DNA of 64,000 nt, from assembly GCA_036555485.1 (NCBI GenBank), contig DATBLG010000005.1, positions 902-64,901 on the forward strand. Direction: 5' to 3'. The DNA is from Gemmatimonadales bacterium. Its GTDB lineage: Bacteria; Gemmatimonadota; Gemmatimonadetes; Gemmatimonadales; GWC2-71-9. The position numbers were made by a program, and so were the translations under genes. Of this stretch, positions 1-64,000 are shown piece after piece. The notes beneath the pieces were generated by a model. The model ran no database searches. It worked only from the letters and a program-made list of their open reading frames with translations, and was not told the origin of the DNA. How positions within the stretch are numbered: the stretch's first letter is position 1; every line of letters begins with the position of its first letter.

Positions 1-795
1 GCCAGAGATGCGAATCTCACCGGCGCGGACGCCGTGCCCGTCGATCCGCGGCTGGACTGGGCGGTGGGACGGGATGCGGTCCCCTTCAAGGATTGGGGCC
101 TGCACGCGCCCGGCTGGATCCGGTCGCCGTCCTACGGCGGTCCGTACAGCGCGAAGAAGAACACCCATGAACGGGCGAGTGGCGCGCAGAGCAATGTCGG
201 TTGGGTGAACACGCAGTTGAATTCCGTGAACATCCATATTTACCGGTACGCGGACGCGCTGTTGCTTCTGGCCGAGGCGGAGGTCGAAGCCGGGGTGCTC
301 GAGAACGCCCGAGCGATCGTCAATCAGATTCGAGCGCGGGCCGGTCAGACCGCGCAGGGCTGTGGGTCTGGGTTCGATGCGGTCTCGGATAGTGTGTTGA
401 AGGCGACGTACCCCATTTGTGTGTCAGATTCTCGCATCGCCGTGCCGCTGGTCGCGGCCGGGACCCTCTACAGTTTGACGACTCCCTGGGCCGTGTACCG
501 CGTCGGGGAATACCCGGGCCCGTGGACCGATCAAGCCGCCGCGCGGGCGGCCGTACGGGAAGAGCGCAAGCTCGAGCTGGCGCTGGAAGGCCAGCGGTTC
601 TTCGATTTGCGGCGCTGGGCCATCGCCGATCAAGTGATCAACGCCTACCTCGCGGTCGAGAACACCCGGAGAACATATCTGGCGGCGGCGCAGGTCTTTG
701 CCGCTCGCCATGGTCTGTTTCCGATCCCGAACATCCAGATCGAGCTGAGCCGGGTGGGCAGCGAAGAACGGTTGGTGCAGAACCCCGGGTGGTAA
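1..795 (+). CDS. RagB/SusD-family outer-membrane nutrient-binding lipoprotein, C-terminal part (5-prime end lies outside the window)
   Basis: Frame 1 is open from nt 1. The translation ARDANLTGADAVPVDPRLDW...RLVQNPGW* is roughly 80 percent identical by eye to the C-terminus of the complete SusD-like ORF 904..2739. It carries SusD C-terminal hallmarks (YRYADxLLLLAEAE, EGQRFFDLRRW). Confidence 0.85.
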   Translation, partial: ARDANLTGADAVPVDPRLDWAVGRDAVPFKDWGLHAPGWIRSPSYGGPYSAKKNTHERASGAQSNVGWVNTQLNSVNIHIYRYADALLLLAEAEVEAGVLENARAIVNQIRARAGQTAQGCGSGFDAVSDSVLKATYPICVSDSRIAVPLVAAGTLYSLTTPWAVYRVGEYPGPWTDQAAARAAVREERKLELALEGQRFFDLRRWAIADQVINAYLAVENTRRTYLAAAQVFAARHGLFPIPNIQIELSRVGSEERLVQNPGW

Positions 796-823
796 GCCGG
801 GCGCCTAACGGTTGTTGATCGTA

Positions 824-861
824 AACGCCTGCAGGGAATCGCTCCCTGCAGGCGTTTTTTT
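824..861 (+). terminator. Rho-independent terminator after the partial SusD-like gene
   Basis: Perfect 13-bp inverted repeat acgcctgcaggga (825-837) / tccctgcaggcgt (843-855) with a 5-nt loop, running into a T7 tract (855-861). Confidence 0.8.
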
Positions 862-903
862 CAGCGGCAGGCCGTGAAAGGGTGCGACGGGCAAGAGAAA
901 ACG

Positions 904-2739
904 ATGCATACGCGGAATCGGTTCCGACCGCCGGGTGCGATGGTGCTCCTGGTCGTTGCCGCGGTGACCTTGTGCGGCTGCAGGGACTTTCTCAACGGCA
1001 ACCCCCAGGGGACGTTGAATGAACGGACGCTCACGAATCGGGCGGGCGTCGAAGGCACGCTCATTGCCGCGTATCGGATGCTCGACTGCACCAACGCCAC
1101 CAATGCTGACTGGGGATGCGCCGCCAGCAACTGGATATGGGGCAGTATCGCGAGCGATGACGCCTACACGGGGTCAGAAGCCTCGTCCCCGTCCTCCATC
1201 CAGGACATCGAGACCTACGCGTGGAGCTCCAGTCTCGTCGAGAGCACCCTGAACACGAAGTGGCGCGCCGCGTTCGAAGGGATCGTGCGAGCCAATGCCA
1301 CGATCCGGCTGCTCGACAAAGTCCTGGCGCAGCGGCCGGCTGAGATTTCCGCCGGTGACGCCAAGTCGATCCGGGGCGAAGCCCTGTTTCTCCGGGCGCA
1401 CTATCACTTCGAGGCGTGGCGCATGTGGGGGAATATTCCCTACTACCACGCCAACGACAGGGATTTCCGCCAGCGCAACGTCGGCGTCAATGTCGTGGCA
1501 AACTTGAAGATCGACCTCGACTCCGCGATCGCGCTGCTGCCGGTGACGCCCCGGAACGGACAGGCCGGCCGAGCGACATCGTGGGCGGCGAAAGCCTACA
1601 AGGGCCGCGTGCAGGTGTACGCGCGGGATTGGACCGGCGCGTTGACGACGTTGCGCGACGTCCAGCTGAACGGACCCCATGCGCTCGAGACGAGCTACGA
1701 TCGCGTGTGGACCGGCTTTGAGGCGTTCGCCAACGGGCCGGAGACGATCCTGGCCTACCAGGCCTCGGCGAATGACGGCGAGCCGAACGGGGACAACGCC
1801 AACTACGGCGAGCGCCTGAATTTCCCGCACTCCGGCAGTCCGTTCGGGTGTTGTGGTTTCCATCAACCCTCGCAGAACCTGGTCAATGCGTTTGGCGTGG
1901 ACGCCAATGGCCTGCCGCTGGCGGTCTCGAATCCAAACTGGAACGCGAGAGATACGAATCTCACCGGCGCGGATGCGGTCCCCGTCGATCCGCGGTTGGA
2001 CTGGACCGTGGGCCGGAACCTCGTCCCCTACAAGGATTGGGGTCTCCACGAGCCCGACTGGATCCGGTCGCCGTCCTACGGCGGGCCCTATAGCGCCAAG
2101 AAGAACGTCCATGAGAAGGCCAGTGGCGCGCAGAGCAACGTCGGCTGGACGAACACGCAGCTGAACTCCGTGAACATCCACATCTACCGGTATGCCGACA
2201 TGCTGTTGCTCCTGGCCGAGGCGGAAGTCGAAGCTGGGGTGCTCGAGAACGCCCGGGCGATCGTCAATCAGATCCGCGCGCGGGCCGGTCAGGTCGCTCA
2301 GGGCTGTGGGTCTGGGGATGATGCCGCCGCGGACAGTGTGTTGCAGGCGACGTATCCCATGTGTCAGTCAGATGATCGCATCGCCGTGCCGCTGCACCAG
2401 TCCGCGACCGTCGACTCGTTGACGACCCCCTGGGCGGTCTACCGGATTGGGCTCTACGCGACGCCGTGGATTGATCAGGTGTTTGCCCGAACGGCGGTGC
2501 GGTTTGAGCGCAGACTCGAGCTGGCGATGGAAGGCCAGCGCTTCTTCGACCTGCGGCGTTGGGCCGTCGCCGATCAAGTGATCAACGACTACTTGGTGGT
2601 GGAGAAAAACCGGAGGGCATACCTGACATCTGCACAGGTCTTCAGCGCTCGCCACAGTCTGTACCCGATCCCGGCGATCCAGATCGAGCTGAGCCGGGTG
2701 GGGACGGAAGAACGGTTGGTGCAGAATCCGGGGTGGTAA
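904..2739 (+). CDS. RagB/SusD-family nutrient-binding outer-membrane lipoprotein (complete paralog)
   Basis: ORF 874..2739. I prefer the ATG at 904, which gives MHTRNRF...LLVVAAVTLCGC with a lipobox. The 611-aa length and SusD-like motifs fit the family. The C-terminal 250 aa are a near copy of ORF 1..795. Confidence 0.85.
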   Translation: MHTRNRFRPPGAMVLLVVAAVTLCGCRDFLNGNPQGTLNERTLTNRAGVEGTLIAAYRMLDCTNATNADWGCAASNWIWGSIASDDAYTGSEASSPSSIQDIETYAWSSSLVESTLNTKWRAAFEGIVRANATIRLLDKVLAQRPAEISAGDAKSIRGEALFLRAHYHFEAWRMWGNIPYYHANDRDFRQRNVGVNVVANLKIDLDSAIALLPVTPRNGQAGRATSWAAKAYKGRVQVYARDWTGALTTLRDVQLNGPHALETSYDRVWTGFEAFANGPETILAYQASANDGEPNGDNANYGERLNFPHSGSPFGCCGFHQPSQNLVNAFGVDANGLPLAVSNPNWNARDTNLTGADAVPVDPRLDWTVGRNLVPYKDWGLHEPDWIRSPSYGGPYSAKKNVHEKASGAQSNVGWTNTQLNSVNIHIYRYADMLLLLAEAEVEAGVLENARAIVNQIRARAGQVAQGCGSGDDAAADSVLQATYPMCQSDDRIAVPLHQSATVDSLTTPWAVYRIGLYATPWIDQVFARTAVRFERRLELAMEGQRFFDLRRWAVADQVINDYLVVEKNRRAYLTSAQVFSARHSLYPIPAIQIELSRVGTEERLVQNPGW

Positions 2740-2748
2740 GCCGGGCGT

Positions 2749-5700
2749 CTAGCGTCTCCGGATTGTAAACGCCTGCAGCGAGTCGCCGTTGTTGGCTACG
2801 AGCACGGCATTCCCTGCAGGCGTGTTGATCAGGGCCAGGCCGGTGACGTCCAGCGGCGTGAGGAAGCCACTCTCGACTGGCGGCACCGGCGTGAAATGCC
2901 CGTGGCCGTCCCCCTTCAGCCAGAGGCCGTTCCCCGCATCGGCCCTGGGGGTGTTCGGCTCCGCGTCGTACAGGTTTCCCGCCACGATCAGATCGAGATT
3001 CCCGTCCGCGTCCACGTCATGCGCGATGATCCCTCTGATCGGGGAGAGTTGCGCCAGATTGGGCAACGGCGACGACGTGAAGGTCCCGTCGCCATTGTTT
3101 TGCAGATAGACACTGGCGAAGGTGTCCGCCTGATAGTGGACCGCCTGCCGCAATTGGGAGGCGCTGAACAGTTGGTGTATGGAAGCCGAGGCAAACGATG
3201 CGTAGGTCGGGAATCGCAACGGCAGCGTATAGATCGCCTTCCCCAGCCTCGCCAACCCGAACAAGGGATACTCGGTGCCGTCGATCTCCTGGGTGAGTAC
3301 GACATCCGTAGTCTGGTTGCCCGTGAAATCGAGCGCATAGACTCCGAATTTGCTGGCCGGTGACGTCGTGTACGTATGGTTCAGCCCCAGATTGCCGGCC
3401 ACCAGGTCCGGATGGCCATCGTGGTTGAAATCCCCCGCGGCGAGACTGAACCACCACCCCCGGGTCGCCGGCAGGCCCAACGATGCCGTCACGTCCCGCA
3501 GTCGCGTGCCCTCATTGCGATAGAACTGCAGCGGCATCCATTCCCCCGCCGTCACCAGATCCAGGCGCCCGTCGGCGTCAAAATCGATCCAGACCGCTGC
3601 CGTCACCATGCCCCCGGGGCGCATCAATTCCGGGGCGACCGCTTCGGTCACGTCCGTGAACCGGCCCCCATCATTCCGGAGCAGGTAGCTGCGGGTGGGA
3701 AAGGGATAGTTTCTGGGGACCAGTCGGCCACCGACGAACAGATCCAATCGGCCATCGCCGCTAAAGTCGCCAGCCGCGACACTCGCGGTGCTGGTGAGCA
3801 TGGGTGGCAGCGCCTGGGTGTCTCTCGCGAACCGGCCGCCTCCCTGATTGACATAGAGCCGGTCCTGCAACAAACGCGACACCGGTGAGTGGTGATACCC
3901 GCCGCTCGTCACATACAGGTCTTGTCGGCCGTCGCCGTCGGCATCGAAGAACAGGGCTCCCCAATCTTCGTACTCCTTGTCGGCCACCCAGGGTTGCCCG
4001 CGCGTGGATTCAACGAACCGGCCGTCCGCGCGCTGCTGAAACAGCCTTCCCGGCTCGCCTGCCCCCCCCCCGCCCCCAATGAACACGTCCCCGAGCCCAT
4101 CGCTGTCCACATCTCCCACCGCGAGCGGCGCGCCGTGGCTGGATGGCTCGTATGGCAGGAGGGGTTGCACGCTGTAGTCGATGTGCCCCGCTTGCCGGTG
4201 CTTGTACGGTAGCGCTCGGCGGGCATCCGACTGCTGGAACAAGAGGTGTCGGGTTCCAGGTGTCAGGTGCCAGGGACTACACCCTGACACCTGACACCCG
4301 ACACCTGACTCCTCACGAGCCGCATCTTCCTGTCGTACGGTCAACAATTGATCTACCGGCAAGTCAGTCAGTATCTGGGAGCGTCCATCCGGCCAGATCA
4401 CCTCCAGGGTGTCCACGCGCTTCGCGGGCCCCAATCCGAAGTGCGCCCGGTCATCCATGGTGGACAGGTACCCACGGTAGGGGGACTGGTAAAGGAATTG
4501 CCGTTGCCCCCCTGCCCGGAGGATCAGCGTCGCCCCGATCCCTCGTGGGTTGGTCGTGTTCCCCTGCAGCCGGATCTGCAGATAGTGATGCAGGTCGTCC
4601 GCGGGTTGAACGTTTTCATAGATCGAAGCGGGAGCATCGATGTTGTTGATGACGAGATCGAGCTTGCCGTCGTTATTGAGATCGGCGTAGGCGGCGCCGT
4701 AGCCAAACCCCGGTTGGTCCATTCCCCAGGATTTCGTTCTGTCCGTGAATGTCAGGTCCCCGTTGTTCTGGAACAGGTAGTTCGACAGGACGCGACCAGG
4801 CAATTGCTGCAGCAGCTCCAGTCCTCGGCGGTTCGCCGCGACCGTATCTCGCTCCCGGCGCAGCCCGAACATGGTCGTTTGGTAGTCGAACTCATTGACG
4901 GCTTTGGGATAGCCGTTGGTGATGAGAATATCCTTGAACCCATCGTTGTCGAGATCGCCGAACAGGGCGCTCCAGCTCCAGTCGGTGTAGGCGACGCCCG
5001 CCAGCCGGCTCACCTCACTGAAGAGGACATCGCCGTCAGGCGTAACGCCGTTGCTCAGCTGCAGCGTGTTCAAGTCAAAGTCCTGGCGAAACCCCCGAGT
5101 GCGGATATCCTCCACTCCGCCGAGGGAAGCGGCTCCACTCATCCGTTTTCGTCCGCTCAGGGCCTCCGGCATCATGTCGCTTTGCAGGATGTCGGGCCAG
5201 CCGTCATTGTTGAAATCGGCGATGTCAACGCCCATGCCGGCGAGACTCGTATGCTTGAGCCAGCGGGCCGCCTTGTCGGTGAACGTGCCGTTTCCGTTGT
5301 TGACATACAGGACGTCGTTGGGCGTGTCGTCGTTGGAGACGTAGATATCGGGCCACCCGTCCCCGTTGATGTCGCTGACGACGACGCCGAGTCCATACCC
5401 GACCTGCCGCAAGATCCCGGCTTCCCGGGAGACGTTGGTAAACGACCCGTCGCCGTTGTTGCGATAGAGCTGGTTGTAACTGCCGGAGCCCTGACTGCGG
5501 ATGCCCGCCGGGTGCATGGTCGCCACGCCACGCGCAAAATCCTCAGGCGAATTGCTGAGCAGATAGAGGTCGAGGTCGCCGTCCCGATCGTAGTCCAGAA
5601 ACGCGGCGTGCGTGGTGAAGCCGGTGTCCGCGATCCCGTATCGGGACGCGGCTTCGGTGAACGTGCGGTCCCGGTTATTGAGGAACAACAGGTTGGCCCG

Positions 5701-6117
5701 TTCATTGGGCTTGGACCATTCGGGTCCCGTGACGGACACGTAAATGTCGAGGTATCCGTCGCTGTTGATATCCACCATGGTTGCGCCGCTGGCACGCCCC
5801 CGCGTCATAACGCCCGCGGATTGCGTGACGTCCGTGAACCGCATGTCCCCGGTGTTCACATACAGGCGACTCGAGACCATGTTGCCGGTCAGGAACAGGT
5901 CGGGCAAACCGTCGTTGTCGATATCACCGACGGCCACGCCGCCGCCGTTGTACACGTAGACGTCGGTTTGCACGTTCAGCGAATCCGAGGTAGTGATGGT
6001 GTTGGCGAACGTGACGCCGGTTCGCGCCGGGCTCAGTCGCTTGAACAGTCCGGGTCCCTTTTCCCGGCCGCATCCGCCTAACCACAGAAGAGCGACGAGG
6101 AAACTGAGGCGCCGCAT
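2749..6117 (-). CDS. CRTAC1-family lipoprotein: FG-GAP/VCBS repeats, ASPIC/UnbV domain, second FG-GAP/VCBS block
   Basis: 1122-aa ORF with a lipoprotein signal (LLWLGGCG). It has many DxDxDGxxD FG-GAP repeats and a central UnbV_ASPIC-like segment (GIGATLILRAGGQRQ...FGLGPAKRVDTLEVIWPDG), followed by more FG-GAP repeats. Confidence 0.85.
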   Translation of the reverse strand: MRRLSFLVALLWLGGCGREKGPGLFKRLSPARTGVTFANTITTSDSLNVQTDVYVYNGGGVAVGDIDNDGLPDLFLTGNMVSSRLYVNTGDMRFTDVTQSAGVMTRGRASGATMVDINSDGYLDIYVSVTGPEWSKPNERANLLFLNNRDRTFTEAASRYGIADTGFTTHAAFLDYDRDGDLDLYLLSNSPEDFARGVATMHPAGIRSQGSGSYNQLYRNNGDGSFTNVSREAGILRQVGYGLGVVVSDINGDGWPDIYVSNDDTPNDVLYVNNGNGTFTDKAARWLKHTSLAGMGVDIADFNNDGWPDILQSDMMPEALSGRKRMSGAASLGGVEDIRTRGFRQDFDLNTLQLSNGVTPDGDVLFSEVSRLAGVAYTDWSWSALFGDLDNDGFKDILITNGYPKAVNEFDYQTTMFGLRRERDTVAANRRGLELLQQLPGRVLSNYLFQNNGDLTFTDRTKSWGMDQPGFGYGAAYADLNNDGKLDLVINNIDAPASIYENVQPADDLHHYLQIRLQGNTTNPRGIGATLILRAGGQRQFLYQSPYRGYLSTMDDRAHFGLGPAKRVDTLEVIWPDGRSQILTDLPVDQLLTVRQEDAAREESGVGCQVSGCSPWHLTPGTRHLLFQQSDARRALPYKHRQAGHIDYSVQPLLPYEPSSHGAPLAVGDVDSDGLGDVFIGGGGGAGEPGRLFQQRADGRFVESTRGQPWVADKEYEDWGALFFDADGDGRQDLYVTSGGYHHSPVSRLLQDRLYVNQGGGRFARDTQALPPMLTSTASVAAGDFSGDGRLDLFVGGRLVPRNYPFPTRSYLLRNDGGRFTDVTEAVAPELMRPGGMVTAAVWIDFDADGRLDLVTAGEWMPLQFYRNEGTRLRDVTASLGLPATRGWWFSLAAGDFNHDGHPDLVAGNLGLNHTYTTSPASKFGVYALDFTGNQTTDVVLTQEIDGTEYPLFGLARLGKAIYTLPLRFPTYASFASASIHQLFSASQLRQAVHYQADTFASVYLQNNGDGTFTSSPLPNLAQLSPIRGIIAHDVDADGNLDLIVAGNLYDAEPNTPRADAGNGLWLKGDGHGHFTPVPPVESGFLTPLDVTGLALINTPAGNAVLVANNGDSLQAFTIRRR
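4062..4071. repeat. C10/G10 homopolymer tract inside the CRTAC1 lipoprotein CDS
   Basis: Ten consecutive C on the plus strand, followed by gccccc. It encodes the GGGGG run of ...VFIGGGGGAGEPG... on the minus strand. Confidence 0.9.
4244..4312. repeat. Heptamer-armed inverted repeat (GGTGTCA / TGACACC units) lying in-frame in the CRTAC1 gene
   Basis: Left arm aggtgtcgggttccaggtgtcaggtg and right arm tgacacctgacacccgacacctgactcc. The arms are complementary, for example aggtgtcgggt pairs with acccgacacct. The element is 69 nt, i.e. 23 codons, translated as ESGVGCQVSGCSPWHLTPGTRHL. Confidence 0.75.
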
Positions 6118-6169
6118 GGGTTCTCCATCCGCCGAGTGAGACTGCTATATTGTGACAAAAGGGGGTCGC

Positions 6170-6625
6170 ATGAACTGGCATCCTACGCGCATCCTACTAC
6201 CCATCGGCATCGTCGCCGGACTCGCCCTTGGTTGCGCCCACGGGCGCGGCGCGGGCCAGATTGAGAATCCGGCTGCTTCCCCGCCCGCCTCCCCGACCGA
6301 CACGACCCCGTCCGTAGGCTGGCGGCCCGGCCTGTCGCTTGAGCAGCTGCTCGCGGGCCGGATCTCGGGGGTGACGGTAACGCGGGCGGCTCAGGGCGGC
6401 CTCTCGATACGCATCCGCGGCCCGTCGTCCTTCTATCTGAGCAGCGAGCCCCTCTACGTCATCGACGGCGCCCCGGTCGAGGCGGGTCCGGGCGGCACCC
6501 TGACCTGGCTCAATCCGCAAGACATCGCGTCCATCATGGTACTCAAGGATCCGGCCAGCACGGGGATGTACGGGGTGCGCGGCGCGAATGGCGTCGTCGT
6601 CATCAGGACGAAAGGGTCGCACTAG
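6170..6625 (+). CDS. Small lipoprotein consisting of the N-terminal segment of a TonB-dependent receptor (SusC-type) plug domain
   Basis: ORF 6152..6625. The ATG at 6170 is preceded by aaaaggggg. It has a lipobox (GLALGCA). The motifs GRISGVTV, IRIRG, PLYVIDGAP, LNPQDIASIMVLKD and YGVRGANGVVVIRTK match the conserved start of TonB-receptor plugs, but the protein ends at 151 aa. Confidence 0.75.
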   Translation: MNWHPTRILLPIGIVAGLALGCAHGRGAGQIENPAASPPASPTDTTPSVGWRPGLSLEQLLAGRISGVTVTRAAQGGLSIRIRGPSSFYLSSEPLYVIDGAPVEAGPGGTLTWLNPQDIASIMVLKDPASTGMYGVRGANGVVVIRTKGSH

Positions 6626-7440
6626 CCTCCACCTTTGAGGGCGTGGCGGTACGGCCCGGCGTGCGTCGTCGGATTCTGCTCGTACAGATCATCTGGACTG
6701 GCCGCAGCGAGCTCGACGAGGAAACGGCTCAAGCGCTCGACGACCGCGGCCGCATACCGTTCGCCCTTGTGTGGACTCGCCGCGGCAGGATCGCCGATCC
6801 CCGTATCGGTCGACACCTGAGTCCACCGGCGCGGCGCCCAGGCCCATCCCTCGCGGAACGCCGCGATACGAAAGCGCCGTTCCTTCCCCTCACCGGCCTC
6901 GGAGAGCGGTCGGACCAATGCCGGCGCCACGTGCTGCATGATGCTCGTCTCCATCTCCCCCGCATGATCCCCCAGGTCGTCGAAATACTCTGCCGCGTTC
7001 ACGACCTGGTACCAGTTCGTCACGCACAGGAAGAGCTTCAGGCCCGGCTGCAGCTCTCGGATCATCGTTCGGAAATCGTTGCCGCCATGCCCGTTGAGGA
7101 TCACCAGCTTGCGGATGCCCTGGCCATCGAGACTGCGCGCCAGGTCGCCCAGCACGGCGGCCTGCGTGCTCGGATTGAGGTTGAGGCAAAACGGGATGTC
7201 GAGCTGACCCGCTTGCACGCCGAAGGGGACGATCGGTAACACCACGACCCGCGCGCCGGCTTCCCAGGCGAGGCGCGCGGCCTCGGCGGCAATGTGCTCG
7301 GACTGGAAGTTGTCGGTGCCATACGGGAGATGGGTGTTGTGCGCTTCGGTGGCGCCCCAGGGAAGGACGGCCACTTCGCACTTCAGCTCACGTATGGCGT
7401 TCCACGTCGTCTCCGCGAGTATGTAGGGCCGGGCTGACAT
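6622..7440 (-). CDS. Creatininase-family amidohydrolase
   Basis: 272-aa ORF with family motifs (LPWGATEAHNTHLPYGTD, ILNGHGGN, GDHAGEMETS). Its stop overlaps the stop of the convergent gene 6170..6625 by 4 nt. Confidence 0.85.
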   Translation of the reverse strand: MSARPYILAETTWNAIRELKCEVAVLPWGATEAHNTHLPYGTDNFQSEHIAAEAARLAWEAGARVVVLPIVPFGVQAGQLDIPFCLNLNPSTQAAVLGDLARSLDGQGIRKLVILNGHGGNDFRTMIRELQPGLKLFLCVTNWYQVVNAAEYFDDLGDHAGEMETSIMQHVAPALVRPLSEAGEGKERRFRIAAFREGWAWAPRRWTQVSTDTGIGDPAAASPHKGERYAAAVVERLSRFLVELAAASPDDLYEQNPTTHAGPYRHALKGGG

Positions 7441-7453
7441 CGCGTTGCTTGAG

Positions 7454-7840
7454 TCAGCGGTTGCGTTTCGTCGTGACCACGATCACGCCATGGGCGCCAC
7501 GGGGACCGTAGATCGCTGTCTTGGCCGGATCCTTGATGATCTCGATGTTCGCGATCTGCTCGGGAGTGAGCCAATCGATCCCCCGTTGCGGATCCACCAT
7601 TGTGGGTGTGCCGTCGATGACAAACAGCGGCTGGTGACCGTCGAAGGCGACGTTACTGATCGGGCGAATCCGGACGCCCCCGCCAGGCATGCGGATGACG
7701 TCCACGCCCGGGAAGTGGATCTCTCGCGGGCCCAAGTCCTTTTCTTCTGGCGGCTCCGAGGGGTCAGACTGGCGGTGGTGACACCCGGACAGAGACACGA
7801 GCGCCAGCCCGCACAGGAGAACGGCAAGCCGCGCGTTCAT
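7454..7840 (-). CDS. Small lipoprotein, second TonB-receptor plug-fragment paralog
   Basis: 128 aa with a lipobox (LVSLSGC). The motifs PLFVIDGTP, LTPEQIANIEIIKD and YGPRGAHGVIVVTTK match the plug start. Its ATG overlaps the stop of the GH3 gene (ATGA at 7837-7840). Confidence 0.75.
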   Translation of the reverse strand: MNARLAVLLCGLALVSLSGCHHRQSDPSEPPEEKDLGPREIHFPGVDVIRMPGGGVRIRPISNVAFDGHQPLFVIDGTPTMVDPQRGIDWLTPEQIANIEIIKDPAKTAIYGPRGAHGVIVVTTKRNR

Positions 7841-10056
7841 CGCGCCACCACTTCGAACCCGGCGGCCAAATCGGCGGTCGAGTTGGGGCCCACAAACACC
7901 CGGAACGTCCCCGGCTCCACGGCGAACTTCATCGACAAGCCCCAGACGCCGAGATCCTGGACCGGGACACGAAACTCGACCGCGCGCGCCGCACCGGCTT
8001 CGAGATTGACGCGCCGGAACCCTTTCAGCTCGCGCAAGGGGCGGGTCACGGTCCCCACCTCGTCACGCACATACAGCTGCACCACCTCAGTGCCCGGACG
8101 GGTACCGGTATTGGCGACGGTCACGGTGACCACGAGCGTGTCCGCGGGGCCGAGCCGCGCGGCGCGGAGCTGCAAATCACGGTACGCGAAGCTGGTGTAG
8201 CTGAGACCGTAGCCGAACGGGTACAGGGGTGTGTTCGGGACGTCCAGGTATTTGGAGCTGTAGTGCTGCCCCTCAACCCCTGGTCGCCCGGTGTTCTTGG
8301 CGTTGTAGTAGATCGGGATTTGCCCGACCGTGCGCGGGAAGGTCACCGGCAACCGGCCGCTTGGGTTTACATCGCCGAACAGCACATCGGCAATCGCGTG
8401 GCCGGACTCGACGCCGAGAAACCACGCCTGGAGAATCGCTGGAACATGCTCAGCCGCCCACGACAGGACGAGCGGCCGGCCGCTCATCAGGACCAGCACC
8501 ACGGGCCGGCCGGAGGCCACCACAGCCTGCTGCAGCCGCTCCTGCGCGCCAGGGAGGTCGAGCCGGCTGCGGCTGCCGCCCTCGCCGCTCATCGTATCGG
8601 GTTCTCCCACGACGAGGACGGTCACGTCCGCCCGCCGCGCCAGCGCCACCGCCGCCGCGATGCCGCTGGTGTCGCCGTTCGTCAGTCCGGTCCCCTGAGC
8701 GTGCAGAACCGTCACTCCGGCGCCCGCCCGCTCCCGGATGGCAGCGAGCACCGACACGACGTCACCGGCCTGTCCGCGCGCGTGCCAGGGGCCGAGGGGA
8801 GCGGCCGTGTCGGAGGCGAGCGGTCCGATGACCGCGATCGTCCTGGCACGCGCCCCGAGGGGGAGGAGGCCGCCCTCGTTCTTGAGCAGCACGATCGATT
8901 CCCGCGCCACGCGTCTGGCAAGCTCGCGATCGAGTGGCGGAGCGGTGGTCGCGAGGCCGCGAATGGGATCCTCGAAAAGGCCGAGCCTGAGTTTCGCCCG
9001 CAAGACGCGTCGCACCGCCGAATCCACCTGCGCGACAGGCACCCGCCCCGCTTGCACCAGCGCGGCGAGACTGTCCACGTAGATCCCGCTCACCATGTCC
9101 ATGTCGTTGCCGGCCGCGAGCGCCAGCCGTCCGGCCTCGGCGCGCGAGGCGGCGATCCCGTGCGCCCGCAGCTCATCGATCGAGGTCCAGTCGCTCACCA
9201 CGAAGCCGTCGAATCCCCATTCCTGGCGCAGTACCGTGTCCGTTAGCCAGGGGTTCGCCGCGCTCGGTACGCCGGCGATCTCGTTGAACGCCGTCATGAT
9301 GGAGGCGACATCGGCGTCGACCGCTGCCCTAAAGGGAGGCAGGTAGATCTCGCGGAGCGCGCGCTCGGAGACGTCGACCGTGTTGTAGTCCCGGCCCGCC
9401 TCGGCCGCGCCGTAAGCGGCGAAGTGTTTCGCCGTGGCGAGTATCGTTTCCTGGAAGCCGCGCACCCGGGCGGTCGCCAGCACCGAGCCGAGATACGGAT
9501 CTTCCCCGGCGCCTTCGGCGATCCTGCCCCAGCGCGGGTCCCGCGCGATATCCACCATGGGAGCGAACGTCCAGTTGATTCCCGCTGCCCGCGCTTCCCG
9601 GCCGGCGGCGCGTGCCGTCGCTTCCACGACCTCCGGATTCCATGTGCTCGCTTCAGCGAGTGGAATCGGGAAGATCGTGCGGTAGCCGTGGATGACATCT
9701 AGGCCGAGGAGGAGGGGGATGCGCAGGCGCGACTGCTCCACTGTTCGTTGAACCTCGCGCACCGCTTCGGCGCCTTCGAGGTTCAGAAACCCGCCGACGA
9801 GCCCGCGGCGCACCAGCTCCACCTGCGCCGGCGTCACGCGGCCGAACACCGGGATCAGGTTCAGCTGGCCGAGCTTCTCCTCGAGGGACATGCGCGCGAG
9901 GAGGGAGTCGATGCGGCGCTCGGAAGTTGCCTGCGCGGCGACCGGCGCGGGAAATTGCAGGCCGCCGAGGACCGCGAGAACGAGGAGCGGGGCGCGCAAA
10001 GCGCTGACCATAGTGGCTGAAGATACACCTCCGGCGGACACTTCACGACCGCTCAT
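7837..10056 (-). CDS. bglX: Glycoside hydrolase family 3 beta-glucosidase (BglX-like, exported)
   Basis: ORF 7837..10065. It has GH3 motifs (KLGQL, GFVVSDW) and a C-terminal fibronectin-like domain. I chose the ATG at 10056 because it forms an ATGA overlap with the upstream stop at 10053-10055. An ATG at 10011 is an alternative start. Confidence 0.85.
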   Translation of the reverse strand: MSGREVSAGGVSSATMVSALRAPLLVLAVLGGLQFPAPVAAQATSERRIDSLLARMSLEEKLGQLNLIPVFGRVTPAQVELVRRGLVGGFLNLEGAEAVREVQRTVEQSRLRIPLLLGLDVIHGYRTIFPIPLAEASTWNPEVVEATARAAGREARAAGINWTFAPMVDIARDPRWGRIAEGAGEDPYLGSVLATARVRGFQETILATAKHFAAYGAAEAGRDYNTVDVSERALREIYLPPFRAAVDADVASIMTAFNEIAGVPSAANPWLTDTVLRQEWGFDGFVVSDWTSIDELRAHGIAASRAEAGRLALAAGNDMDMVSGIYVDSLAALVQAGRVPVAQVDSAVRRVLRAKLRLGLFEDPIRGLATTAPPLDRELARRVARESIVLLKNEGGLLPLGARARTIAVIGPLASDTAAPLGPWHARGQAGDVVSVLAAIRERAGAGVTVLHAQGTGLTNGDTSGIAAAVALARRADVTVLVVGEPDTMSGEGGSRSRLDLPGAQERLQQAVVASGRPVVLVLMSGRPLVLSWAAEHVPAILQAWFLGVESGHAIADVLFGDVNPSGRLPVTFPRTVGQIPIYYNAKNTGRPGVEGQHYSSKYLDVPNTPLYPFGYGLSYTSFAYRDLQLRAARLGPADTLVVTVTVANTGTRPGTEVVQLYVRDEVGTVTRPLRELKGFRRVNLEAGAARAVEFRVPVQDLGVWGLSMKFAVEPGTFRVFVGPNSTADLAAGFEVVAR

Positions 10057-13000
10057 GGACGCCACGTGCGCGTGTGGTATTGTGCGACGTAGCGGCGATG
10101 CGCCGGGTCGTCAGGGTACCGTTCGTCGGGGCCGTAGGGGTAGCGCGTCATCGCGTGGAACGGCAGCGGCTCCACGGTCTGCCCCGTCGCGGTATGCAGA
10201 TCGGCGTCCTTCATCCAGGCCACGTTGAAGAAGAGAAAGTCCCGCTTCCAGCCGGCCGGCAACGGCGGCGCGCCCGTCTCCGGAAACTCGAGCGTCAGCT
10301 CATCGCCCGAGGCGATGATCACCGTCTGGTCGTCCGCCTCGCTCAGCAGCGGGAGCACGTCGCCGTACCGGGTGAAGCGGCCCCCGACCCGCAGCCAGGG
10401 CGACTCCCGCGACACCTGCGAATAGTCGAACCACTGCGGCCCATAGCGGCCGCCCTTGCGGAACACCCGCGACCAGCCGCGGGCATGCAGATCGGCCGCG
10501 ACCGGCAGGAGGCGCGTGACCGTGAGCTGCGCGTCATTGCGGCCCACCGCAACAAAGGCGTGATCCCAGTAGATCTCCATGTTGGTGCGAATGCGGACGC
10601 GGGTGTCACTCGACAGGAACGCGCCCGTGAGGTCCACGATCATCGTCTTGTCTTTGCCGGCGGGAAACGTCAGCTCGCGGACCGTGCGCCATTGCCCTGC
10701 CGCGTCGCGCACCTGGACGACGGGGCGCATGATCGGGACGGCGGCCGACTGCGCCACCGCCGCGTTAATGCTGGCGTCCGTCGGGAACAGCCAGCCTTGC
10801 AGGAACAAGCGGATCTCGCCGGTTCGAGGCAATGGTCCAAAATCGAGCACGAGATCGTGCAACTGAGTGATTCCCTGATACGGCCCGGGAGCGAACCCGC
10901 CGACGTACGCATCGTCCTTCGCGCGCAGCAGCGGCAGGAGATCGCGGCCCCGTTCATCCGTGGCGGAGCGCGGAAGGTGCTTCTCGCGCACCTGATGAAT
11001 CGCCAGTTGCCCCGACGCCGGCGTGCCGGGTGGCACGAAGCTCTCGTCCACAAACACGTCCACCGACTCGGGATGGTCCACCGCGAGAAGCGCGAGCTGA
11101 TCCACGTAGGCGACTTCCCATAGCTCCTCGGTGAGCTGCATCCGATACCGGCCGGCCACGGGCTTCAGGGCCTCGCCGGGAATGCGGAAGTACTCGCGTG
11201 CCGCCTGGGGCGGTCCGTACACCGTCTGCTCGCCGGCCATGATGCCGAGCGGCATACCCAGAGCACTGGCCCACGTGACGTCAGTGAGAAAGCGGTACGC
11301 CTCGCCGTCCCACGTGTAGAGGAACGTGCACGACCCCTTGAGGACCTGATGCTCCAACACGCGGTCCGAGCCCGCCGCGGCGCCCCCGGGATAGTAGTAG
11401 CTCTGCGGCACGCCGTTGGTCCACACCACGCGCAGCACGTCGGCCTTGAGGCGGTTGCCCAATCCGAAATGGATGACCGGCTGGTCGACCACCCGCATCT
11501 GATACAGATCCTTGGCCCGCAGCTCGAGCCGTGAGCCGATGCCGAAGTGGTTGTTCTTCCCGCTCCCATCGCGCAGCGCGACCAGCCCGACGGTGACGAA
11601 CTCGTTGGCGTTGCCGCCGTCATTGCGCACCAGGCGCACGCCCCCATCGATCCTCACCACGAGCAGATCGAGATCGCCGTCGGCATCGAGGTCGAAGGGC
11701 AGCGCCTGCCGGCCTCCACTCCGTGCCAGGTCGAGGGGCAGGAGGTCGCTGCGGTCGGTGAACCGGCCCCGTTCATCGTTGTGCAACAGCACCAGCCCCT
11801 CGCGCCCCGCGGCCACCAGGTCGAGCCAGCCGTCGTTGTCGAAGTCGAAGAAGGCCGCGTCCAGGGCCTCGAGTCCAGCCCGTGGAGCGCGGGTGAAACG
11901 ACCAGCGCCATCGTTACGATAGAACGCACCCGCGAACAGATCGAGAAAGCCGTCGTTGTCGTAGTCGCCCACCGCGATCGCCTGCGCGGCCGGGAGCGTG
12001 CCGATCGCCTCGAACCGCCCCTCCTCTCGGCCCGCGTACAACGCCACGCCGCCCTCTCGCGCCACGAGGAGGTCGGTTCGCGCGTCTCCATCAAGATCCC
12101 CGAACGCCGCGTCGGTTGTTCGTGTAGACTGTGGCGAGGGACTCAGCCCGATGGCGCCTGCCTGCTCGAGGAACGTGCCGTCGCCGTTGTTGCGGTAGAA
12201 TCGGTCGCCGCCTGACGCGCCGACGAAGAGATCCAGGTCGCCGTCGTGATCGAGGTCGGCAAAGAACGCCGTCGTCGCGTCGGTGACGTCGACGCCGGCA
12301 GCTGCGCGCGTGAAGGTGCCGTCGCCCGTGTTGTGGAACAGCGCATTTGCCGCGTAGACGTCGAGGTGGCCGTCATTGTCGTAATCGCCGATGGCGATCG
12401 GCCCAGCGTGCTCGACCGAGACGCGCTGACCATTCACGATTTCAGTGAATCGGCCCGTGATGATCAGCTGCGAGTCGGCCATCCTCGAGGCCGTGACCTC
12501 GGTGAATCGCATGGCGTTCACCACGGCCTGCGGGTCTCCCTGCTGGAGCGCCAGCCGCGTGCTGAGCGTCAACACCGGGTATCCCGGCGGTGCGCCCGAC
12601 GGCCCCCGCAGCTCCGCCATTCCCGCTTGATAGACCGCCGTCGTTTCCAGAAACCCCTGTGCGCGAGCCAATGCCGCGCGCGCCTCAACCGGGCGATTGG
12701 CCTGGAGGTTCGTGACGGTCGCCGTGTAGAACCGCTCCGCTTGGCGCGGCAGCTCCGGCAGCCGCTGCTGGAGCTGTTCGAGCTGGTCGCGCGCCTCGAC
12801 GGTGGCGCCGGCATCGAGCAACGCGGCTGCGAGGGCGAGCCGCGCCGGCACGTTGGCCGGCGCGGCCTCGACCAGCCGGGCGAGGTACTCCCGCCGTCGT
12901 GGGCTGCTGTCGGCCTCCGCGAGCGCGAACAGTGTCTTCACGTGTGTCGGAGTGGTTGTGAGGGCCGTCTCGAGCGCGCGCTGCGCATCACTCGCTCTAT

Positions 13001-13355
13001 CGGTCAATCGCAACACGGTCGCCTGCAGGAGGCGAATGTCGGGATCCTCAGGGGCCAGGGCGACCGCGCGATCGATGGCACGCGCGGCATCCTGGTAGCG
13101 GCCGAGCCTGAGATAGACCACACCCAGGTTCGCATGCCCGGACGGTTCATCAGGCGCCAGTCGGATCAACGTGGCAAACTCGGCTTCCGCGTCGGCGAAC
13201 CGGTTCTCTTCCAGGTAGGCGAGCCCCAGCGTGCGAGCCGTGAGGATCGTCCCCGCATCGGCGGCGCTGCGGTCTCGCCCTTTGCAACCAAGCGCGAGTG
13301 ACGCTATCGACGCCAGCGCAGCGGTTCCGATCGCACGAATCCAGGGTCGGAGCAT
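10053..13355 (-). CDS. TPR plus FG-GAP/VCBS plus ASPIC/UnbV (CRTAC1-family) lipoprotein with a long C-terminal extension
   Basis: ORF 10053..13463. The ATG at 13355 gives MLRPWIRAIGTAALASIASLALGC (lipobox). N-terminal TPR repeats are followed by FG-GAP repeats (GDYDNDGHLD and similar), an UnbV-like segment (FGIGSRLELRA...VVWTNG) and about 470 further aa. Confidence 0.8.
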   Translation of the reverse strand: MLRPWIRAIGTAALASIASLALGCKGRDRSAADAGTILTARTLGLAYLEENRFADAEAEFATLIRLAPDEPSGHANLGVVYLRLGRYQDAARAIDRAVALAPEDPDIRLLQATVLRLTDRASDAQRALETALTTTPTHVKTLFALAEADSSPRRREYLARLVEAAPANVPARLALAAALLDAGATVEARDQLEQLQQRLPELPRQAERFYTATVTNLQANRPVEARAALARAQGFLETTAVYQAGMAELRGPSGAPPGYPVLTLSTRLALQQGDPQAVVNAMRFTEVTASRMADSQLIITGRFTEIVNGQRVSVEHAGPIAIGDYDNDGHLDVYAANALFHNTGDGTFTRAAAGVDVTDATTAFFADLDHDGDLDLFVGASGGDRFYRNNGDGTFLEQAGAIGLSPSPQSTRTTDAAFGDLDGDARTDLLVAREGGVALYAGREEGRFEAIGTLPAAQAIAVGDYDNDGFLDLFAGAFYRNDGAGRFTRAPRAGLEALDAAFFDFDNDGWLDLVAAGREGLVLLHNDERGRFTDRSDLLPLDLARSGGRQALPFDLDADGDLDLLVVRIDGGVRLVRNDGGNANEFVTVGLVALRDGSGKNNHFGIGSRLELRAKDLYQMRVVDQPVIHFGLGNRLKADVLRVVWTNGVPQSYYYPGGAAAGSDRVLEHQVLKGSCTFLYTWDGEAYRFLTDVTWASALGMPLGIMAGEQTVYGPPQAAREYFRIPGEALKPVAGRYRMQLTEELWEVAYVDQLALLAVDHPESVDVFVDESFVPPGTPASGQLAIHQVREKHLPRSATDERGRDLLPLLRAKDDAYVGGFAPGPYQGITQLHDLVLDFGPLPRTGEIRLFLQGWLFPTDASINAAVAQSAAVPIMRPVVQVRDAAGQWRTVRELTFPAGKDKTMIVDLTGAFLSSDTRVRIRTNMEIYWDHAFVAVGRNDAQLTVTRLLPVAADLHARGWSRVFRKGGRYGPQWFDYSQVSRESPWLRVGGRFTRYGDVLPLLSEADDQTVIIASGDELTLEFPETGAPPLPAGWKRDFLFFNVAWMKDADLHTATGQTVEPLPFHAMTRYPYGPDERYPDDPAHRRYVAQYHTRTWRP

Positions 13356-13390
13356 GGGCAAAGAAGCTAACTCGGGATAACGTTCACCGG

Positions 13391-15154
13391 ATGCCCCAAG
13401 TCTCGTGGCGCCGTTTCTTCGTGACGGCGGCTTTCGCCGCCGCGGTCGCTGGTGTCGTGGCACTCAATCGCCGTGCCGTCGGAAGCGTCGGCGACGCGCG
13501 CGAGGGAATCCGGTTGAGCGAGGTGGCTCACCAGAGCGGGATCGACTTCGTCCACCAGGCCCCCACGCTGGACCCGATGCTCGCACACATCGCTCCCCAT
13601 GTCGCCGCGCTCGGTGCCTGCGTATCGGTCACCGACGTGAACAACGACAACTGGCCGGACCTCTACTTCACCACCTCCCGCTTTGGTGCCGCGAATGCCC
13701 TGTACCTGAACCAGCGGGACGGCACATTCCGCGACGTGTCCGCCGAAGCCGGTGTGGCAGAGCTCAACCAGGCGGGCGAAGGGGTGTCGATGGGCGCGGT
13801 ATGGGGCGATTACGACAACGACGGTTTCGAAGACCTCCTCGTCACCAAGTGGGGCTATCCGCAGCTGCTGCGCAACCTGGGCAACGGCCGGTTCGAGGAT
13901 GTCACGGAGCGATCGGGCCTGCGCCGCTGGATGAACTCGAACGGTGCCGTATGGCTCGACTTCGACCGGGACGGGCTGCTCGATCTCTATCTCACCGGCT
14001 ATTTCCGCTCCGACATCGATTTCTGGAACCTGCGCACGACGCGCATCATGCAACACAGCTGGGAATTCGCCTCGAACGGCGGGAAAAATCTCCTGTTCAA
14101 GAATATCGGGGACGGCCGCTTCGAGGACGTGACCGACACGATGGGCGTGGGCAGCACGCGATGGACTCTGGCGGCCGCCGCGGCGGACTTCAATGACGAC
14201 GGCTGGCCGGACCTGTACCTGGCCAACGACTATGGCCCCGAGGAGCTGTTTCTGAATCGCGGGGGGCGACGCTTCGAGCTGGCCCGCGCGGGCCTCGAGG
14301 ACGATTCCAAGAGCGGGATGGCGGTGGCCCTGGGCGATGTCTACAACCGCGGGCGCCTCGATGTGTTCGTGACGAACATTTCGGTGCGCGGTTTTCTATT
14401 CCAGGGGAACAACCTGCGCATCAACTTCATGCGGGAGCTGGGCCGATTCGACGAGATCGCTTCCGGCGTCGTGGCGGACGCGGGGTGGGCGTGGGGCGCA
14501 CAGTTCGGCGACCTGAATAACGACGGGCTGCTCGATCTGGTGGTGGCCAACGGCTTCATTTCCGCGGATAGCGGGCGCGACTACTGGTACGCCATGTCGA
14601 AGATCGCCGGCGCGCAGGGCAATATTTTCGAGGACGCGAAGAACTGGCCGCCCATCGGGACCGCCAGTCTCTCCGGGTACGAGCGCTCCCGCGTGCTCCT
14701 GAACCGCGGCCGTGAAGGGTTCGTGGATGTGGCCCAGGAAGCCGGCGTCGCGGATCTCCTGGACGGACGTTCGGTGGCACTGGCCGATCTGTTCAATCGC
14801 GGGACGCTGGACGTGGTAATCGCGAACGAGAAGGGTAAGGCGCTGGTGTACCGCAGCACCGCTTATCCAGGTCACTGGATCGCCTTGAAGTTGATAGGGA
14901 CCCGGAGCAACCGCAGCGCGATCGGCGCCGAAGTGACGGTGGAGTTCGGTGCGGTGCGCCAGCGCCAGGTGGTGGCTGGCGGTATGGGGTTTTGCAGCCA
15001 GAACGATCGCCGATTGCACTTTGGCCTGGGTGATCAGCGACTGGGCCGGGTGACGATCCGGTGGCCGACCGGCACGGAGCAAGTGTTGAACGGCCTGGCG
15101 CCGGATCGGCTGCACGTGATCACCGAGCCCTCCCCCGGGGCACAGCAACGGTGA
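13391..15154 (+). CDS. CRTAC1-family protein (FG-GAP/VCBS repeats plus ASPIC/UnbV domain), membrane-anchored or exported
   Basis: ORF 13298..15154. The ATG at 13391 gives MPQVSWRRFFVTAAFAAAVAGVVAL. It has FG-GAP repeats and a C-terminal UnbV-like segment (SAIGAEVTVEF...FGLGDQRLGRVTIRWPTG). Confidence 0.8.
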   Translation: MPQVSWRRFFVTAAFAAAVAGVVALNRRAVGSVGDAREGIRLSEVAHQSGIDFVHQAPTLDPMLAHIAPHVAALGACVSVTDVNNDNWPDLYFTTSRFGAANALYLNQRDGTFRDVSAEAGVAELNQAGEGVSMGAVWGDYDNDGFEDLLVTKWGYPQLLRNLGNGRFEDVTERSGLRRWMNSNGAVWLDFDRDGLLDLYLTGYFRSDIDFWNLRTTRIMQHSWEFASNGGKNLLFKNIGDGRFEDVTDTMGVGSTRWTLAAAAADFNDDGWPDLYLANDYGPEELFLNRGGRRFELARAGLEDDSKSGMAVALGDVYNRGRLDVFVTNISVRGFLFQGNNLRINFMRELGRFDEIASGVVADAGWAWGAQFGDLNNDGLLDLVVANGFISADSGRDYWYAMSKIAGAQGNIFEDAKNWPPIGTASLSGYERSRVLLNRGREGFVDVAQEAGVADLLDGRSVALADLFNRGTLDVVIANEKGKALVYRSTAYPGHWIALKLIGTRSNRSAIGAEVTVEFGAVRQRQVVAGGMGFCSQNDRRLHFGLGDQRLGRVTIRWPTGTEQVLNGLAPDRLHVITEPSPGAQQR

Positions 15155-15999
15155 CCGCGGTTCAAGCGCCGGTCGGTACCCGCTGGTGGGCCGATCCGAA
15201 GTACCTCATCGTCTTGCTCATCACACTAGTGCTGGTGGCGGGCGAGGCTCGCTACAGCATTCTGGGTGGCTACGACCGGCTGGCGACGACGCTCGGCACC
15301 TGCATCGCCACCGAAGTGCTGTTGTCACGGCTGCTGCGCGGCCGCGTCGCGAATATCTCGAGTGCCTACATCACGGGGATCAGCCTGGCGCTCTTGATCA
15401 AGCCCCAGGCAAACATCCTGTGGCCGTTCGCCCTGGGCGGCTTCCTGGCGATCGGCTCGAAATACGTGCTCACCTACCGCGGTCGCCATCTCTGGAACCC
15501 GAGCAATTTCGCCATCGCCCTGTTCGTACTGGTGGCGGCCGACAGCGTCGCGATCCTCAGCCACCAGTGGGGCAACGATCTCCGCATCAACCTGGTGATC
15601 TGGGCATTCGGCCTGGCGGTGGCGTCGCGAGCCCGCGTACTGCACGTGACGCTGACATATGTGGTCTGCTTCGTAGTGCTCGCGGTCGCGCGTAATGTGA
15701 TCGTCGCGGGCCCGCTGCTCGCCGAGCTGGCGCCGATCACGGGTCCGATGTACCAGTTGTTCGTGTTCTTCATGGTCACCGATCCACGCACCACGGTGGG
15801 AACGCGTCGCGGCAGAATGGTCGTGGTCGCGATCGTGGCGGTGGTCGAGACCGTGATCCGTCTGGCGGGCGACTTCCAGGTGTCACTTTTGCGGCCGCTC
15901 TACCCCTCACCGCCGCTGCTCGCGCTGGCGATCGTGGGGCCGATCGCGATGTGGTGGGATCTGCACCGCCAGACAAGGAAGCAATCCGTTCGAGCGTAG
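15151..15999 (+). CDS. Polytopic integral membrane protein, unknown function
   Basis: A GTG at 15151 forms a GTGA overlap with the upstream stop. The 282-aa product has about 8 hydrophobic helices and a HLWNPSNF motif. Any resemblance to RnfD/NqrB-type proteins is my impression only. Confidence 0.65.
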   Translation: MTAVQAPVGTRWWADPKYLIVLLITLVLVAGEARYSILGGYDRLATTLGTCIATEVLLSRLLRGRVANISSAYITGISLALLIKPQANILWPFALGGFLAIGSKYVLTYRGRHLWNPSNFAIALFVLVAADSVAILSHQWGNDLRINLVIWAFGLAVASRARVLHVTLTYVVCFVVLAVARNVIVAGPLLAELAPITGPMYQLFVFFMVTDPRTTVGTRRGRMVVVAIVAVVETVIRLAGDFQVSLLRPLYPSPPLLALAIVGPIAMWWDLHRQTRKQSVRA

Positions 16000-16035
16000 G
16001 TTGACGTACTGACCGGGACTTCAAGGAGCACACCT

Positions 16036-17205
16036 GTGGCCAGCACCGTCGCCCCCACTCCCGCGGGGTCGGCCTTCACGAGCGCCGGCGCCATTCCCTG
16101 GCACCTGACCGCCGTTCTGTTCGCCGCTACCAGCGTCGTGGTCGGCGTCATCTGGGACATCTCGTGGCACCGTTCGATCGGACGGGACACGTTCTGGACC
16201 CCGGCCCATATGGCGATCTACCTGGGCGGTGTCGTGGCGGGGTTGGCGTGCGGCTGGTTGGTGCTGCGCACGACGTTCGCCGGATCGCCCGGGGAGAAGG
16301 CGGCGACCGTCCGGTTTTGGGGGTTCCGCGGGCCCCTCGGCGCCTGGGTGTGCATCTGGGGCGCGATCGCGATGATCACGTCCGCTCCGTTCGACAACTG
16401 GTGGCACAACGCCTACGGGCTCGACGTGAAGGTGCTGTCGCCGCCGCATGTCCTGCTCGCCCTCGGGTTCACGGGGATCCAGGTCGGTGCGTTGCTGCTG
16501 CTGGCGGCACGGCAGAACACCGTGACCGCCCACGATCCACACGCCCGGGCCTACCGCGTGATGTTTGCCTGCGCCGCGGGGCTGCTCGTCTCTACCATCG
16601 CGATCATGGGGTTCGAGTACATCGGCTTCCCAAACGAAGCTCACAACGGTCTCTATTACAAGATCTGCGGGGCGGCCTTCCCGATCTTGCTTTTGGCCGC
16701 CGCGCGCACGTCGACGCTACGCTGGCCCGCCACCACGACCGCCGCGACCTATGTCGCCGTGAACGTCCTGATGATTTGGACCCTGCAGCTGTTCCCGGCG
16801 ACGCCAAAACTCGCGCCGATCTACAATGCGCTGGACCACTTCGTCCCACCGCCGTTTCCGATCCTGCTCGTCGTCCCGGCGCTCGCGATCGACCTGGTGG
16901 TCCGTCGCGGGCCGGCAAGCGACTGGGGCCGCGCGGCACTCGCCGGGATCGGCTTTATCCTCGTGCTGCTCCTCGTGCAGTGGTTTGTGGCAGTGTTTCT
17001 CGTCAGTCCCAGTTCAGAGAATTTCTTGTTCGGCGCCCAGCGCTGGAACTACAACAGTCGACTGGGCCCCTGGCGCTACGAGTTCTGGAGGCTCCGAACC
17101 GATCCGTTGACGGCCGCCGACGTCGTCACGGCCGCAGGCCTGGCGGTCGCCTCCGCGCGGCTGGGTCTGTGGTGGGGCGCCTGGATGGCGCGCGTGAAAC
17201 GATGA
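16036..17205 (+). CDS. Polytopic integral membrane protein, unknown function
   Basis: 389-aa ORF with a GTG start and more than 10 predicted helices (WDISWHRSIGRDTFWTPAHMAIYLGG...). It has the same codon style as its neighbours. Confidence 0.7.
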   Translation: MASTVAPTPAGSAFTSAGAIPWHLTAVLFAATSVVVGVIWDISWHRSIGRDTFWTPAHMAIYLGGVVAGLACGWLVLRTTFAGSPGEKAATVRFWGFRGPLGAWVCIWGAIAMITSAPFDNWWHNAYGLDVKVLSPPHVLLALGFTGIQVGALLLLAARQNTVTAHDPHARAYRVMFACAAGLLVSTIAIMGFEYIGFPNEAHNGLYYKICGAAFPILLLAAARTSTLRWPATTTAATYVAVNVLMIWTLQLFPATPKLAPIYNALDHFVPPPFPILLVVPALAIDLVVRRGPASDWGRAALAGIGFILVLLLVQWFVAVFLVSPSSENFLFGAQRWNYNSRLGPWRYEFWRLRTDPLTAADVVTAAGLAVASARLGLWWGAWMARVKR

Positions 17206-18692
17206 GCCGCCGTCTCGCGCGCACGCTGCTCGTCGCGGCGGTCGCGCTGGTTTCGGCCGCGCATGTCGGCAGCCCCGACACCGTCTTTCAGGGCTCCGCC
17301 GGTCCCTACGACGTACGCGTAATTGTCCGGCCCCCCGGGATCGTGCCCGGACTCGCCGAGATCTCGGTGCGCGTCCTCTCCGGTGAGGGCGTGCGTTCGG
17401 TCGCGGTACTGCCACTACGCGGCGGCCGCCCCACCGCCCTCGAGCCGCCGCCCGACAGCGCGAAACCCGTGCCGGGTGATGCGCGGTTGTACAGCGCACA
17501 ACTGTGGCTGATGGAGAGCGGTGCCTACAGTATCCGCGTGGACGTCGCGGGCACGGCCGGCGCCGGGAGCGTCATCGTCCCGGTGAACTCGATCGCGACG
17601 CGGCGCCTCGGATTCGATACTCCCCTCGCCGCTGGGCTGCTCGGACTCGGGCTGTTGCTGTTCATCGGCGCCCTGACGATCGTCGGTGCCGCCGTGCGGG
17701 AGAGCGTACTGTCGCCCGGCGAGGAGCCGGATACGGCGCGCCGGCGCCGTTCATGGTGGGTACGGGTCGCGGCGGTTGGGCTGCTCGGCCTCGGCGTGTA
17801 CGGCGGCAAACTCTGGTGGGACGGCGCGGATGCCAGCCATGCGCAGAGCCTCTACCAACCGATGCAGGTGACGACGACCGTCGCCGAACAGAATAGCGCA
17901 TCAACCCTGCGCATCGCCATCACCGACTCCGAATGGCTCGGACGACAATACTCCCCGCTCATCCCGGATCACGGCAAGCTGATGCACCTGTTTCTGGTGC
18001 GACAGGACCTCGGGACGTTGGCCCACCTCCACCCTCTGATGCGCGATTCCAGCACGTTCGAGGCGGCGCTTCCCCCTCTCGCCCCGGGCAACTACCGCCT
18101 GTACGCCGACGTGGTGCACGAGAGCGGGTTCACGCAGACGCTGCTCGATTCGGTGACCATTCCAGCCGCGGTGACGAGGTGGCGACCGTCCGATCCCGAC
18201 GATTCGTGGTGGAGTAGTCCTCAGTCGTCAGCCGTCAGTAGTCAGCAGACTGTGCAGCTGGAAGATGGGGCAGCGATGGTCTGGGTACGGGATTCCACGA
18301 CGCTGTTCGCCGGACGCGATGTGGAGCTCAAGTTTGCGGTAACGGGGCGCGATGGCCGGCCGGCTGCGCTCGAGCCCTACATGGGCATGATGAGTCACGC
18401 CGTGGTCACGCGCGAAGACGGCAGCGTGTTCGTGCACCTGCATCCCGCCGGCACGATCGCGATGGCATCGCAGCTCGTCTATGCGTTGCGAGTGCCGGAA
18501 GACACCGTCCGCGGCCGGCTCGGCGCGAGAATCACCGCCGCCGAGGGTCAGGCAATGCAGATGGGACCGATGCCGGGGGGAGTCGTGTCATTCCCGTACG
18601 CGTTCCCCAAGCCAGGACTCTATCGAGTCTGGGTGCAGGTCAAGCGGGGAGGGCAGATCCTCACCGGACGGTTCGACGCGGATGTGCGATGA
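17202..18692 (+). CDS. Signal-peptide protein with central transmembrane helices and two C-terminal H-x-H-P repeat domains (possibly metal-binding), unknown function
   Basis: The ATG at 17202 forms an ATGA overlap with the upstream stop. The N-terminus is MSRRLARTLLVAAVALVSAAHV. Motifs HGKLMHLFLV...LAHLHP and MMSHAVVT...VFVHLHPAG occur in the C-terminal part. The track shows this gene only as the 3-prime part of the artefactual 842-aa ORF 16164..18692. Confidence 0.7.
   Translation: MSRRLARTLLVAAVALVSAAHVGSPDTVFQGSAGPYDVRVIVRPPGIVPGLAEISVRVLSGEGVRSVAVLPLRGGRPTALEPPPDSAKPVPGDARLYSAQLWLMESGAYSIRVDVAGTAGAGSVIVPVNSIATRRLGFDTPLAAGLLGLGLLLFIGALTIVGAAVRESVLSPGEEPDTARRRRSWWVRVAAVGLLGLGVYGGKLWWDGADASHAQSLYQPMQVTTTVAEQNSASTLRIAITDSEWLGRQYSPLIPDHGKLMHLFLVRQDLGTLAHLHPLMRDSSTFEAALPPLAPGNYRLYADVVHESGFTQTLLDSVTIPAAVTRWRPSDPDDSWWSSPQSSAVSSQQTVQLEDGAAMVWVRDSTTLFAGRDVELKFAVTGRDGRPAALEPYMGMMSHAVVTREDGSVFVHLHPAGTIAMASQLVYALRVPEDTVRGRLGARITAAEGQAMQMGPMPGGVVSFPYAFPKPGLYRVWVQVKRGGQILTGRFDADVR
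18216..18250. repeat. Single-arm heptamer array (5 x AGYNNTC, TCAG core) inside the 17202..18692 CDS
   Basis: agtcctc agtcgtc agccgtc agtagtc agcagac, translated as the Ser/Gln-rich stretch SSPQSSAVSSQQT. Confidence 0.6.
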
Positions 18693-18696
18693 GGAG

Positions 18697-18779
18697 CCGT
18701 CAGTCATCAGTCTTCAGACGTCAGTCTTGACACTCCCAGATCATCTGACAACGGATGACTGATGACTGATGACTGACGG
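18697..18779. repeat. Heptamer-armed long hairpin (TCAGTCA / TGACTGA units) just after the operon stop codon
   Basis: The left arm ccgtcagtcatcagtc (18697-18712) is the perfect complement of gactgatgactgacgg (18764-18779). Further imperfect heptamers continue inward. The element starts 5 nt after the TGA at 18690-18692. Confidence 0.8.
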
Positions 18780-18782
18780 TTC

Positions 18783-18819
18783 AGAAAAACCAAACCCGGC
18801 GCTAAAAGCTCGCCGGGTT
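18783..18819 (-). terminator. Hairpin with a U-tract on the minus strand (terminator-like; may act bidirectionally)
   Basis: 9-bp stem aacccggcg (18793-18801) / cgccgggtt (18811-18819). On the minus strand it is followed by tttggttttt. On the plus strand there is no T-tract. Confidence 0.45.
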
Positions 18820-19055
18820 GGCCGGTCGGGTGAGGTGGCCGTCACACCCCCTCCACGACCGTTACTGCATTGCGTTCAACCTGCCGCCGTCGCGCGGCGG
18901 CCTGTTGCATACCTCACACGGTCACGCGAGTTCCCGCTGGACGCCGCCAATCTGCCCGCGTTACGGGTTCGGCAGGTGAACACGGCGCAAGCGGCGTGTC
19001 AGGAAACCATGAAGCACTCACCGACCCCGCGCCGCGCGGTTACCATGAGAGGGCC

Positions 19056-20734
19056 ATGAGGTTCCCGCTGCCCAGCCGTCGGCGACCGCGTGCCGCGTAC
19101 ATCACGGCCCTGCTCGTGCTGGCGTTGGGGTTCGCGGTGGTCCTCGCAATGCAGGCGTTCGGCGCGTCGCAGTACCAAAAGGCGCAGGCCGAACGCGTGT
19201 TGCGTGACTATTCCGCCTACGCCGCCGCCCGCTTCGCCGGCCGATCGATCCAGGGGCTCTACTACTACGCCTTCATGCCCACGCTGAAGACCCTGGACTA
19301 CACGCGCGACCAACTCGGCCGCCTGCCCACGCCGGCGCAGCTCAAACCACCGGAAGACACGATGTCGCTCGCGTTCCGGCGGCGCGTGCGTTACGCCTTC
19401 GAACTCGATCTCCCCAAGCGCGGCATCACGTTCGCGGGTAAGTCCCCAGGACCCGAGTGGGGGCGCTGGCTCGCCGACACCGTTGCCGCGCAGGTGCGCC
19501 GCCTCCCGCCCAAGGAAGATCTGGCTGCCTTGATCGGCGGGCCGGGCGATGCGCGGGCCGTCGTGGTGTTCGGGCTGCCGCACGACCCGATCGCGGCACG
19601 CACGCGCGTGCTCGGCGTCGTCGCCGACATCGAGGCGCTGCAGCCGTACTTCGATTACGTGGCGGAAAGCTCGCCGTTGATCCCCGGCGTCCTGACCGGT
19701 GGCGTGGCGCTCGATTCCATCGGCTCCGTCGTCGTGCGCGACGCGCGTGGCGTGGCCGTCTATCGCACGCGTCAGCAATACGTCTCCAGCATCAACGGGC
19801 GCGATACGCTGGGGATCTACGTCGCCGGGCTCCAGGTGGAGGCGTCGCTGCGACCCGACCTTGCGGGACAGCTCGTGATCGGCGGGTTGCCGAAGTCCCG
19901 TCTCCCATTGTTGTTCACGCTGTTCGGCCTGACGGCTGGCCTCATCGTCATCGCGCTGTATCAGTTGCGCCGCGAGTCCGAGATCGCCGCGCTGCGGACC
20001 GATTTCGTCTCCGGCGTCTCGCACGAGCTGCGCACGCCGCTGGCGCAAATCCGCATGTTCGCCGAGACCCTGGTGCTGGGTCGCGTGCGCTCGGAAGAAG
20101 AGCGCCGCCGCTCGCTCGAGATCATCGACCAGGAGGCGCGCCGCCTCACCCACCTGGTCGAGAACCTGCTCCATTTCTCCCGCTCCGAGCGGCAGTCGTT
20201 GCGCGTGGCGCCCGCTCCGGCCGTGCTCGGTCCCTTGGTGCGCGCCGTGGTGGAGAGCTTCACGCCCTTGGCGGAAACGCGGAAGGTGCGGCTGCGCACG
20301 TCGCTGGCGGACGGAGTAGTGGGCTGTGTGGATGAGGGCGCGTTGCGCCAGATGCTGCTCAACCTGCTGGACAACGCCGTGAAATACGGACCGGACGGCC
20401 AGACGCTGACCGTCGGGATCGATCCGCCGGGAGGCGATCGCGCGCGCCTGTGGGTGCAGGACCAGGGCCCCGGCGTCCCGGCGGCGGACCGGGAACGCAT
20501 CTGGGATCAGTTCTGGCGTCTGGAGCGGGACCGCGGCTCGACGGTCGCGGGGACCGGGATCGGCTTGTCGGTGGTGCGCGAGCTCGCCACCCTGCATCGC
20601 GGGCGCGTCTGGGTGGAAGGTGCACCGGGCGGCGGTGCGCGGTTCGTGATCGAGGTCCCGGCCGCGAGCGCGCAGGCGCCCGATCCGGTCACTGCGCCCG
20701 GCCGCGTGGAACCCGTCGCCTCGCGGGCTGACGC

Positions 20735-20738
<4 letters not shown>
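19056..20738 (+). CDS. Sensor histidine kinase (periplasmic sensor domain, HisKA, HATPase_c)
   Basis: ORF 18870..20738. The ATG at 19056 gives MRFPLPSRRRPRAAYITALLVLALGFAVVL (TM1). It has an H-box (SGVSHELRTPL) plus N and G boxes (LLDNAVKYG, GTGIGLSVV). Confidence 0.85.
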
Positions 20739-21430
<692 letters not shown>

Positions 21431-21477
21431 GGGACGGGTCGGGCTGACGGAGGCGACCTCTGGATCGACGCGACTAC

Positions 21478-21891
21478 TTGCTGCGCCTGCTGGAGCAGAT
21501 GGGCCGTGCGGTGGCGCGGGTGCGCGAGCTGCTCACGGGCCAATTCGTGGCGGAGGCGGCGCGCGAGATCGAGGTCGTGGCCCAACAGGCCGGCGTTCCG
21601 TTGGCGCTCATCCGTGTGCTGAGCAACGACAGTCTCGCCCCGTTGTTGCTGACCGCCGGCGAGCCCGACCCCCTCAAGCGACTGCTGGCCGCAGAGTACC
21701 TCTACGTCGAGGCGCTCCGCGCGGAGCCGCATGACGCGATGGACCTGTTCGCGCGCGCTTTGGAATTGTACCGCGGCGTAGGCCCGCTCGCCGATGCGGC
21801 GCTCACCGCGGCCGCGGTCGATCGAATCACCGACCTCGAGCGACGTCTCGCGTCGCTCGATCCACTGCTTTCCCGGAGAGAACCATCGTGA
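21478..21891 (+). CDS. Hypothetical protein
   Basis: 137-aa ORF with a TTG start and no in-frame ATG or GTG upstream. Its codon bias is coherent, and its stop overlaps the next gene's start (GTGA). I recognise no family. Confidence 0.5.
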   Translation: MLRLLEQMGRAVARVRELLTGQFVAEAAREIEVVAQQAGVPLALIRVLSNDSLAPLLLTAGEPDPLKRLLAAEYLYVEALRAEPHDAMDLFARALELYRGVGPLADAALTAAAVDRITDLERRLASLDPLLSRREPS

Positions 21892-22622
21892 GACTCGACT
21901 TCATGTTGCTCGCCGCCCTGTTGGTCGGCGACGATCCGAAATCCGGCCAGGAAGTGGTCCGGGCCATGCATGACCGCTACGCCGGCAAGTGGTACCAGAC
22001 GCTGAGTTTTGTACAGCGCAACACCGCCTACCTGCCGGGCGACAGCCTGGAGCGTTCGACCTGGTTCGAGCGCGCGAAGATCCCCGGTACGCTGCGCATC
22101 GATTTTCGCGACGGCCCCGGATTCTCTCCGGACGGGGGGCTCCTGTTCACACGTGACTCGCAGTTCGTCTTCCAGGGTGACACGCTGTCCCAAGCCACTG
22201 CGTTCATTCACCCGCTCATGGTCCTCGGCTTCGATGTGTACGCGCAACCCGTCGATCGCACCATCGCGCAGCTTGGTCAGATCGGGTTCGATCTGTCGAC
22301 GGTGCATGAAGACACGTGGCAGGGTCGCCCCGTCTACGTCGTGGGGGCGAAATCGGGCGACCTGCGCACACGGCAATTCTGGGTCGACAAGGAACGGTTG
22401 GTATTCGTGCGGATGCTCGAGCCGGTGCGCCGCGACACGAGCCGCGTCAGCGAATCCCAGTTCAACCAGTACACCGCATTTGGCGGCGGATGGGTCGCCA
22501 TCGAAGTCCTGTTCCTCATCGATGGGCAGCGCCGCTGGCTGGAGGAGTATGCGGACGTGAAGGTCAACCCCGTTTTTCCGGACGCGGTGTTCGACGTGAG
22601 GCGATGGAAGGCAACGAAATAG
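21888..22622 (+). CDS. Hypothetical exported protein (possibly a LolA-like fold)
   Basis: 244-aa ORF, translationally coupled to 21478..21891. The fold suggestion is a weak impression only. Confidence 0.6.
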   Translation: MRLDFMLLAALLVGDDPKSGQEVVRAMHDRYAGKWYQTLSFVQRNTAYLPGDSLERSTWFERAKIPGTLRIDFRDGPGFSPDGGLLFTRDSQFVFQGDTLSQATAFIHPLMVLGFDVYAQPVDRTIAQLGQIGFDLSTVHEDTWQGRPVYVVGAKSGDLRTRQFWVDKERLVFVRMLEPVRRDTSRVSESQFNQYTAFGGGWVAIEVLFLIDGQRRWLEEYADVKVNPVFPDAVFDVRRWKATK

Positions 22623-23750
22623 TCAACGACGTGCCGCGCGATCGAACAGGGTCCGGATCTGCCTTCCCGCGCCGAGTGGGGCATCGCTCAGGTTGGAGGT
22701 GATCGCGATCACAACGCGTGAGTCGCGGTCGATCCCGAATGCGGTCGTGCCGCCGACCGAGCCGCCGCCATGGAATGCGAGCCGGTGGCCAAGGCTGTCA
22801 CTCGTGAGAAACCAGCCGATGCCGTAGCCGACCGGCATTCCATCGCGAGTCCGTTGCGAAGTAAACAGCAGGTCTAGTGTCGTCGCTTGCACGAAACCCG
22901 GGCGCAGCATGGCCGAGCCGAATTGCACCAGGTCCTCGGCGGTCGACAGGAACCCGCCTCCGGCCCATTTGTAGCTGTTATCTACCGGCCGCGATAGCAC
23001 GAAGCCGGCCGAGCTGTCCTGATCGTAGAAACGCGTCCGGTCGGGAATCAGGCTGTCGGCGCGGTCCGGCGCGGTGTGGGTGAGCCCCAACGGACCGATC
23101 ACGTGAGTGCTCATGTAGCGCAAGAAGTCCTCCCCCGACGCCCCTTCCACCACGGCTGAGATCAGATTCCAGCCGTAGCTCGAGTAGGAGAAACGGGTCC
23201 CAGGCTCGAACAACAGCGTGTCATCCGCAAAAATACCGAGGCCCTCGGTGACGGACGCGAAGCGCCGGTTCAGCATGAACTCGCCGCCGCGGTAATGACG
23301 GATCCCGGCCAGATGACCGGCGAGCGCGCGGGTGGTGACGGGCCACGGTTTCTGGGGGAATGAGGGGACGTACCGCTGTACCGGAGCGTCGAGGTCGAGC
23401 TTGCCCGCTTCCACCAGTCGCGCCACGGCCGCGGCGGTGAGCGGCTTCGACACGCTGCCGATGCGGAACAGCGTCGTCCGGGTGACGGGCACGCGACGCT
23501 CGACATCCGAGTAGCCGAAGGTCTCGGACCACACCAGTCGACCATCCACCGCCACCGCGACCTGCAAGCCGGGAATCCGCGGGACGAGGCTGTCACACAC
23601 CAAACGTCGCGCCGCCGCGATCGTCGCCTGGTAGTGGCTGTCCGCCCGGGCAACGACAGCCGGGCAGGCCGCGGCCTGTGACGCACTCGCGATCGGGACA
23701 GCCACGAGCAACGGTGCGCAGCAGGTGACGAGACGACGGACAATCCGCAT
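22623..23750 (-). CDS. Serine hydrolase, beta-lactamase/transpeptidase-like (class C family)
   Basis: ORF 22623..23942. The ATG at 23750 gives a signal peptide (MRIVRRLVTCCAPLLVAVPIASA). It has the SxxK motif (GSVSKPLTA). Confidence 0.8.
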   Translation of the reverse strand: MRIVRRLVTCCAPLLVAVPIASASQAAACPAVVARADSHYQATIAAARRLVCDSLVPRIPGLQVAVAVDGRLVWSETFGYSDVERRVPVTRTTLFRIGSVSKPLTAAAVARLVEAGKLDLDAPVQRYVPSFPQKPWPVTTRALAGHLAGIRHYRGGEFMLNRRFASVTEGLGIFADDTLLFEPGTRFSYSSYGWNLISAVVEGASGEDFLRYMSTHVIGPLGLTHTAPDRADSLIPDRTRFYDQDSSAGFVLSRPVDNSYKWAGGGFLSTAEDLVQFGSAMLRPGFVQATTLDLLFTSQRTRDGMPVGYGIGWFLTSDSLGHRLAFHGGGSVGGTTAFGIDRDSRVVIAITSNLSDAPLGAGRQIRTLFDRAARR

Positions 23751-23779
23751 GGCTTTCAAGGTGAGAGGTTGACGACCGG

Positions 23780-25198
23780 TTACAGCAGAATCCCGGCTAG
23801 CGTCGCCGAGAGAAAGTTCGCCAGCGTCCCGGCGAGCATGGCCTTGAAGCCGAGACGGGCGAGGTCGCCCTTGCGCTCGGGGGCGAGCGCGCCAATGCCA
23901 CCAATCTGGATGCCTACGGATCCGATGTTGGCAAAGCCGCACAGCGCGAAGGTCGCGATCGTGAACGACACCGGGCTGAGTGTGTCCTTGAGCGGCCCCA
24001 GCTGCGCGTACGCAATGAATTCGTTCAGCACCATGCGCGTCCCGAGCAGGCTGCCGACGGTCCCGCTGTCATTCCACGGCACGCCCATCACCCAGGCGAT
24101 CGGGCTGAACAGCCAGCCCAGCACGGTCTGGATGTTCTCCGGGAACCAGGGGAGGTAGCCGTGCACCCAGCCGAACGCGCCGTTGGCGAGGGCGACGAGC
24201 GCGATAAAGGAAACCAGCATCGCGATCACGTTCAGCATCAACTGCAAACCCTCGGTGGTACCGCGCGCGGCCGCATCCACCACGTTCACGTCGGTGCGCG
24301 GGATGTCGACTTTCACGCCCCCCAGCGTTTCCGGCGTGCCGGTCTCCGGCTCGAGGATCTTCGCCATCATGATGGTGCCAGGGGCGGTCATGATGACCGC
24401 GGTGAGCAGGTGGCGGGCCTCGATGCCGAAGGCAATGTAGGCGGCCATAATCGAGCCGGACACGTGCGCCATTCCGGCGGTCATGACCGTCATCAGCTCT
24501 GAGCGCGTCATACGCGGCAGGAAGGGCCGAATCGTGAGCGGCGCCTCCGTCTGCCCCATGAAAATGGATGCCGCGACGTTGAGGCTCTCGGCGCCGCTCG
24601 CGCCCATCACCTTGTTCATCACCACCGCGAAGGCTTTCACGACCAGCTGCATGACGCCGAGGTAGTACATGACCGCGAACAGCGCCGAGACGAAAATGAT
24701 CGCGGGAAGCACCTGGAACGCGAAGATCACCCCCAGGCTCGAGTGTTGCTTGCCGATCTCGCCGAACACGAACTCGGAGCCGACGTAGGAGAAGCTCAGG
24801 ATCGCGGTGACAAAGCGCCCCAGCGCCTGGAAGATCTGCTGGCCGACCGGGACGCGCAGCACGAATATGGCGAACGCTGCCTGCAGCCCGACTCCCCAGG
24901 CCACCACGCGCCAACTGATCGCCCGGCGGTTGCTCGACAGCAGGTATCCGATCCCGAGAATCGCCACGATGCCGAACAGTCCCACCAACCGCGCACCCAG
25001 GGGTCGAGGCGCGGCGGGCGGGGCCACAGGCACGGTGTCCATGATGGTCGTCGGGGGAGGCTGGACGAGCACGGTGGTATCGGGCTGTTGTCCCATCGCC
25101 GCGTGGACGGTGTTCCAGGCCAGACGCGGCACCGTGAACACGATGAGCGCGCACACGAACGTGGCGGCAAACGCGAAGGCGGTGCGACGCAGCGCCAT
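23780..25198 (-). CDS. nupC: NupC/CNT-family nucleoside:cation symporter
   Basis: 472-aa polytopic protein with typical CNT segments (GIVAILGIGYLLSSNRR, FMGQTEAPL, GFANIGSVGI). Confidence 0.85.
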   Translation of the reverse strand: MALRRTAFAFAATFVCALIVFTVPRLAWNTVHAAMGQQPDTTVLVQPPPTTIMDTVPVAPPAAPRPLGARLVGLFGIVAILGIGYLLSSNRRAISWRVVAWGVGLQAAFAIFVLRVPVGQQIFQALGRFVTAILSFSYVGSEFVFGEIGKQHSSLGVIFAFQVLPAIIFVSALFAVMYYLGVMQLVVKAFAVVMNKVMGASGAESLNVAASIFMGQTEAPLTIRPFLPRMTRSELMTVMTAGMAHVSGSIMAAYIAFGIEARHLLTAVIMTAPGTIMMAKILEPETGTPETLGGVKVDIPRTDVNVVDAAARGTTEGLQLMLNVIAMLVSFIALVALANGAFGWVHGYLPWFPENIQTVLGWLFSPIAWVMGVPWNDSGTVGSLLGTRMVLNEFIAYAQLGPLKDTLSPVSFTIATFALCGFANIGSVGIQIGGIGALAPERKGDLARLGFKAMLAGTLANFLSATLAGILL

Positions 25199-25263
25199 GC
25201 TGTCATGTCTCCGGAAGTGAGGAAGGGAAAGTGGCGCGCCTTCGGGGAAAGCGCAAAGCGGGC

Positions 25264-26487
25264 TCAGCCCTGCGTCCGTGCCCGGCCCAACGCGTCGGGG
25301 CCGAAACGCTCCCGCACCGCGTCGATGGCGCGCGCCAGGGTGCGGTCCCGCTCAGTCTCGGGCCCGGTACTGCGTTCGGTCTCGAGCAGCGCGAGCTGGG
25401 CCTCGGCCCCGGGGCGCTCGAGCTGCGACAGCGCCACGCCGATCAGCCGAGCAGGGACGTGCCGCGCATTCCTGAGCTTCGCGAGGAGCGTGCGCGCCAC
25501 GGCGTACACGGCGGCGTCGGTAAGCACCGGGGCCGGGAGCGTGCGACTCGCCTGCCGCGTGGTGAAGTCGGCGTCGCGCAACCGGACGGTGATGGTGTGG
25601 GCGACCAGACCATCCGCGCGCAGGTCGGTGGTGGCCCGGTCGACGAGCGCGAGCAGCTCGCGCAGCAGGTCGTCGTCGGCATCGAGGTCAGTCGGGAAGG
25701 TGTTGTCGCGACTGATGGACTTGGGATCGGCCCACGCCGCGACCGGGGACGAGTCGATCCCGCGCACCCGTTCCCACAGCCACACCCCTTCCCGCTCGCC
25801 CAGCCGGGTGATGAGCTCGGCGCGGTCGAGACGGGTGACGTCGTCCACCGTTCTCCAGCCGATCTGGGCGAGCCGCTGCTGCGATTTCGGTCCGATCATG
25901 GGAATGTCAGCGAGCGTAAACCGCCGCATGAACGTGGCCTCTTCCCCGGGCGCCACTACGTGCACACCGGGTCCCGGCGCTTCGGGAGTGGGCTTGGCCA
26001 CCCCGGCGGCGAGCTTGGCCACGAGCTTCGACGTGCCCCCGCCGACTGACACCCACAGCGTGGTGCCTTCGTGCACCGCTGCCCGGATGCGGCGCGCCGT
26101 GTCGGCGAGCGACTCTTCGTGGTACAGCTTCTCGGTGCCGGTGAGGTCGAGATAGGACTCGTCGCTCGACGCCTGCTCGACCACGGGAGCGAACCGCTCC
26201 AGGACCTCACGGATTTCGTGGGCTTTCGCCGCGCACGCCTCCCACGGGACGGGGACGACCAGCGCCTGGGGACAAAGGCGCATCGCGCGGGCCATCGGCA
26301 TGGCCGAGTGCACACCGAAGCGCCTGGCCTCGTAGGAGGCCGACGTGACGACGCCCCGGTGCTCGGCGGAGCCGCCGACGATCAGCAGGGGGGTGCGCCC
26401 GGCGCCGCCCGGATCGACCAGGCGCGCCACGGCGACGTAGAACGCATCGGCGTCGGCGAGGAGGATACGGCGCGGGGAGGCGCTCAT
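25264..26487 (-). CDS. dinB: DNA polymerase IV (Y-family translesion polymerase)
   Basis: ORF 25264..26496. It has the Y-family N-terminus (ILLADADAFYVAVA) and the SDESYLDLTG motif. The start is either 26487 or 26496. Confidence 0.85.
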   Translation of the reverse strand: MSASPRRILLADADAFYVAVARLVDPGGAGRTPLLIVGGSAEHRGVVTSASYEARRFGVHSAMPMARAMRLCPQALVVPVPWEACAAKAHEIREVLERFAPVVEQASSDESYLDLTGTEKLYHEESLADTARRIRAAVHEGTTLWVSVGGGTSKLVAKLAAGVAKPTPEAPGPGVHVVAPGEEATFMRRFTLADIPMIGPKSQQRLAQIGWRTVDDVTRLDRAELITRLGEREGVWLWERVRGIDSSPVAAWADPKSISRDNTFPTDLDADDDLLRELLALVDRATTDLRADGLVAHTITVRLRDADFTTRQASRTLPAPVLTDAAVYAVARTLLAKLRNARHVPARLIGVALSQLERPGAEAQLALLETERSTGPETERDRTLARAIDAVRERFGPDALGRARTQG

Positions 26488-26514
26488 GGCCTTCATATGT
26501 TAGCCTTCGCCGCC

Positions 26515-27282
26515 ATGACCACGCACTGGGTCCGCCTGCTCCTCGTCGCCAATATCCTGGCGTACTTCTGGCAGCAACAGCTCCCCCAGCAAGCCAGCGC
26601 GTTTGTACTTGTCCCGGCCCTGCTACCGGTGCGGCCGTGGACCGCGTTCACATACATGTTCCTGCACGCCGACTTCGGGCACATCCTCTTCAATATGTTG
26701 AGCCTGTTCTTTTTCGGGCCCCAGGTGGAAGACCGCTTGGGGGGGCGTCGGTTCCTCATCCTGTATTTCATCAGCGGACTCACGGGCGCCGCGGCGTCCG
26801 CCGTATTCACGCCCTACGTGAGGATCGTCGGCGCGTCGGCGGCGATCTTTGGCGTGATGCTCGCGTTCGCGCAATTCTGGCCGCACGCCCAAGTCTTGAT
26901 CTGGGGCATCATCCCGGTCCGGGCGCGCGTCCTCGTCGTCATCATGACAGTGCTGGCGCTGCTGGGCGGCGCCCGCCTGTTGGAGCCGAATGTGGCCCAC
27001 TTCGCGCACCTGGGCGGATTCCTGGGCGGGTGGCTGGTTCTGCGGGTGTTCGCGGCGCGGCAACTCGCGGCCCGGGCGCGATCCGGATTCCCCGTGCCCG
27101 CGGCGGCAGGCCCCGCGCCGAACGCCGAGACGACCGAAAAGTGGAAGCGGATTGCGCTCGACCAGCTGCACCCGGTGAACCGCGAGGAGGTCGAGCGCGT
27201 GCTCGCCAAGCTCACCACGCTCGGTGCCGCCGGCCTCACGGCCGACGAGCGCGCGTTGCTCGACCGTTTCAGCGCGATCTAG
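26515..27282 (+). CDS. Rhomboid-family intramembrane serine protease
   Basis: This is the 3-prime part of track ORF 26071..27282. It has the motifs HADFGHILFNM, GASAAIFG (catalytic Ser) and HLGGFLGG (catalytic His). The start is 26515, or 26497, which would abut the dinB start. Confidence 0.8.
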   Translation: MTTHWVRLLLVANILAYFWQQQLPQQASAFVLVPALLPVRPWTAFTYMFLHADFGHILFNMLSLFFFGPQVEDRLGGRRFLILYFISGLTGAAASAVFTPYVRIVGASAAIFGVMLAFAQFWPHAQVLIWGIIPVRARVLVVIMTVLALLGGARLLEPNVAHFAHLGGFLGGWLVLRVFAARQLAARARSGFPVPAAAGPAPNAETTEKWKRIALDQLHPVNREEVERVLAKLTTLGAAGLTADERALLDRFSAI

Positions 27283-27692
27283 CCCGCCTCCCCCAGTTTC
27301 AAGAGCCGCTTCCACTGGGCAGCCGTCGCCGGGACAACCGAGAGTCGCGGCATGCGGACGAGCGCCAACGCGGCAAACGCCGGATCGCCCTTGATGGTGG
27401 CGAGCGTCACGGGTGTGTCCAGGCGCGGTCCTGCCTTGAGGTGCACCACGACCAGCTTCGGGTCCGTCTTCTTCGGATCGGGATACGCCGCCCTGGTCAC
27501 GCGGGCGCGTCCCACCACGCATTTGTCGCCGCCGGTATGGTAGATCATTACCTCGTCGCCCGGCCGCATGGCGCGAAGGTGCTTCAGCGCGAGCGGGTTC
27601 TTGACCCCATCCCAGACCGCTGACCCTTCGCGGACGAGGTCGTCGAAGCTGTAGGTGGAGGGCTCGGTCTTGAGAATCCAGAAGCTGGTCAT
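27279..27692 (-). CDS. EVE (PUA-like) domain protein
   Basis: The ATG at 27692 gives MTSFWILKTEPSTYSFDDL...WDGVKNPLALKHLRAMRPGDEVMIYHTG, which is typical of EVE domains. The product is 137 aa. Confidence 0.8.
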   Translation of the reverse strand: MTSFWILKTEPSTYSFDDLVREGSAVWDGVKNPLALKHLRAMRPGDEVMIYHTGGDKCVVGRARVTRAAYPDPKKTDPKLVVVHLKAGPRLDTPVTLATIKGDPAFAALALVRMPRLSVVPATAAQWKRLLKLGEAG

Positions 27693-27702
27693 CGCAATCT
27701 CC

Positions 27703-28380
27703 TCACTGGTCCAGACTGGTCGCCCACGCGACGATACCGTCGGCCAGCTCCGCCCGCACGTCCTCCGCGGTCCGCCCCGAGCTTTTCCGAACGTTGAATG
27801 AGTGGTCCCCACCCTTCACGACGTGCAACAGCGCGAGCTTGCCGAGCGGCTGGAGGACCTGCCGGAGCAGGATCAGCTCGGCAAACTCGTCCCGATCCCC
27901 CTGGAGGAACAGCATCGGAATCCGCACCCCCGCGAGATGGTCGGCCCGAGTGACGCCGGGTTTTCCTGGTGGATGGAGCGGAAACCCGAGGAACGCGAGG
28001 CCAACGACTCCCGGCAGGGGCTCCTGGGACTGCGCTGTGGATGTCATGCGCCCGCCAAAAGATTTCCCACCAGCGATGAGGGGCAGCCCCGGTGCAGCGC
28101 GGGCGGCGGCCGTTACGGCCGCGCGCACACCGGCGCATGCGATCGCCGGTGGGTCTGGACGGCGCTGCTGCTTCTCCATGTAGAGGAACTGATAGCGCAG
28201 GGTCGCCACACCCCGCTCGGCGAGTCCCACGCTAATCTGCTCGAGAAACGGGTGCCGCATGCCCGCGCCAGCGCCGTGCGCGAGGACGTACAGCACCCGG
28301 GCGTCGGCGGGCAACACGAGCAACCCCGACACGTCGCCGATGTCACCCACGGGGAATCGGAGCTCCTTCGACTGCGACAT
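27703..28380 (-). CDS. Alpha/beta-fold hydrolase (COG3571 / KANL3-Tex30-like)
   Basis: 225 aa with a nucleophile elbow (GGKSFGG) and a dienelactone-hydrolase-like layout. Confidence 0.75.
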   Translation of the reverse strand: MSQSKELRFPVGDIGDVSGLLVLPADARVLYVLAHGAGAGMRHPFLEQISVGLAERGVATLRYQFLYMEKQQRRPDPPAIACAGVRAAVTAAARAAPGLPLIAGGKSFGGRMTSTAQSQEPLPGVVGLAFLGFPLHPPGKPGVTRADHLAGVRIPMLFLQGDRDEFAELILLRQVLQPLGKLALLHVVKGGDHSFNVRKSSGRTAEDVRAELADGIVAWATSLDQ

Positions 28381-28413
28381 CAGTCGTCAGTCATCAGTCG
28401 CCAGCCGTCAGCA
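28379..28413. repeat. Single-arm heptamer array (5 x RYCAGYM) filling the ligD-to-hydrolase spacer
   Basis: atcagtc gtcagtc atcagtc gccagcc gtcagca. It occupies essentially the whole gap between the ligD stop (28416-28418) and the hydrolase ATG (28378-28380). Confidence 0.7.
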
Positions 28414-28415
28414 TC

Positions 28416-30953
28416 TCAAAGACGGGCATGGAGACGCTCCAGCGCACTCATCAAGTCCGGCTTCTCGTCCATGATCCCGATCAACGGGTCCTGCTTCAGT
28501 TTTTTCATGCGCTCGGGGACGTTGCGAATCGTGAACGCGCGAATGTCGAGCTTGGGCGTCACTTCCCGCCAGGTGATGGGTGTCGACACGGGGGCCCCCG
28601 GCAAGGGACGCACGCTGAACGGTGCCACGAGCAGGCGTCCGTGGCCGTTCTGGACGTAGTCGAGGTAGACCTTGCCGCCCCGCTTCTGCACCTGCCGCGT
28701 GACGGTAGCGATCTCCGGCAGCTCGGCCGCGACGACGCGCGCCAGGAGGCCGCCCAGCGTACGGGATTGCTCGTAGGTGATTTGGCGTCCCAACGGGATC
28801 AGCAAGTGCAGGCCCGTAGAGCCGCTCGTCTTGATACCGGCGGGCAACCCGATGTCGTCGCACAACGCCTTCGCCGTGTTGGCCACGGTCACCACGTCGG
28901 TGAACGGCGCCCCCTTCGGGTCGAGGTCGAGAATGCACCAGTCCGGCGTTTCGAGGGTCGCGACGCGGGAGGACCACACGTGCAACAGGATCGCCGCCAT
29001 GTTCGCGATGTAGAGCAGCGAGGATTGGTTGTCGCAGACGAAGTAGTCCAGCTCGCGCTGGGAGTCCTCGCTCCAGATCGTGACGGTCCTGACGAAGGCC
29101 TGCGCGTATTCGGGGGCGTCCTTCTGGAAGAACGATTTGCCGTTGATCCCGTCGGGATAGCGCGTGAGCACCAGCGGGCGGTCGGTGAGGTAGGGCAGCA
29201 TCCAGGCCGACACGGCGCGGTAGTATTCGATCAGATCGCCCTTAGTGTAGCGCTCCTCAGGCCAGAAGATCTTGTCGAGGTTTGAGAACTTGATGTCGGT
29301 CGCAGCGGGGAGTGGCTCGCTCCAGCGCGACGGTAAATCGGGCTCGGGGGCGTCGCGGCCCCCTTCCCCCTTCCCTTTGCCCTCGATTACGCACTCTTCC
29401 GGCTTTTTGTCGTCTCGAAACCGGAGAAACACCGGTTGACGCAGCAACCCGTCTCCGGTGATTTCCTTGTACCGCACCTCCGCAACGAGCTCCGGAGCCA
29501 CCCAGCGGCTGTCGGCTTCGGCCGGCACCGGGCCGGCGAACGGCGGCTTCGCCACCGCGAGGCGCTCGAGCTCCGCTGAGATTTCCGTCAGCTGCTTTGC
29601 ATTGAACCCGCTCCCCGCCCGACCGATGTACACGAGCGATCCGTCCTGGTACGCCGCCAGGTGCAGGGCGCCGAACCCGCCGCGCGATCCCTTGGGCGCG
29701 GTGTAGCCCGCCACCACGAAGTCACCCGTCTTGTCGGCGCGGACCTTGAGCCAGAGCTCGGAGCGCCCGGTCTTGTAGGGGCTGTCCGCTTTCTTGGCGA
29801 CGATTCCCTCGAGGCCGAGTCCCACCGCCCGGTCATAGAGCATCTCGCCGTCTTTCTCGAAGTGCTCGGAGTACCGCAGCGGGCCCGCTTCCGGCAGGAC
29901 CTTCCTCAGGATTGCTTTGCGTTTCACGAGCGGCAGCGGCCGCAGGTCGAACCCTTCGAGCGCCACGAGATCGAACAGATACATGGTGCCGGGGTTCTCG
30001 ACCGCGGCGTGGCGGATGTCCGGCGCGCGGGAGACCCGCGCCCGGTTCTGCAGCCGCTGGAAGCTCGGGCGCCCCTGCTCGTCCAGGATCACGAGCTCAC
30101 CGTCCATCACGAGTCCGTCGTAGGGCAGCGCCTTCACCGCGCGGGCCAGCTCCGGGAACGCCGCGGTGTAGTCGTTCCCATTGCGCGTGATGAGCCGTGC
30201 GGCTCCGGCTTCGCGCGCCACGCGCATGCGGTACCCGTCGAGCTTCACCTCGAACACCCAACCGGCGCGCGAGAACGGCTGCTCGCGCGTCTCCGCGAGC
30301 ATCGGCGGCACGTCCTCGGCGCGGAGCGGGCGCCGCGGCGCGCCAAGTTTCTTGAGTTCGGACCGGAGCTTCGCTGCCTTGTCGGCCCCGTCGCGCAGCT
30401 CTTCGACCGTGAGCCCCGAGAGCACGGACCCCGGCGGGAACTCGGCGCCGTTGGTCGAGACGTAGCCGTCGCGCTCCTTGATCAGGAGCCACTCCTTCAC
30501 GCCCTTCTTGAGCTTCACGAGGGTCCAAACGCCGCGCACCTTGTAGCCCCGCAGCTCGAACAGGAGCTTGCCTTTCCGCATGCCCTCCACCGGGTCCTCG
30601 AGGGGCACCCACAAGCCGCGGTCCCAGACAATGACCGCCCCGGCGCCGTAGTTCCCCTCTGGAATGATCCCCTCGAAATCGCCGTATTCGATCGGGTGGT
30701 CCTCGACATGGACGGCCAGCCGCTTGTCGGCAGGGTTGCGTGACGGGCCCTTGGGCACCGCCCACGACTTCAGCACGCCGTCCATTTCCAGGCGCAGGTC
30801 GAAGTGGAGGCGGGTCGCGGCGTGCTGGTGTATGATGAAGCGACGCCCTGGCGCCGCCGCGACGCTGCCCGATGGCTCGGGAGTGCGATCGGCGGAGCGC
30901 TTGGCGCGGTAAGTACTTAGCGCATCGTTGGTTGGATTACGATTTGCGCTCAC
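28416..30953 (-). CDS. ligD: Multidomain NHEJ DNA ligase D (phosphoesterase, ATP-dependent ligase, polymerase/primase)
   Basis: 845 aa. It has the PE domain (FIIHQHAATRLHFDLRLE), the ligase KxDG motif (EVKLDGYR) and the Pol domain (LDLDP, IKTSGSTGLHLLIPL). Confidence 0.9.
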   Translation of the reverse strand: MSANRNPTNDALSTYRAKRSADRTPEPSGSVAAAPGRRFIIHQHAATRLHFDLRLEMDGVLKSWAVPKGPSRNPADKRLAVHVEDHPIEYGDFEGIIPEGNYGAGAVIVWDRGLWVPLEDPVEGMRKGKLLFELRGYKVRGVWTLVKLKKGVKEWLLIKERDGYVSTNGAEFPPGSVLSGLTVEELRDGADKAAKLRSELKKLGAPRRPLRAEDVPPMLAETREQPFSRAGWVFEVKLDGYRMRVAREAGAARLITRNGNDYTAAFPELARAVKALPYDGLVMDGELVILDEQGRPSFQRLQNRARVSRAPDIRHAAVENPGTMYLFDLVALEGFDLRPLPLVKRKAILRKVLPEAGPLRYSEHFEKDGEMLYDRAVGLGLEGIVAKKADSPYKTGRSELWLKVRADKTGDFVVAGYTAPKGSRGGFGALHLAAYQDGSLVYIGRAGSGFNAKQLTEISAELERLAVAKPPFAGPVPAEADSRWVAPELVAEVRYKEITGDGLLRQPVFLRFRDDKKPEECVIEGKGKGEGGRDAPEPDLPSRWSEPLPAATDIKFSNLDKIFWPEERYTKGDLIEYYRAVSAWMLPYLTDRPLVLTRYPDGINGKSFFQKDAPEYAQAFVRTVTIWSEDSQRELDYFVCDNQSSLLYIANMAAILLHVWSSRVATLETPDWCILDLDPKGAPFTDVVTVANTAKALCDDIGLPAGIKTSGSTGLHLLIPLGRQITYEQSRTLGGLLARVVAAELPEIATVTRQVQKRGGKVYLDYVQNGHGRLLVAPFSVRPLPGAPVSTPITWREVTPKLDIRAFTIRNVPERMKKLKQDPLIGIMDEKPDLMSALERLHARL

Positions 30954-30981
30954 ATGTCACCATTCGTATAGTAGGTCCCCC

Positions 30982-31866
30982 ATGGCCGCTCATGCAATTG
31001 GCTCCGCCACGATCTCCTTCGGGCTCGTCTCCGTCCCGATCAAGATGTACTCGGCCGGCGAATCGTCGGCCGCGATCTCGTTCAACTGGCTCCACAAGAA
31101 GGACGGCGCCCGGTTGAAACAGCAGTACATCTGCTCCAAGGACGGCGAGAAAGTCGAAAACGACGACCGGATCAAGGGCTACGAGTTTTCCAAGGGCTCG
31201 TACGTGCTGTTTACCGTGGACGAGCTGAAAAAGCTGCAGATGGACGACAAGTCCAGTAACTCGATGAACATCACCGAGTTCGTGGACGCGGACACGGTGG
31301 ACCGGATGTACATGGACCGGGCGTATTTCCTCGGGCCGGACAAAGGCGGCGAGCGCGCGTTTGGGCTGCTGGGCGAGGCGCTGAAGAAGACCGGCAAAGT
31401 GGCGATCGGCCAGTGGGCGGCGCGCGGCAAACAGTATCTCATCATGATTCGGCCGCTCAGTCATGGCCTCGTGATGGAGCAGCTGCGATACGCGGATGAG
31501 GTCCGCTCCATTGACGACGTGCCGATCGACAAGATGGATTTGAAGAAGACCGAGATCGATCTGGCGGTGCAGCTCATTCAACAGCAGGCGGGGGGACAGT
31601 TCGAGCCGGAGAAGTACGAAGACGAAGTCAAGAAGCGGATCCTGGAGCAGATCGAGCGCAAGGTGCAGGGCAAGGAGATCACCGAAGAACCGACCGAGGC
31701 GCCCAAGACGCAGATCATCGACCTGATGGAGGCGCTCAAGGCGAGCCTCGCCAAGGGCAAAGGATCGGCCGGCGCTGAGCGCAAGCCCGCCAAACGGGCC
31801 GATCGCGACGCCGAGCCGAAGGCCGCGAAGGTCAAGCCGATGAAGCGGAAGGCCGCCAGCGCCTAA
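30982..31866 (+). CDS. ku: Ku protein (NHEJ DNA end-binding)
   Basis: The ATG at 30982 gives MAAHAIGSATISFGLVSVPIKMYSA, with a basic Lys-rich tail. It is divergent from ligD. Confidence 0.9.
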   Translation: MAAHAIGSATISFGLVSVPIKMYSAGESSAAISFNWLHKKDGARLKQQYICSKDGEKVENDDRIKGYEFSKGSYVLFTVDELKKLQMDDKSSNSMNITEFVDADTVDRMYMDRAYFLGPDKGGERAFGLLGEALKKTGKVAIGQWAARGKQYLIMIRPLSHGLVMEQLRYADEVRSIDDVPIDKMDLKKTEIDLAVQLIQQQAGGQFEPEKYEDEVKKRILEQIERKVQGKEITEEPTEAPKTQIIDLMEALKASLAKGKGSAGAERKPAKRADRDAEPKAAKVKPMKRKAASA

Positions 31867-31870
31867 CGCG

Positions 31871-32704
31871 ATGACGGGCTACACCACCGAGGAGGTGTCG
31901 CGGCTCCTCGGCCTCTCGCCCGCGCAGATCCGTTCCTACACACGAGCCGGATTCCTATCCCCCGCGCGCAGCCGCCGCGGGGACTTGCGTTTTACGTTCC
32001 AGGACCTCGTGCTGTTGCGGGCGGCGAAGGGATTGATGGCCGCGCGCATTCCCGCGGCGAAGATCCGTGGCTCACTGCGACGGTTGAAGCAGCAGCTGCC
32101 GCGGGGACGCGCTCTCTCCGAGCTGCGGATCACGGCGGAGGGCCACCGCATCGTGGCGCGAGACGGCGCCGTCACGTGGCATCCCGACTCAGGACAGCTG
32201 GTGCTGGATTTCAACGTAGCGTCGCTGGCTCAGCGGGCGGCCCCGCTCGCCCGGCGCCAGGCCGCCGCGGCCCGGCAGGTCGAGGACGAGCTCGACGCGG
32301 AACAATGGTTCGAGCTCGGGTTGGAGCTGGAGGTGAGCGCGCCCGATGAAGCGCGCGATGCCTATCGCCGGGCGCTCGAGCTCGACCCACACCACGCGGA
32401 CGCGCACGTCAATCTCGGCCGGCTGCTGCTCGAGACGGGCCGCGCAGGCGACGCGGAGGCGCACTATCGCGCGGTGCTCGGCGACGACCCTGGACACCCC
32501 ACGGCCTGGTTCAACCTGGGCATCGCCCTGGAAGACCAGCGCCGGCCCCAGGACGCGATCAAAGCGTACGAGCAGGCGATCGTCGCCGACCGGCGACTGG
32601 CGGATGCCTATTTCAACCTGGCGCGACTGTACGAGCAGGCGGGTAAGCGGGCCGCCGCGCTGCGCAATCTCTCCAAGTATCGATTGCTGACCGAAGGGCG
32701 CTAA
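31871..32704 (+). CDS. MerR-type HTH protein fused to TPR repeats
   Basis: 277 aa. The N-terminus YTTEEVSRLLGLSPAQIRSYTRAGFL...FTFQDLVLL is MerR-like, and the C-terminus has at least 3 TPR units. It starts 4 nt after the ku stop. Confidence 0.75.
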   Translation: MTGYTTEEVSRLLGLSPAQIRSYTRAGFLSPARSRRGDLRFTFQDLVLLRAAKGLMAARIPAAKIRGSLRRLKQQLPRGRALSELRITAEGHRIVARDGAVTWHPDSGQLVLDFNVASLAQRAAPLARRQAAAARQVEDELDAEQWFELGLELEVSAPDEARDAYRRALELDPHHADAHVNLGRLLLETGRAGDAEAHYRAVLGDDPGHPTAWFNLGIALEDQRRPQDAIKAYEQAIVADRRLADAYFNLARLYEQAGKRAAALRNLSKYRLLTEGR

Positions 32705-32761
32705 CTCAATCTGAGGCTCAGTCCCAGAAGATGTGACATGGTGCGCGAATCGGCGTCCGCC

Positions 32762-33472
32762 CTAGAACAGCGCGCGGAACTCTTCTGCGAGCTTCGGGCC
32801 CTCTCCCGACTCCTCGTGTTTGAAGAACACGAAGGCGTCCTTCCACTCCTTGCCGAGCGTGTTCACCGACTCCGCCCACTGTTCGAGCTGCGGCTTCGCA
32901 TAGCCCTCATCACGCAGCCGGAAGTACCCGAAATCCGCCGTGGCGACGAGCGGCGTGTGCCCGGCGTCGGTATCAGCCACGCACAGCGCCGCATTGCCAG
33001 TGCGCAACGCGTCGTAGACGTCGTCGGCGAACCAGGAGTCGTGGCGAAATTCCCATGCACAGCGCAGATCGGCGGGAAACAACGTGAGCACATCCTTCAG
33101 CCGGGCCAGGTCCTTCTTGAAATTGGGCGGTAGCTGAAACAGGATGGGCCCGAGCTTGTCGCCCAGCGGTCGAACGGTCTCGGTGAAATAGCGCAGCGGG
33201 TCGTCCACGTCTCGCAGCCGGCCGATGTGGGTGATGCGCTGCGACGCCTTGAGGACGAACGTGAACCCCGCGGGGACGGCCTGGCTCCAGCCGGACACCG
33301 TCTTGGCGTTGGGCATGCGATAGAACGTGTAGTTGATTTCCACCGCGGAGAAGTGTTCGGCGTAGTACGGCAGCATCTTGGCGGCAGGGAGTTTCACAGG
33401 ATAAAACGTGCCCTTCCACTCCGGGAAGTTGTAGCCCGACGTGCCGACGTGAAGCCGCATCGGGAGGAGCAT
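32762..33472 (-). CDS. DUF72 (UPF0759) family protein
   Basis: Matches the DUF72 pattern (LHVGTSGYNFPEWKGTFYP, EINYTFYRMP). The start is 33472 or 33460. The longer track ORF to 33634 has an implausible N-terminus. Confidence 0.8.
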   Translation of the reverse strand: MLLPMRLHVGTSGYNFPEWKGTFYPVKLPAAKMLPYYAEHFSAVEINYTFYRMPNAKTVSGWSQAVPAGFTFVLKASQRITHIGRLRDVDDPLRYFTETVRPLGDKLGPILFQLPPNFKKDLARLKDVLTLFPADLRCAWEFRHDSWFADDVYDALRTGNAALCVADTDAGHTPLVATADFGYFRLRDEGYAKPQLEQWAESVNTLGKEWKDAFVFFKHEESGEGPKLAEEFRALF

Positions 33473-33575
33473 CGCGCGACCGACCGGCGACCGCAACCCC
33501 TCACCGGTTCGCCGTGGAGCCGCTATGTTCGGGTCGCGTCGGTCCGGTTCCACCTCTCGTACTCGGAGTCCGTCC

Positions 33576-33953
33576 ATGTTGAAGCCGTTGGGCATCATTC
33601 TCGTAATCGTTACGGCGCTCGCCGCTCCCGTCACGCTTCCGGCTCAGAACCTCCCCGCCGGCACGTGGACCGGCACCATGAGCCCGCCGACAGACGCCGC
33701 GGTGCCGGTGACGTTCGAAGTCTCCGGCAGTGGCGATTCGCTGGCCATATCAATGGTGCTCCCCACCGGCCAACGCGCGCCGTTCAACGAACTCCGGTTG
33801 GCCGACGGCAAGCTGCTGTTCCAATGGGCCGCCGGTCCCACGATCGTCAAATGCGATCTGGCCAAGCAGGAGAGCGGCGGGTTCAAGGGCCCGTGCACCG
33901 ACTCGGAAGGAATGACGGGCCAAATCGAGATGGTGCCCCCAACCAAGCCGTAG
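33576..33953 (+). CDS. Small exported hypothetical protein
   Basis: The ATG at 33576 gives a signal peptide (MLKPLGIILVIVTALAAPVTLPAQ). The product is 125 aa with two Cys. It ends 28 nt upstream of the peroxiredoxin gene. Confidence 0.6.
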   Translation: MLKPLGIILVIVTALAAPVTLPAQNLPAGTWTGTMSPPTDAAVPVTFEVSGSGDSLAISMVLPTGQRAPFNELRLADGKLLFQWAAGPTIVKCDLAKQESGGFKGPCTDSEGMTGQIEMVPPTKP

Positions 33954-33981
33954 CGCGGCATATATTGCGGAACAACCCCAG

Positions 33982-34584
33982 ATGAGGCTCGCATCGATGC
34001 GCCCTTCTGAACTGATTCCCCTCGGCCTCCTCCTGCTCGCCGCCCCGGTCGCGGCGCAGCAACCGACGGCCACACCCGCCCCTGCCCCGGAGCCGCTGCA
34101 GGTCGGGACCGTCGCGCCGGATTTCACCCTCACGGGCGCCACCCGGTACGGCGTCATTCGGGACCCGATCCACCTGAGCGATTTCAAGGGGAAAACCGTC
34201 GTGCTCGCCTTCTTCTTCAAGGCGCGAACACGAGGGTGAACGGTTCAAATGAACGCGTACCGTGATCAGTACGCGCAGCTCTTCAAGAACGGCCGCAACA
34301 TCGTGCTCGTCGCCATCAGTGCCGACCCCGACACCGCGCTGTACTCCTGGGCGCGGGATGCCGAGTTCCCGTTCCTGTTTGCCAGCGACACCGGGTCGGT
34401 AGTGGGCCGGATGTACGGGGCATTCTCGAGTCGCGCCTCACTGAACAACCGCAACCTGTTCGTGGTGGGACCCGACGGGAAGATCGCGTATCGCGCGACG
34501 CCGTTTCGGGAGATTGATCCCACAGCGTACGAAGAACTGGGGCAAGCGATCCAACGGCTCGCCCCCATAGAGCCGGGGAATTGA
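33982..34584 (+). CDS. Exported Bcp/PrxQ-type peroxiredoxin with an in-frame TGA at the peroxidatic Cys position (candidate selenoprotein; alternatively a pseudogene)
   Basis: Track ORFs 33982..34239 and 34249..34584 are in the same frame and separated only by the TGA at 34237-34239 plus 3 sense codons. The joined sequence reads ...GKTVVLAFFFKARTRG[TGA]TVQMNAYRD.... This aligns with the E. coli Bcp active site (as I recall it) FYPKAMTPGCTVQACGLRD. The downstream part also keeps Prx features (ISAD, NRNLFVVGPDGKI). Confidence 0.6.
34254..34275 (+). promoter_or_regulatory. Candidate bacterial SECIS hairpin
   Basis: cgcgtac (34254-34260) pairs with gtacgcg (34269-34275) around the loop cgtgatca, which contains GU. 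The stem starts 15 nt after the UGA. It can be extended by tgaa (34250-34253) pairing with ttca (34282-34285). Confidence 0.35.
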
Positions 34585-34591
34585 CCGAATA

Positions 34592-34617
34592 GGTGCGTGG
34601 TGGGTGGTGCGTGGTCC
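34592..34617. repeat. Heptamer array GGTGNGT x3-4 in the convergent intergenic spacer
   Basis: ggtgcgt ggtgggt ggtgcgt ggtcc lies between the peroxiredoxin stop (34582-34584) and the tlpA stop (34618-34620). It has partial complementarity to gccacccgccgcacc at 34625-34639. Confidence 0.5.
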
Positions 34618-35133
34618 TTATCGCGCCACCCGCCGCACCGCCGCCTCGATATCCTGATCCGCACCGAGGCCGGTATAGGCGACTTTCCCGGCGCTATCCA
34701 GCACCACCACGTAGCTCGTCGATGGAGCCTGGAAGGCGCGTACCGCCCGACCATTGCCATCCCACAGGATCCGAAACGGCATTGGGTGCCGCGCCAGGTG
34801 ACGCTTGATGCCTGCCTGACTCTGGTTCACCGCCACGGCGACCACGACGAACTCCACCTGGTCCCCAAAGCGCGCGTGCGCGGCTGCCATGCGAGGGAAC
34901 AACGCCGCGCACAGCGGGCACCACGTGGCCCAGAACTCGATCAGCACCGGCTTCTTCCCGATGATCTGACCGAGGGCCACCGGGCGACCGTCCAGGTCCT
35001 CGATCGTCACCGCCTCAGGTCTTGTGCCGATGGCGATGCCGATCGCATCGTCCTGCGCGACCACATGACCCGGTGTACCGAGCGCGACCGCCAGTACGAA
35101 GCACACCACGCACGCCACACCCCGCACCATCAT
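34618..35133 (-). CDS. TlpA/ResA-like periplasmic thiol:disulfide oxidoreductase
   Basis: The ATG at 35133 forms an ATGA overlap with the ccdA stop. It has a signal/anchor (MMVRGVACVVCFVLAVAL) and the thioredoxin motif FWATWCPLC. The product is 171 aa. Confidence 0.85.
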   Translation of the reverse strand: MMVRGVACVVCFVLAVALGTPGHVVAQDDAIGIAIGTRPEAVTIEDLDGRPVALGQIIGKKPVLIEFWATWCPLCAALFPRMAAAHARFGDQVEFVVVAVAVNQSQAGIKRHLARHPMPFRILWDGNGRAVRAFQAPSTSYVVVLDSAGKVAYTGLGADQDIEAAVRRVAR

Positions 35134-35852
35134 CACAACACCCTTCCCATTTGCACGAAGTAGTACTCGGCCATGAAGAGAAGTACCACGCCGGCCAGCC
35201 GTCTGATCCACGTCATCCACGGGCCAGGCCGGGGCAGCGCGGCCAGGGCTCCCGAAAACAACCCCACCGCGGCCAGCACGACGCTCATGCCGAGTGAGAA
35301 CATGAAGAGGTAGGTGAAGCCGAGCACCGCGCTGTGCGTGGTGGCGACCCAGGTGAGCACCGCCCCGAACGCCGGCGCCCCGCAGGGCGCCGCGACGATC
35401 CCCGACGTGGCGCCCAGCAGGAACACCGCCGGATACGATCCGCCCGACAGACCGGCGGCCCACCCGGCGAGCCGCTGGGGCGCGGCGACGGGGAACACGT
35501 CAAGCATCGCCAGCGCGAATACGAGCAGCAGGTTCCCGATCGCGAACCGCGTCCAGGGGTTCGAGGCCACCGTCCCGAACAGCGTCCCCGTCAGCCCCGC
35601 GAGGAGGCCCATCAAGGCGTAGAACGAGGCGAGCCCCAGGATGTACACGACCGTGCGCACGACCACGCGGCGGCGCGGAGCGTCTGGGCGCGCGCCACCC
35701 CCCAGCACTCCCGCCGTGATGGGGATCATCGGGTAAATGCAGGGATTGAGACTCGTGGCCACCCCCGCAAGGAACAGCAACGCGGCCGCGACGGGTGGGC
35801 TGTGCCGTAAGGCGTCGGTCAGGCCGGCGGCGAGCGCTGGCAAAAGCGGCAT
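35133..35852 (-). CDS. ccdA: CcdA/DsbD-family transmembrane thiol-disulfide electron transporter
   Basis: 239 aa with 6 or more TM helices. The motifs LNPCIYPMIP and APCGAP carry the two conserved Cys of the family. Confidence 0.85.
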   Translation of the reverse strand: MPLLPALAAGLTDALRHSPPVAAALLFLAGVATSLNPCIYPMIPITAGVLGGGARPDAPRRRVVVRTVVYILGLASFYALMGLLAGLTGTLFGTVASNPWTRFAIGNLLLVFALAMLDVFPVAAPQRLAGWAAGLSGGSYPAVFLLGATSGIVAAPCGAPAFGAVLTWVATTHSAVLGFTYLFMFSLGMSVVLAAVGLFSGALAALPRPGPWMTWIRRLAGVVLLFMAEYYFVQMGRVL

Positions 35853-35871
35853 GGTCGTGACAATCTACACC

Positions 35872-36468
35872 ATGGCCGACGGCAAACAGATCCACGACGA
35901 CCGACGAAGCCGCTGCGGATGGCTGGGCGACAATCCCCTGATGCTCGCGTATCACGACAAGGAGTGGGGGGTCCCCATTCGCAACGATGCGCGGCTCTTC
36001 GGCAAGCTGGTGCTGGATGGATTCCAGGCCGGCCTGTCGTGGGCCATCATCCTGCGCAAGCGCGCCGATTTTCTGCGTGCGTTCGACGGCTTCGATCCCG
36101 AGCGCATGGCCCGCTACGATAGCCGCAAGCGCCGCGCGCTCCTCGCGGATCCCGGCATCGTGCGCAACCGGCAGAAGATCGATTCGGCCATTGGCAACGC
36201 CCGAGCGTTTCTCGAGCTGCGAGACGCCGGAGTGCGATTCGGTCCGTTCTTGTGGGGATTCGTGGACGGGCGCACCAAGCACAACGCATGGAAATCGCTA
36301 CGGCGGCTCCCGGCCAAGTCGCGAGAATCTGAGCGCATGAGCAAGGCGTTGGTCGAGCGCGGATTCCACTTCGTAGGCCCGACAATCTGCTACGCGTTCA
36401 TGCAGGCGGTGGGGATGGTGAACGACCATATCGTGACCTGTTACCGCCACGACGAGCTGAAGCGGTAG
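35872..36468 (+). CDS. tag: DNA-3-methyladenine glycosylase I
   Basis: Matches Tag (CGWLGDNPLMLAYHDKEWGVP, LVLDGFQAGLSW). I prefer the ATG at 35872. An ATG at 35851 would overlap the ccdA start. Confidence 0.85.
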   Translation: MADGKQIHDDRRSRCGWLGDNPLMLAYHDKEWGVPIRNDARLFGKLVLDGFQAGLSWAIILRKRADFLRAFDGFDPERMARYDSRKRRALLADPGIVRNRQKIDSAIGNARAFLELRDAGVRFGPFLWGFVDGRTKHNAWKSLRRLPAKSRESERMSKALVERGFHFVGPTICYAFMQAVGMVNDHIVTCYRHDELKR

Positions 36469-39315
36469 CTAGGGCAGCTCGACGCCAATCTCCTCGAGAA
36501 ACATGGTCCCCCCACTATCTTTGCCGAACCGTTGCACCGCGCGTGTCAGCACCAGCCGATCGCGCGCCCGCGTCATCCCCACGTAGAGGAGCCGGCGTCC
36601 CTCTTCGATCTCTTCGCGCCGCGCTTCCTTCGTCGCCCAGTAGCCCGGCAACTCGTAGTCCTCCACCCCCACGATGTACACGCGCGAGAATTCCAGTCCC
36701 TTGGTGGAATGGAGGGTGAGCAGGTTCACACGGTCCGGATCGGCTTCCACTCCCTCGGACGATGACAAGGCCACCCGCTCGAGCAGCCGTTGGATCCCCG
36801 CGTCCAGGCCGTCCCCGGCATCGGGCTCGCTGGCGGCCACGAGTGCTTCGAGCCGCGCCACCGCCGACGGGTAGCGTTCGGCCGCGGTGCGATCGGCGCG
36901 CAGACGCTCCAGCAGGGCGTGGCCGCCGAGGCGCTCGATAACCTCTGCTTCGTCCGGCGCGTCGACGGCTGGTGTGCGCGACCGTTCCGCGCCGTAGAAC
37001 TCGAGGCAGTCACTGTAACGACCCAGCGCATAGGTGCGCGCCAGCTGGCGCAGCAAGCGCCGCTCGTCGGTCGGTGCCCGATCATCAGCCAGGGCAAGAC
37101 CGAGCCCGACATGGTCGAGCAGATTCACGAGGGCCGCCTTGCGCGCCCGGACGAGCTTGTGAGCTACGAGATGACGCAACACCCGAGCGAGCGTCAGCGC
37201 GTCGTCCAGGGCGTGGTGCGCGCGACCCTTGTCCACACCGAATCGTTCCGCCAGGTGCTCGAGCTTCGCGCTCTCGGAAAACAGCGCGCGCGCCAGCGGC
37301 AAGGTGTCGAAGCAGGTGAGCCCGTCGCCGCCATCGAGCCCGGCGGCGAGCCGCCGCAGTACCGGCACGTCGAACCCTTGCCCGTTGTGAGCGACGAGCA
37401 CCCGGTCACCCACGAACGCCCGGAACCGCGGCCACACCTCCGAGAACGACGGCTGGCCGACGAGGTCCGCATCCGCATACCCGTGCACCGCGGTCGCGGC
37501 GGCGGCCACGGATTGCTGCCGCGGCCGCACCAGCGAGTGGAACCGGTCCACCACCTCGCCGTCCTGTACCCGCACCGCGCCGATCTCGATCACCTCACAA
37601 GTCGCGATGTCGTTGCCAGTCGTCTCGAGGTCGAAGGTGACGCACTCCCGGAACATCTCGCCGAAGCCGCGCCCGTTGGCCAACTGCAGCGCCTTGAACA
37701 ATCGCACCACGATTTCCCCCGGCTCCTGCGGGTCGGCGCCGAGCAACAAATCCTCGGGCGCCGGACCGTCGTCCGGTCCGAGGTAGGTCACGACGCGAAC
37801 GAGCCCCGAGCGCACCAGCATCCCGCGCAGGGCGATTTCCAGACCGTGGTGCGGGACGATCCACACCCGCGCGCCCGTCACGAGCCGGTCCGCCAGATGC
37901 GCCGCTCCGGGATAGACAGCTGGGTCGGTCAATTCGTCGGCATGCTCCTCGAGCGGGTTCTTGTACGCCCCCATCCGCTGGGTGAGCAACTCCGCCACGA
38001 GACCGCGCAGCGACTCATGGCTCTGGCGCAGGGCACGCAGGTTTTCGACGTGAAACACGAAGCGCCACGCCTTCTTCGTATCGGGGTCGCTCGCATGGCT
38101 GTCGCGCGCGATTCGGCGCACGACCGCCAGCAAATCGTGGCCGGCGGCCGCGCCGACCGCGCGGATGCGCTCGAGCAGCTCAGCGGGGAGCAGCCGTTCC
38201 GCCAGCGCCTCGAGGGCCAGCGCGTCGTCCGGGTCGCGGATCACGCGCAGCGAGGCGATCACCTGGCCGATGACGTCGTCGTCCACGAGTGCGCGGCCGC
38301 GTGCCAGCCGACACGGTATGCCGGCTCGCAGGAGGTGGTTCTCCAGCTCCTCACCCAGGCGGTGATGCCGGTACAGCATCGCGACCTCGCCCCACCCGAG
38401 CCCGTGCTCCGCGCGGTCGCGCACCACGTCCTCGATCAGCCACGCCGCTTCCGCCGCTTCATCCGGGAAGCGGCGCACCAGGACGGGAAACGGGGAGTCG
38501 CGCACCGCCTCGATGCGCTTCTCGAACAGTTTCGGGTTGCACTCCACCAAGCGGCGCGCCGCCGCAAAGATCTGGCGCGACGAGCGTCGATTCTGGTCCA
38601 GCACGATCGGGTCGTCGATCCCGAACTCCTCGCGAAAGCGGCGCAATACGTCCGGGTCGGCCCCCGTCCACGAGAAGATCGACTGCTCGTCGTCGCCAAC
38701 CGCGAAGAAGCTGCCGTGCGGCTCCGCGAGGCGTACCAGCGTGTCGTACTGCGCGGGGTTCAGGTCCTGGAACTCGTCCACCAGCAGGTGGTCCCAGCGC
38801 GCGGCCACCGCGGCCGCGACGTCCGAATGTTCGGCAAAGAGGTCGCGCGTGAGTGCGACGAGGTCGTCGAAATCGACGACGTTGCGCGCACGGAGCGTCG
38901 CGAGGTAGCGGTCCAGCAAGTCCTGGTCCCCGCCACTCAGGTGAAACCCCTGGAGCCGGCGCCTGCCGAACTGCGTCAGCAGCGTGCTCATGCGCTTGCG
39001 GGCCACCCCGAGGCGGCGCAGCACGAGCCGCTGATACTCTTCGTCGGCCACGCCGAACCCGCGACGCAGCCCGAGCCGCTCACCGTGTACGCGCAGGATC
39101 TCGAGACAGAGGGCGTGCAGCGTACCGCGGGTGAGCAGCTCGCCCGCCGGGCCCACCTCGCGGCGCAACCGCGCGACGATTTCCTCGGCGGCCTTGTTGG
39201 TGAAGGTGACGGCGCAGATACGCGCCGGATCGGCGCGGTGACGATCGATCAGCTGGCGCACTCGCTCGATCAGGCAGAACGTCTTCCCTGCCCCTGGACC
39301 GGCGAGGACCAGCAC
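36469..39315 (-). CDS. UvrD/PcrA-like superfamily-1 helicase with an internal DnaQ-like DEDDh 3-prime to 5-prime exonuclease domain
   Basis: Helicase motifs: I (AGPGAGKT), II (VDEFQD), III (GDDEQSIF), V and VI (TLHSTKGLEF, YVGMTRARD). Exonuclease motifs lie between them at about 37168-37644 (FDLETTG, HNGQGFDV, HHALDDA). The coding signal continues upstream of the GTG at 39315 (see findings). Confidence 0.85.
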   Translation of the reverse strand: MLVLAGPGAGKTFCLIERVRQLIDRHRADPARICAVTFTNKAAEEIVARLRREVGPAGELLTRGTLHALCLEILRVHGERLGLRRGFGVADEEYQRLVLRRLGVARKRMSTLLTQFGRRRLQGFHLSGGDQDLLDRYLATLRARNVVDFDDLVALTRDLFAEHSDVAAAVAARWDHLLVDEFQDLNPAQYDTLVRLAEPHGSFFAVGDDEQSIFSWTGADPDVLRRFREEFGIDDPIVLDQNRRSSRQIFAAARRLVECNPKLFEKRIEAVRDSPFPVLVRRFPDEAAEAAWLIEDVVRDRAEHGLGWGEVAMLYRHHRLGEELENHLLRAGIPCRLARGRALVDDDVIGQVIASLRVIRDPDDALALEALAERLLPAELLERIRAVGAAAGHDLLAVVRRIARDSHASDPDTKKAWRFVFHVENLRALRQSHESLRGLVAELLTQRMGAYKNPLEEHADELTDPAVYPGAAHLADRLVTGARVWIVPHHGLEIALRGMLVRSGLVRVVTYLGPDDGPAPEDLLLGADPQEPGEIVVRLFKALQLANGRGFGEMFRECVTFDLETTGNDIATCEVIEIGAVRVQDGEVVDRFHSLVRPRQQSVAAAATAVHGYADADLVGQPSFSEVWPRFRAFVGDRVLVAHNGQGFDVPVLRRLAAGLDGGDGLTCFDTLPLARALFSESAKLEHLAERFGVDKGRAHHALDDALTLARVLRHLVAHKLVRARKAALVNLLDHVGLGLALADDRAPTDERRLLRQLARTYALGRYSDCLEFYGAERSRTPAVDAPDEAEVIERLGGHALLERLRADRTAAERYPSAVARLEALVAASEPDAGDGLDAGIQRLLERVALSSSEGVEADPDRVNLLTLHSTKGLEFSRVYIVGVEDYELPGYWATKEARREEIEEGRRLLYVGMTRARDRLVLTRAVQRFGKDSGGTMFLEEIGVELP

Positions 39316-39421
39316 GGGTCCGAGGGGTGCCTCGATCGCGCGACGCTGCTGATCGGACGGCGCCGCGGGTGTTTCAGGTACGACGTGGGTCGTTTCGATA
39401 CTCGGAAGTTAAGTTCTCAGC

Positions 39422-40531
39422 GTGCCATATGACATCATCCTCGCCGGCCTGGGCGCGATGGGAAGCGCTGCGGCCCTGCACCTCGCGGGACGGGGGCTGC
39501 GAGTGCTCGGCTTGGACCGCTTCCACCCTCCGCACAACCTGGGATCGACGCACGGAGGCTCGCGCGTGATCCGCGAGACCGCGTTCGAGCATCCGCGTTA
39601 CGTCCCCCTCGCGCGTCGGGCCTTCGAGGGCTGGCGGCGGATCGAAGCGCTCACCGGCGAGAGTCTGCTGCACATCACCGGGACGCTGTTCGTCGGTGCA
39701 CCGGCCAGCCCTGTCATCTCCGGCACGCTCGCGAGCGCCACCGAGCACGGCATCGTGCATGAGCGGATGACCGCAAGACAGCTCGCCGACCGGTATCCCC
39801 TCTTCGATGGTCTCGACGGGGCGGTCGGCGTGCTCGAGCCCGGCGGTGGATGGCTGGATCCCGAGCGCTGCGTGGCCGCGTGCTTAGGGCATGCCGCGAA
39901 ACACGGCGTCGACCTACGGTTTGACGAGCCGATCGAGCGCTGGGAGCCCGAGGGCGACGGCGTCGCGGTGACGACGGCGCGCGGGCGCTACTTGGCCGAG
40001 CGCTTGCTCCTGTCCGCCGGCCCTTGGATGCCGGGGCTCTTGGGAACGGTCGGAACGACGCTGTGGGTCGAGCGTCAGGTGCAGCATTGGTTCGCGCCGG
40101 CACGCGCAGCCGCGGCGTTCGCGCGCATGCCGATCTTCATCTGGCAGAGCCCGACGGGAGTGTTCTATGCCTTCCCGCCGGCCGGGGGCACCATCAAGGT
40201 GGCCGTGCACCACGACGGCGAGCCTACCACCCCCGAGACCGTGCGTCGCGCTGTTTCCGACGATGAGATCGAGGAGACGCGGGTGTTGCTTCGACGCCAC
40301 GTCCCGGACTTGGTGGGCGAGCACCGCGACGCGGCCGTCTGCCTCTATACCAACTCCGCAGACGGGAATTTCGTGATCGACTGGCACCCGTCGCACCGAA
40401 CGGTCCTGGTCGCAAGCCCGTGCTCGGGGTTCGGGTTCAAGTTCGCCAGCGCCATCGGGGAGATCCTGGCCGACCTGTTGACGGGCGGCACCAGCTGGTA
40501 CGACCTGGCTCCATTCCGAATCGGACGCTAG
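39422..40531 (+). CDS. solA: Monomeric sarcosine oxidase / N-methyltryptophan oxidase family FAD enzyme
   Basis: GTG start. It has a dinucleotide fold (YDIILAGLGAMGSAAA) and a C-terminal PCSGFGFKF motif carrying the flavinylation Cys typical of MSOX/SolA. Confidence 0.75.
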   Translation: MPYDIILAGLGAMGSAAALHLAGRGLRVLGLDRFHPPHNLGSTHGGSRVIRETAFEHPRYVPLARRAFEGWRRIEALTGESLLHITGTLFVGAPASPVISGTLASATEHGIVHERMTARQLADRYPLFDGLDGAVGVLEPGGGWLDPERCVAACLGHAAKHGVDLRFDEPIERWEPEGDGVAVTTARGRYLAERLLLSAGPWMPGLLGTVGTTLWVERQVQHWFAPARAAAAFARMPIFIWQSPTGVFYAFPPAGGTIKVAVHHDGEPTTPETVRRAVSDDEIEETRVLLRRHVPDLVGEHRDAAVCLYTNSADGNFVIDWHPSHRTVLVASPCSGFGFKFASAIGEILADLLTGGTSWYDLAPFRIGR

Positions 40532-40698
40532 CGCGGCCGGGCGATTCCGCTGGTATATTCCACTCCCTTGACCCCCTTCGAAGCGGTTTACCGGGGTCAG
40601 ACACTGATGAGAGGTCTCACCGAGACTATCGGGCTGCGGGCGCGGGGCGCCGCTCGCCCGGCCGCTGTGTGGTGCCCCGGCAGGGAAAGGACGTGCAC

Positions 40699-41577
40699 AT
40701 GAATATTCGGACCGCAATCACGGCGGGACTCGCGCTGTCGCTCGCGCTCGCGTGCTCGGGAAAACCATCGCCGGAGATGCAGGCACGGCTCGACTCACTG
40801 TCGGCCGCCGCGAGTGAGCGCGACCGTCTGGTGCAGGAGATGGCCCAGAACGCCCGCATGCTCTCGGAGATCTCCATGGACCTCTCGAAGGTGCAGGTGC
40901 GAGGGCAGTTGAACGTCTCCGGCGAATCGCCGGGCCAGGCCGCGCGAGACAGCGTGGTCCAAAAGGTCCGCTACATCACGACGCGCCTCAACCAGACCGA
41001 GAGCCAGCTGCGCCAGAGCGAGCGGCGCTTGCGCTCTTTGACGACCGTGTCGGACAGCCTGCGCACCACGCTGCTGGCCACGATCGCCAACTACGACACC
41101 ATCGTCGCTTCGCAGCGCGACCAGATCACGTCGTTTACCGCGCAGATCGACACGTTGCGGGGCCAGAATACGGCGCTCGCGACGGCGAATCTGGCGCTGA
41201 CGGACACCGTGAACGATCTGTCGCTGCGCGAGAACACGGTGTATTACGTCATCGGCTCGAAGGACGAGCTGTCGCGCCGCGGCATTGTTCAGGAGACGGG
41301 CGGCAGCCGCTTCCTGTTCATCTTCTGGAAGTCCGGCAAGTCGTTGCAGCCGGCGCGCTCGCTGGATCCGAGCGCGTTCACCGCGATCGACAAGCGACAG
41401 GTGACGACGATCCAGCTGCCGGACTCGAGCAAGACGTACCGCATCGCCTCGCGGCAGGATCTCACCTCGCTCGCGATGCCCCCCGACACAGACGGCAGAA
41501 TCCACGGGAGCGTGCAGATCGCGGCCCCAGACCGATTCTGGGCGGCATCGAAGTTCCTGATCATCGTCGAAAGCTGA
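40699..41577 (+). CDS. Coiled-coil lipoprotein, unknown function
   Basis: The ATG at 40699 follows ggaaagga. It has a lipobox (LALSLALACSG). A long heptad-like region is rich in L, Q, R and S. Confidence 0.65.
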   Translation: MNIRTAITAGLALSLALACSGKPSPEMQARLDSLSAAASERDRLVQEMAQNARMLSEISMDLSKVQVRGQLNVSGESPGQAARDSVVQKVRYITTRLNQTESQLRQSERRLRSLTTVSDSLRTTLLATIANYDTIVASQRDQITSFTAQIDTLRGQNTALATANLALTDTVNDLSLRENTVYYVIGSKDELSRRGIVQETGGSRFLFIFWKSGKSLQPARSLDPSAFTAIDKRQVTTIQLPDSSKTYRIASRQDLTSLAMPPDTDGRIHGSVQIAAPDRFWAASKFLIIVES

Positions 41578-41654
41578 AGCCGGCCGGGTGAACGGGAGGG
41601 AGTGGGCAACCACCTCTCCCGTCGCCGCCGGTCGTCCGTCGCGCTTCCACGCAC

Positions 41655-42575
41655 ATGTCAATCGCTCGCTCCCTGCTGCTTCGCGCCTCGCGCAGCGAAT
41701 GGCTCGCCGACCAGTTTCGCCGGCGGCGCTTCGCCCGCCGGGCGGTGCGTCGCTTCATGCCGGGGGAGAATCTCGACGCCGCGCTCGGGGCCAGTGGGGA
41801 TTTGGCGGCCGCGGGGCTGGGCACGGTGCTCACCCAGCTGGGAGAGCAAGTGCGCAGCGCCACCGAGGCCCAGGCGGTGCGCGATCATTACCTCGAGGTG
41901 TTCGACCAGGTCCGCGAGCGATTTCTCCCCGCCCACGTCTCGGTGAAGCTCACCCACCTCGGTCTCGAAGTCGGACACGACGCCTGCGTGCAGCACGTCA
42001 TGACGCTGGCCGCGAAGGCGCGGGAAGAGGGTGCCTTCCTGTGGATCGACATGGAAGAGTCCCGCTACGTCGACGCGACGCTCGAGATCTACCGCCGCGC
42101 GCGGGCCGCGGGAGCCGGTGTCGGCGTGTGTCTCCAGGCGTATCTGCGGCGGACGCCGCAAGACCTCACCGCCCTGCTGCCACTCGCCCCGGCGATCCGG
42201 CTCGTAAAGGGAGCCTACAACGAGCCCGCCGAGATCGCGTTGGGCCGCAAGAAGGACGTCGACGCGCAGTACTTCACCCTGGCCGTGCGGCTACTCGATG
42301 CCGCCGCCATCGGCCGGGCGACGCCCGTATTCGGCACCCACGACCTGCGGCTGCTCGAGCGGATAGGTGAGCAAAGCGTGGCTCGGGGCGCCGCCGGCCG
42401 CTACGAGGTGCACATGCTGTACGGCATCCGCGACGCCGAGCAGCGTGCGCTCGTGGCCGCCGGGGTGAAAGTGCGGGTGCTGATCAGCTACGGCAGTCAC
42501 TGGTTCGCCTGGTACATGCGGCGCCTCGCCGAGCGGCCGGCGAACGTGTGGTTCGTCGTCCGGAGCCTCTTCTAG
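41655..42575 (+). CDS. Proline dehydrogenase (stand-alone PRODH)
   Basis: 306 aa matching the PRODH TIM-barrel pattern (VSVKLTHLGL, IDMEESRYVD, CLQAYLRR, RLVKGAY, GTHD, MLYGIR). Confidence 0.8.
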   Translation: MSIARSLLLRASRSEWLADQFRRRRFARRAVRRFMPGENLDAALGASGDLAAAGLGTVLTQLGEQVRSATEAQAVRDHYLEVFDQVRERFLPAHVSVKLTHLGLEVGHDACVQHVMTLAAKAREEGAFLWIDMEESRYVDATLEIYRRARAAGAGVGVCLQAYLRRTPQDLTALLPLAPAIRLVKGAYNEPAEIALGRKKDVDAQYFTLAVRLLDAAAIGRATPVFGTHDLRLLERIGEQSVARGAAGRYEVHMLYGIRDAEQRALVAAGVKVRVLISYGSHWFAWYMRRLAERPANVWFVVRSLF

Positions 42576-42581
42576 GGTCGG

Positions 42582-44309
42582 TTACCCGAAAAACTTGCGC
42601 TTCACCGCCCTCCCGATGAAGCGCAGCCGCTCCGGCCACGAGAAGCGCAACAGATTGGTCTTCACGACCCCAGACGTGAAATAGGTCTTCTCCGAGTAGT
42701 CGATCGCCACATCCACCAGCACCGGCCGGCCCGAGGCGCAGATGTCGCGCGCCCTCGTCAGGACCGGCCCGATGTCGGCGTCACGCGCGAGCCGTACACC
42801 TTCCACTCCCAATCCCGCGGCGAGTCCGCAGGCGTCGTAGTCCGGCAGCACGCTGGCGGTCTTGCGGTTCAAGGCGGTGCCCTGAAACTGCGCGATCTGG
42901 GCGAGCTCGCGGTCGCGCAGCACCAGCACCACGATCGGGACTCCCTGGTTTACGGCGGTGAGGAGCTCGAGTCCCGTCATGAGAAACGCCCCATCGCCTG
43001 CCAGGGCGACGACCGGACACTCCGGCCGCGCGAGCTTGGCACCGAGGGCGGCGGGCACGGCGTACCCCATGCACGAATAGTCGACCGGCGCGAGAAACTT
43101 CCCCGGCGACTCGAGCCGCAGGCACTCCATGGCCAGGAACGTGCCGTTGCCGCTGTCCGTCGTGTAGATCGTGTCCGCGCCGAACGTCTCCTGCGCGGAC
43201 CGCAGTAGCAGGGCCGGGGTGACCTGCCCGCGGCTCGCGCGCGAGCGCCAGTCGCGCCACACGCCCTCGTGGCCGGCGCGGATGCCGGCCCGTAGCTCGG
43301 CGTCCGGCAGCCGGCCGGTGATCCTCGGCAGGAGGGCTCGCACGAACGCCCCGCCGTCGGCGGCGACCGCGATGGCGGTTGGGTAGTTCCGTCCGGGCAC
43401 TGTGGGATCGATGTCCACGTGAATGAGCGGTTGCGGCGGCGTGAGCCCGTAGCTCCCGGTGCCGACTTCGCTGAACCGGCAGCCGATCGCCAGCGTCACG
43501 GCGCGCCTACGCGCTACCGCGCGCGCGAACGGCGGCGCCGCGTCCCCGAACCCATTCCACACGAACAGCGGATGCGATTCGGGGAACACGCCCTTTCCCT
43601 GGAACGTCGTCGCTACTGGCGCGTCGAGACGCTCAGCGAGCGCCACGAGATCGCCGCCCGCGCCGGCGGCACCCAGGCCAACGTAGAGAAACGGCCGGGC
43701 GGCCGGGTCGTTCAGCGCCGCCGCGACCCGGTCGAGCTGCTCGGGCGTTGCGACAGGCGGAGGCATCGGCGCCGGGTCCCCCCACGAGGAAGGATCCACA
43801 TCGTGCCGCGTGAGGTAGAGATTCACCGGCACCTCCACCATCACGGGTCCGGGTGTCCCCGCCCGCGCGAACGTGCAGGCGCGCCGGATCTCGGGATACA
43901 AGTCCGCACCGCGCTCGATGCGGAATGCGTCTTTGGTGATCGGTCGCACCACCGCGAGCTGGTCGATGTCGTGCAGCTGATACGCTTTCTTGAAGTCCTG
44001 GCGGATGCCGCAGCCCAGGACCAGCAGCGGGACGTTGTCCATGAACGCTTCGGCGATCCCGGACAGCGTATGGGTCAGCCCGGCGCCGGGGACGACGTTG
44101 ACGCAGGCGAGTCGCCCCGAGGCACGCCAATACCCATCGGCCATGAACGAGGCGCTTTGCTCGTCGGTCACGAGCACCGGGCGAACGCGGTCCGACTCCG
44201 CCAGGGCGTCGTACAGCTCGATGTTGTGGGTGCCCGGGATGCCGAACGTGTACCGAATCCCTTCGTCCGCCAGGGCTCGGGCGACGATCTCGCCACCGGT
44301 GAGTTTCAT
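42582..44309 (-). CDS. Thiamine-diphosphate-dependent enzyme (acetolactate synthase-like large subunit family)
   Basis: 575 aa with N-terminal Pyr, central and C-terminal PP domains (GDGAFLMTGLEL). The substrate cannot be assigned. Confidence 0.8.
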   Translation of the reverse strand: MKLTGGEIVARALADEGIRYTFGIPGTHNIELYDALAESDRVRPVLVTDEQSASFMADGYWRASGRLACVNVVPGAGLTHTLSGIAEAFMDNVPLLVLGCGIRQDFKKAYQLHDIDQLAVVRPITKDAFRIERGADLYPEIRRACTFARAGTPGPVMVEVPVNLYLTRHDVDPSSWGDPAPMPPPVATPEQLDRVAAALNDPAARPFLYVGLGAAGAGGDLVALAERLDAPVATTFQGKGVFPESHPLFVWNGFGDAAPPFARAVARRRAVTLAIGCRFSEVGTGSYGLTPPQPLIHVDIDPTVPGRNYPTAIAVAADGGAFVRALLPRITGRLPDAELRAGIRAGHEGVWRDWRSRASRGQVTPALLLRSAQETFGADTIYTTDSGNGTFLAMECLRLESPGKFLAPVDYSCMGYAVPAALGAKLARPECPVVALAGDGAFLMTGLELLTAVNQGVPIVVLVLRDRELAQIAQFQGTALNRKTASVLPDYDACGLAAGLGVEGVRLARDADIGPVLTRARDICASGRPVLVDVAIDYSEKTYFTSGVVKTNLLRFSWPERLRFIGRAVKRKFFG

Positions 44310-44341
44310 GGTGGCAAGATGTACTCTCGGGCTGTTGTCAG

Positions 44342-45799
44342 CTATCGGCTCGTCACCATCTCCCGTACCATCTCGTTCACCGGTCGCATCAACGGCGGGT
44401 CGTAATTCGTGAGGACCACCGCGACGTAACCGAGGTCCGGGACGATGATGAGGTTGGTCCCCATCCCCGGGGCCCCACCCGAGTGGCCGAAGGTGCGGTG
44501 CCCATGATGGGTCTCGGTCACGAACCCCAAACCGTAGCCGTTCCGATTGTCGCTCGGCGCGGTGAACTGCTTCAGCGTCTCGGCGCGGATCAACCGCCCA
44601 CCGGTAAGAGCCTCGGCAAAGCGCCGCAGGTCTTCCACCGTCGAATAGCCGCCGCCCGCCGCGCCGCCCCTGATCTCGCGGACCCCCAGGTTGTCGCTCA
44701 ACGCGCCCGCAGGGCCATCTCGCGAGTACCCCACCGCGCCGCCTGCCACCTCCCCGTCCAACCCGTAATAGCCGGTGTTCGTCATGCCAACGGGGGCGAA
44801 TATGTGATCACGGACAAAGTCGTAGTAGCTCTGACCGCTCACGCGCTCCACGATGAGGCCGAGTACCTGAAAACCGGCGTTGGAGTAGCGGAACCGCGCG
44901 CCGGGAGCGAAGGGAAGTGGATCGTTCACGAACAACGGCAGGTGTGAGGCAAGAGTCGTCAGCGTGGTGCGCCGCTCCTCGTACAGCCGGTTCCAGAAGC
45001 TGCCGAGCCCGGAGGTGTGCGAGAGCAGGTGCCGCACCGTCGCGTGACGGGCAAAATCGGCGTTGGGATAGTCGGGCAGGTATCGCACGATGGGCGAGTC
45101 GAGCGCCACCTGCCCCTGTTCCACGAGCCGGGCGATCGCCACAGCGGTGAACATTTTCCCCATCGACGCGAGCGTGAACTTCGTGTCGAGGGTGTTGCGG
45201 GCTCCGGTGCGCCGATCGGCAATGCCATACGCCGCTCGAAACACGGGCCGGCCGTCGTGGGCCACGAGCAGCGCGCCCGAGAAGCGGTCTCCGGCGGCGC
45301 GCGCATCCAGCCGCTCGCCGAGCAATCGTGCCATGGCCTCGTCGGAGAGCCGGGGCGGGACCGATTCGGGACGCTCTTCCGGTTCATCGGGGCGCAGGCC
45401 TACAGTGGACGCGCGATATCCGCCGCTGTCGCCCGTCTGGCCCACGCCGTAGCGCAACCGTAGCGCACGCCCTTGGACCGTCTGTAGCAGCAGGACGATC
45501 TCTTCGGGCTGGTCCTGGAGAATCTGCTTGACCGTGAACCCTCCGGATCGTTCCCTGAACCCGAGGATTTGTCCGGCAATGTCGCGGACCTCGTTTGAAT
45601 CGGTGGGATTCTGCGCTTCGTAGCGGCGGACGTAATCCAGCACCAGGGCGGTATCGCCGGAGGCAGCGGCGCGCAGCCATTCGCGGACCAGGCGACCCGC
45701 CGGTGTGTCGGGGATGACAGGCTCCTGGGCCGCGGTCTGCGCCCGGGCGGTCGCGGCAAGCAGGAGGAGCGCAAAGCACGTGGTGACGTGGCGGTTCAT
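44342..45799 (-). CDS. Serine hydrolase, beta-lactamase-like, exported
   Basis: 485 aa with a signal peptide (LLLLAATARAQ), the SxxK motif (LASMGKMFTA) and an N-terminal extra domain. Confidence 0.8.
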   Translation of the reverse strand: MNRHVTTCFALLLLAATARAQTAAQEPVIPDTPAGRLVREWLRAAASGDTALVLDYVRRYEAQNPTDSNEVRDIAGQILGFRERSGGFTVKQILQDQPEEIVLLLQTVQGRALRLRYGVGQTGDSGGYRASTVGLRPDEPEERPESVPPRLSDEAMARLLGERLDARAAGDRFSGALLVAHDGRPVFRAAYGIADRRTGARNTLDTKFTLASMGKMFTAVAIARLVEQGQVALDSPIVRYLPDYPNADFARHATVRHLLSHTSGLGSFWNRLYEERRTTLTTLASHLPLFVNDPLPFAPGARFRYSNAGFQVLGLIVERVSGQSYYDFVRDHIFAPVGMTNTGYYGLDGEVAGGAVGYSRDGPAGALSDNLGVREIRGGAAGGGYSTVEDLRRFAEALTGGRLIRAETLKQFTAPSDNRNGYGLGFVTETHHGHRTFGHSGGAPGMGTNLIIVPDLGYVAVVLTNYDPPLMRPVNEMVREMVTSR

Positions 45800-45900
45800 T
45801 CGGATCCCTCACCCGAGAGGAAGGAGGCTCGACCCTCGAATGATGCGCCGTGCGACGGAATCGTTGCACCGAGCCCGACCGATCGATATCGTGACTGCCC

Positions 45901-47256
45901 ATGGCCCTGCCGGATCTCGTTCTCACGAGCGAACGCGTCGTAACCCCCCGGGGCGAAGTCCCCGGGGCAGTCGTGGTAGAGAACGGGATCATTACCGCCG
46001 TCGAGCCCCTGAGCCACGTGCCGCCGGCCGCGAGCCGCGTGGATACGGGTGACGCGGCAGTCCTACCCGGCGTCGTGGACACGCACGTCCATGTCAACGA
46101 GCCGGGCCGCACCGAGTGGGAGGGGTTCGAGACCGCGACCCGCGCGGCCGCGGCCGGCGGGGTCACCACCATCGTCGACATGCCGCTGAACAGCATCCCC
46201 GTCACGACCACGGTCGCGGCCCTGGCGGCCAAAACAACTGCCGCCACGGGTCGCGCCCTGATCGATTTTGGTTGTTGGGGAGGCGTCGTACCCGGGAACC
46301 TCGACGAACTCGGCCCTCTCGTGAATGCCGGGGTCCTCGGGTTCAAGTGCTTCCTCGTGCCTTCGGGGATCGACGAGTTTCCGGCAATCACCGAGCGCGA
46401 CCTCGCACCGGCGATGCGGCGGCTCGCCGGGCTGGGCGTCGTCCTGCTGGTGCACGCCGAGCTTCCGGGGCCGATCGAGCGTGTTGCTAACGTCGCGGGC
46501 GATCCGCGCCACTACGCGACCTGGCTCGCCTCGCGACCCGCGGAGGCCGAGCTCGAGGCCATCGATCTCGTGTTGCGGCTGTCACGGGAAACGGGGTGCC
46601 GGGTGCACATCGTGCATCTGGCGTGCGCCGACGCGCTCGATCGGATCGACGCCGCGAAGCGTCGCGGCGTGCCCGTGACGGTCGAAACCTGCCCGCACTA
46701 CCTATCCTTCGCCGCCGAGGATATCCCCGACGGCGCGACGGCGTTCAAGTGCGCGCCGCCGGTGCGGAAGGCGGAACATCGGGAGCGGTTGTGGGACGGG
46801 CTGGAACGGGGCATCATCGATCTCGTGGCGAGCGACCATTCTCCCGCGCCAAGGGCTTTGAAGCAGCTCGAGAGCGGGAGCTTCCTCGAGGCATGGGGCG
46901 GCATCGCGTCGGTCGAGCTGGCACTCGCGGCGCTGTGGACCCGCGCGCGCGCGCGCGGCCGCACCCTCGGCGACCTGGCCCGTTGGATGAGCTCTGGGCC
47001 GGCCCGGCTTGCCGGGCTAGGCCGGAAAGGAGCGATCACCCCGGGGTACGATGCCGATTTCGTGGTGTTCCATCCGGACACGACCTGGACCGTGGATCAG
47101 AGCCGGTTGCGCCAGCGTCATCCGATTACGCCCTACGAGGGTTTGGTGCTCACGGGTGAGGTTCGGCAAACGTTTCTGCGGGGCAACTCCGTTTACGACA
47201 ACGGCCGCTTTCCAGAGAAAGCGGCCGGGCGGTGGATACAGCGGGAGGGTGTGTGA
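45901..47256 (+). CDS. allB: Allantoinase
   Basis: 451 aa matching cyclic amidohydrolase motifs (VDTHVHVNEPGRTEWEGFETATRAAAAGGVTTIVDMP). It sits within a ureide-pathway cluster. Confidence 0.85.
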   Translation: MALPDLVLTSERVVTPRGEVPGAVVVENGIITAVEPLSHVPPAASRVDTGDAAVLPGVVDTHVHVNEPGRTEWEGFETATRAAAAGGVTTIVDMPLNSIPVTTTVAALAAKTTAATGRALIDFGCWGGVVPGNLDELGPLVNAGVLGFKCFLVPSGIDEFPAITERDLAPAMRRLAGLGVVLLVHAELPGPIERVANVAGDPRHYATWLASRPAEAELEAIDLVLRLSRETGCRVHIVHLACADALDRIDAAKRRGVPVTVETCPHYLSFAAEDIPDGATAFKCAPPVRKAEHRERLWDGLERGIIDLVASDHSPAPRALKQLESGSFLEAWGGIASVELALAALWTRARARGRTLGDLARWMSSGPARLAGLGRKGAITPGYDADFVVFHPDTTWTVDQSRLRQRHPITPYEGLVLTGEVRQTFLRGNSVYDNGRFPEKAAGRWIQREGV

Positions 47257-47275
47257 CGTCTACGCTTGTGGTTGC

Positions 47276-47497
47276 TCAGGCCGACGCCGAGGATCGCCGA
47301 TCGCTTTCTACGCGGCGCTCGTCTCCCGCTCGTCGTGGACGGAGCATGCGGCGGTCTTTCACCTGGCGCTTATCGCTCGAGGTTCGGCCCCACACGTGGC
47401 GCCGTTCCACCCACGCGCGTCGGTCCGCCACGATGCGTCGGGTCGCGGCGCGCCGTTTGGTCTTCCGTCGTTCTGGCCCTGTGTGGCGTTTTGCCAT
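47276..47497 (-). CDS. Possible small, very basic protein with repeated (D/E)RR motifs (speculative)
   Basis: 73 codons from ATG 47497 to TGA 47276, preceded by gaggtcgc. The translation is MAKRHTGPERRKTKRR...ADRRAWVERR...KDRRMLRPRR...DERRVESDRR. It lies antisense in an otherwise unexplained 340-nt gap. It could equally be a GC-bias artefact. Confidence 0.25.
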   Translation of the reverse strand: MAKRHTGPERRKTKRRAATRRIVADRRAWVERRHVWGRTSSDKRQVKDRRMLRPRRAGDERRVESDRRSSASA

Positions 47498-47596
47498 GCG
47501 ACCTCGTCCGCTTGCTTCAGTCACAAGATGCCAAGGGAGGGTGCCCGTGCGCCAGGCGTCTGGTCCGGTATCGTTTGCGTTGCTTGGGAGCGCCTT

Positions 47597-48589
47597 GTGC
47601 GATCCGGCTTGATCGACCTCGCCGCTGCCCGCATGGGCGGCCGGGCCGTTCTCGCAAACGACGAGTTCTTCGCCCCCAAGGCAAATCTCCTCAAGCCGGG
47701 GCGTGGCGTGTTTGTCGAAGGGAAGTACACGAGCCGCGGCAAGTGGATGGACGGATGGGAAACGCGGCGGCGTCGGACGCCGGGCCACGACTGGTGTATC
47801 GTCCGCCTCGGTGTTCCCGGCGTGATCCGCGCCGTCACGGTGGATACGCACCATTTCCGCGGCAACCATCCGGAAGCGTGTTCGATCGAGGCCGCGGCAT
47901 TGCCGGGCACCCCGACGCCCGCTCGACTCCGTGCGCTGGGCACCGCATGGGCCGAAGTGCTGACCCGGAGCCCGCTCCAGGGGGATTCCGAGAACAACTT
48001 CCCGATCGCGAGCGACGCGCGGTACTCCCACGTCCGGTTGAACATCTACCCCGACGGCGGCGTGGCCCGGCTGCGCATCTGGGGCGAGGCCCGGCCGGAC
48101 TGGGCGCGCATCCGGACCGCGCGTACGCGAGTGGATCTCGTCGCCGTGCAGCACGGTGGTGTGCCGCTGGCCGCGAGCGATCAGTTCTTCAGTGAGCCGC
48201 TCAATCTGCTCTTGCCGGGACGGCCGGTCGACATGGGCGACGGCTGGGAGACCCGGCGCCGGCGCGGCCCGGGGCACGATTGGGTCGTGCTGCGCCTCGG
48301 CCACCGCGGCACGATCGACGAGGTCGTGGTGGACACCACGCATTTCAAGGGCAATTTCCCCGACAGTTGCCGCCTCGAGGGCTTGGACGCGCCCGAGCTC
48401 GACCCCACCGTGGCCCCCGACGACCGCGCGGCGTGGCGCGAGCTCGTGGCACGCACGCCGCTCAAGGCCGACACGCCGCACCGCTTTCGGGCGGTCGGTC
48501 GTTCAGGACCCGTGACGCACGTCCGGTTCAGCATGTTCCCGGACGGCGGAGTGGCCCGGCTGCGGCTGCTCGGGAAGCCGGTGGTGTGA
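47597..48589 (+). CDS. alc: Allantoicase
   Basis: This is the 3-prime part of track ORF 47051..48589. A GTG at 47597 gives 330 aa, a typical length. It has two allantoicase repeats, each with the DGWETRRRR motif. Confidence 0.8.
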   Translation: MRSGLIDLAAARMGGRAVLANDEFFAPKANLLKPGRGVFVEGKYTSRGKWMDGWETRRRRTPGHDWCIVRLGVPGVIRAVTVDTHHFRGNHPEACSIEAAALPGTPTPARLRALGTAWAEVLTRSPLQGDSENNFPIASDARYSHVRLNIYPDGGVARLRIWGEARPDWARIRTARTRVDLVAVQHGGVPLAASDQFFSEPLNLLLPGRPVDMGDGWETRRRRGPGHDWVVLRLGHRGTIDEVVVDTTHFKGNFPDSCRLEGLDAPELDPTVAPDDRAAWRELVARTPLKADTPHRFRAVGRSGPVTHVRFSMFPDGGVARLRLLGKPVV

Positions 48590-49092
48590 GCGCGGGAGTC
48601 CGGGCCGACGGCATTGCCCGCCATCTGAACGCGCTCGCCGAGCCCGCGGCTCGGGCGGCGCTGCTGCGCTGCTGCGGCTCGCGGAGCTGGGTCGAGCAGA
48701 TGCTCGCCGGGCGCCCGTTCGCCGATGACTCGGGTGTGTTCGCCACAGCGGAGCGCTGCTGGTGGTCGCTCGGGACGAACGACCGCCTCGAGGCGTTCGC
48801 CGCGCATCCGCGGATCGGCGAGCGCGCGGACGACACCTGGGCGCGGGCTGAGCAATCCGGCATGGCGGGCGCGGACATTGCCATGCGCCGAGCATTCAGC
48901 GATGGCAACCGCGCGTACGAGGAGCGCTTCGGACATGTGTTTCTCATCTGCGCCACGGGTCGGGGTGCGGATGACCTGGCCGCCGAGCTGCAGCGCCGGC
49001 TCGGCAACGATCCGGCGAGCGAGCTCCGGATCGCGGCCGGGGAGCAGGCGAAGATCACCCGACTACGACTCGAGAAACTGGTGACGACATGA
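48586..49092 (+). CDS. uraD: 2-oxo-4-hydroxy-4-carboxy-5-ureidoimidazoline (OHCU) decarboxylase
   Basis: The GTG at 48586 forms a GTGA overlap with the alc stop. It carries the motifs FAAHPRIGE and HVFLICATG. Confidence 0.8.
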   Translation: MSAGVRADGIARHLNALAEPAARAALLRCCGSRSWVEQMLAGRPFADDSGVFATAERCWWSLGTNDRLEAFAAHPRIGERADDTWARAEQSGMAGADIAMRRAFSDGNRAYEERFGHVFLICATGRGADDLAAELQRRLGNDPASELRIAAGEQAKITRLRLEKLVTT

Positions 49093-49424
49093 GCGGCATC
49101 ACGACGCACGTGCTGGACACCGCGCACGGCCGGCCCGCCGCCGGAGTCGCGGTTACCCTGTCAGTGATGGTGGGCGAAAGCTGGACAGAGGTCGGTCGCG
49201 CCGCGACGGGTGCGGACGGTCGCGTGCCGAACCTGCTCCCGTCACCAAGCGCCCGGGGTACCACCTATCGGCTACGATTCGAAATCGGTGCGTACTACGC
49301 GGCCCAGGGCATTGCCAGTTTTTATCCCGCGATCGAGGTGGTGTTCACCCAGCAGGACGATCGCCACCATCACGTGCCGTTGCTCGTGAGTCCGTTCGGC
49401 TACTCGACCTACCGCGGTACCTAG
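49089..49424 (+). CDS. uraH: 5-hydroxyisourate hydrolase (transthyretin-like)
   Basis: 111 aa starting at an ATGA overlap. It has the motifs THVLDTAHGRPAAGV and HHHVPLLVSPFGYSTYRGT. Confidence 0.85.
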   Translation: MSGITTHVLDTAHGRPAAGVAVTLSVMVGESWTEVGRAATGADGRVPNLLPSPSARGTTYRLRFEIGAYYAAQGIASFYPAIEVVFTQQDDRHHHVPLLVSPFGYSTYRGT

Positions 49425-49428
49425 CGCC

Positions 49429-50619
49429 GTGAGCGCGCACCTCGCGGAATGGCTCAGCCTCGCGCTGCGCTGGATCCACATCATCACCGGCGTGTCGTGG
49501 ATCGGCACATCATTCTATTTCAACTGGCTGAATGGACGGATTCGACCGCCGGACGCCCCCGAGCCCGGCGTCACCGGCGAGCTCTGGTCGGTGCATGGCG
49601 GCGGGTTTTACCGCGTCGTGAAATACAGCGTCGCGCCCGAGCGCCTGCCGCGCACGCTGCACTGGTTCAAGTGGGAGGCGTACGCCACCTGGCTTTCCGG
49701 CGCGTCGCTGCTCGTGCTCCTGTACTATTTCGGCGCGCGGGTGAACCTGCTCGATCCCGGCGTCTCCTCGATCGCCCCCGGCGCGGCGGTCGCCGTCAGC
49801 ATCGGCACGATCCTCGTCGCCTGGCTCGTCTACGATGTGCTGTGTCGCTCGCCGGCGGGGTATCGGCCCGTTGTGCTGGCGACGCTAGGCCTGGTACTCG
49901 TCACGGCGCTTGGCTATGGCCTGGCGCGCGTATTCAGTGCTCGCGCCGCCTATTTGCACGTCGGTGTCGCCCTCGGCACGATCATGGCGGCGAACGTGTT
50001 CCGGGTGATCATCCCGGCGCAACGGGAAATGGTGGATGCGTTGGCGGCGGGGGGCGAGCCGGACGCGGCACGCGGCCGTCAGGCGGCGCTGCGTTCGTTG
50101 CACAACAACTATCTGACCCTACCCGTGCTGTTCGTGATGGTGAGCGGCCACTACCCCGCGACGTACGGCAGCGCCTGGGGCTGGGCCATCCTCGCGGGAT
50201 TGTTCGTCGTCGGCGTCCTGACGCGCCACTGGTTCAATCTGCGCAACGCCGGGATTCGCAACGCCTGGCTGCTCCCCGCGGCTGTGGTGGGACTCATCGC
50301 GTTGGCGCTCGTGACGGCGCCGCGCTCCAGCGGTATGGCCTCACCGGACGGCGCCGTGTCGTCGTTCGCCGACGTGCGTATCATCATCGCGCGGCGCTGC
50401 GCTCCGTGTCACTCCGCAGCGCCCACCTTCCCGGGCGTCACTGCGCCACCGGCCGGGGTGGCGTTTGACACGCCGGAGCAGATTCGCGTCCGCGCCTCGC
50501 GCATCGCCGAGCGGGTGGTCGCCCGGCAGACGATGCCACTCGGCAACGTCACGGGGATCACTCCGGAGGAGCGGGATCTTCTCGGGCGGTGGATTCAAGC
50601 GGGGGCTCCGCTCCGGTGA
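49429..50619 (+). CDS. puuD: Membrane-bound urate hydroxylase PuuD (cytochrome c-containing)
   Basis: 396 aa. The N-terminus WIHIITGVSWIGTSFYFNWL is typical of PuuD. It has several TM helices and a C-terminal CAPCH heme c motif. Confidence 0.8.
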   Translation: MSAHLAEWLSLALRWIHIITGVSWIGTSFYFNWLNGRIRPPDAPEPGVTGELWSVHGGGFYRVVKYSVAPERLPRTLHWFKWEAYATWLSGASLLVLLYYFGARVNLLDPGVSSIAPGAAVAVSIGTILVAWLVYDVLCRSPAGYRPVVLATLGLVLVTALGYGLARVFSARAAYLHVGVALGTIMAANVFRVIIPAQREMVDALAAGGEPDAARGRQAALRSLHNNYLTLPVLFVMVSGHYPATYGSAWGWAILAGLFVVGVLTRHWFNLRNAGIRNAWLLPAAVVGLIALALVTAPRSSGMASPDGAVSSFADVRIIIARRCAPCHSAAPTFPGVTAPPAGVAFDTPEQIRVRASRIAERVVARQTMPLGNVTGITPEERDLLGRWIQAGAPLR

Positions 50620-50640
50620 CCTGCAGCAACAGACTCCCAG

Positions 50641-50942
50641 GGGTGGGCTAACCCCGGGGCCATGCCCCGGGGTTCAGGGATTGGCACACGTATGCCAGGT
50701 CGTGAATTGCCTAGGGTGGGTTAACCCCGGGGCCGTGCCACGGGGTTCAGGGCAAGCACACGTATACCCTGGCCGTGAATTGCCACAGGTGGGTTAAGCC
50801 CGGGGCGTTGCCCCTGGGTTCAGGGAATGTCACACGTGACCCCAGGACGTGAATTGCTGTGGGTGGGTAACCACGGGCTAAGCCCCGGTGTGGGAATGGC
50901 ACACATTGAACCCCGGGCCGTGGGCCCGGGGTTAACCCACCC
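50641..50942. repeat. Tandem array of four units of about 73 bp, each with a GC-rich hairpin; the last unit ends in an inverted copy of the unit start
   Basis: Unit starts (gggtggg, with aggtggg at the third) are at 50641, 50714, 50787 and 50861. Each unit contains a hairpin such as aaccccgggg-ccatg-ccccggggtt (50650-50674), followed by cacacgt...gtgaattgc. The array closes with gttaacccaccc (50931-50942), the reverse complement of the unit start. Confidence 0.85.
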
Positions 50943-50959
50943 GGACAACGTCGACGAGC

Positions 50960-51350
50960 TCAGCCACCGCCGCGGCCACCTCCTTCCCGAATGCCGATCC
51001 GAATCGCCAGTGCACCGACGGGTCCCATTATGGCTGCGCCCACTATCGGGGTCCATGGCAACTGGGTCCCCCATTCGGCGGGCGGAAAGAGTGTTAAGAC
51101 AGTGAGGAAAGCGTATGGGAGTATTGCGACGAATCCCACCAGCATCGCCCCGGCAGCGTGCCGGCACAGTGGCAACAGGAGCCCCACGATTCCGCCTGCA
51201 ACAATTCCACCCTAGGTAGCCACCGATTAGGGCGATATAGGAAGTGTTGTACTCCTGCAGTAGTTCTGGCCCTCTGACGAGAACGAGCAGCGTCGCCAAT
51301 ACCGAAATGACTAGTGCGAACCAGAGACCCCAAGTGAGTCCCGTTTTCAT
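50960..51350 (-). pseudogene. Small 4-TM membrane protein gene interrupted by a 1-nt frameshift (or assembly error), in a low-GC patch
   Basis: From ATG 51350 the translation is MKTGLTWGLWFALVISVLATLLVL...YIALIGGYL. It continues sensibly only after a frame change near 51209-51216, as GGIVAGGIVGLLLPL...AIMGPVGALAIRIGIREGGGRGGG*, with the stop at 50960. The total length of 391 nt is not a multiple of 3. Confidence 0.55.
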
Positions 51351-51408
51351 GTTTGATCCGAGTGAGCCCATTGGACCCAAGCCCCTCTTTTCCTCCAAAC
51401 GGACTAGT

Positions 51409-52368
51409 TCACACCTCAGCCACGTCGAACAACACCTTCATCGTCCCCGGCCGCTGCGCATGGTCGAACGCATCGAGCGCTCGCTCCAGTGGGTAATGCG
51501 CCTGCACCAGCGGTAGCACGTCCACCTTCTGTTCAGCAAGCACGGCGAGTGCCTTTGGAAACGGGCCGCAGCGCGACCCGATGATCGTGAGCTCGTGCAC
51601 CACGATCGCGGATGCGTCGAGCGTCAACTGGTCGGCGTACGTGCTCTTCATCACGAGCGTGCCGCGGGGACGCAGCGCCCGCTGGGCGAGGCCGAAGCCG
51701 AGGTGATTGCCGGTGCATTCGACCGCGATGTCGAATGAGCCCGCGGGGATCGTCTCAGCCGCGGTTGACGCAATCCCGCGCTCGGTGAGCAGGGTGAGCT
51801 TTGGTCCGTGGCGGCCGACCACCAGGAGGTCGCAGTCGGTGAGCGCCAGCGTTTGCGCCACGAGCTGCCCCAGCTTTCCATCCCCGACGACGAGCACCCG
51901 GTCCCCGGGCGCGATGTGGACCTGCTCCTGGATCTCGAGTGCCGCGGCGAGCGGCTCGGTAAAAACCGCCGCGTCCTCGGATACACCGTCCGGAACCAGA
52001 TGGAGGTTTTGGAGCGGCAGCGTGAGATACTCGGCGAACGCGCCGTGCCGGTTCACGATGCCAAGTACCGTGCGACGCTCGCAGTGCGTGCGTCGGCCGG
52101 CTCGGCAGGGACCGCATGCGCCGCACGTCGCGTTGATCTCACCCACCACGCGCCGGCCCATCAGCGCGTCCGGACCGCGCTCCACCACGCCGACGAACTC
52201 GTGGCCCAGCACCCCGGCGTAGGGATAGTAGCCGCGCGCCAACTCGACGTCGGTGTTGCAGATGCCGGCACGGAGCACGCGCACCAGCGCTTCGTCCGCC
52301 GGTGGCTCCGGCACCGGCACGCTATGGCGGAGCCGGAGCTGGCCTCCCTCGAGCCAGACGGCCTTCAC
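51409..52368 (-). CDS. Zinc-dependent medium-chain alcohol dehydrogenase family protein
   Basis: 319 aa matching MDR motifs (GICNTDVE, GHEFVG, CGACGPC structural-zinc loop, VVGDGKLG). Confidence 0.85.
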   Translation of the reverse strand: MKAVWLEGGQLRLRHSVPVPEPPADEALVRVLRAGICNTDVELARGYYPYAGVLGHEFVGVVERGPDALMGRRVVGEINATCGACGPCRAGRRTHCERRTVLGIVNRHGAFAEYLTLPLQNLHLVPDGVSEDAAVFTEPLAAALEIQEQVHIAPGDRVLVVGDGKLGQLVAQTLALTDCDLLVVGRHGPKLTLLTERGIASTAAETIPAGSFDIAVECTGNHLGFGLAQRALRPRGTLVMKSTYADQLTLDASAIVVHELTIIGSRCGPFPKALAVLAEQKVDVLPLVQAHYPLERALDAFDHAQRPGTMKVLFDVAEV

Positions 52369-53186
52369 GCCTGGAGTTCGGGCAAGGCGAAGAAGAGCAC
52401 GCGCGCCATCACGCGCTTGCGGTATTCAGCCGTGGAGCGGATGTCGTCGATCGGCGTGACGTCCTGCTCGATCGCCGGCAACAGGTCTTCCGGCGCGCGG
52501 GGCGCCGGCCCGTCGGCGAGCCGGCGTTCGAGTGCGGGACAGCGGCGAATCGTCGGCGCCATGCTCGCCGCGACGACGCGCCACCCGGCCGACGAGCGGG
52601 TGACGGCGAGACCGATCTTGGCGATGGCCTGAGCGCGTCGCGGGCCGATTTTCTCGAACACCTGAGCGGCATAGGGCCGGCGGGGCACACGGATCGCGAC
52701 CACGAGCTGGTCCGCGGCCCGTCGCATCTGCTTGTAGCCCGTGTAGAAATCGGCGAGCGGCACCTCTTCGCGGCCGCGGCGGGATTCGAGCACGACTACC
52801 GCATCGTAGGCCATCAGCACCGGCACGCCGTCGGCCGCGGGCGAGGCGTTCACGATGTTGCCGGCCCACGTGCCGCGCGTCTGGATCTGGACCGCGCCCA
52901 CCTGCCGCGCCGCGCGGACGAGCAGCGGCAGCTCGCGCGCCGCGCGACGGTCCGTGACCACGTCCCAATAGGTCGCGAGTCCTCCCAGGACGAGCTCCGC
53001 GTCGGTCCATTGCAAGCCCTTCAACTCGGCGACGCGGGAGATGTCGACATACGTCCGGTCGTGTTCCGCGGACCGTACAGGCCAGTGTACCAGCAGGTCG
53101 GTCCCACCGGCGATCGGGATGGCCTCCGGATGGTCGGCCAGCATGGCCAGAGCCTCCGCCTTGCCCTGAGGCTGGAGCAGGTTCAC
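52365..53186 (-). CDS. Molybdenum hydroxylase FAD-binding (medium, CoxM/XdhB-like) subunit
   Basis: ORF 52365..53249. A GTG at 53186 forms a GTGA overlap with the small-subunit stop. It has the FAD-binding motif PIAGGTDLLV and a CO-dehydrogenase-flavoprotein C-terminal pattern. Confidence 0.8.
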   Translation of the reverse strand: MNLLQPQGKAEALAMLADHPEAIPIAGGTDLLVHWPVRSAEHDRTYVDISRVAELKGLQWTDAELVLGGLATYWDVVTDRRAARELPLLVRAARQVGAVQIQTRGTWAGNIVNASPAADGVPVLMAYDAVVVLESRRGREEVPLADFYTGYKQMRRAADQLVVAIRVPRRPYAAQVFEKIGPRRAQAIAKIGLAVTRSSAGWRVVAASMAPTIRRCPALERRLADGPAPRAPEDLLPAIEQDVTPIDDIRSTAEYRKRVMARVLFFALPELQA

Positions 53187-53629
53187 GATCGCGCCTCGAG
53201 CGCCGCCGTGATCCCGTCCACGATGCCGTCGTAGCCCGTACAGCGGCACAGGTTACCGGCCATGAGCTCCCGGATCGTATGAGTGGTGAGCAGGTCGCGG
53301 TGCGACTGGATCCAGCAGGCCGTCATGGCGACGCCGGGAGTGCAAGCGCCGCACTGCGTCGCTCCGTGGACGAGCAGCGACTCGAGCGCGGCCGGATCGA
53401 GCGATTCGACCGTTTCCACGCGTGCTTCGCGCACCTGGTACGCCGGCACGAGACAGGAGTTGACCGGCAGCCCGTCCAGGTACACGGTGCACGCGCCGCA
53501 CTCCCCTTCCCCGCACCCTTCTTTCGTTCCCGTAAGGCCGAGCCGGTAGCGCAAAGTGTCGAGCAAGCGTTCGGTGGGGTCGACAGAGACCGTGACTGGT
53601 GCCCCGTTTAGAGTAAAAGTGAACGTCAA
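53183..53629 (-). CDS. Molybdenum hydroxylase 2x[2Fe-2S] small subunit
   Basis: It has the cluster motifs CGEGECGACTV and CGACTPG...CRCTGY. A TTG at 53629 gives (M)TFTFTLNGAPVTVSVDP, the usual N-terminus of this family. The ATGs further upstream (53710, 53731) lie inside the repeat element. Confidence 0.75.
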   Translation of the reverse strand: MTFTFTLNGAPVTVSVDPTERLLDTLRYRLGLTGTKEGCGEGECGACTVYLDGLPVNSCLVPAYQVREARVETVESLDPAALESLLVHGATQCGACTPGVAMTACWIQSHRDLLTTHTIRELMAGNLCRCTGYDGIVDGITAALEARS

Positions 53630-53733
53630 TGCGGAGTGCGGAATGCGGAATGCGGAATTGGCCGTTCCGGGCGTCGCATCGCGCTTCGACTCTCCCTTGT
53701 CATTCCGCATTCCGCATTCCCCATTCCGCATTC
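53628..53733. repeat. Heptamer-armed hairpin (GCGGAAT / CATTCCG units) between the large and small subunit genes
   Basis: The left arm gcggagt gcggaat gcggaat gcggaat and the right arm cattccg cattccg cattccc cattccg form a 19-bp perfect stem (53640-53658 with 53702-53720) around a 43-nt loop. The large-subunit stop codon (53700-53702) lies at the start of the right arm. Confidence 0.85.
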
Positions 53734-55913
53734 TCGATAAGCTCCATCAGCCGCTCCGGCGTCAACGGAATCACGCACGGGTCCGCCCCCGTCGCGGCGG
53801 CGACGGCGTTGAGCACGGCAGGAGCCGGGCCGTCCATCGGCAGTTCACCCAGTCCCTTGGCTCCCTGCGCCCCGAACGCGTACGGGTTCTCGAGAAACGC
53901 CACGCGGATTGATGGCAGGTCGTCGCTCGTGGGAATGATGTAGTTGGTGAGCTGGGCGTTGGCCATCGCGCCGTCTTTCCAGCGGCATTCTTCGAGCAAG
54001 GCCCAGCCGATCGCCTGCGCCACGCCGCCCTGCACCTGCCCGCGTGCCAGCAGCTCGTTCAGCACCTTGCCGATTTCCTGCACGGCGACGATGTCGAGTA
54101 CCCGGACGTCGTAGGTGCGGAGATCGACCTCGACCTCGGCGACGTACGCCGCCCAGGCGTACGTGCCGTAAGCATCGCCCCGATAGGCAACGTCGTCCCA
54201 GACGATCCCCGGTGGCCGCTCGTACAGCGCCTCGCCGAGCAGCGTTTCGCCCGGGTGCTTCTTGTACCAGCGGACCAGCGCCGCCCGCACCGCGTCACCC
54301 TTGATGCTGCGGTCGAACCCGAGCTGCTTGCGGAGGTCGTCGCACGCGCGCTCCACCAGGCCCCCCACCACCATCGACGTCCGCGACGCGACGGTGGGTC
54401 CGCTGTTGGGAACCCGCGCCGTGTCGGCGGTGGCGATAATCACGTCCGACGGGCGCAGGCCGAGGCGCGCGGCCGCGAGCTCCGTGAACACCGTGAGCGT
54501 GCCCTGTCCCATCTCGATGTTGGCGCTGCGCACCTCGATCCGTCCGTCCGGCAGTCCCGCCACGTGCACCCGGGACGCGAGCATCACTTCCCCGCTCCCG
54601 GTGAATCCGGCGCCGTGATGGAACGTGGCGAGGCCCATGCCACGGCGTTTCGTGGCGTTGGTCGCGTTGAAACCGGCGTGGGCGGTTCGCTTCGCGTCGT
54701 AGTCCGCCAGCGTGAGCGCCTGGTCGAGAATCGCGAGGCGGTCTGTCCCGTCGGCGATCACCTGGCCGGTGGCGGTGGACTGGCCATCGGCGAGCAAGTT
54801 GCGGCGTCGCAGCTCGGCCGGATCCAACCCGAGACAGGCCGCGATCCGGTGCATGTGGCGTTCGTTCGCGAAGTGGGTCTGCGGCGCGCCGAAGCCGCGG
54901 AACGCGCCGAACGGCACGGCGTTGGTGAACATCGCCCGGCCGTCGATGCGTACGTGCTCGCAATGGTACGGTCCGGCGGCGTGGATGATCCCGCGCGATA
55001 GCACCACAGGAGAGAGCGTTACATAGGCCCCGCCATCCATCACGACTTCGATGTCCTGCGCGAGGAGCCGGCCGTCGCGCGTGACACCGGTCCGGTGACG
55101 CACGAGGGACGGGTGCCGCTTCGTAGTCGCGGCCATATCCTCGCCCCGATCGTACACCACCTTGACGGGCTTGCCGCTCTGCAGCGTGAGCAGCGCGGCA
55201 TGGAGCGCGATCGTCGACGGGTACTCCTCCTTCCCGCCGAACCCGCCGCCCGTGGGCGTCTGGATGACGCGCACCTGCTGCGCGTCGCGGCCGAGGGCGT
55301 GCAGCAACGCCTTCAGGACGTAGTACGGACACTGCATCGAGCCGCGCAGCACCAGGACGCCACCGTCCAGCTCGGCGATCATCCCCTGCGGCTCGAGGTA
55401 CACATGCTCCTGGGCGCCGGTCTCGTAGGTGCCCTCGACCACCAGCGGTGCCTTTGCGAGCGCGCGTTCGACGTTGCCTTTAGAGATAACCAGGTGCTTC
55501 AGTACGTTGTCCGCGCCGTATTGGATCTGATCGGGACGGGGGGCGATGCGGAAATCGAGCACCGCGGGCTCGGGGGCGATCTCGATCGTCACCGCTCGTA
55601 CGGCCCGCCGCAGTGCAGCCCGGTCCGGGTGGGCCAACAGCAGCACCGGTTCGTGGACGTGCCGCACGATGTTCGCGGCGAGCACCGGCTGGTCGGGCTC
55701 GATCAGCGCGATCTCGTTCGGCCCCGGCAGATCGCGATGGTCCACGATGGTGTACTGGGACCAGTCGATCCCCGCCCCGAACCGCACGGCGGTAATCCGC
55801 CCCCGTGGGGCCGGGCTGCGGACCGTCATCCCCCAGAGGAACGAGTCGAGCGGGAGGTCGTCGACGTAGCGCTCGCGGCCGGTGAGCTTGGCGAGGCCCT
55901 CGAGTCGGTGCAT
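53700..55913 (-). CDS. Molybdopterin-binding large subunit of a xanthine dehydrogenase / aldehyde oxidase-family hydroxylase
   Basis: ORF 53700..55952. The ATG at 55913 gives MHRLEGLAKLTGRERYVDD. It has typical Mo-cofactor domains (GGGFGGKE, AQIEMGQGT-like NIEMGQGT). The last 10 aa (NAEWGMRNAE) are encoded by the repeat element. Confidence 0.85.
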   Translation of the reverse strand: MHRLEGLAKLTGRERYVDDLPLDSFLWGMTVRSPAPRGRITAVRFGAGIDWSQYTIVDHRDLPGPNEIALIEPDQPVLAANIVRHVHEPVLLLAHPDRAALRRAVRAVTIEIAPEPAVLDFRIAPRPDQIQYGADNVLKHLVISKGNVERALAKAPLVVEGTYETGAQEHVYLEPQGMIAELDGGVLVLRGSMQCPYYVLKALLHALGRDAQQVRVIQTPTGGGFGGKEEYPSTIALHAALLTLQSGKPVKVVYDRGEDMAATTKRHPSLVRHRTGVTRDGRLLAQDIEVVMDGGAYVTLSPVVLSRGIIHAAGPYHCEHVRIDGRAMFTNAVPFGAFRGFGAPQTHFANERHMHRIAACLGLDPAELRRRNLLADGQSTATGQVIADGTDRLAILDQALTLADYDAKRTAHAGFNATNATKRRGMGLATFHHGAGFTGSGEVMLASRVHVAGLPDGRIEVRSANIEMGQGTLTVFTELAAARLGLRPSDVIIATADTARVPNSGPTVASRTSMVVGGLVERACDDLRKQLGFDRSIKGDAVRAALVRWYKKHPGETLLGEALYERPPGIVWDDVAYRGDAYGTYAWAAYVAEVEVDLRTYDVRVLDIVAVQEIGKVLNELLARGQVQGGVAQAIGWALLEECRWKDGAMANAQLTNYIIPTSDDLPSIRVAFLENPYAFGAQGAKGLGELPMDGPAPAVLNAVAAATGADPCVIPLTPERLMELIENAEWGMRNAE

Positions 55914-55993
55914 AGTGAGGCAATAGTGGGGGAGCGAAGGGGAGGTCCGCAACTGGATATCTTTCCGCCAGCGCCAACTTCGAGGAGCCGATC

Positions 55994-57424
55994 ATGACAC
56001 GCGCCAGGACCGCATCTCGCCCCGCGCGCAGGCCGACCGCTTCGCGCGCCGCCACCATCCGCTCGATCAACCCGACCACCGGTGACGTGCTGGAAACGTT
56101 CACTGAGATCGGGAAGACGGCGCTCGAGGGCCTGCTGGCGGGCGTTGAGCGGGCCTTCCAGGATTGGCGTCGCCGCCCGCTCGCGGACCGCGTCGCGCTG
56201 CTGCGCGGCGCGGCAAAGATCCTGCGAGACGGCAAGACAAAATACGGACGGGTGATGGCGCTCGAGATGGGCAAGCCGCTGCCGCAGGGCGAGGCGGAGG
56301 CGGAGAAGTGCGCGCTGGCGTGCGAATACTACGCCGATCATGCCGAGAGCTTTCTCGCGCGACAACCGCGTGACGTGGAGGGTACGCAGAGCTACGTCCG
56401 CTTCGATCCCTTGGGCCCGGTGCTTGCGGTGATGCCGTGGAATTTCCCGTTTTGGCAGGTGTTCCGGTTCGCCGCCCCGGCGCTGGTGTCAGGCAACGTC
56501 GGCCTCCTGAAACATGCGTCCAACGTGACGCGCTGCGCGTTGTTGATCGAGGGCGTGTTTCGCGAGGCCGGGTTTCCCGAGGACGTGTTCCGCACCCTCG
56601 TGCTGCGCAGTGCAGGGGTGGCCGCCGTAATCGCAGACCCCAGGGTCCGCGCCGTGACGCTCACGGGATCCGAGTCGGCCGGCAGCCAAGTGGCCGAAAC
56701 AGCAGGACGGCACCTTAAGAAGACAGTGCTCGAGCTGGGCGGCAGCGACGCGTTCATCGTGCTCGAGGACGCCGACCTTCCCCGGGCTGCCAAGACCGCG
56801 GCCGACGCCCGACTGATCAACAGTGGACAGAGCTGCATCGCGGCTAAACGGTTCATCGTGGTGCAGGCCGTGGCCAACCGGTTCGAGTCGCTGTTCGTGG
56901 AGGAAATGCGCTCGCGCCGCATGGGAGATCCGCTCGTCCCCGGATCGCAGGTTGGTCCGCAGGCCCGGACCGAGCTGCGTGACGAGCTGCACCACCAGGT
57001 GCAGGTGTCCGTGCGGCGTGGCGCGAAGCTCGCATTGGGCGGCGTCAAGCCAGCGGGGCCCGGCGCCTTCTACCCGCCGACCGTGCTCAGCGCCGTGAAG
57101 CCCGGCATGCCGGCGTTCGATGAAGAAGTGTTCGGACCGGTTGCCGCGGTGATTCGGGCGCGCGATGCGGCCGACGCGGTGCGCCTCGCCAACGCCTCGC
57201 CGTACGGACTCGGCGCCGCCGTGTGGACCGAGGACCAGGCACGCGGCGATCGCATTGCCGGGGAGCTCGACGTGGGGTGCGTGTTCGTGAACGGGATGGT
57301 CAAATCCGATCCACGCCTGCCGTTTGGCGGCGTCAAGCGCTCGGGCTACGGACGCGAGCTGTCCGAGTACGGCCTGCGGGAGTTCCTGAACGTCAAAAGC
57401 GTTTGCGTGGCTGCCTCGTCATGA
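55994..57424 (+). CDS. NAD(P)-dependent aldehyde dehydrogenase, succinate-semialdehyde dehydrogenase-like
   Basis: 476 aa matching ALDH motifs (SINPTTGD, ELGGSDAFIV, GQSCIAAKR, the catalytic Cys, and PFGGVKRSGYGRE). Confidence 0.85.
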   Translation: MTRARTASRPARRPTASRAATIRSINPTTGDVLETFTEIGKTALEGLLAGVERAFQDWRRRPLADRVALLRGAAKILRDGKTKYGRVMALEMGKPLPQGEAEAEKCALACEYYADHAESFLARQPRDVEGTQSYVRFDPLGPVLAVMPWNFPFWQVFRFAAPALVSGNVGLLKHASNVTRCALLIEGVFREAGFPEDVFRTLVLRSAGVAAVIADPRVRAVTLTGSESAGSQVAETAGRHLKKTVLELGGSDAFIVLEDADLPRAAKTAADARLINSGQSCIAAKRFIVVQAVANRFESLFVEEMRSRRMGDPLVPGSQVGPQARTELRDELHHQVQVSVRRGAKLALGGVKPAGPGAFYPPTVLSAVKPGMPAFDEEVFGPVAAVIRARDAADAVRLANASPYGLGAAVWTEDQARGDRIAGELDVGCVFVNGMVKSDPRLPFGGVKRSGYGRELSEYGLREFLNVKSVCVAASS

Positions 57425-59292
57425 CGGACGGTCCCACCCCCGAGTTCGTGGCGCTCAACGCGGCCGTCGCCGGCCGCTACGTGCTGGAGCGTGAGTTGGG
57501 CCGCGGCGGGATGGGCATCGTCTTCCTGGCGCGCGAGGTGGCGCTCGAGCGGCCGGTGGCGATCAAACTGCTACCGCCGCAGCTCGCGACGCCGGAGCTG
57601 GTTGCCGGATTCCTCCAGGAAGCCCGAACGGCAGCCCGGCTCGCCCACCCGCACATCGTCCCGATTCACGCGGTGGAGCAAATCGGTGACCTCGTCTTCT
57701 TCGTGATGGGATATATCCCGGGAATGACGCTCGCCGAGCGCGTGCGCGACCACGGTCAGCTCGCAGCCCCGGAAGTCGCCCGACTCTTGCAAGAGGTGGC
57801 CTGGGCGCTGGCCCACGCGCACCAGCACGGCGTCGTGCACCGTGACGTCAAACCAGAGAACATCCTGCTCGAGCGCGGCACCGGACGGGCCCTGGTCACG
57901 GATTTCGGCATCGCCCGGCTGCAGGGGAGCACCCCTGGGTCGGGATCGGATCGCATCATGGGGACGGCGCGGGTCGTGTCGCCGGAACAGGCCGCGGGAG
58001 AGCCGAGCGATGGTCGCAGCGATCTCTACTCGCTCGGCGTCACCGCGTACTATGCGCTCACCGGCCGCTATCCGTTCGACGCTCTGGATCCGCGTGCGGT
58101 CCTGACGCAGCACATCATGCTGCCCGCCCCCCCGGTGCTGTCTGCCCGTCCGGGTATCCCTCCGGCGCTGGCGGCGGCCATCGACCGCTGTCTCGCCAAG
58201 TCGCCCGAAGGCCGTTTTGCGACCGCCGCCGACTTGGCCGACGCCGTCGCCCCGGTGCGCGAAGGATCGGCCACCCCCTCCACGCTGCAGCGCATCACAC
58301 GGGAAATCTCGGCGTTCGCGATCGATCTCTCGGGGTACGGATCGCTCGCGTTCGTGGCAATCATGACCCAACTGCTCAGGGGCAACGACTTCCTCGGCAT
58401 GGGATTCGTTTACACGTTCGCCGTCGCCCTCGTGCTGCTCTCGCTGACCGCGTTGCGCGGCATGTCGCTGTCCAGGTTGGTGCGGGAAGCCGTGAACGAA
58501 GGATGGACCGAGCAGGACTTGGCGGCCGCCATCGAGCGCGAGGCTCGCATAGCGACGGCCACAACCGCTCCCCCGAGGCCTGGGAGGGCGGCCAGCACTG
58601 CGGTGTTCGCAGCCGGGCTCGCGGCACTGGTGGCGTTCTGGCTGGGACCGAAGGAGCTCGGACAGGTCTCGCTCGAGGGACCGCTCGCCTGGTTGATCGA
58701 GCTTGTCAGCCTGATCGCGCCGGTGGCGCTGGGGCGGTGGATTGGAACGCGTATTGAGGCGCCGCGCGATGGTCGCCCGGGACTGTTCAGCCGCCTGGTC
58801 GCCAGGTTCAAGCTGAAGGGCCTCTTCTGGGCAGCACGACTCGCCTCCCGGCGGTCGGTGCAATCAATACCCACCGGGACCGATCGACACACCGAGGTCC
58901 TGATCGCCGACGCGGCACGTGATCTCCTGCGTGCGCTGCCGGATCCCGAGGGTCGCTTGGGCGGTGTCGAGCAATTGCTGTCGCGGCTCGAAGCCGACGC
59001 CGCCGGCCTACGCGCCCGCCTGGCCGAGCTCGACACGATCGTCGCGCAAGTCGGCGGCGCGGCGTCGACACAACGCGAGGAACTGGTGGGCGATCTCGAG
59101 GCGGCGCGACGCGCGGCCACCGAGCGGCTCGGCACGACCGTGAGTGCTATGGAGACGCTTCGACTCGAGCTGTTGCGCAAACGTGCCGGCCTCGAGACCG
59201 CCGGTGGGTTGACCGGGGACCTCGTCGCGCTCAACGACTTCACCGCCCAAGTTGATGCCGAGATGGAGCTGCGCAAGGAACGGTTGCGTTGA
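57421..59292 (+). CDS. Hanks-type Ser/Thr protein kinase with transmembrane segments and a C-terminal coiled coil
   Basis: The ATG at 57421 forms an ATGA overlap with the ALDH stop. It has the kinase motifs GRGGMGIVFLA, VAIK, HRDVKPENILL and DFGIA, followed by hydrophobic helices and a Leu/Arg/Glu-rich tail. Confidence 0.85.
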   Translation: MTDGPTPEFVALNAAVAGRYVLERELGRGGMGIVFLAREVALERPVAIKLLPPQLATPELVAGFLQEARTAARLAHPHIVPIHAVEQIGDLVFFVMGYIPGMTLAERVRDHGQLAAPEVARLLQEVAWALAHAHQHGVVHRDVKPENILLERGTGRALVTDFGIARLQGSTPGSGSDRIMGTARVVSPEQAAGEPSDGRSDLYSLGVTAYYALTGRYPFDALDPRAVLTQHIMLPAPPVLSARPGIPPALAAAIDRCLAKSPEGRFATAADLADAVAPVREGSATPSTLQRITREISAFAIDLSGYGSLAFVAIMTQLLRGNDFLGMGFVYTFAVALVLLSLTALRGMSLSRLVREAVNEGWTEQDLAAAIEREARIATATTAPPRPGRAASTAVFAAGLAALVAFWLGPKELGQVSLEGPLAWLIELVSLIAPVALGRWIGTRIEAPRDGRPGLFSRLVARFKLKGLFWAARLASRRSVQSIPTGTDRHTEVLIADAARDLLRALPDPEGRLGGVEQLLSRLEADAAGLRARLAELDTIVAQVGGAASTQREELVGDLEAARRAATERLGTTVSAMETLRLELLRKRAGLETAGGLTGDLVALNDFTAQVDAEMELRKERLR

Positions 59293-59351
59293 AAGCGAAA
59301 CGAGCGGCCCGTTACAACCGGACCGCCCGCTCCCGATAGAGATCGCTCAGT

Positions 59352-60272
59352 TCAGTTTTCTTGCGTCGCCCACGCCGCGATCTGGGCGTTGAACCCTTGA
59401 GACAGGACCTTCAGATCGATGGCCCCGATGTTCGGATCTTCCTTCAGCCCGGACACCCGGTCCAGGTTGACCTGCGCCTTCGTGAAATTCGAGTCAGCGG
59501 CCAGCGCCGCGCGATAGGCGTCGGCAGCCGCGACGAAGTGTCCGGTCCGCTCGAGCGCGATACCCAGGTTGTTTTGGAACGTCCCGACCTCGGGCGACAG
59601 CTCCACCGCCCGTGCCAGCGGCCGCAGCGCGTCGTCGAACGCGCCCTGGTTGATCAACACCAGCCCGAGGTTGTTCATCGACCACACATCGGTCGAATCG
59701 AGCAGCAGCGCCTCATGGTAGGCAGTGACTGCCTCATCCAGCTCGCCTTTGGCATCGTGCACGCGGCCGATCAGCCGGTACGCCTCGCCGAGAGTCTCGT
59801 CGATACCCAGCACGATGTTGAGGTAGCCCATCGCCGAATCCGGCTGGCCCGACTCGATCAGGACGCGGCTCAAATTCAAGTAGCTCCTGACGTGCGTGGA
59901 ATCGAGCGCCAGCGCCTGCTTGAACGCGTCCTCGGCGCCCGGGAGGTCGCCGGCCTTCCAGGACGACAGGCCGAGCATGTAGAAGCCCCACGGATTCGAC
60001 GGACGACGGATGGTATACGCGGCGAAGCCAGCCACGGCTTCGTCGTACCGCTTTTCGCGGAAGGCCGTATCGGCTTCCTCGAACGACACAGGAACGATGG
60101 GAGCCGGCGTCACGCTCGAGCCGGTCGTCGATTCCGGCTCCACACTGACGACGACACTCGTGGAATCGGCTTCCCGTGCAATCGCTTGCCTGGGGGTCTT
60201 GTCGCCGCAACCGGCGAGGACCATCAAACCGGTCATCAACCAGGCAGGTGTGTAACGGAACGTGGTACGCAT
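59352..60272 (-). CDS. TPR-repeat lipoprotein
   Basis: 306 aa with a lipobox (MVLAGCG) and at least 5 TPR units. Confidence 0.8.
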   Translation of the reverse strand: MRTTFRYTPAWLMTGLMVLAGCGDKTPRQAIAREADSTSVVVSVEPESTTGSSVTPAPIVPVSFEEADTAFREKRYDEAVAGFAAYTIRRPSNPWGFYMLGLSSWKAGDLPGAEDAFKQALALDSTHVRSYLNLSRVLIESGQPDSAMGYLNIVLGIDETLGEAYRLIGRVHDAKGELDEAVTAYHEALLLDSTDVWSMNNLGLVLINQGAFDDALRPLARAVELSPEVGTFQNNLGIALERTGHFVAAADAYRAALAADSNFTKAQVNLDRVSGLKEDPNIGAIDLKVLSQGFNAQIAAWATQEN

Positions 60273-60306
60273 ACGGCTCTCCTCAGAAGGGGTCGCTCCC
60301 CTCTAA

Positions 60307-60322
60307 GGCAGGCCGGAGACCA
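60307..60322 (-). promoter_or_regulatory. Possible sigma-54 (-24/-12) promoter for the TPR lipoprotein gene
   Basis: The minus strand reads TGGTCTCCGGCCTGCC. The GG and GC cores have canonical spacing (TGG-N9-TGC). The GC lies 36 nt upstream of the ATG at 60272, with gaggagag in between. Only the core dinucleotides match the consensus. Confidence 0.25.
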
Positions 60323-60402
60323 GAAGACGAGACCAGCAGGAGCCTGTCGCAACCCATTGATCGGCAGGGAGTTCGCGGTAGGGCAGAATTCCAACGTGGA
60401 TG

Positions 60403-60456
60403 GTCCGTGTCGCGACGGACACGTAACAGAGGGAGGGACTGTGTCCGGTTGGACAC
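60403..60456. promoter_or_regulatory. Two inverted repeats upstream of the putative sigma-54 promoter (enhancer-like sites)
   Basis: GTCCGT-gtcgcg-ACGGAC (60403-60420) and GTGTCC-ggtt-GGACAC (60441-60456). They lie about 85-135 nt upstream of the -24/-12 candidate and directly after the NtrC-type regulator stop. Confidence 0.3.
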
Positions 60457-61818
60457 TTACTCGCGACTGATCCCGTGCCGCCGCATGATCTTGAGCAGGC
60501 TCGCGTGATCGGCCAGGCCGAGGGCTTCCGCCGTGCGAGTGATATGCCAGTCATGCCGCTCCAGCGCCGCGATGACGATCTGGCGCTCGGCTTCCGCCTT
60601 CAATTCGTGAAACGTTTGCGGCGTGGCACCGGTGCCGACGCGATGGGCGGCGCTGTCGTCCCGGATCTCCGGCGGCACACCGGCAATCCCGATTTCGTCG
60701 GCGTCCGATGCGATCAGCATCCGTTCGAGAATGTTGCGCAGCTCGCGCACGTTGTTGCGGCGCCAGTCGTAGGTCATCAGACATTCGACGGCGGCGCTGG
60801 CCAGCGTCCGAGGGCGCATGCCGAAGCGGGCGCACGTCGCTGCCAGCAGGTGCCGAATCAGCTCCGGGACATCGGACAGCCGCTCGCGCAACGGCGGCAC
60901 CGCCAGCACGTGCACGTTGATCCGGTACAGCAGATCCTCACGAAACCGGCCGGCAGCGACCTCGGCCGCGAGGTCGCGGTTGGTCGCGGCGACCACACGG
61001 GCGTCCACTGCGATCGCCCGTGTCCCGCCGACGCGCGTCACCTGCCGCTGTTCGAGCACGCGTAGCAACTTCGCCTGCGCCGGCGCCGGCAGCTCGCCGA
61101 TCTCGTCGAGAAACAACGTCCCGTGCGCCGCCGCCTCGAACGCCCCTTTGCGCAGCGTCACGGCGCCGGTGAAGGCACCGCGCTCGTGTCCGAACAGCTC
61201 GCTCTCGACCAGCTCGTGGGGAAGCGCCGCGCTGTTGATGGCGACGAGCGGGCCGCGCACGCCGCTCAGCCGGTGTACTTCGCGCGCCACGATCTCTTTC
61301 CCGGATCCGCTCTCCCCGACAATCAGCAGCGGAGACGGGATCCGGGCCACGCGCGCGATCGCGTCCGCGAGCTTCTGCATCGCCGGGCTCGAGCCGACCA
61401 GGGGAGCGTCGCTGTCGAGGTCGCGGCGCAGCGCGGCGACCTCCCGAACGAGGCGCTGGCGTTCGACGGCGTTGGCAATCTCCTGCACCACCCGCTCCAT
61501 CGGCTCGGCCTTGTCGATGAAACTCACGGCGCCGAGTCGGATCGCCTGCGCGCAGCGGTCGTAGTTGCCGGTCCCGGTGTAGACGATCACGGGAACCTTG
61601 ATGCCGCGGTGCTCGACCTGCCGCAGCACCTCGAACCCATCCATCCCCGGCATCTCGAGGTCGAGCAGCACGCAGTCGACCGCTTCCCGGGCCAGCAGGT
61701 CCAACGCCTCGCGGCCGTCGGCCGCGGCCAGCGTCTCGTGTTCCCCGAGCCGCTTCAAGTCGTACGCGTACTGCTCGGCCAGAACCGGGGCGTCGTCCAC
61801 GATCAGTACCAGGCTCAC
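60457..61818 (-). CDS. Sigma-54-dependent response regulator (NtrC family: receiver, AAA+, Fis-type HTH)
   Basis: 453 aa with Walker A (GESGSGKE), the GAFTGA motif (ERGAFTGA) and a C-terminal HTH (ITRTAEALGL). Confidence 0.9.
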   Translation of the reverse strand: MSLVLIVDDAPVLAEQYAYDLKRLGEHETLAAADGREALDLLAREAVDCVLLDLEMPGMDGFEVLRQVEHRGIKVPVIVYTGTGNYDRCAQAIRLGAVSFIDKAEPMERVVQEIANAVERQRLVREVAALRRDLDSDAPLVGSSPAMQKLADAIARVARIPSPLLIVGESGSGKEIVAREVHRLSGVRGPLVAINSAALPHELVESELFGHERGAFTGAVTLRKGAFEAAAHGTLFLDEIGELPAPAQAKLLRVLEQRQVTRVGGTRAIAVDARVVAATNRDLAAEVAAGRFREDLLYRINVHVLAVPPLRERLSDVPELIRHLLAATCARFGMRPRTLASAAVECLMTYDWRRNNVRELRNILERMLIASDADEIGIAGVPPEIRDDSAAHRVGTGATPQTFHELKAEAERQIVIAALERHDWHITRTAEALGLADHASLLKIMRRHGISRE

Positions 61819-63521
61819 TCGGGCGCTCCGGCCGCGGGCACCTCCACAATGAACCGTGAGCCGGCACCGGGCGACGTTTCGACGCGCAGCCGTCCGCTCG
61901 CGTCGGTGACAAGCCGGCGCACGATCGACAGGCCGAGACCGGTACCGCCCGGCTTGGTGGAATAGAAATCCTGGAACGCGCGCTCCAGCTCCGCCTCGGT
62001 CATTCCCTTCCCCGTATCCTCGATCACCACCCGCACGGTCGGCGGTTGACCCTCCTCACCGGCTGGAGCCGTGGACACCGTGACCAGGCCGGGCTGGGAC
62101 GCAAGACTCTCCACCGCATTGCTCACGAGGTTCTGGAGGATGCGGCGCAACGCGAGGGGGTCGATGCGCGCTTCGGGCAGAGCGTCCGCCAGGTGCAGCG
62201 TGAGCTCCGCCGAACCCGCCGGCACTTGCTGCACGGCTTCTCGGGTCACGGCGTTCACGTCGCACCCTGCCGTCTCGGTCGTGGGTGAGAGTTTCGCGTA
62301 GTGAGCCGCGAGGCCTTCGAGGTAGCTGAGGCTCGAGGCCAGCGTGTGCCGGCGCTCGGCGAACACCTTGGGCAGCTCCGTCGGTCGGTCGCGCGCGATC
62401 TGCGCGAGGTGGCGCAGCACGTTGCGCAGCGGGGCGAGACCGTTTTTCATGTCGTGGTTCACCTGTTGCGCCAACTCACCCGTCGCCGCCTTGCGCTCGG
62501 CTTCGCGCAGGCGGGCGGCGCCACTGCGCAGCCGCTCCGTCATCTCGCCGAGCAGGCGCTCGAGCGCGCCGATCTCGTCGTTCCGGTCGCTCGCGAACAC
62601 GACGTCGAGGCGGTCCACGTCGATCTCGGTGGTCTTCCCCGCCAATTCGGCAAGCGGCAGGCTGACCCGAGAAGCCAACCACCCGGCCAGAACGAGCGTG
62701 ACGAGCAGCGTCGTGAGCACCGCGGCCGCGAACCAGAAATCCACGCTGCGCTGGATCTCACGCAACCCGGTGAGCGGAGCCGCGATCACGAGACGCGCCG
62801 GTACCAGTCGGGCGCTATCCGGACGTGACTGGTCCACGAACGGGATGGGAAGCTCGCTCACCACTTCGTCGGGCCGCACCGTTGTGTCCCGCAAGCGGGA
62901 GTACAGGGTATCGCCGGGCATGATGAGCGAGACGGTGAGCGTGCTGTCTCTGGCCAGTCGGGCGAGGAATCCCGAGTCCACCGCGACTCCGCCCACGACA
63001 GTGAACCGCCGGTCGGCGAGGGGCAGCGAGTCGAGTCGCGCCAGCGCGGTGAATGGCCCTTCCGCGGTACGCGCGTCGACCAGGGCGAGCCCGTTGGGGG
63101 CCGTGGGAAGCAGCATGGGGAGCGCGGGCTCGGCACGGTCGAATTCGTTGCGGAAATGGCCGGAGCTCACGATCCGCCCCGAGTCATCCTGGATCTGGAG
63201 CAAGTCGAGCCCCGCCAGTCGCATCGCCGTGCCGGTGTAGTCAAGGAGATACGGCCGCAGCGCAGAGTCACGTTGCACCGCGGCGAGTCGCAAGCGATTG
63301 TCCGCCACCGCCGCGCCACGCAGCCGGGCCAGTCGCGTGGCGAGCACCGTTCCCTGCCGCTCCAGGTCCCGCCCGATCAGATCGACGAGCGCGGCCACGC
63401 GCACGCGATACTGCTCGGCGATCCGCTGCCGCACGGCGCGCCGCACCCCGAGCCCGAAGATGATGAGCGGGATCAGCACGACCGGCGCCGTAGCCAGAAG
63501 GATGCGGGTGCGAAAGGTCAT
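61815..63521 (-). CDS. Sensor histidine kinase (two TM helices, periplasmic domain, HAMP, HisKA, HATPase_c)
   Basis: ORF 61815..63797. The ATG at 63521 gives MTFRTRILLATAPVVLIPLIIFGL. It has an H-box (QVNHDMKNGLAPL) and a G-box (GTGLGLSIV). Its stop overlaps the regulator start. Confidence 0.85.
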   Translation of the reverse strand: MTFRTRILLATAPVVLIPLIIFGLGVRRAVRQRIAEQYRVRVAALVDLIGRDLERQGTVLATRLARLRGAAVADNRLRLAAVQRDSALRPYLLDYTGTAMRLAGLDLLQIQDDSGRIVSSGHFRNEFDRAEPALPMLLPTAPNGLALVDARTAEGPFTALARLDSLPLADRRFTVVGGVAVDSGFLARLARDSTLTVSLIMPGDTLYSRLRDTTVRPDEVVSELPIPFVDQSRPDSARLVPARLVIAAPLTGLREIQRSVDFWFAAAVLTTLLVTLVLAGWLASRVSLPLAELAGKTTEIDVDRLDVVFASDRNDEIGALERLLGEMTERLRSGAARLREAERKAATGELAQQVNHDMKNGLAPLRNVLRHLAQIARDRPTELPKVFAERRHTLASSLSYLEGLAAHYAKLSPTTETAGCDVNAVTREAVQQVPAGSAELTLHLADALPEARIDPLALRRILQNLVSNAVESLASQPGLVTVSTAPAGEEGQPPTVRVVIEDTGKGMTEAELERAFQDFYSTKPGGTGLGLSIVRRLVTDASGRLRVETSPGAGSRFIVEVPAAGAPE

Positions 63522-63525
63522 AGGA

Positions 63526-63999
63526 TCATCGGACGCGAAGGATCCCGTCCCAGTCCACGGTAAACGCCGCCGCGCCCCGGCGCACGATGACGTGGCGGCG
63601 TGTGTCCACGAGGGGTTCGAGGCCGGCACCCGCCGCGGCGAGCCAGGGGGCCCGCAAGAGGAGCCTCCGGACTTCGGCACAGGGATCGAGCGCGGCGCGC
63701 GGCAACGACACCACGTAGTGCGACAACCCACCTGCGGCCAGTGCCACCGCGAAGTCCGACGCCGGCACCCCGAGCGCGCGTGTCGACACCAGCCCAACGG
63801 TCCCGAGGGCGACGAGCCGTTCCGCCAGATCGCGCGCGGGCCGATCGTCGTCGGCGTACGCCAGAGACCCGCGCGAAGACCCCGATAGTGAAGACCCTGC
63901 GAACGGTGGCGGGGCGCCCCGACAAGACTCGAACGCGAACCACCAGAACTGTGGGGCCGCCGTCGCTGGTCGAGCGGCGACGCGCACCGCGTCGCGAGC
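63526..63999 (-). CDS. Hypothetical protein, C-terminal part (gene continues beyond the window); possibly a periplasmic solute-binding-like protein
   Basis: The frame is open to the window edge and the stop lies 4 nt upstream of the kinase start. The product assignment is weak. Confidence 0.4.
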   Translation of the reverse strand, partial: ARDAVRVAARPATAAPQFWWFAFESCRGAPPPFAGSSLSGSSRGSLAYADDDRPARDLAERLVALGTVGLVSTRALGVPASDFAVALAAGGLSHYVVSLPRAALDPCAEVRRLLLRAPWLAAAGAGLEPLVDTRRHVIVRRGAAAFTVDWDGILRVR

Positions 64000-64000
64000 G

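Follow-up and report, generated by a model that had tools for sequence, protein, structure and literature searches.

Genomic setting of the array

We studied an intergenic array of repeats in a 64,000-nt stretch of DNA (the window) from a Gemmatimonadota MAG (2.79 Mb in 179 contigs, 74% complete). The array (50641-50942) lies downstream of a puuD-type urate oxidase gene (49429-50619, plus strand; PF06181, E 1.4e-121), whose stop is located 21 nt before it. It is followed by a patch of lower GC content that holds a disrupted small membrane-protein frame (50943-51408) and is unmatched in 60 relatives. Beyond this patch, domain searches identify a convergent gene for a Zn-dependent alcohol dehydrogenase (Zn-ADH; 51409-52368, minus strand). 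That is, the spacing of 789 bp between puuD and the ADH gene is made up of 21 nt, the 302-bp array and the 466-bp lower-GC patch, with a GC content of 53-60% at about 51100-51400. The PF06181 match, the Zn-ADH gene and the GC profile confirm the setting given in the original prediction, i.e., an array after puuD, between convergent genes and beside a low-GC patch.

Next, we compared this junction with that of 11 relatives from the same genus. In all of them, the puuD stop is only about 10-45 bp away from the convergent gene, which encodes a Zn-ADH in 8/11 cases and is another gene in the remaining 3/11. Since the array is absent from the puuD junction of these 11 relatives, we regard it as an insertion specific to the species lineage of the window. 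It adjoins foreign-looking DNA and is part of the 789-bp stretch that is missing in the relatives, such that it might conceivably mark an integration site. An exact-protein look-up of PuuD in other assemblies returned no record.

Structure of the array

The array (302 bp) consists of three direct units of 73, 73 and 74 bp and a rearranged fourth unit of 82 bp. Tandem Repeats Finder reports a repeat of period 73 at 50637-50888 (3.5 copies, 77% matches, score 272). The repeat finder returns four copies that are spaced by 73, 73 and 74, as well as an inverted pair formed by 50641-50676 and 50907-50942 (36 nt, 89% complementary). Together, the two programs reproduce the four tandem hairpin units of about 73 bp that had been predicted, the last of which closes on an inverted unit start. 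The 19-nt word GGGTGGGTTAACCCCGGGG, which covers head and arm, occurs four times in the window when up to 3 mismatches are allowed, compared to 0.02 occurrences expected from shuffles.

Each unit combines a 35-nt module with a 38-nt linker (38-39 nt in units 1-3). The module starts with the head GGGTGGG, which contains GTGG, followed by TT and AACCCCGGGGC-NNN-GCCCCGGGGTT, i.e., a GC hairpin of 11 bp with a 3-nt loop. The linker of units 1-3 reads AGGG..CACACGT..CGTGAATTGC. The layout originally described, i.e., GGGTGGGTTAA, a hairpin and CAGGG..CACACGT..CGTGAATTGC, therefore holds for units 1-3, except that the hairpin was given as 10 bp with an N5 loop instead of an 11-bp stem with a loop of 3 nt.

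Module 1 (50641-50675, plus strand) carries the GGGTGGG head and forms a perfect 11-bp stem (AACCCCGGGGC-CAT-GCCCCGGGGTT). It is followed by linker 1 (50676-50713, plus strand), which shows the above linker pattern and is found at this site only. Module 2 (50714-50748, plus strand) has the exact consensus head and pairs at 10 of 11 stem positions with one G.A mismatch, and its linker 2 (50749-50786, plus strand) shares 76% identity with linker 1. In module 3 (50787-50821, plus strand), 9 of 11 positions are paired and the two mismatches are uncompensated; linker 3 (50822-50860, plus strand) is 72-77% identical to linkers 1 and 2. The fourth unit is composed of a degenerate forward module 4a (50861-50894, plus strand), in which TTAA lacks one base and the hairpin is largely broken, 13 nt of the linker start (the short remnant AATGGCACACATT at 50895-50907, plus strand) and an inverted module 4b (50908-50942, minus strand). 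In the latter, all 11 stem positions are paired again, with G-C changed to C-G at one of them.

The array boundaries are exact, i.e., it starts with a module head and ends with an inverted one, such that the heads of modules 1 and 4b point outward. Overall, the repeats are 83-91% identical to each other. The inner copies are decaying, as visible from 77% unit identity and broken stems, and the two end copies with their outward-facing heads have remained perfect.

A GT[AG]G guide sequence located 5' of the hairpin foot is characteristic of REPs (PMC6006769), for which published palindromes have stems of 5-13 bp and loops of 2-20 nt (PMC3733652). The modules are within this range, given the 11-bp stem and 3-nt loop of modules 1 and 4b and the 10/11 and 9/11 pairs of modules 2 and 3.

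The geometry of a 35-nt repeat and a 38-nt spacer also resembles that of CRISPR, and the array abuts DNA that is missing in the relatives. We therefore considered whether the array is CRISPR-like, a satellite or a dedicated site of attachment for the low-GC insert next to it, all of which we judge to be extremely improbable. The CRISPR reading is rejected because the spacers are homologous, i.e., 72-77% identical to each other. Furthermore, the repeat flanks a transposase gene (see below) and not cas genes, and neither the low-GC patch nor its junction has a second copy in the 60 relatives.

Beside the array, we made some observations on the patch itself. Its membrane-protein frame is encoded on the minus strand, with an ATG at 51350 and the N-terminus MKTGLTWGLWFALVISVLATLLVLV. 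A metatranscriptome contig of run X12 joins 51184 to 51389 via 9 other letters, which points to a strain variant without the 204 nt of lowest GC content. The patch is bracketed by a 9-bp direct repeat CTCAGCCAC at 50959-50967 and 51415-51423. If this were a target duplication, the ADH gene would originally have run into module 4b and ended at the TAA of its head (..RVG*). The pair may equally be a chance event, as about one such 9-mer pair is expected per 800 nt.

To assess the reality of the array, we used metagenome data. Unitigs from independent soil and rhizosphere metagenomes tile the array with 0-2 differences; for four soil metagenomes, the number of differences is 0-1. Since these data sets are independent, the array is not an assembly artefact and belongs to the DNA of a recurring soil organism. 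When reads were mapped at lower identity, pieces of the array were found in three further samples from other studies at low depth; an empty-site junction of related strains was not seen in the metagenomes by this approach. In runs X1-X4, the unitig depth over the consensus module (window positions 50632-50685) is 3-10x that of the flanks, and a 255-nt unitig shows the consensus module in another context. By these two observations, the community holds further module copies, possibly within the missing quarter of the genome.

Conservation and folding of the hairpin

Next, we investigated whether the hairpin is conserved among related modules. We therefore collected 105 distinct modules from about 20 related genomes based on the head and the 5' arm only, i.e., the 3' arm was free to vary. 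For the 11-bp stem, 88.5% of the cells are paired, compared to at most 59% in slid controls. Double changes were counted in 39 stem cells versus 13 +/- 2.9 in shuffles, and 0/500 shuffles reached as high a count. At two positions of the stem, G-C is repeatedly swapped for C-G. Within the head, the columns G3, T4, G5 and G6 are each at least 90% conserved; this GTGG tag is 3 nt away from the strict stem and directly adjoins the extended stem in double-headed copies.

These statistics support a constraint on the hairpin across the module family, which would be maintained via compensatory changes, and fall short of proof because the module copies are related by descent. The compensatory changes and the selection on structure proposed in the original prediction are thus supported on the level of the family (39 vs. 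13 +/- 2.9). They are not supported within the array, where the G-C to C-G change of module 4b is the only compensatory one.

With regard to folding, unit 1 as RNA has a predicted energy of -38.9 kcal/mol (z -2.8), and the whole array as ssDNA shows a z-score of -6.35. For the RNAs of units 2 and 3, z-scores of +0.6 and +0.4 show no gain in stability over shuffled sequence. The last 82-bp unit folds as a REP doublet with -51.6 kcal/mol (z -4.25); another copy of this doublet was not found in the genome. Using permissive thresholds, the best Rfam matches of the array score 15-19 bits, i.e., they are noise when related to the gathering scores of 70-100, and the suggested check for a structured RNA thus came back empty. 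The reading of the array as a structured small RNA is rejected given its absence from relatives and the decay of its inner units.

The folding results also bear on the question whether the array is kept mainly as a regulatory device, e.g., as a bidirectional terminator/insulator or as a 3'-end mRNA stabiliser that acts between puuD and the ADH/molybdenum-hydroxylase operon. It is placed between convergent genes, and its hairpins are strong, as reflected by the z-scores of unit 1 RNA (-2.8) and of the array as ssDNA (-6.35). Low-depth metatranscriptome contigs, which carry no strand or 3'-end information, cover 50759-50940 and 50872-51072. In addition, REPs are reported to terminate transcription or to stabilise mRNA elsewhere (PMC3733652, PMC6006769). 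On the other hand, the array is missing at the puuD junction of the 11 genus relatives, the terminator scan did not find a U-tract terminator on either strand, and units 2 and 3 fold like shuffles, with the inner stems decaying. Given this, we consider a mainly regulatory role unlikely. The description of the array as non-coding, hairpin-based and repeated is upheld.

Distribution of the module

Within the own genome, a census finds the module only in the window array and at C81:19414-20215, i.e., about 12 modules at 2 loci. Among 401 genomes of the phylum, 33 carry the module, and nearly all of them belong to the window's own family; a control with the reversed pattern is near zero. Most of the relatives have between 1 and 15 copies. 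Genome G034 carries 35 copies, among which there are solo modules and double-headed palindromes as well as inverted pairs and tandem runs of short length. Copies that are dispersed occur as solo hairpins and not as LE+RE pairs.

For 43 modules, we assessed the placement relative to genes based on a crude GC3-based gene call, since the longest stop-to-stop frame is uninformative at 67% GC. Here, 20/43 are fully outside of genes compared to a non-coding fraction of 17%, i.e., the enrichment is only moderate.

In contrast to the module, the linker is unique to the window site, both with regard to the own genome and the metagenome collection. The search that had been proposed for the unit in the rest of the genome and in relatives thus recovers the module at C81 and in relatives. 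Matches of the linker pattern CACACGT N9-10 CGTGAATTGC in metagenomes (n=54) are chance hits, as none has a REP module nearby. One such chance match (L116, 1-420) is on an unrelated low-GC contig with its own 158-bp tandem intergenic repeat, which contains several hairpins.

The Y1 transposase locus

At the second locus of the genome (C81:19414-20215; L028 5414-6220), two reverse modules are followed by an ORF of 136 aa and three forward modules. The ORF (L028:5542-5952) encodes a Y1 (HuH) transposase, which aligns to positions 3-121 of 121 of PF01797 (E 7.6e-16, 58.8 bits). It scores 55.9 bits against the NCBIfam model IS200 (NF033573), which is marginal given the cut-off of 55, and 45 bits against REP_Tyr_transpos, for which the cut-off is 80. 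All 13/13 Y1 orthologues share the motifs DHVH, RW[CGA]RGYY and Y---Q (Y[VL]xRQ), with YVSRQ in the window genome. When searched against the PDB, the profile of the Y1 family matches only IS200/IS605 TnpA (ISDra2 5e-13, IS608 1e-12), and E. coli TnpA-REP is unmatched at E <= 10. That is, Y1 shows the motifs and HMM matches of IS200/IS605 TnpA (class 1). An assignment to the RAYT / TnpA-REP enzymes (class 2, Y---NP) failed on motif, NCBIfam score and PDB profile.

This layout is shared by 8 orthologous loci (L028 and 7 further ones), where the gene start is preceded at a distance of 10-30 nt by a reverse module and the 3' end of the gene coincides with the beginning of a forward module. The flanking modules are thus inverted, i.e., the head with the 5' guide is on one strand before the gene and on the other strand after it. 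In addition, pairs of minus and plus modules about 440 nt apart mark such REPtrons in several genera of the 401-genome sample. Among the genomes with a close Y1 orthologue, 13/14 also carry the module.

The locus is fixed, with a recQ-like gene on one side and an acyl-CoA dehydrogenase gene on the other, in the window genome (G000) as well as in G017, G023, G001, G014, G021 and, as a pseudogene, in G018. A short remnant of the Y1 gene is found between the same neighbours in G005, and the site is empty in G016 and G008. The closest relative (G022; L191 750-1500, C28) shows a degenerate REP relic beside recQ and, where the Y1 gene would be, encodes an exported protein (about 140 aa); intact modules were not found elsewhere in its genome. 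The neighbour proteins are 79-96% identical among the relatives, compared to 53-77% for Y1. There is one Y1 gene of this type per genome. A collection-wide scan for the transposase resulted in only one match, which is a remnant in a Gemmatimonadota MAG.

Given the class of the enzyme, we evaluated whether Y1 could be an ordinary IS200/IS605-type IS with the array units as its non-autonomous miniature derivatives (MITE/PATE-like). The motifs (DHVH, Y---Q), the NCBIfam score and the PDB profile matches, all of the IS200 class, are in line with this. The behaviour of the locus is not: Y1 is present in one copy per genome, its syntenic position is fixed throughout the genus, its flanking guides are on opposite strands, while those of LE and RE are on the same strand in IS200/IS605 (PMC6006769), and the dispersed copies are solo hairpins instead of LE+RE pairs. 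We thus discarded Y1 as a mobile multi-copy IS200/IS605 element, and find the derivation of the array units from such an element highly improbable.

The Y1 locus also features a tandem repeat of 94 bp (L028 5941-6162; G000:C81:19940-20161; 2.4 copies, 96% identity) right after the gene. Each unit opens with a REP module, followed by a linker that is unrelated to that of the window. This seems to be another, younger array that is built like that of the window. Here, the stop codon of Y1 is supplied by the head of the right-hand REP (L028 5941-5952), where CGG GTG GGT TAA is read as RVG*. The same RVG* C-terminus of Y1 is found in G017 and G018.

Further observations concern individual loci. In L065 (G018:C190), the Y1 pseudogene has an in-frame TGA and has lost its N-terminal part, and REPs are still present on both sides. 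L063 and L064 (G014 and G021) are the most divergent of the orthologous REPtrons, with 53-56% identity of Y1. Their hairpin is unchanged, and GGTCGTG/GCGCGTG takes the place of the GGGTGGG head. This head change may reflect a co-variation of enzyme and guide sequence. Finally, the window genome encodes a distant Y1 paralogue (C141:43976-44347, 35% identical). Its flanks (L190 608-660 / 1052-1104) are inverted repeats of 53 nt, 74% complementary, with different small hairpins, i.e., the paralogue and its flanks may form a separate TIR/REP-type system within the same genome.

Comparison with known repeat systems

We compared the array and the Y1 locus with REP families tagged by GT[AG]G (Di Nocera et al. 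2013, PMC3733652; literature of Nunvar, Bertels and Ton-Hoang). Both share a short GC-rich palindrome, one end of which bears an unpaired GTGG tag. This palindrome is found singly, in double-headed form, as inverted pairs and in tandem clusters together with flanking DNA. They also have in common a cognate Y1 gene flanked by inverted copies as well as a lineage-specific sequence. Differences are the host phylum, the low copy number, the mainly head-to-tail (i.e., rarer) arrangement and the distance of 3 nt between the tag and the foot of the strict stem. With regard to the host, the 2013 survey reports REPs of GTAG type from Proteobacteria, Cyanobacteria, Chloroflexi and the PVC group, and Gemmatimonadota are not listed (PMC3733652).

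The BIMEs of E. coli are likewise intergenic REP clusters with conserved linkers, which are often found after the last gene of an operon. They differ in that Y- and Z-type REPs alternate in inverted orientation and that their linkers are defined and serve as binding sites for IHF or gyrase. Here, only a single REP type is present, modules 1-4a are in direct orientation and 4b alone is inverted. With one REP type in mostly direct orientation, the array is not a BIME of the E. coli type.

When compared to the REPINs and RAYTs of Pseudomonas (Bertels & Rainey 2011, PMC3116915), the outer modules similarly form an inverted pair with heads that point outward, the last 82-bp unit corresponds to a REP doublet and the transposase is a vertically inherited single-copy gene. 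In contrast to REPINs, the outer arms are 230 nt apart and the space in between is filled with decayed copies instead of a short spacer. Furthermore, a population of identical doublets is missing and the transposase is not a group 2/3 RAYT. The array is thus only loosely a REPIN.

On the level of the enzyme, Y1 and the TnpA-Y1 of class 1 (IS200/IS605) share the HuH motif DHVH, Y---Q, a length of about 135 aa and the full-length PF01797 alignment (PMC6006769). Y1 nevertheless behaves RAYT-like, i.e., it is a single-copy gene at a fixed locus with inverted REP flanks and guides on opposite strands. Low-copy and un-IS-like enzymes are also known from subclass 1.2 and class 3 of TnpA-Y1 (Quentin et al. 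2018, PMC6006769). However, subclass 1.2 is described without REPs and with the motif Y---Q--HH (PMC6006769), compared to Y---Q---H here. The structures of class 3 are atypical and CnGA-footed (PMC6006769), while the Y1 clade studied here has canonical GTGG-footed hairpins.

Discussion

The module has the structure that defines a REP, i.e., a short hairpin preceded on its 5' side by a GT[AG]G guide, and it flanks a Y1 gene in the arrangement of a REPtron. The array is of the type in which a REP singleton is repeated in tandem together with its flanking DNA. Taken together, the array is very likely a REP cluster, whose repeat family is private to one family of Gemmatimonadota and whose cognate enzyme is the REP-flanked, single-copy Y1. 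The original interpretation is thereby partly supported. The array is structured and repeated, yet of the REP/BIME kind that had been named as the ordinary alternative. In kind, if not by a match to E. coli BIMEs, it belongs to the REP/BIME or MITE families that had been listed as counter-evidence, as its GTGG-tagged palindrome flanks Y1 and is scattered in relatives.

Concerning its origin, a REP, or an inverted REP pair, would have been placed in the short convergent spacer by Y1 acting on single-stranded hairpin DNA. The unit of REP and 38-nt flank would then have been multiplied locally. Either the enzyme may have cut out unit-length single-stranded circles and reinserted them at successive REPs on the same strand, or the 35-nt direct repeats may have undergone unequal recombination or slippage. 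Afterwards, the inner copies would have decayed, with the two outer, outward-facing copies staying perfect. If the neighbouring genes are affected, e.g., via hairpins at the 3' end of the puuD transcript or of the convergent one, this would be a side effect and not the reason for the array.

Large REP clusters are known to arise from local amplification of a REP with adjacent DNA (PMC3733652). Such an amplification would fit here because the 38-nt linker is unique to the site and the 94-bp array has a different linker. No direct trace of a movement of the 73-bp unit itself is seen, as its linker occurs at one site only. Based on unit identities of 77% and 96%, respectively, the window array appears to be older than the 94-bp array.

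The following points speak against the REP reading. First, the copy number is low for a REP family, i.e., about 12 modules at 2 loci in a MAG that is 74% complete. Second, Y1 is not a canonical RAYT, since it shows Y---Q and not Y---NP. Third, REPs in head-to-tail tandem are less common than other arrangements among the families published so far (PMC3733652).

Beyond the classification as a REP cluster, we tentatively propose, as a possible yet rather doubtful extension, that the Y1 clade is an independent domestication of an IS200-class enzyme (class 1, Y---Q) into a REPtron with GTGG-footed REPs, which has remained fixed between recQ and the acyl-CoA dehydrogenase gene while a Gemmatimonadota genus radiated. 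The head-to-tail arrays of 73-bp and 94-bp units would then grow by excision and reinsertion of single-stranded circles at the REP cleavage sites. If true, REP/RAYT-like systems would have evolved by a second route in the Y1 clade.

For annotation, the REP reading explains an odd intergenic array as ordinary mobile-repeat biology, such that neither a new RNA nor a CRISPR-like system needs to be invoked. It extends the REP/REPtron systems tagged by GT[AG]G to Gemmatimonadota. The family is a tractable case, since it has few copies, its transposase locus is fixed and relatives show empty as well as relic sites. It could serve to study how REP clusters grow and decay and whether IS200-class enzymes can be domesticated in a RAYT-like manner.

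What the first reader, a model, noticed from the sequence alone, without database searches (positions are those of the whole stretch)
53628..53733. Hairpin element inside an enzyme operon that supplies the stop codon of the large subunit and abuts the start of the small subunit
The GCGGAAT/CATTCCG element (19-bp perfect stem, 43-nt loop) fills the whole junction between the large and small subunit genes. The large-subunit frame runs into the right arm, picks up 10 element-encoded residues (NAEWGMRNAE) and terminates at a TGA inside the element. The family-typical N-terminus of the small subunit (TFTFTLNGAPVTV) begins at a TTG right at the edge of the left arm. All other junctions in this operon are 4-nt overlaps, so the element probably inserted into a formerly coupled junction. 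It must now influence coupling, relative subunit expression or mRNA processing. Gene finders will tend to call spurious MRNAECGMRN-type peptides from it.
Basis: seen in the sequence. Interest (0 to 1): 0.6.

Follow-up and report, generated by a model that had tools for sequence, protein, structure and literature searches.

The report
Translated heptamer-repeat hairpin at gene junction
A 106-base hairpin whose two arms are runs of a 7-base unit sits where two subunit genes of a molybdenum enzyme meet in a soil Gemmatimonadaceae genome; it is one copy of a fast-changing repeat family, and both genes most likely read through it, so it is coding sequence and not a spacer.

Summary
Window 53628-53733 is a hairpin with a perfect 19-bp stem, extendable to about 29 bp, and a 43-nt loop. 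The RNA fold is -62.6 kcal/mol (z = -5). Each arm is 4.4-4.7 tandem copies of AATGCGG/CATTCCG. The large subunit (minus strand) takes its last 10 codons and its TGA (53702-53700) from it.

The element is not unique. The same 74%-complete genome holds 11 such paired arrays with unrelated loops, plus other heptamer families.

Three close relatives carry this same element. In them the TTG (53629) is ATC or TTC. The in-frame ATG 8 nt before the large-subunit stop (53710) is kept. The loop keeps its length and frame. The whole hairpin therefore most likely lies inside two reading frames that overlap by 11 nt.

The inference that it entered a formerly coupled junction holds. A relative with 94% identical DNA has a plain ATGA overlap. 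Across Gemmatimonadales this junction is a hot spot: 32 of 45 heptamer arrays in 623 kb lie there, with different units in sister lineages. In 11 two-armed orthologs the A/GTGA overlap sits in the loop.

I read it as a tolerated passenger repeat that incidentally ties small-subunit translation to the large subunit.

The parts
53702..53733 (-). 5' arm of the hairpin on the mRNA: about 4.6 tandem heptamers (AATGCGG, one AATGGGG variant). It is read in two frames: the last 10 codons of the large subunit, and probably the first codons of the small subunit.
   Evidence: TRF; fold; translations
53659..53701 (-). 43-nt loop. Its first bases complete the large-subunit TGA (53702-53700). It is open in the small-subunit frame (DKGESKRDATPGTA). 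It starts with a purine-rich AAGGGAGAG resembling the 'TGAAGGG' start of other copies' loops.
   Evidence: length and frame kept in L120 and L121
53628..53658 (-). 3' arm of the hairpin on the mRNA (CCGCATT x4, one CCGCACT variant). In the small-subunit frame it reads NSAFRIPHSAL.
53700..55913 (-). Large molybdopterin-binding subunit (Ald_Xan_dh_C, MoCoBD_1, MoCoBD_2). The start is probably ATG 55913 (MHRLEGL...). The stop TGA at 53702-53700 is supplied by the element.
   Evidence: Pfam; the 737-aa form from 55913 is the one on record
53708..53710 (-). Most likely start codon (ATG) of the small subunit. It lies 8 nt upstream of the large-subunit stop (an 11-nt overlap) and inside the perfect 19-bp stem.
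   Evidence: in frame; conserved in L120, L121 and L122, whose called proteins (175 aa) start there
53729..53731 (-). Alternative in-frame ATG for the small subunit (32-nt overlap). It is the start used in the public gene call (182 aa).
53627..53629 (-). It is in frame and at the foot of the stem, has no Shine-Dalgarno sequence, and is not conserved (ATC in L121/L122, TTC in L120).
53626..53679 (-). Out-of-frame 17-codon mini-ORF from a loop ATG. It ends at a TGA that overlaps the TTG. I considered it as a relay to the TTG and rejected it, because the ATG is absent in L120.
53183..53710 (-). Small [2Fe-2S] subunit (Fer2, Fer2_2). Homology to solved small subunits begins at residue about 35 of the 182-aa ORF (TFTFTLNG). 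About 28 residues before that are element-encoded.
   Evidence: Pfam; PDB search
52365..53186 (-). FAD-binding medium subunit. Its start is a GTGA overlap with the small-subunit stop.
51409..52368 (-). Zinc-type alcohol dehydrogenase, the last gene of the operon. Its start is a GTGA overlap with the medium subunit.

Best explanation
The element is one copy of a dispersed family of paired heptamer-array hairpins in Gemmatimonadales. Each copy has two opposed runs of about 4 tandem 7-nt units around a variable loop.

It arose or landed recently on what had been an ATGA-type 4-nt stop/start overlap between the large and small subunit genes of a xanthine-dehydrogenase-family enzyme.

It did not create an untranslated spacer. 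The whole hairpin lies inside overlapping reading frames:
- The large subunit reads through the 5' arm, gaining 10 junk residues, and stops at the first loop bases.
- The small subunit most likely starts at ATG 53710 inside the 5' arm (possibly at 53731). It reads through the loop and 3' arm, gaining about 28 junk N-terminal residues before the conserved TFTFTLNG.

The start codon is buried in a 19-bp perfect stem and has no usable Shine-Dalgarno sequence. Initiation is therefore expected to depend on ribosomes that have just melted the stem while finishing the large subunit (termination-reinitiation over an 11-nt overlap).

I regard the hairpin as a tolerated passenger of a fast DNA-level repeat process, not as an evolved regulator. 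The strict coupling is a consequence, not its purpose.

Shown: anatomy, family membership, absence in the nearest relative, frame and ATG conservation, non-conservation of the TTG, and the hot spot. Inferred: which codon initiates, the reinitiation mechanism, and neutrality.
For: Family:
- The genome has 113 heptamer arrays against 14 arrays of period 8 and 7 of period 9. They form 23 inverted pairs. Eleven pairs use AATGCGG, with non-homologous loops.
- All 15 relatives' genomes tested carry GCRGANY arrays, with 7 to 282 matches each.

Recent arrival on a coupled junction:
- L001 (94% nt identity in the large subunit) has ...LLQE-ATGA-CC with no element.

Start inside the element:
- L120, L121 and L122 carry the same element. 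The TTG is ATC or TTC in them. The ATG 8 nt before the stop is kept in 3 of 3. The loop has the same length.
- The 2 of 2 loop substitutions between the window and L121 are synonymous in the small-subunit frame.

Precedent in orthologs:
- In 11 of 18 two-armed junction elements (L004-L009, L013, L017, L018, L024, L071) the large-subunit TGA overlaps an ATG or GTG in the loop, and the small-subunit frame runs through the 3' arm.

Second case in this genome:
- At C28:11960-12066 a whole hairpin is in frame after codon 2 of a gene that in G001 starts at a GTGA overlap.

Passenger status:
- Presence is patchy between sister lineages.
- At least four junction states occur within one cluster of large subunits at 90% or more identity.
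- None of 7 element sites compared is conserved in sequence between G000 and G001, whose flanks are 78-94% identical.
- Decayed or one-armed remnants exist: L002, L012, L020, L021, L033.

Transcription:
- Soil metatranscriptome contigs cover 53494-53660.
Against: - There is no direct evidence for any start codon: no proteomics, ribosome profiling or 5'-end data.
- Heptamer arrays without stop triplets are open in all frames by construction. The open frame through the arms is therefore weak evidence on its own. The loop is only 14 codons.
- The three relatives are close, so frame conservation has low statistical power. The window-versus-L120 loop changes are mostly non-synonymous.
- ATG 53710 has GGGGA immediately adjacent, which is poor Shine-Dalgarno spacing.
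- The extreme concentration of hairpin elements of several kinds at this one junction could mean a hairpin there is selected for. The neighbouring small/medium junction is a plain -4 overlap in 56 of 70 loci. That would argue against neutrality.
Confidence: 0.6

Rival explanations
1. The small subunit starts at TTG 53629 at the foot of the stem. The loop and 3' arm are an untranslated spacer, the old coupling is broken, and the hairpin now sets relative subunit expression.
For: The TTG is in frame. It would give M-TFTFTLNG, which matches where solved small subunits begin (residues 2-11 align to query residues 34-39). In L022, L028 and L039 the element is wholly intergenic, and the small subunit has its own Shine-Dalgarno and ATG after the 3' arm.
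Against: The TTG is replaced by ATC or TTC in the three closest carriers of the same element. In L121 (read directly) the next in-frame start lies beyond the conserved N-terminal strand. There is no Shine-Dalgarno sequence, the start codon is weak, its first two bases are paired in the predicted fold, and it lies 73 nt from the large-subunit stop.
Confidence: 0.12
2. The hairpin is kept at this junction because it is useful. It could act as a translational gate fixing a 1:1 large:small ratio, as an mRNA stabiliser, or as an RNase III site. Selection then explains why so many lineages have some hairpin exactly here.
For: 32 of 45 heptamer arrays in 623 kb of orthologous loci lie at this junction. 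REP-like GTAG palindromes (L023, L026, L032) and another multi-hairpin element (L064, L124) occupy the same spot. The small/medium junction stays a plain overlap. In 11 orthologs the stop/start overlap sits in the apical loop, often after a purine-rich stretch. Even element-free junctions (L016, L040) fold into short stems with the A/GTGA in the loop.
Against: Many close relatives lack any element (L001, L003, L014, L016, L019, L027, L034, L052, L065, L070). In the GCAGAAT clade the arms have drifted out of complementarity (z about -3) while the coding extension persists. Mismatches in the window's arms are not compensated. RNase III cleavage in a stem that is coding on both sides would make non-stop and start-less mRNAs. 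There is no terminator-like U-tract and no Rfam match.
Confidence: 0.18
3. Relay model. An ATG in the exposed loop (53679), preceded by AAGGGAGAG, starts a 17-codon mini-ORF. That ORF melts the 3' arm and ends at a TGA overlapping the TTG, handing ribosomes to the small subunit.
For: The mini-ORF and the TTGA overlap exist in the window, and the loop ATG is also present in L121.
Against: The loop ATG is absent in L120 (AAC), and the TTG is absent in L120 and L121. Any loop ATG in that frame would read to that TGA, because the arm has no stop triplets.
Confidence: 0.03
4. A REP/REPIN-type element moved by a RAYT (Y1) transposase.
For: It is a dispersed hairpin repeat sitting after stop codons in operons. 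Some sites stay occupied across species while the sequence differs, as reported for enterobacterial REPs (my own knowledge). The genome encodes two Y1_Tnp proteins.
Against: Both Y1_Tnp genes are flanked by other palindromes, none by heptamer arrays. One of them, GGGTTAACCCCGGGGCCATGCCCCGGGG, is also the 73-bp tandem at window 50637-50888. The element has no GTAG foot, and the loops are unrelated between copies.
Confidence: 0.05

Closest known systems
STRR (short tandemly repeated repetitive) heptanucleotide sequences of filamentous cyanobacteria, and TAACTGA heptamer direct repeats of Beggiatoaceae, cyanobacteria and Bacteroidetes (PMC4679880)
   Same: Dispersed tandem arrays of a 7-nt unit, 2-6 copies per array. 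They lie mostly at gene boundaries close to start or stop codons and sometimes overlap the ends of ORFs. Copy number changes in 7-nt steps between strains. Function is unknown.
   Different: Those are described as direct arrays; only one inverted set was found in the Beggiatoa genome (PMC4679880). Here two opposed arrays form a long hairpin. The phylum is Gemmatimonadota and the units differ (AATGCGG and others). The arrays are read through by two overlapping genes.
REP / BIME / REPIN palindromic elements with their RAYT transposases
   Same: Dispersed hairpin-forming repeats between co-directional genes of operons. Intergenic sites can stay occupied while the sequence is lineage-specific.
   Different: The arms are tandem heptamers, the loops are unrelated, and there is no GTAG foot. 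The RAYT-like genes of this genome are flanked by a different palindrome family.
Rickettsia palindromic elements (RPE), inserted in frame into protein-coding genes (own knowledge)
   Same: A palindromic repeat that sits inside open reading frames and is translated as an extra, apparently functionless peptide segment at a tolerant position of the protein.
   Different: RPEs are conserved 100-150-bp sequence families. Here only the heptamer arms are shared. The element straddles a stop/start overlap of two genes instead of lying inside one gene.
Translational coupling by a structure that hides the downstream start until the upstream cistron is translated, for example the RNA phage MS2 coat/replicase pair and the E. 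coli infC-rpmI-rplT operon (own knowledge)
   Same: The downstream start codon lies in a stable stem, and the other strand of that stem is the end of the upstream coding region. Only ribosomes finishing the upstream gene can expose it.
   Different: Those structures are conserved, evolved regulators. This one is a recently acquired copy of a genome-wide repeat, and its effect on coupling is inferred, not measured.

Membership tests
Paired heptamer-array hairpins (STRR-like repeat class) | Each arm is a tandem array of at least 3 copies of a 7-nt unit | tested here: met
   TRF finds 4.4 and 4.7 copies with 91-92% matches
Paired heptamer-array hairpins (STRR-like repeat class) | The two arrays are reverse complements and fold into one long hairpin | tested here: met
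   19-bp perfect stem, about 29 bp in total, -62.6 kcal/mol, z = -5
Paired heptamer-array hairpins (STRR-like repeat class) | Several dispersed copies with the same unit but unrelated loops in the same genome | tested here: met
   11 AATGCGG pairs and 3 ATTGCGG pairs. Loops of 25-68 nt share only short motifs
Paired heptamer-array hairpins (STRR-like repeat class) | Position at or just after a stop codon between co-directional genes | tested here: met
   This copy carries the large-subunit stop. The C15 site has the array starting right after the TGA in 8 species. The C145 and C28 sites are tight stop/start junctions in G001
Cyanobacterial STRR in the strict sense | Cyanobacterial host and the STRR unit sequences | tested here: not met
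   The host is Gemmatimonadaceae and the unit is AATGCGG
REP/REPIN | A cognate RAYT gene flanked by the same repeat | tested here: not met
   Two Y1_Tnp genes were found. Their flanks carry other palindromes and no heptamer arrays
REP/REPIN | Conserved sequence over the whole unit, including the spacer of the doublet | tested here: not met
   The loops do not align
Intrinsic (rho-independent) terminator | A GC-rich stem with a short loop, followed directly by a U-tract | tested here: not met
   The scan does not call it. The loop is 43 nt, and the stem is followed by GACGUUCAC
Any curated RNA family (Rfam 15) | A covariance-model match | tested here: not met
   No match at E <= 1 in 50000-57000
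In-frame translated palindromic insertion (RPE-like behaviour) | The reading frame continues through the element and is kept in relatives | tested here: inconclusive
   The frame, the ATG and the loop length are kept in 3 close relatives, and 11 orthologs read through both arms. No protein-level evidence exists
Structure-gated translational coupling | Downstream initiation depends on upstream translation | not testable with these tools
   It needs reporter fusions or ribosome profiling. Only the geometry is shown: the start codon lies in the stem, with an 11-nt overlap

The most novel reading that the evidence does not exclude
Gemmatimonadales, and probably other phyla, may have an undescribed DNA-level process that writes and rewrites pairs of complementary heptamer arrays at fixed sites. 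Those sites are hairpin-prone and are chiefly stop codons and stop/start overlaps of coupled genes.

The site would persist while the 7-nt unit is swapped even between genomes whose flanks are about 90% identical. Examples: AATGCGG versus GGAAGGG at the C15 site, and GCGGATT versus GCAGAAT in sister orthologs at this junction.

The rewrite would leave the translation restart signal (A/GTGA) in the apical loop, so genes keep working while both arms become coding. Four-helix-bundle PF05635 genes, two of which in this genome sit inside such array pairs, are a candidate partner.
Probability: 0.3. Interest if true: 0.85.

Novelty: new variant of a known kind. Interest (0 to 1): 0.55.

Why it matters
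For annotation: gene finders and curators will misplace the ends of genes next to these elements. Here the true small subunit probably carries about 28 repeat-encoded residues, and the large subunit carries 10. The same is seen in more than 20 orthologs and at a second locus of this genome.

For biology: the data give a clean natural series at one junction of one conserved operon. It runs from a plain overlap, through a one-unit stem and a one-armed array, to a full hairpin with the overlap in the loop, a hairpin with shifted stop and start, and decayed arms. That makes two questions directly testable:
- How do heptamer-array hairpins arise and turn over?
- Does a strong stem around a stop/start overlap enforce translational coupling?

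Heptamer repeats have been known since the cyanobacterial STRRs but remain unexplained. The new points here are site persistence with unit swapping between near-identical genomes, and a preference for coupled junctions.

Tried and rejected
- Assembly error or 1-nt indel explaining the odd frame relation (junction length 106 = 1 mod 3). Rejected: three independent runs give identical sequence, and L120 and L121 have the same loop length.
- Relay mini-ORF from loop ATG 53679. Rejected: the ATG is not conserved.
- Genome-specific heptamer unit, with the junction element matching each genome's dominant unit. Not supported: single genomes mix GCGGAAT, GCGGAGT, GCGGATT and GCGGAAC, even within one array.
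- Loops as conserved element cargo. The loops do not align beyond a weak 'TGAAGGG...TCGA' start and a 'CCAAT' end.
- REP/RAYT association. Rejected.
- Rfam match and terminator scan. Both negative.
- RNA evidence for processing. Logan contigs break at the repeat arms for assembly reasons, so they say nothing about RNA ends. They only show that 53494-53660 occurs in metatranscriptome contigs.
- RNA-level compensatory covariation. I did not pursue it formally, because tandem units make the alignment ambiguous. By eye, the mismatches in the window and in L013 are uncompensated (C.A on the sense strand).
- My first automatic frame calls at the C15 site were wrong and were redone by anchoring on the downstream ITGASG motif.

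Full report
**What is there.** The genes lie on the minus strand. Pfam identifies four of them:
- a 737-750-aa molybdopterin-binding large subunit (53700-55952);
- a [2Fe-2S] small subunit;
- an FAD-binding medium subunit (52365-53186);
- a zinc alcohol dehydrogenase (51409-52368).

The last two junctions are GTGA 4-nt overlaps, read directly from the sequence.

Between the large and small subunits lies the reported element. On the + strand, 53640-53658 pairs perfectly with 53702-53720 (19 bp), leaving a 43-nt loop. The stem continues to 53628/53733 with two mismatches. The mRNA strand folds at -62.6 kcal/mol, z = -5.0 against dinucleotide shuffles. Tandem Repeats Finder shows what the arms are made of: 4.4 copies of AATGCGG and 4.7 copies of CATTCCG.

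The large subunit ends ...LIE-NAEWGMRNAE-TGA, with the TGA at 53702-53700 on the stem/loop boundary. Contigs from three other soil metagenome runs reproduce the element without indels.

**It is one of a family.** The window belongs to a 2.79-Mb, 179-contig, 67% GC genome that is 74% complete. Relatives are Gemmatimonadaceae/Gemmatimonadales MAGs.
- The genome holds 113 heptamer arrays, against 14 of period 8 and 7 of period 9.
- 23 adjacent pairs are inverted. Eleven pairs use AATGCGG, three use ATTGCGG, and others use CAGTTGT, CAGGTGT or GTGCGTG.
- Loops are 25-68 nt long. They do not align beyond a weak purine-rich start and a CCAAT end.
- Arrays of the GCRGANY type occur in all 15 relatives' genomes tested, with 7 to 282 matches. 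Units are mixed within a genome and even within an array.
- Rfam has nothing here, and the element is not terminator-like.

**The junction in relatives.** I fetched 80 orthologous loci and read the DNA between the conserved large-subunit C-terminus and the small-subunit N-terminus.
- The closest relative, L001, is 97% identical in protein and 94% in DNA. It has no element...LLQE, then ATGA, then MTTSL.... L003, L014, L016 and L052 have GTGA overlaps.
- About 21 Gemmatimonadales loci carry heptamer arrays at exactly this junction, with different units (GCGGATT, GCAGAAT, GCGGAAC, GCGGAGT, GCGGAAT).
- Of 45 heptamer arrays in 623 kb of these loci, 32 lie at this junction.
- As a control, the small/medium junction is a plain -4 overlap in 56 of 70 loci. 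In Gemmatimonadota loci it carries no hairpin element.
- On a large-subunit tree the presence is patchy and sisters differ: window versus L001; L013 versus L016; L006 (GCGGATT) versus L007 (GCAGAAT); L020 versus L024.
- Other hairpin types occupy the same spot. L023, L026 and L032 have a GTAG-type palindrome. L064 and L124 have a multi-hairpin element, and L123 has its remnant.
- Within one cluster of large subunits at 90% or more identity I found four junction states.

**Arms are translated in the orthologs.** In 11 of 18 two-armed junction elements the large-subunit TGA overlaps an ATG or GTG (A/GTGA) lying in the loop. Those elements are L004-L009, L013, L017, L018, L024 and L071. The large subunit reads through the 5' arm, and the small subunit reads through the 3' arm. 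These fall into at least five groups with different units and loops.

For an untranslated element, the first in-frame stop would rarely be preceded by A/G-T in the frame of the downstream gene. I estimate roughly 1 in 6 per independent case. This pattern is therefore not chance: these hairpins have been accommodated inside both genes with the 4-nt overlap intact. Heptamer units without stop triplets are open in all three frames, which makes this easy.

**Where the small subunit starts in the window.** The window and L041 differ from that majority, because the large subunit stops at the end of the 5' arm. A loop ATG (53679) is out of frame and opens a 17-codon ORF ending on a TGA that overlaps the TTG.

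The decisive evidence came from the protein cluster of the small subunit. It holds 175-aa members from other metagenomes, whose contigs I fetched. L121/L122 and L120 carry this same element.
- The TTG is ATC in L121/L122 and TTC in L120. In L121 (read directly) the next in-frame start lies beyond the conserved first strand.
- The ATG 8 nt before the stop is conserved in all three.
- The loop has the same length in all.
- The two loop differences between the window and L121 are both synonymous in the small-subunit frame.
- The loop ATG is missing in L120.

Homology to solved small subunits starts only at residue about 35 of the long ORF, so the extra residues are an add-on. I conclude, at about 60%, that the small subunit starts at 53710 (or 53731) and carries about 28 element-encoded residues. 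The public gene call uses 53731. The plus-strand ORFs across the element are not on record.

**How it most likely works.** With the start codon inside the 19-bp perfect stem and no properly spaced Shine-Dalgarno sequence, free 30S initiation should be poor. A ribosome finishing the large subunit occupies and melts the 5' arm. It terminates 8 nt past the ATG and can reinitiate there. Coupling would then be kept, and made obligatory, rather than broken. This step is inferred from geometry only.

I doubt that the hairpin is there for this purpose:
- Close relatives do without it.
- Remnants and one-armed forms are common (L002, L012, L020, L021, L033).
- In the GCAGAAT clade the arms have drifted out of complementarity while the coding extension stays.
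- Mismatches are uncompensated.

The concentration of several kinds of hairpin at this one junction keeps a selective explanation alive (about 18%).

**Turnover elsewhere in the genome.** I compared seven element sites of this genome with G001, whose flanks are 78-94% identical. None is conserved in sequence.
- Three are empty in G001, and all three are tight junctions there: ATGA overlap (large/small junction), stop-4 nt-start (C145) and GTGA overlap (C28).
- One (C70) is an unrelated spacer in G001.
- Three carry an element with another unit. C15 has AATGCGG versus GGAAGGG, C29 has GCGGAAT versus GCGGATT/GCGGATA, and C152 differs as well.

At the C15 site, seven same-genus relatives have arrays with units GCAGAAT, GATTGCG, GGGACGA or GGGGAGT. 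Each array begins right after the upstream TGA. At C28 the whole hairpin is in frame after codon 2 of a signal-peptide protein. This is a second fully translated copy in this genome.

**Comparison with known systems.**
- The arrays resemble cyanobacterial STRRs and the TAACTGA direct repeats (PMC4679880). Those are described as direct arrays of unknown function near start codons.
- The hairpin habit, the operon position and the site persistence resemble REP/REPIN elements. However, the genome's two Y1 (RAYT-like) transposase genes are flanked by a different palindrome.
- In-frame translation resembles Rickettsia palindromic elements.
- Earlier notes of this scan describe the same class in other genomes, and I treated them as leads. 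One lead holds here for two of three genes: PF05635 four-helix-bundle genes sit inside array pairs (C19, heptamers; C105, octamers). Its meaning is open.

**Verdict.** The feature is real and is a new variant of a known kind. Interest is moderate for this single copy. It is higher for what the orthologous series shows about the turnover of the family.

Noticed in passing
window 50637-50888; G000:C81:19571-19909: A 73-bp unit repeated 3.5 times downstream of the operon contains the palindrome GGGTTAACCCCGGGGCCATGCCCCGGGG. The same palindrome flanks a RAYT-like Y1 transposase gene on contig C81 on both sides. This looks like a REP/RAYT system separate from the heptamer hairpins.
   Followed up: partly
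G000:C19:10317-10571 and G000:C105:19633-19944: Two of the genome's three PF05635 (23S rRNA intervening-sequence protein, four-helix bundle) genes sit between inverted tandem arrays. The C19 gene is bracketed by CGGCTAT heptamers and the C105 gene by GGCGTCTN octamers. The third gene (C150) has none.
   Followed up: partly
G000:C28:11960-12066: A complete AATGCGG hairpin (both arms and loop) is in frame after codon 2 of a gene with a signal-peptide-like N-terminus. The ATGA overlap with the upstream gene is kept. In G001 the same gene starts at a GTGA overlap with no element.
   Followed up: yes
G000:C15:16462-16583 and loci L091-L101, L115: At one orthologous site before a ubiX-like gene, eight genomes all have a heptamer hairpin beginning right after the upstream TGA. 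The units differ: AATGCGG, GCAGAAT, GATTGCG, GGGACGA, GGGGAGT and GGAAGGG.
   Followed up: yes
L023, L026, L032 (junction region); L064, L123, L124: Other hairpin elements occupy the same large/small subunit junction. One is a GTAGGGGCGCAGCATGCTGCGCCCCTAC palindrome translated as part of the large-subunit tail. Another is a 142-nt element of three short hairpins, with a remnant in L123.
   Followed up: partly
window 53183-55952 versus L001: DNA identity to the nearest relative drops from 94% in the large subunit to 89% after the junction. The first ~15 residues of the small subunit differ strongly. This suggests a recombination breakpoint at or near the element.
   Followed up: no
window 4244-4313, 18216-18245, 18700-18776, 28380-28411, 34592-34615: Further heptamer arrays of other units lie in the same window (AGGTGCC/CCTGACA, AGTCGTC, TCAGTCA/GATGACT, TCAGTCG, GGTGCGT). 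At least two of these sites form inverted pairs.
   Followed up: no
L078 (contig labelled Isosphaeraceae): This contig carries a Gemmatimonadota-like copy of the operon (68% identity). It has a 114-nt insert with GATGATT-type heptamers at the small/medium subunit junction. It is the only array-bearing insert in the spacer of that junction (L039 has an array in the small-subunit tail).
   Followed up: no
L120:815-905: In one close relative the large-subunit tail has an extra in-frame 30-nt partial duplication of the 5' arm (AATGCGGAATGGGGAA...). This shows arm-length change that keeps the frame.
   Followed up: no
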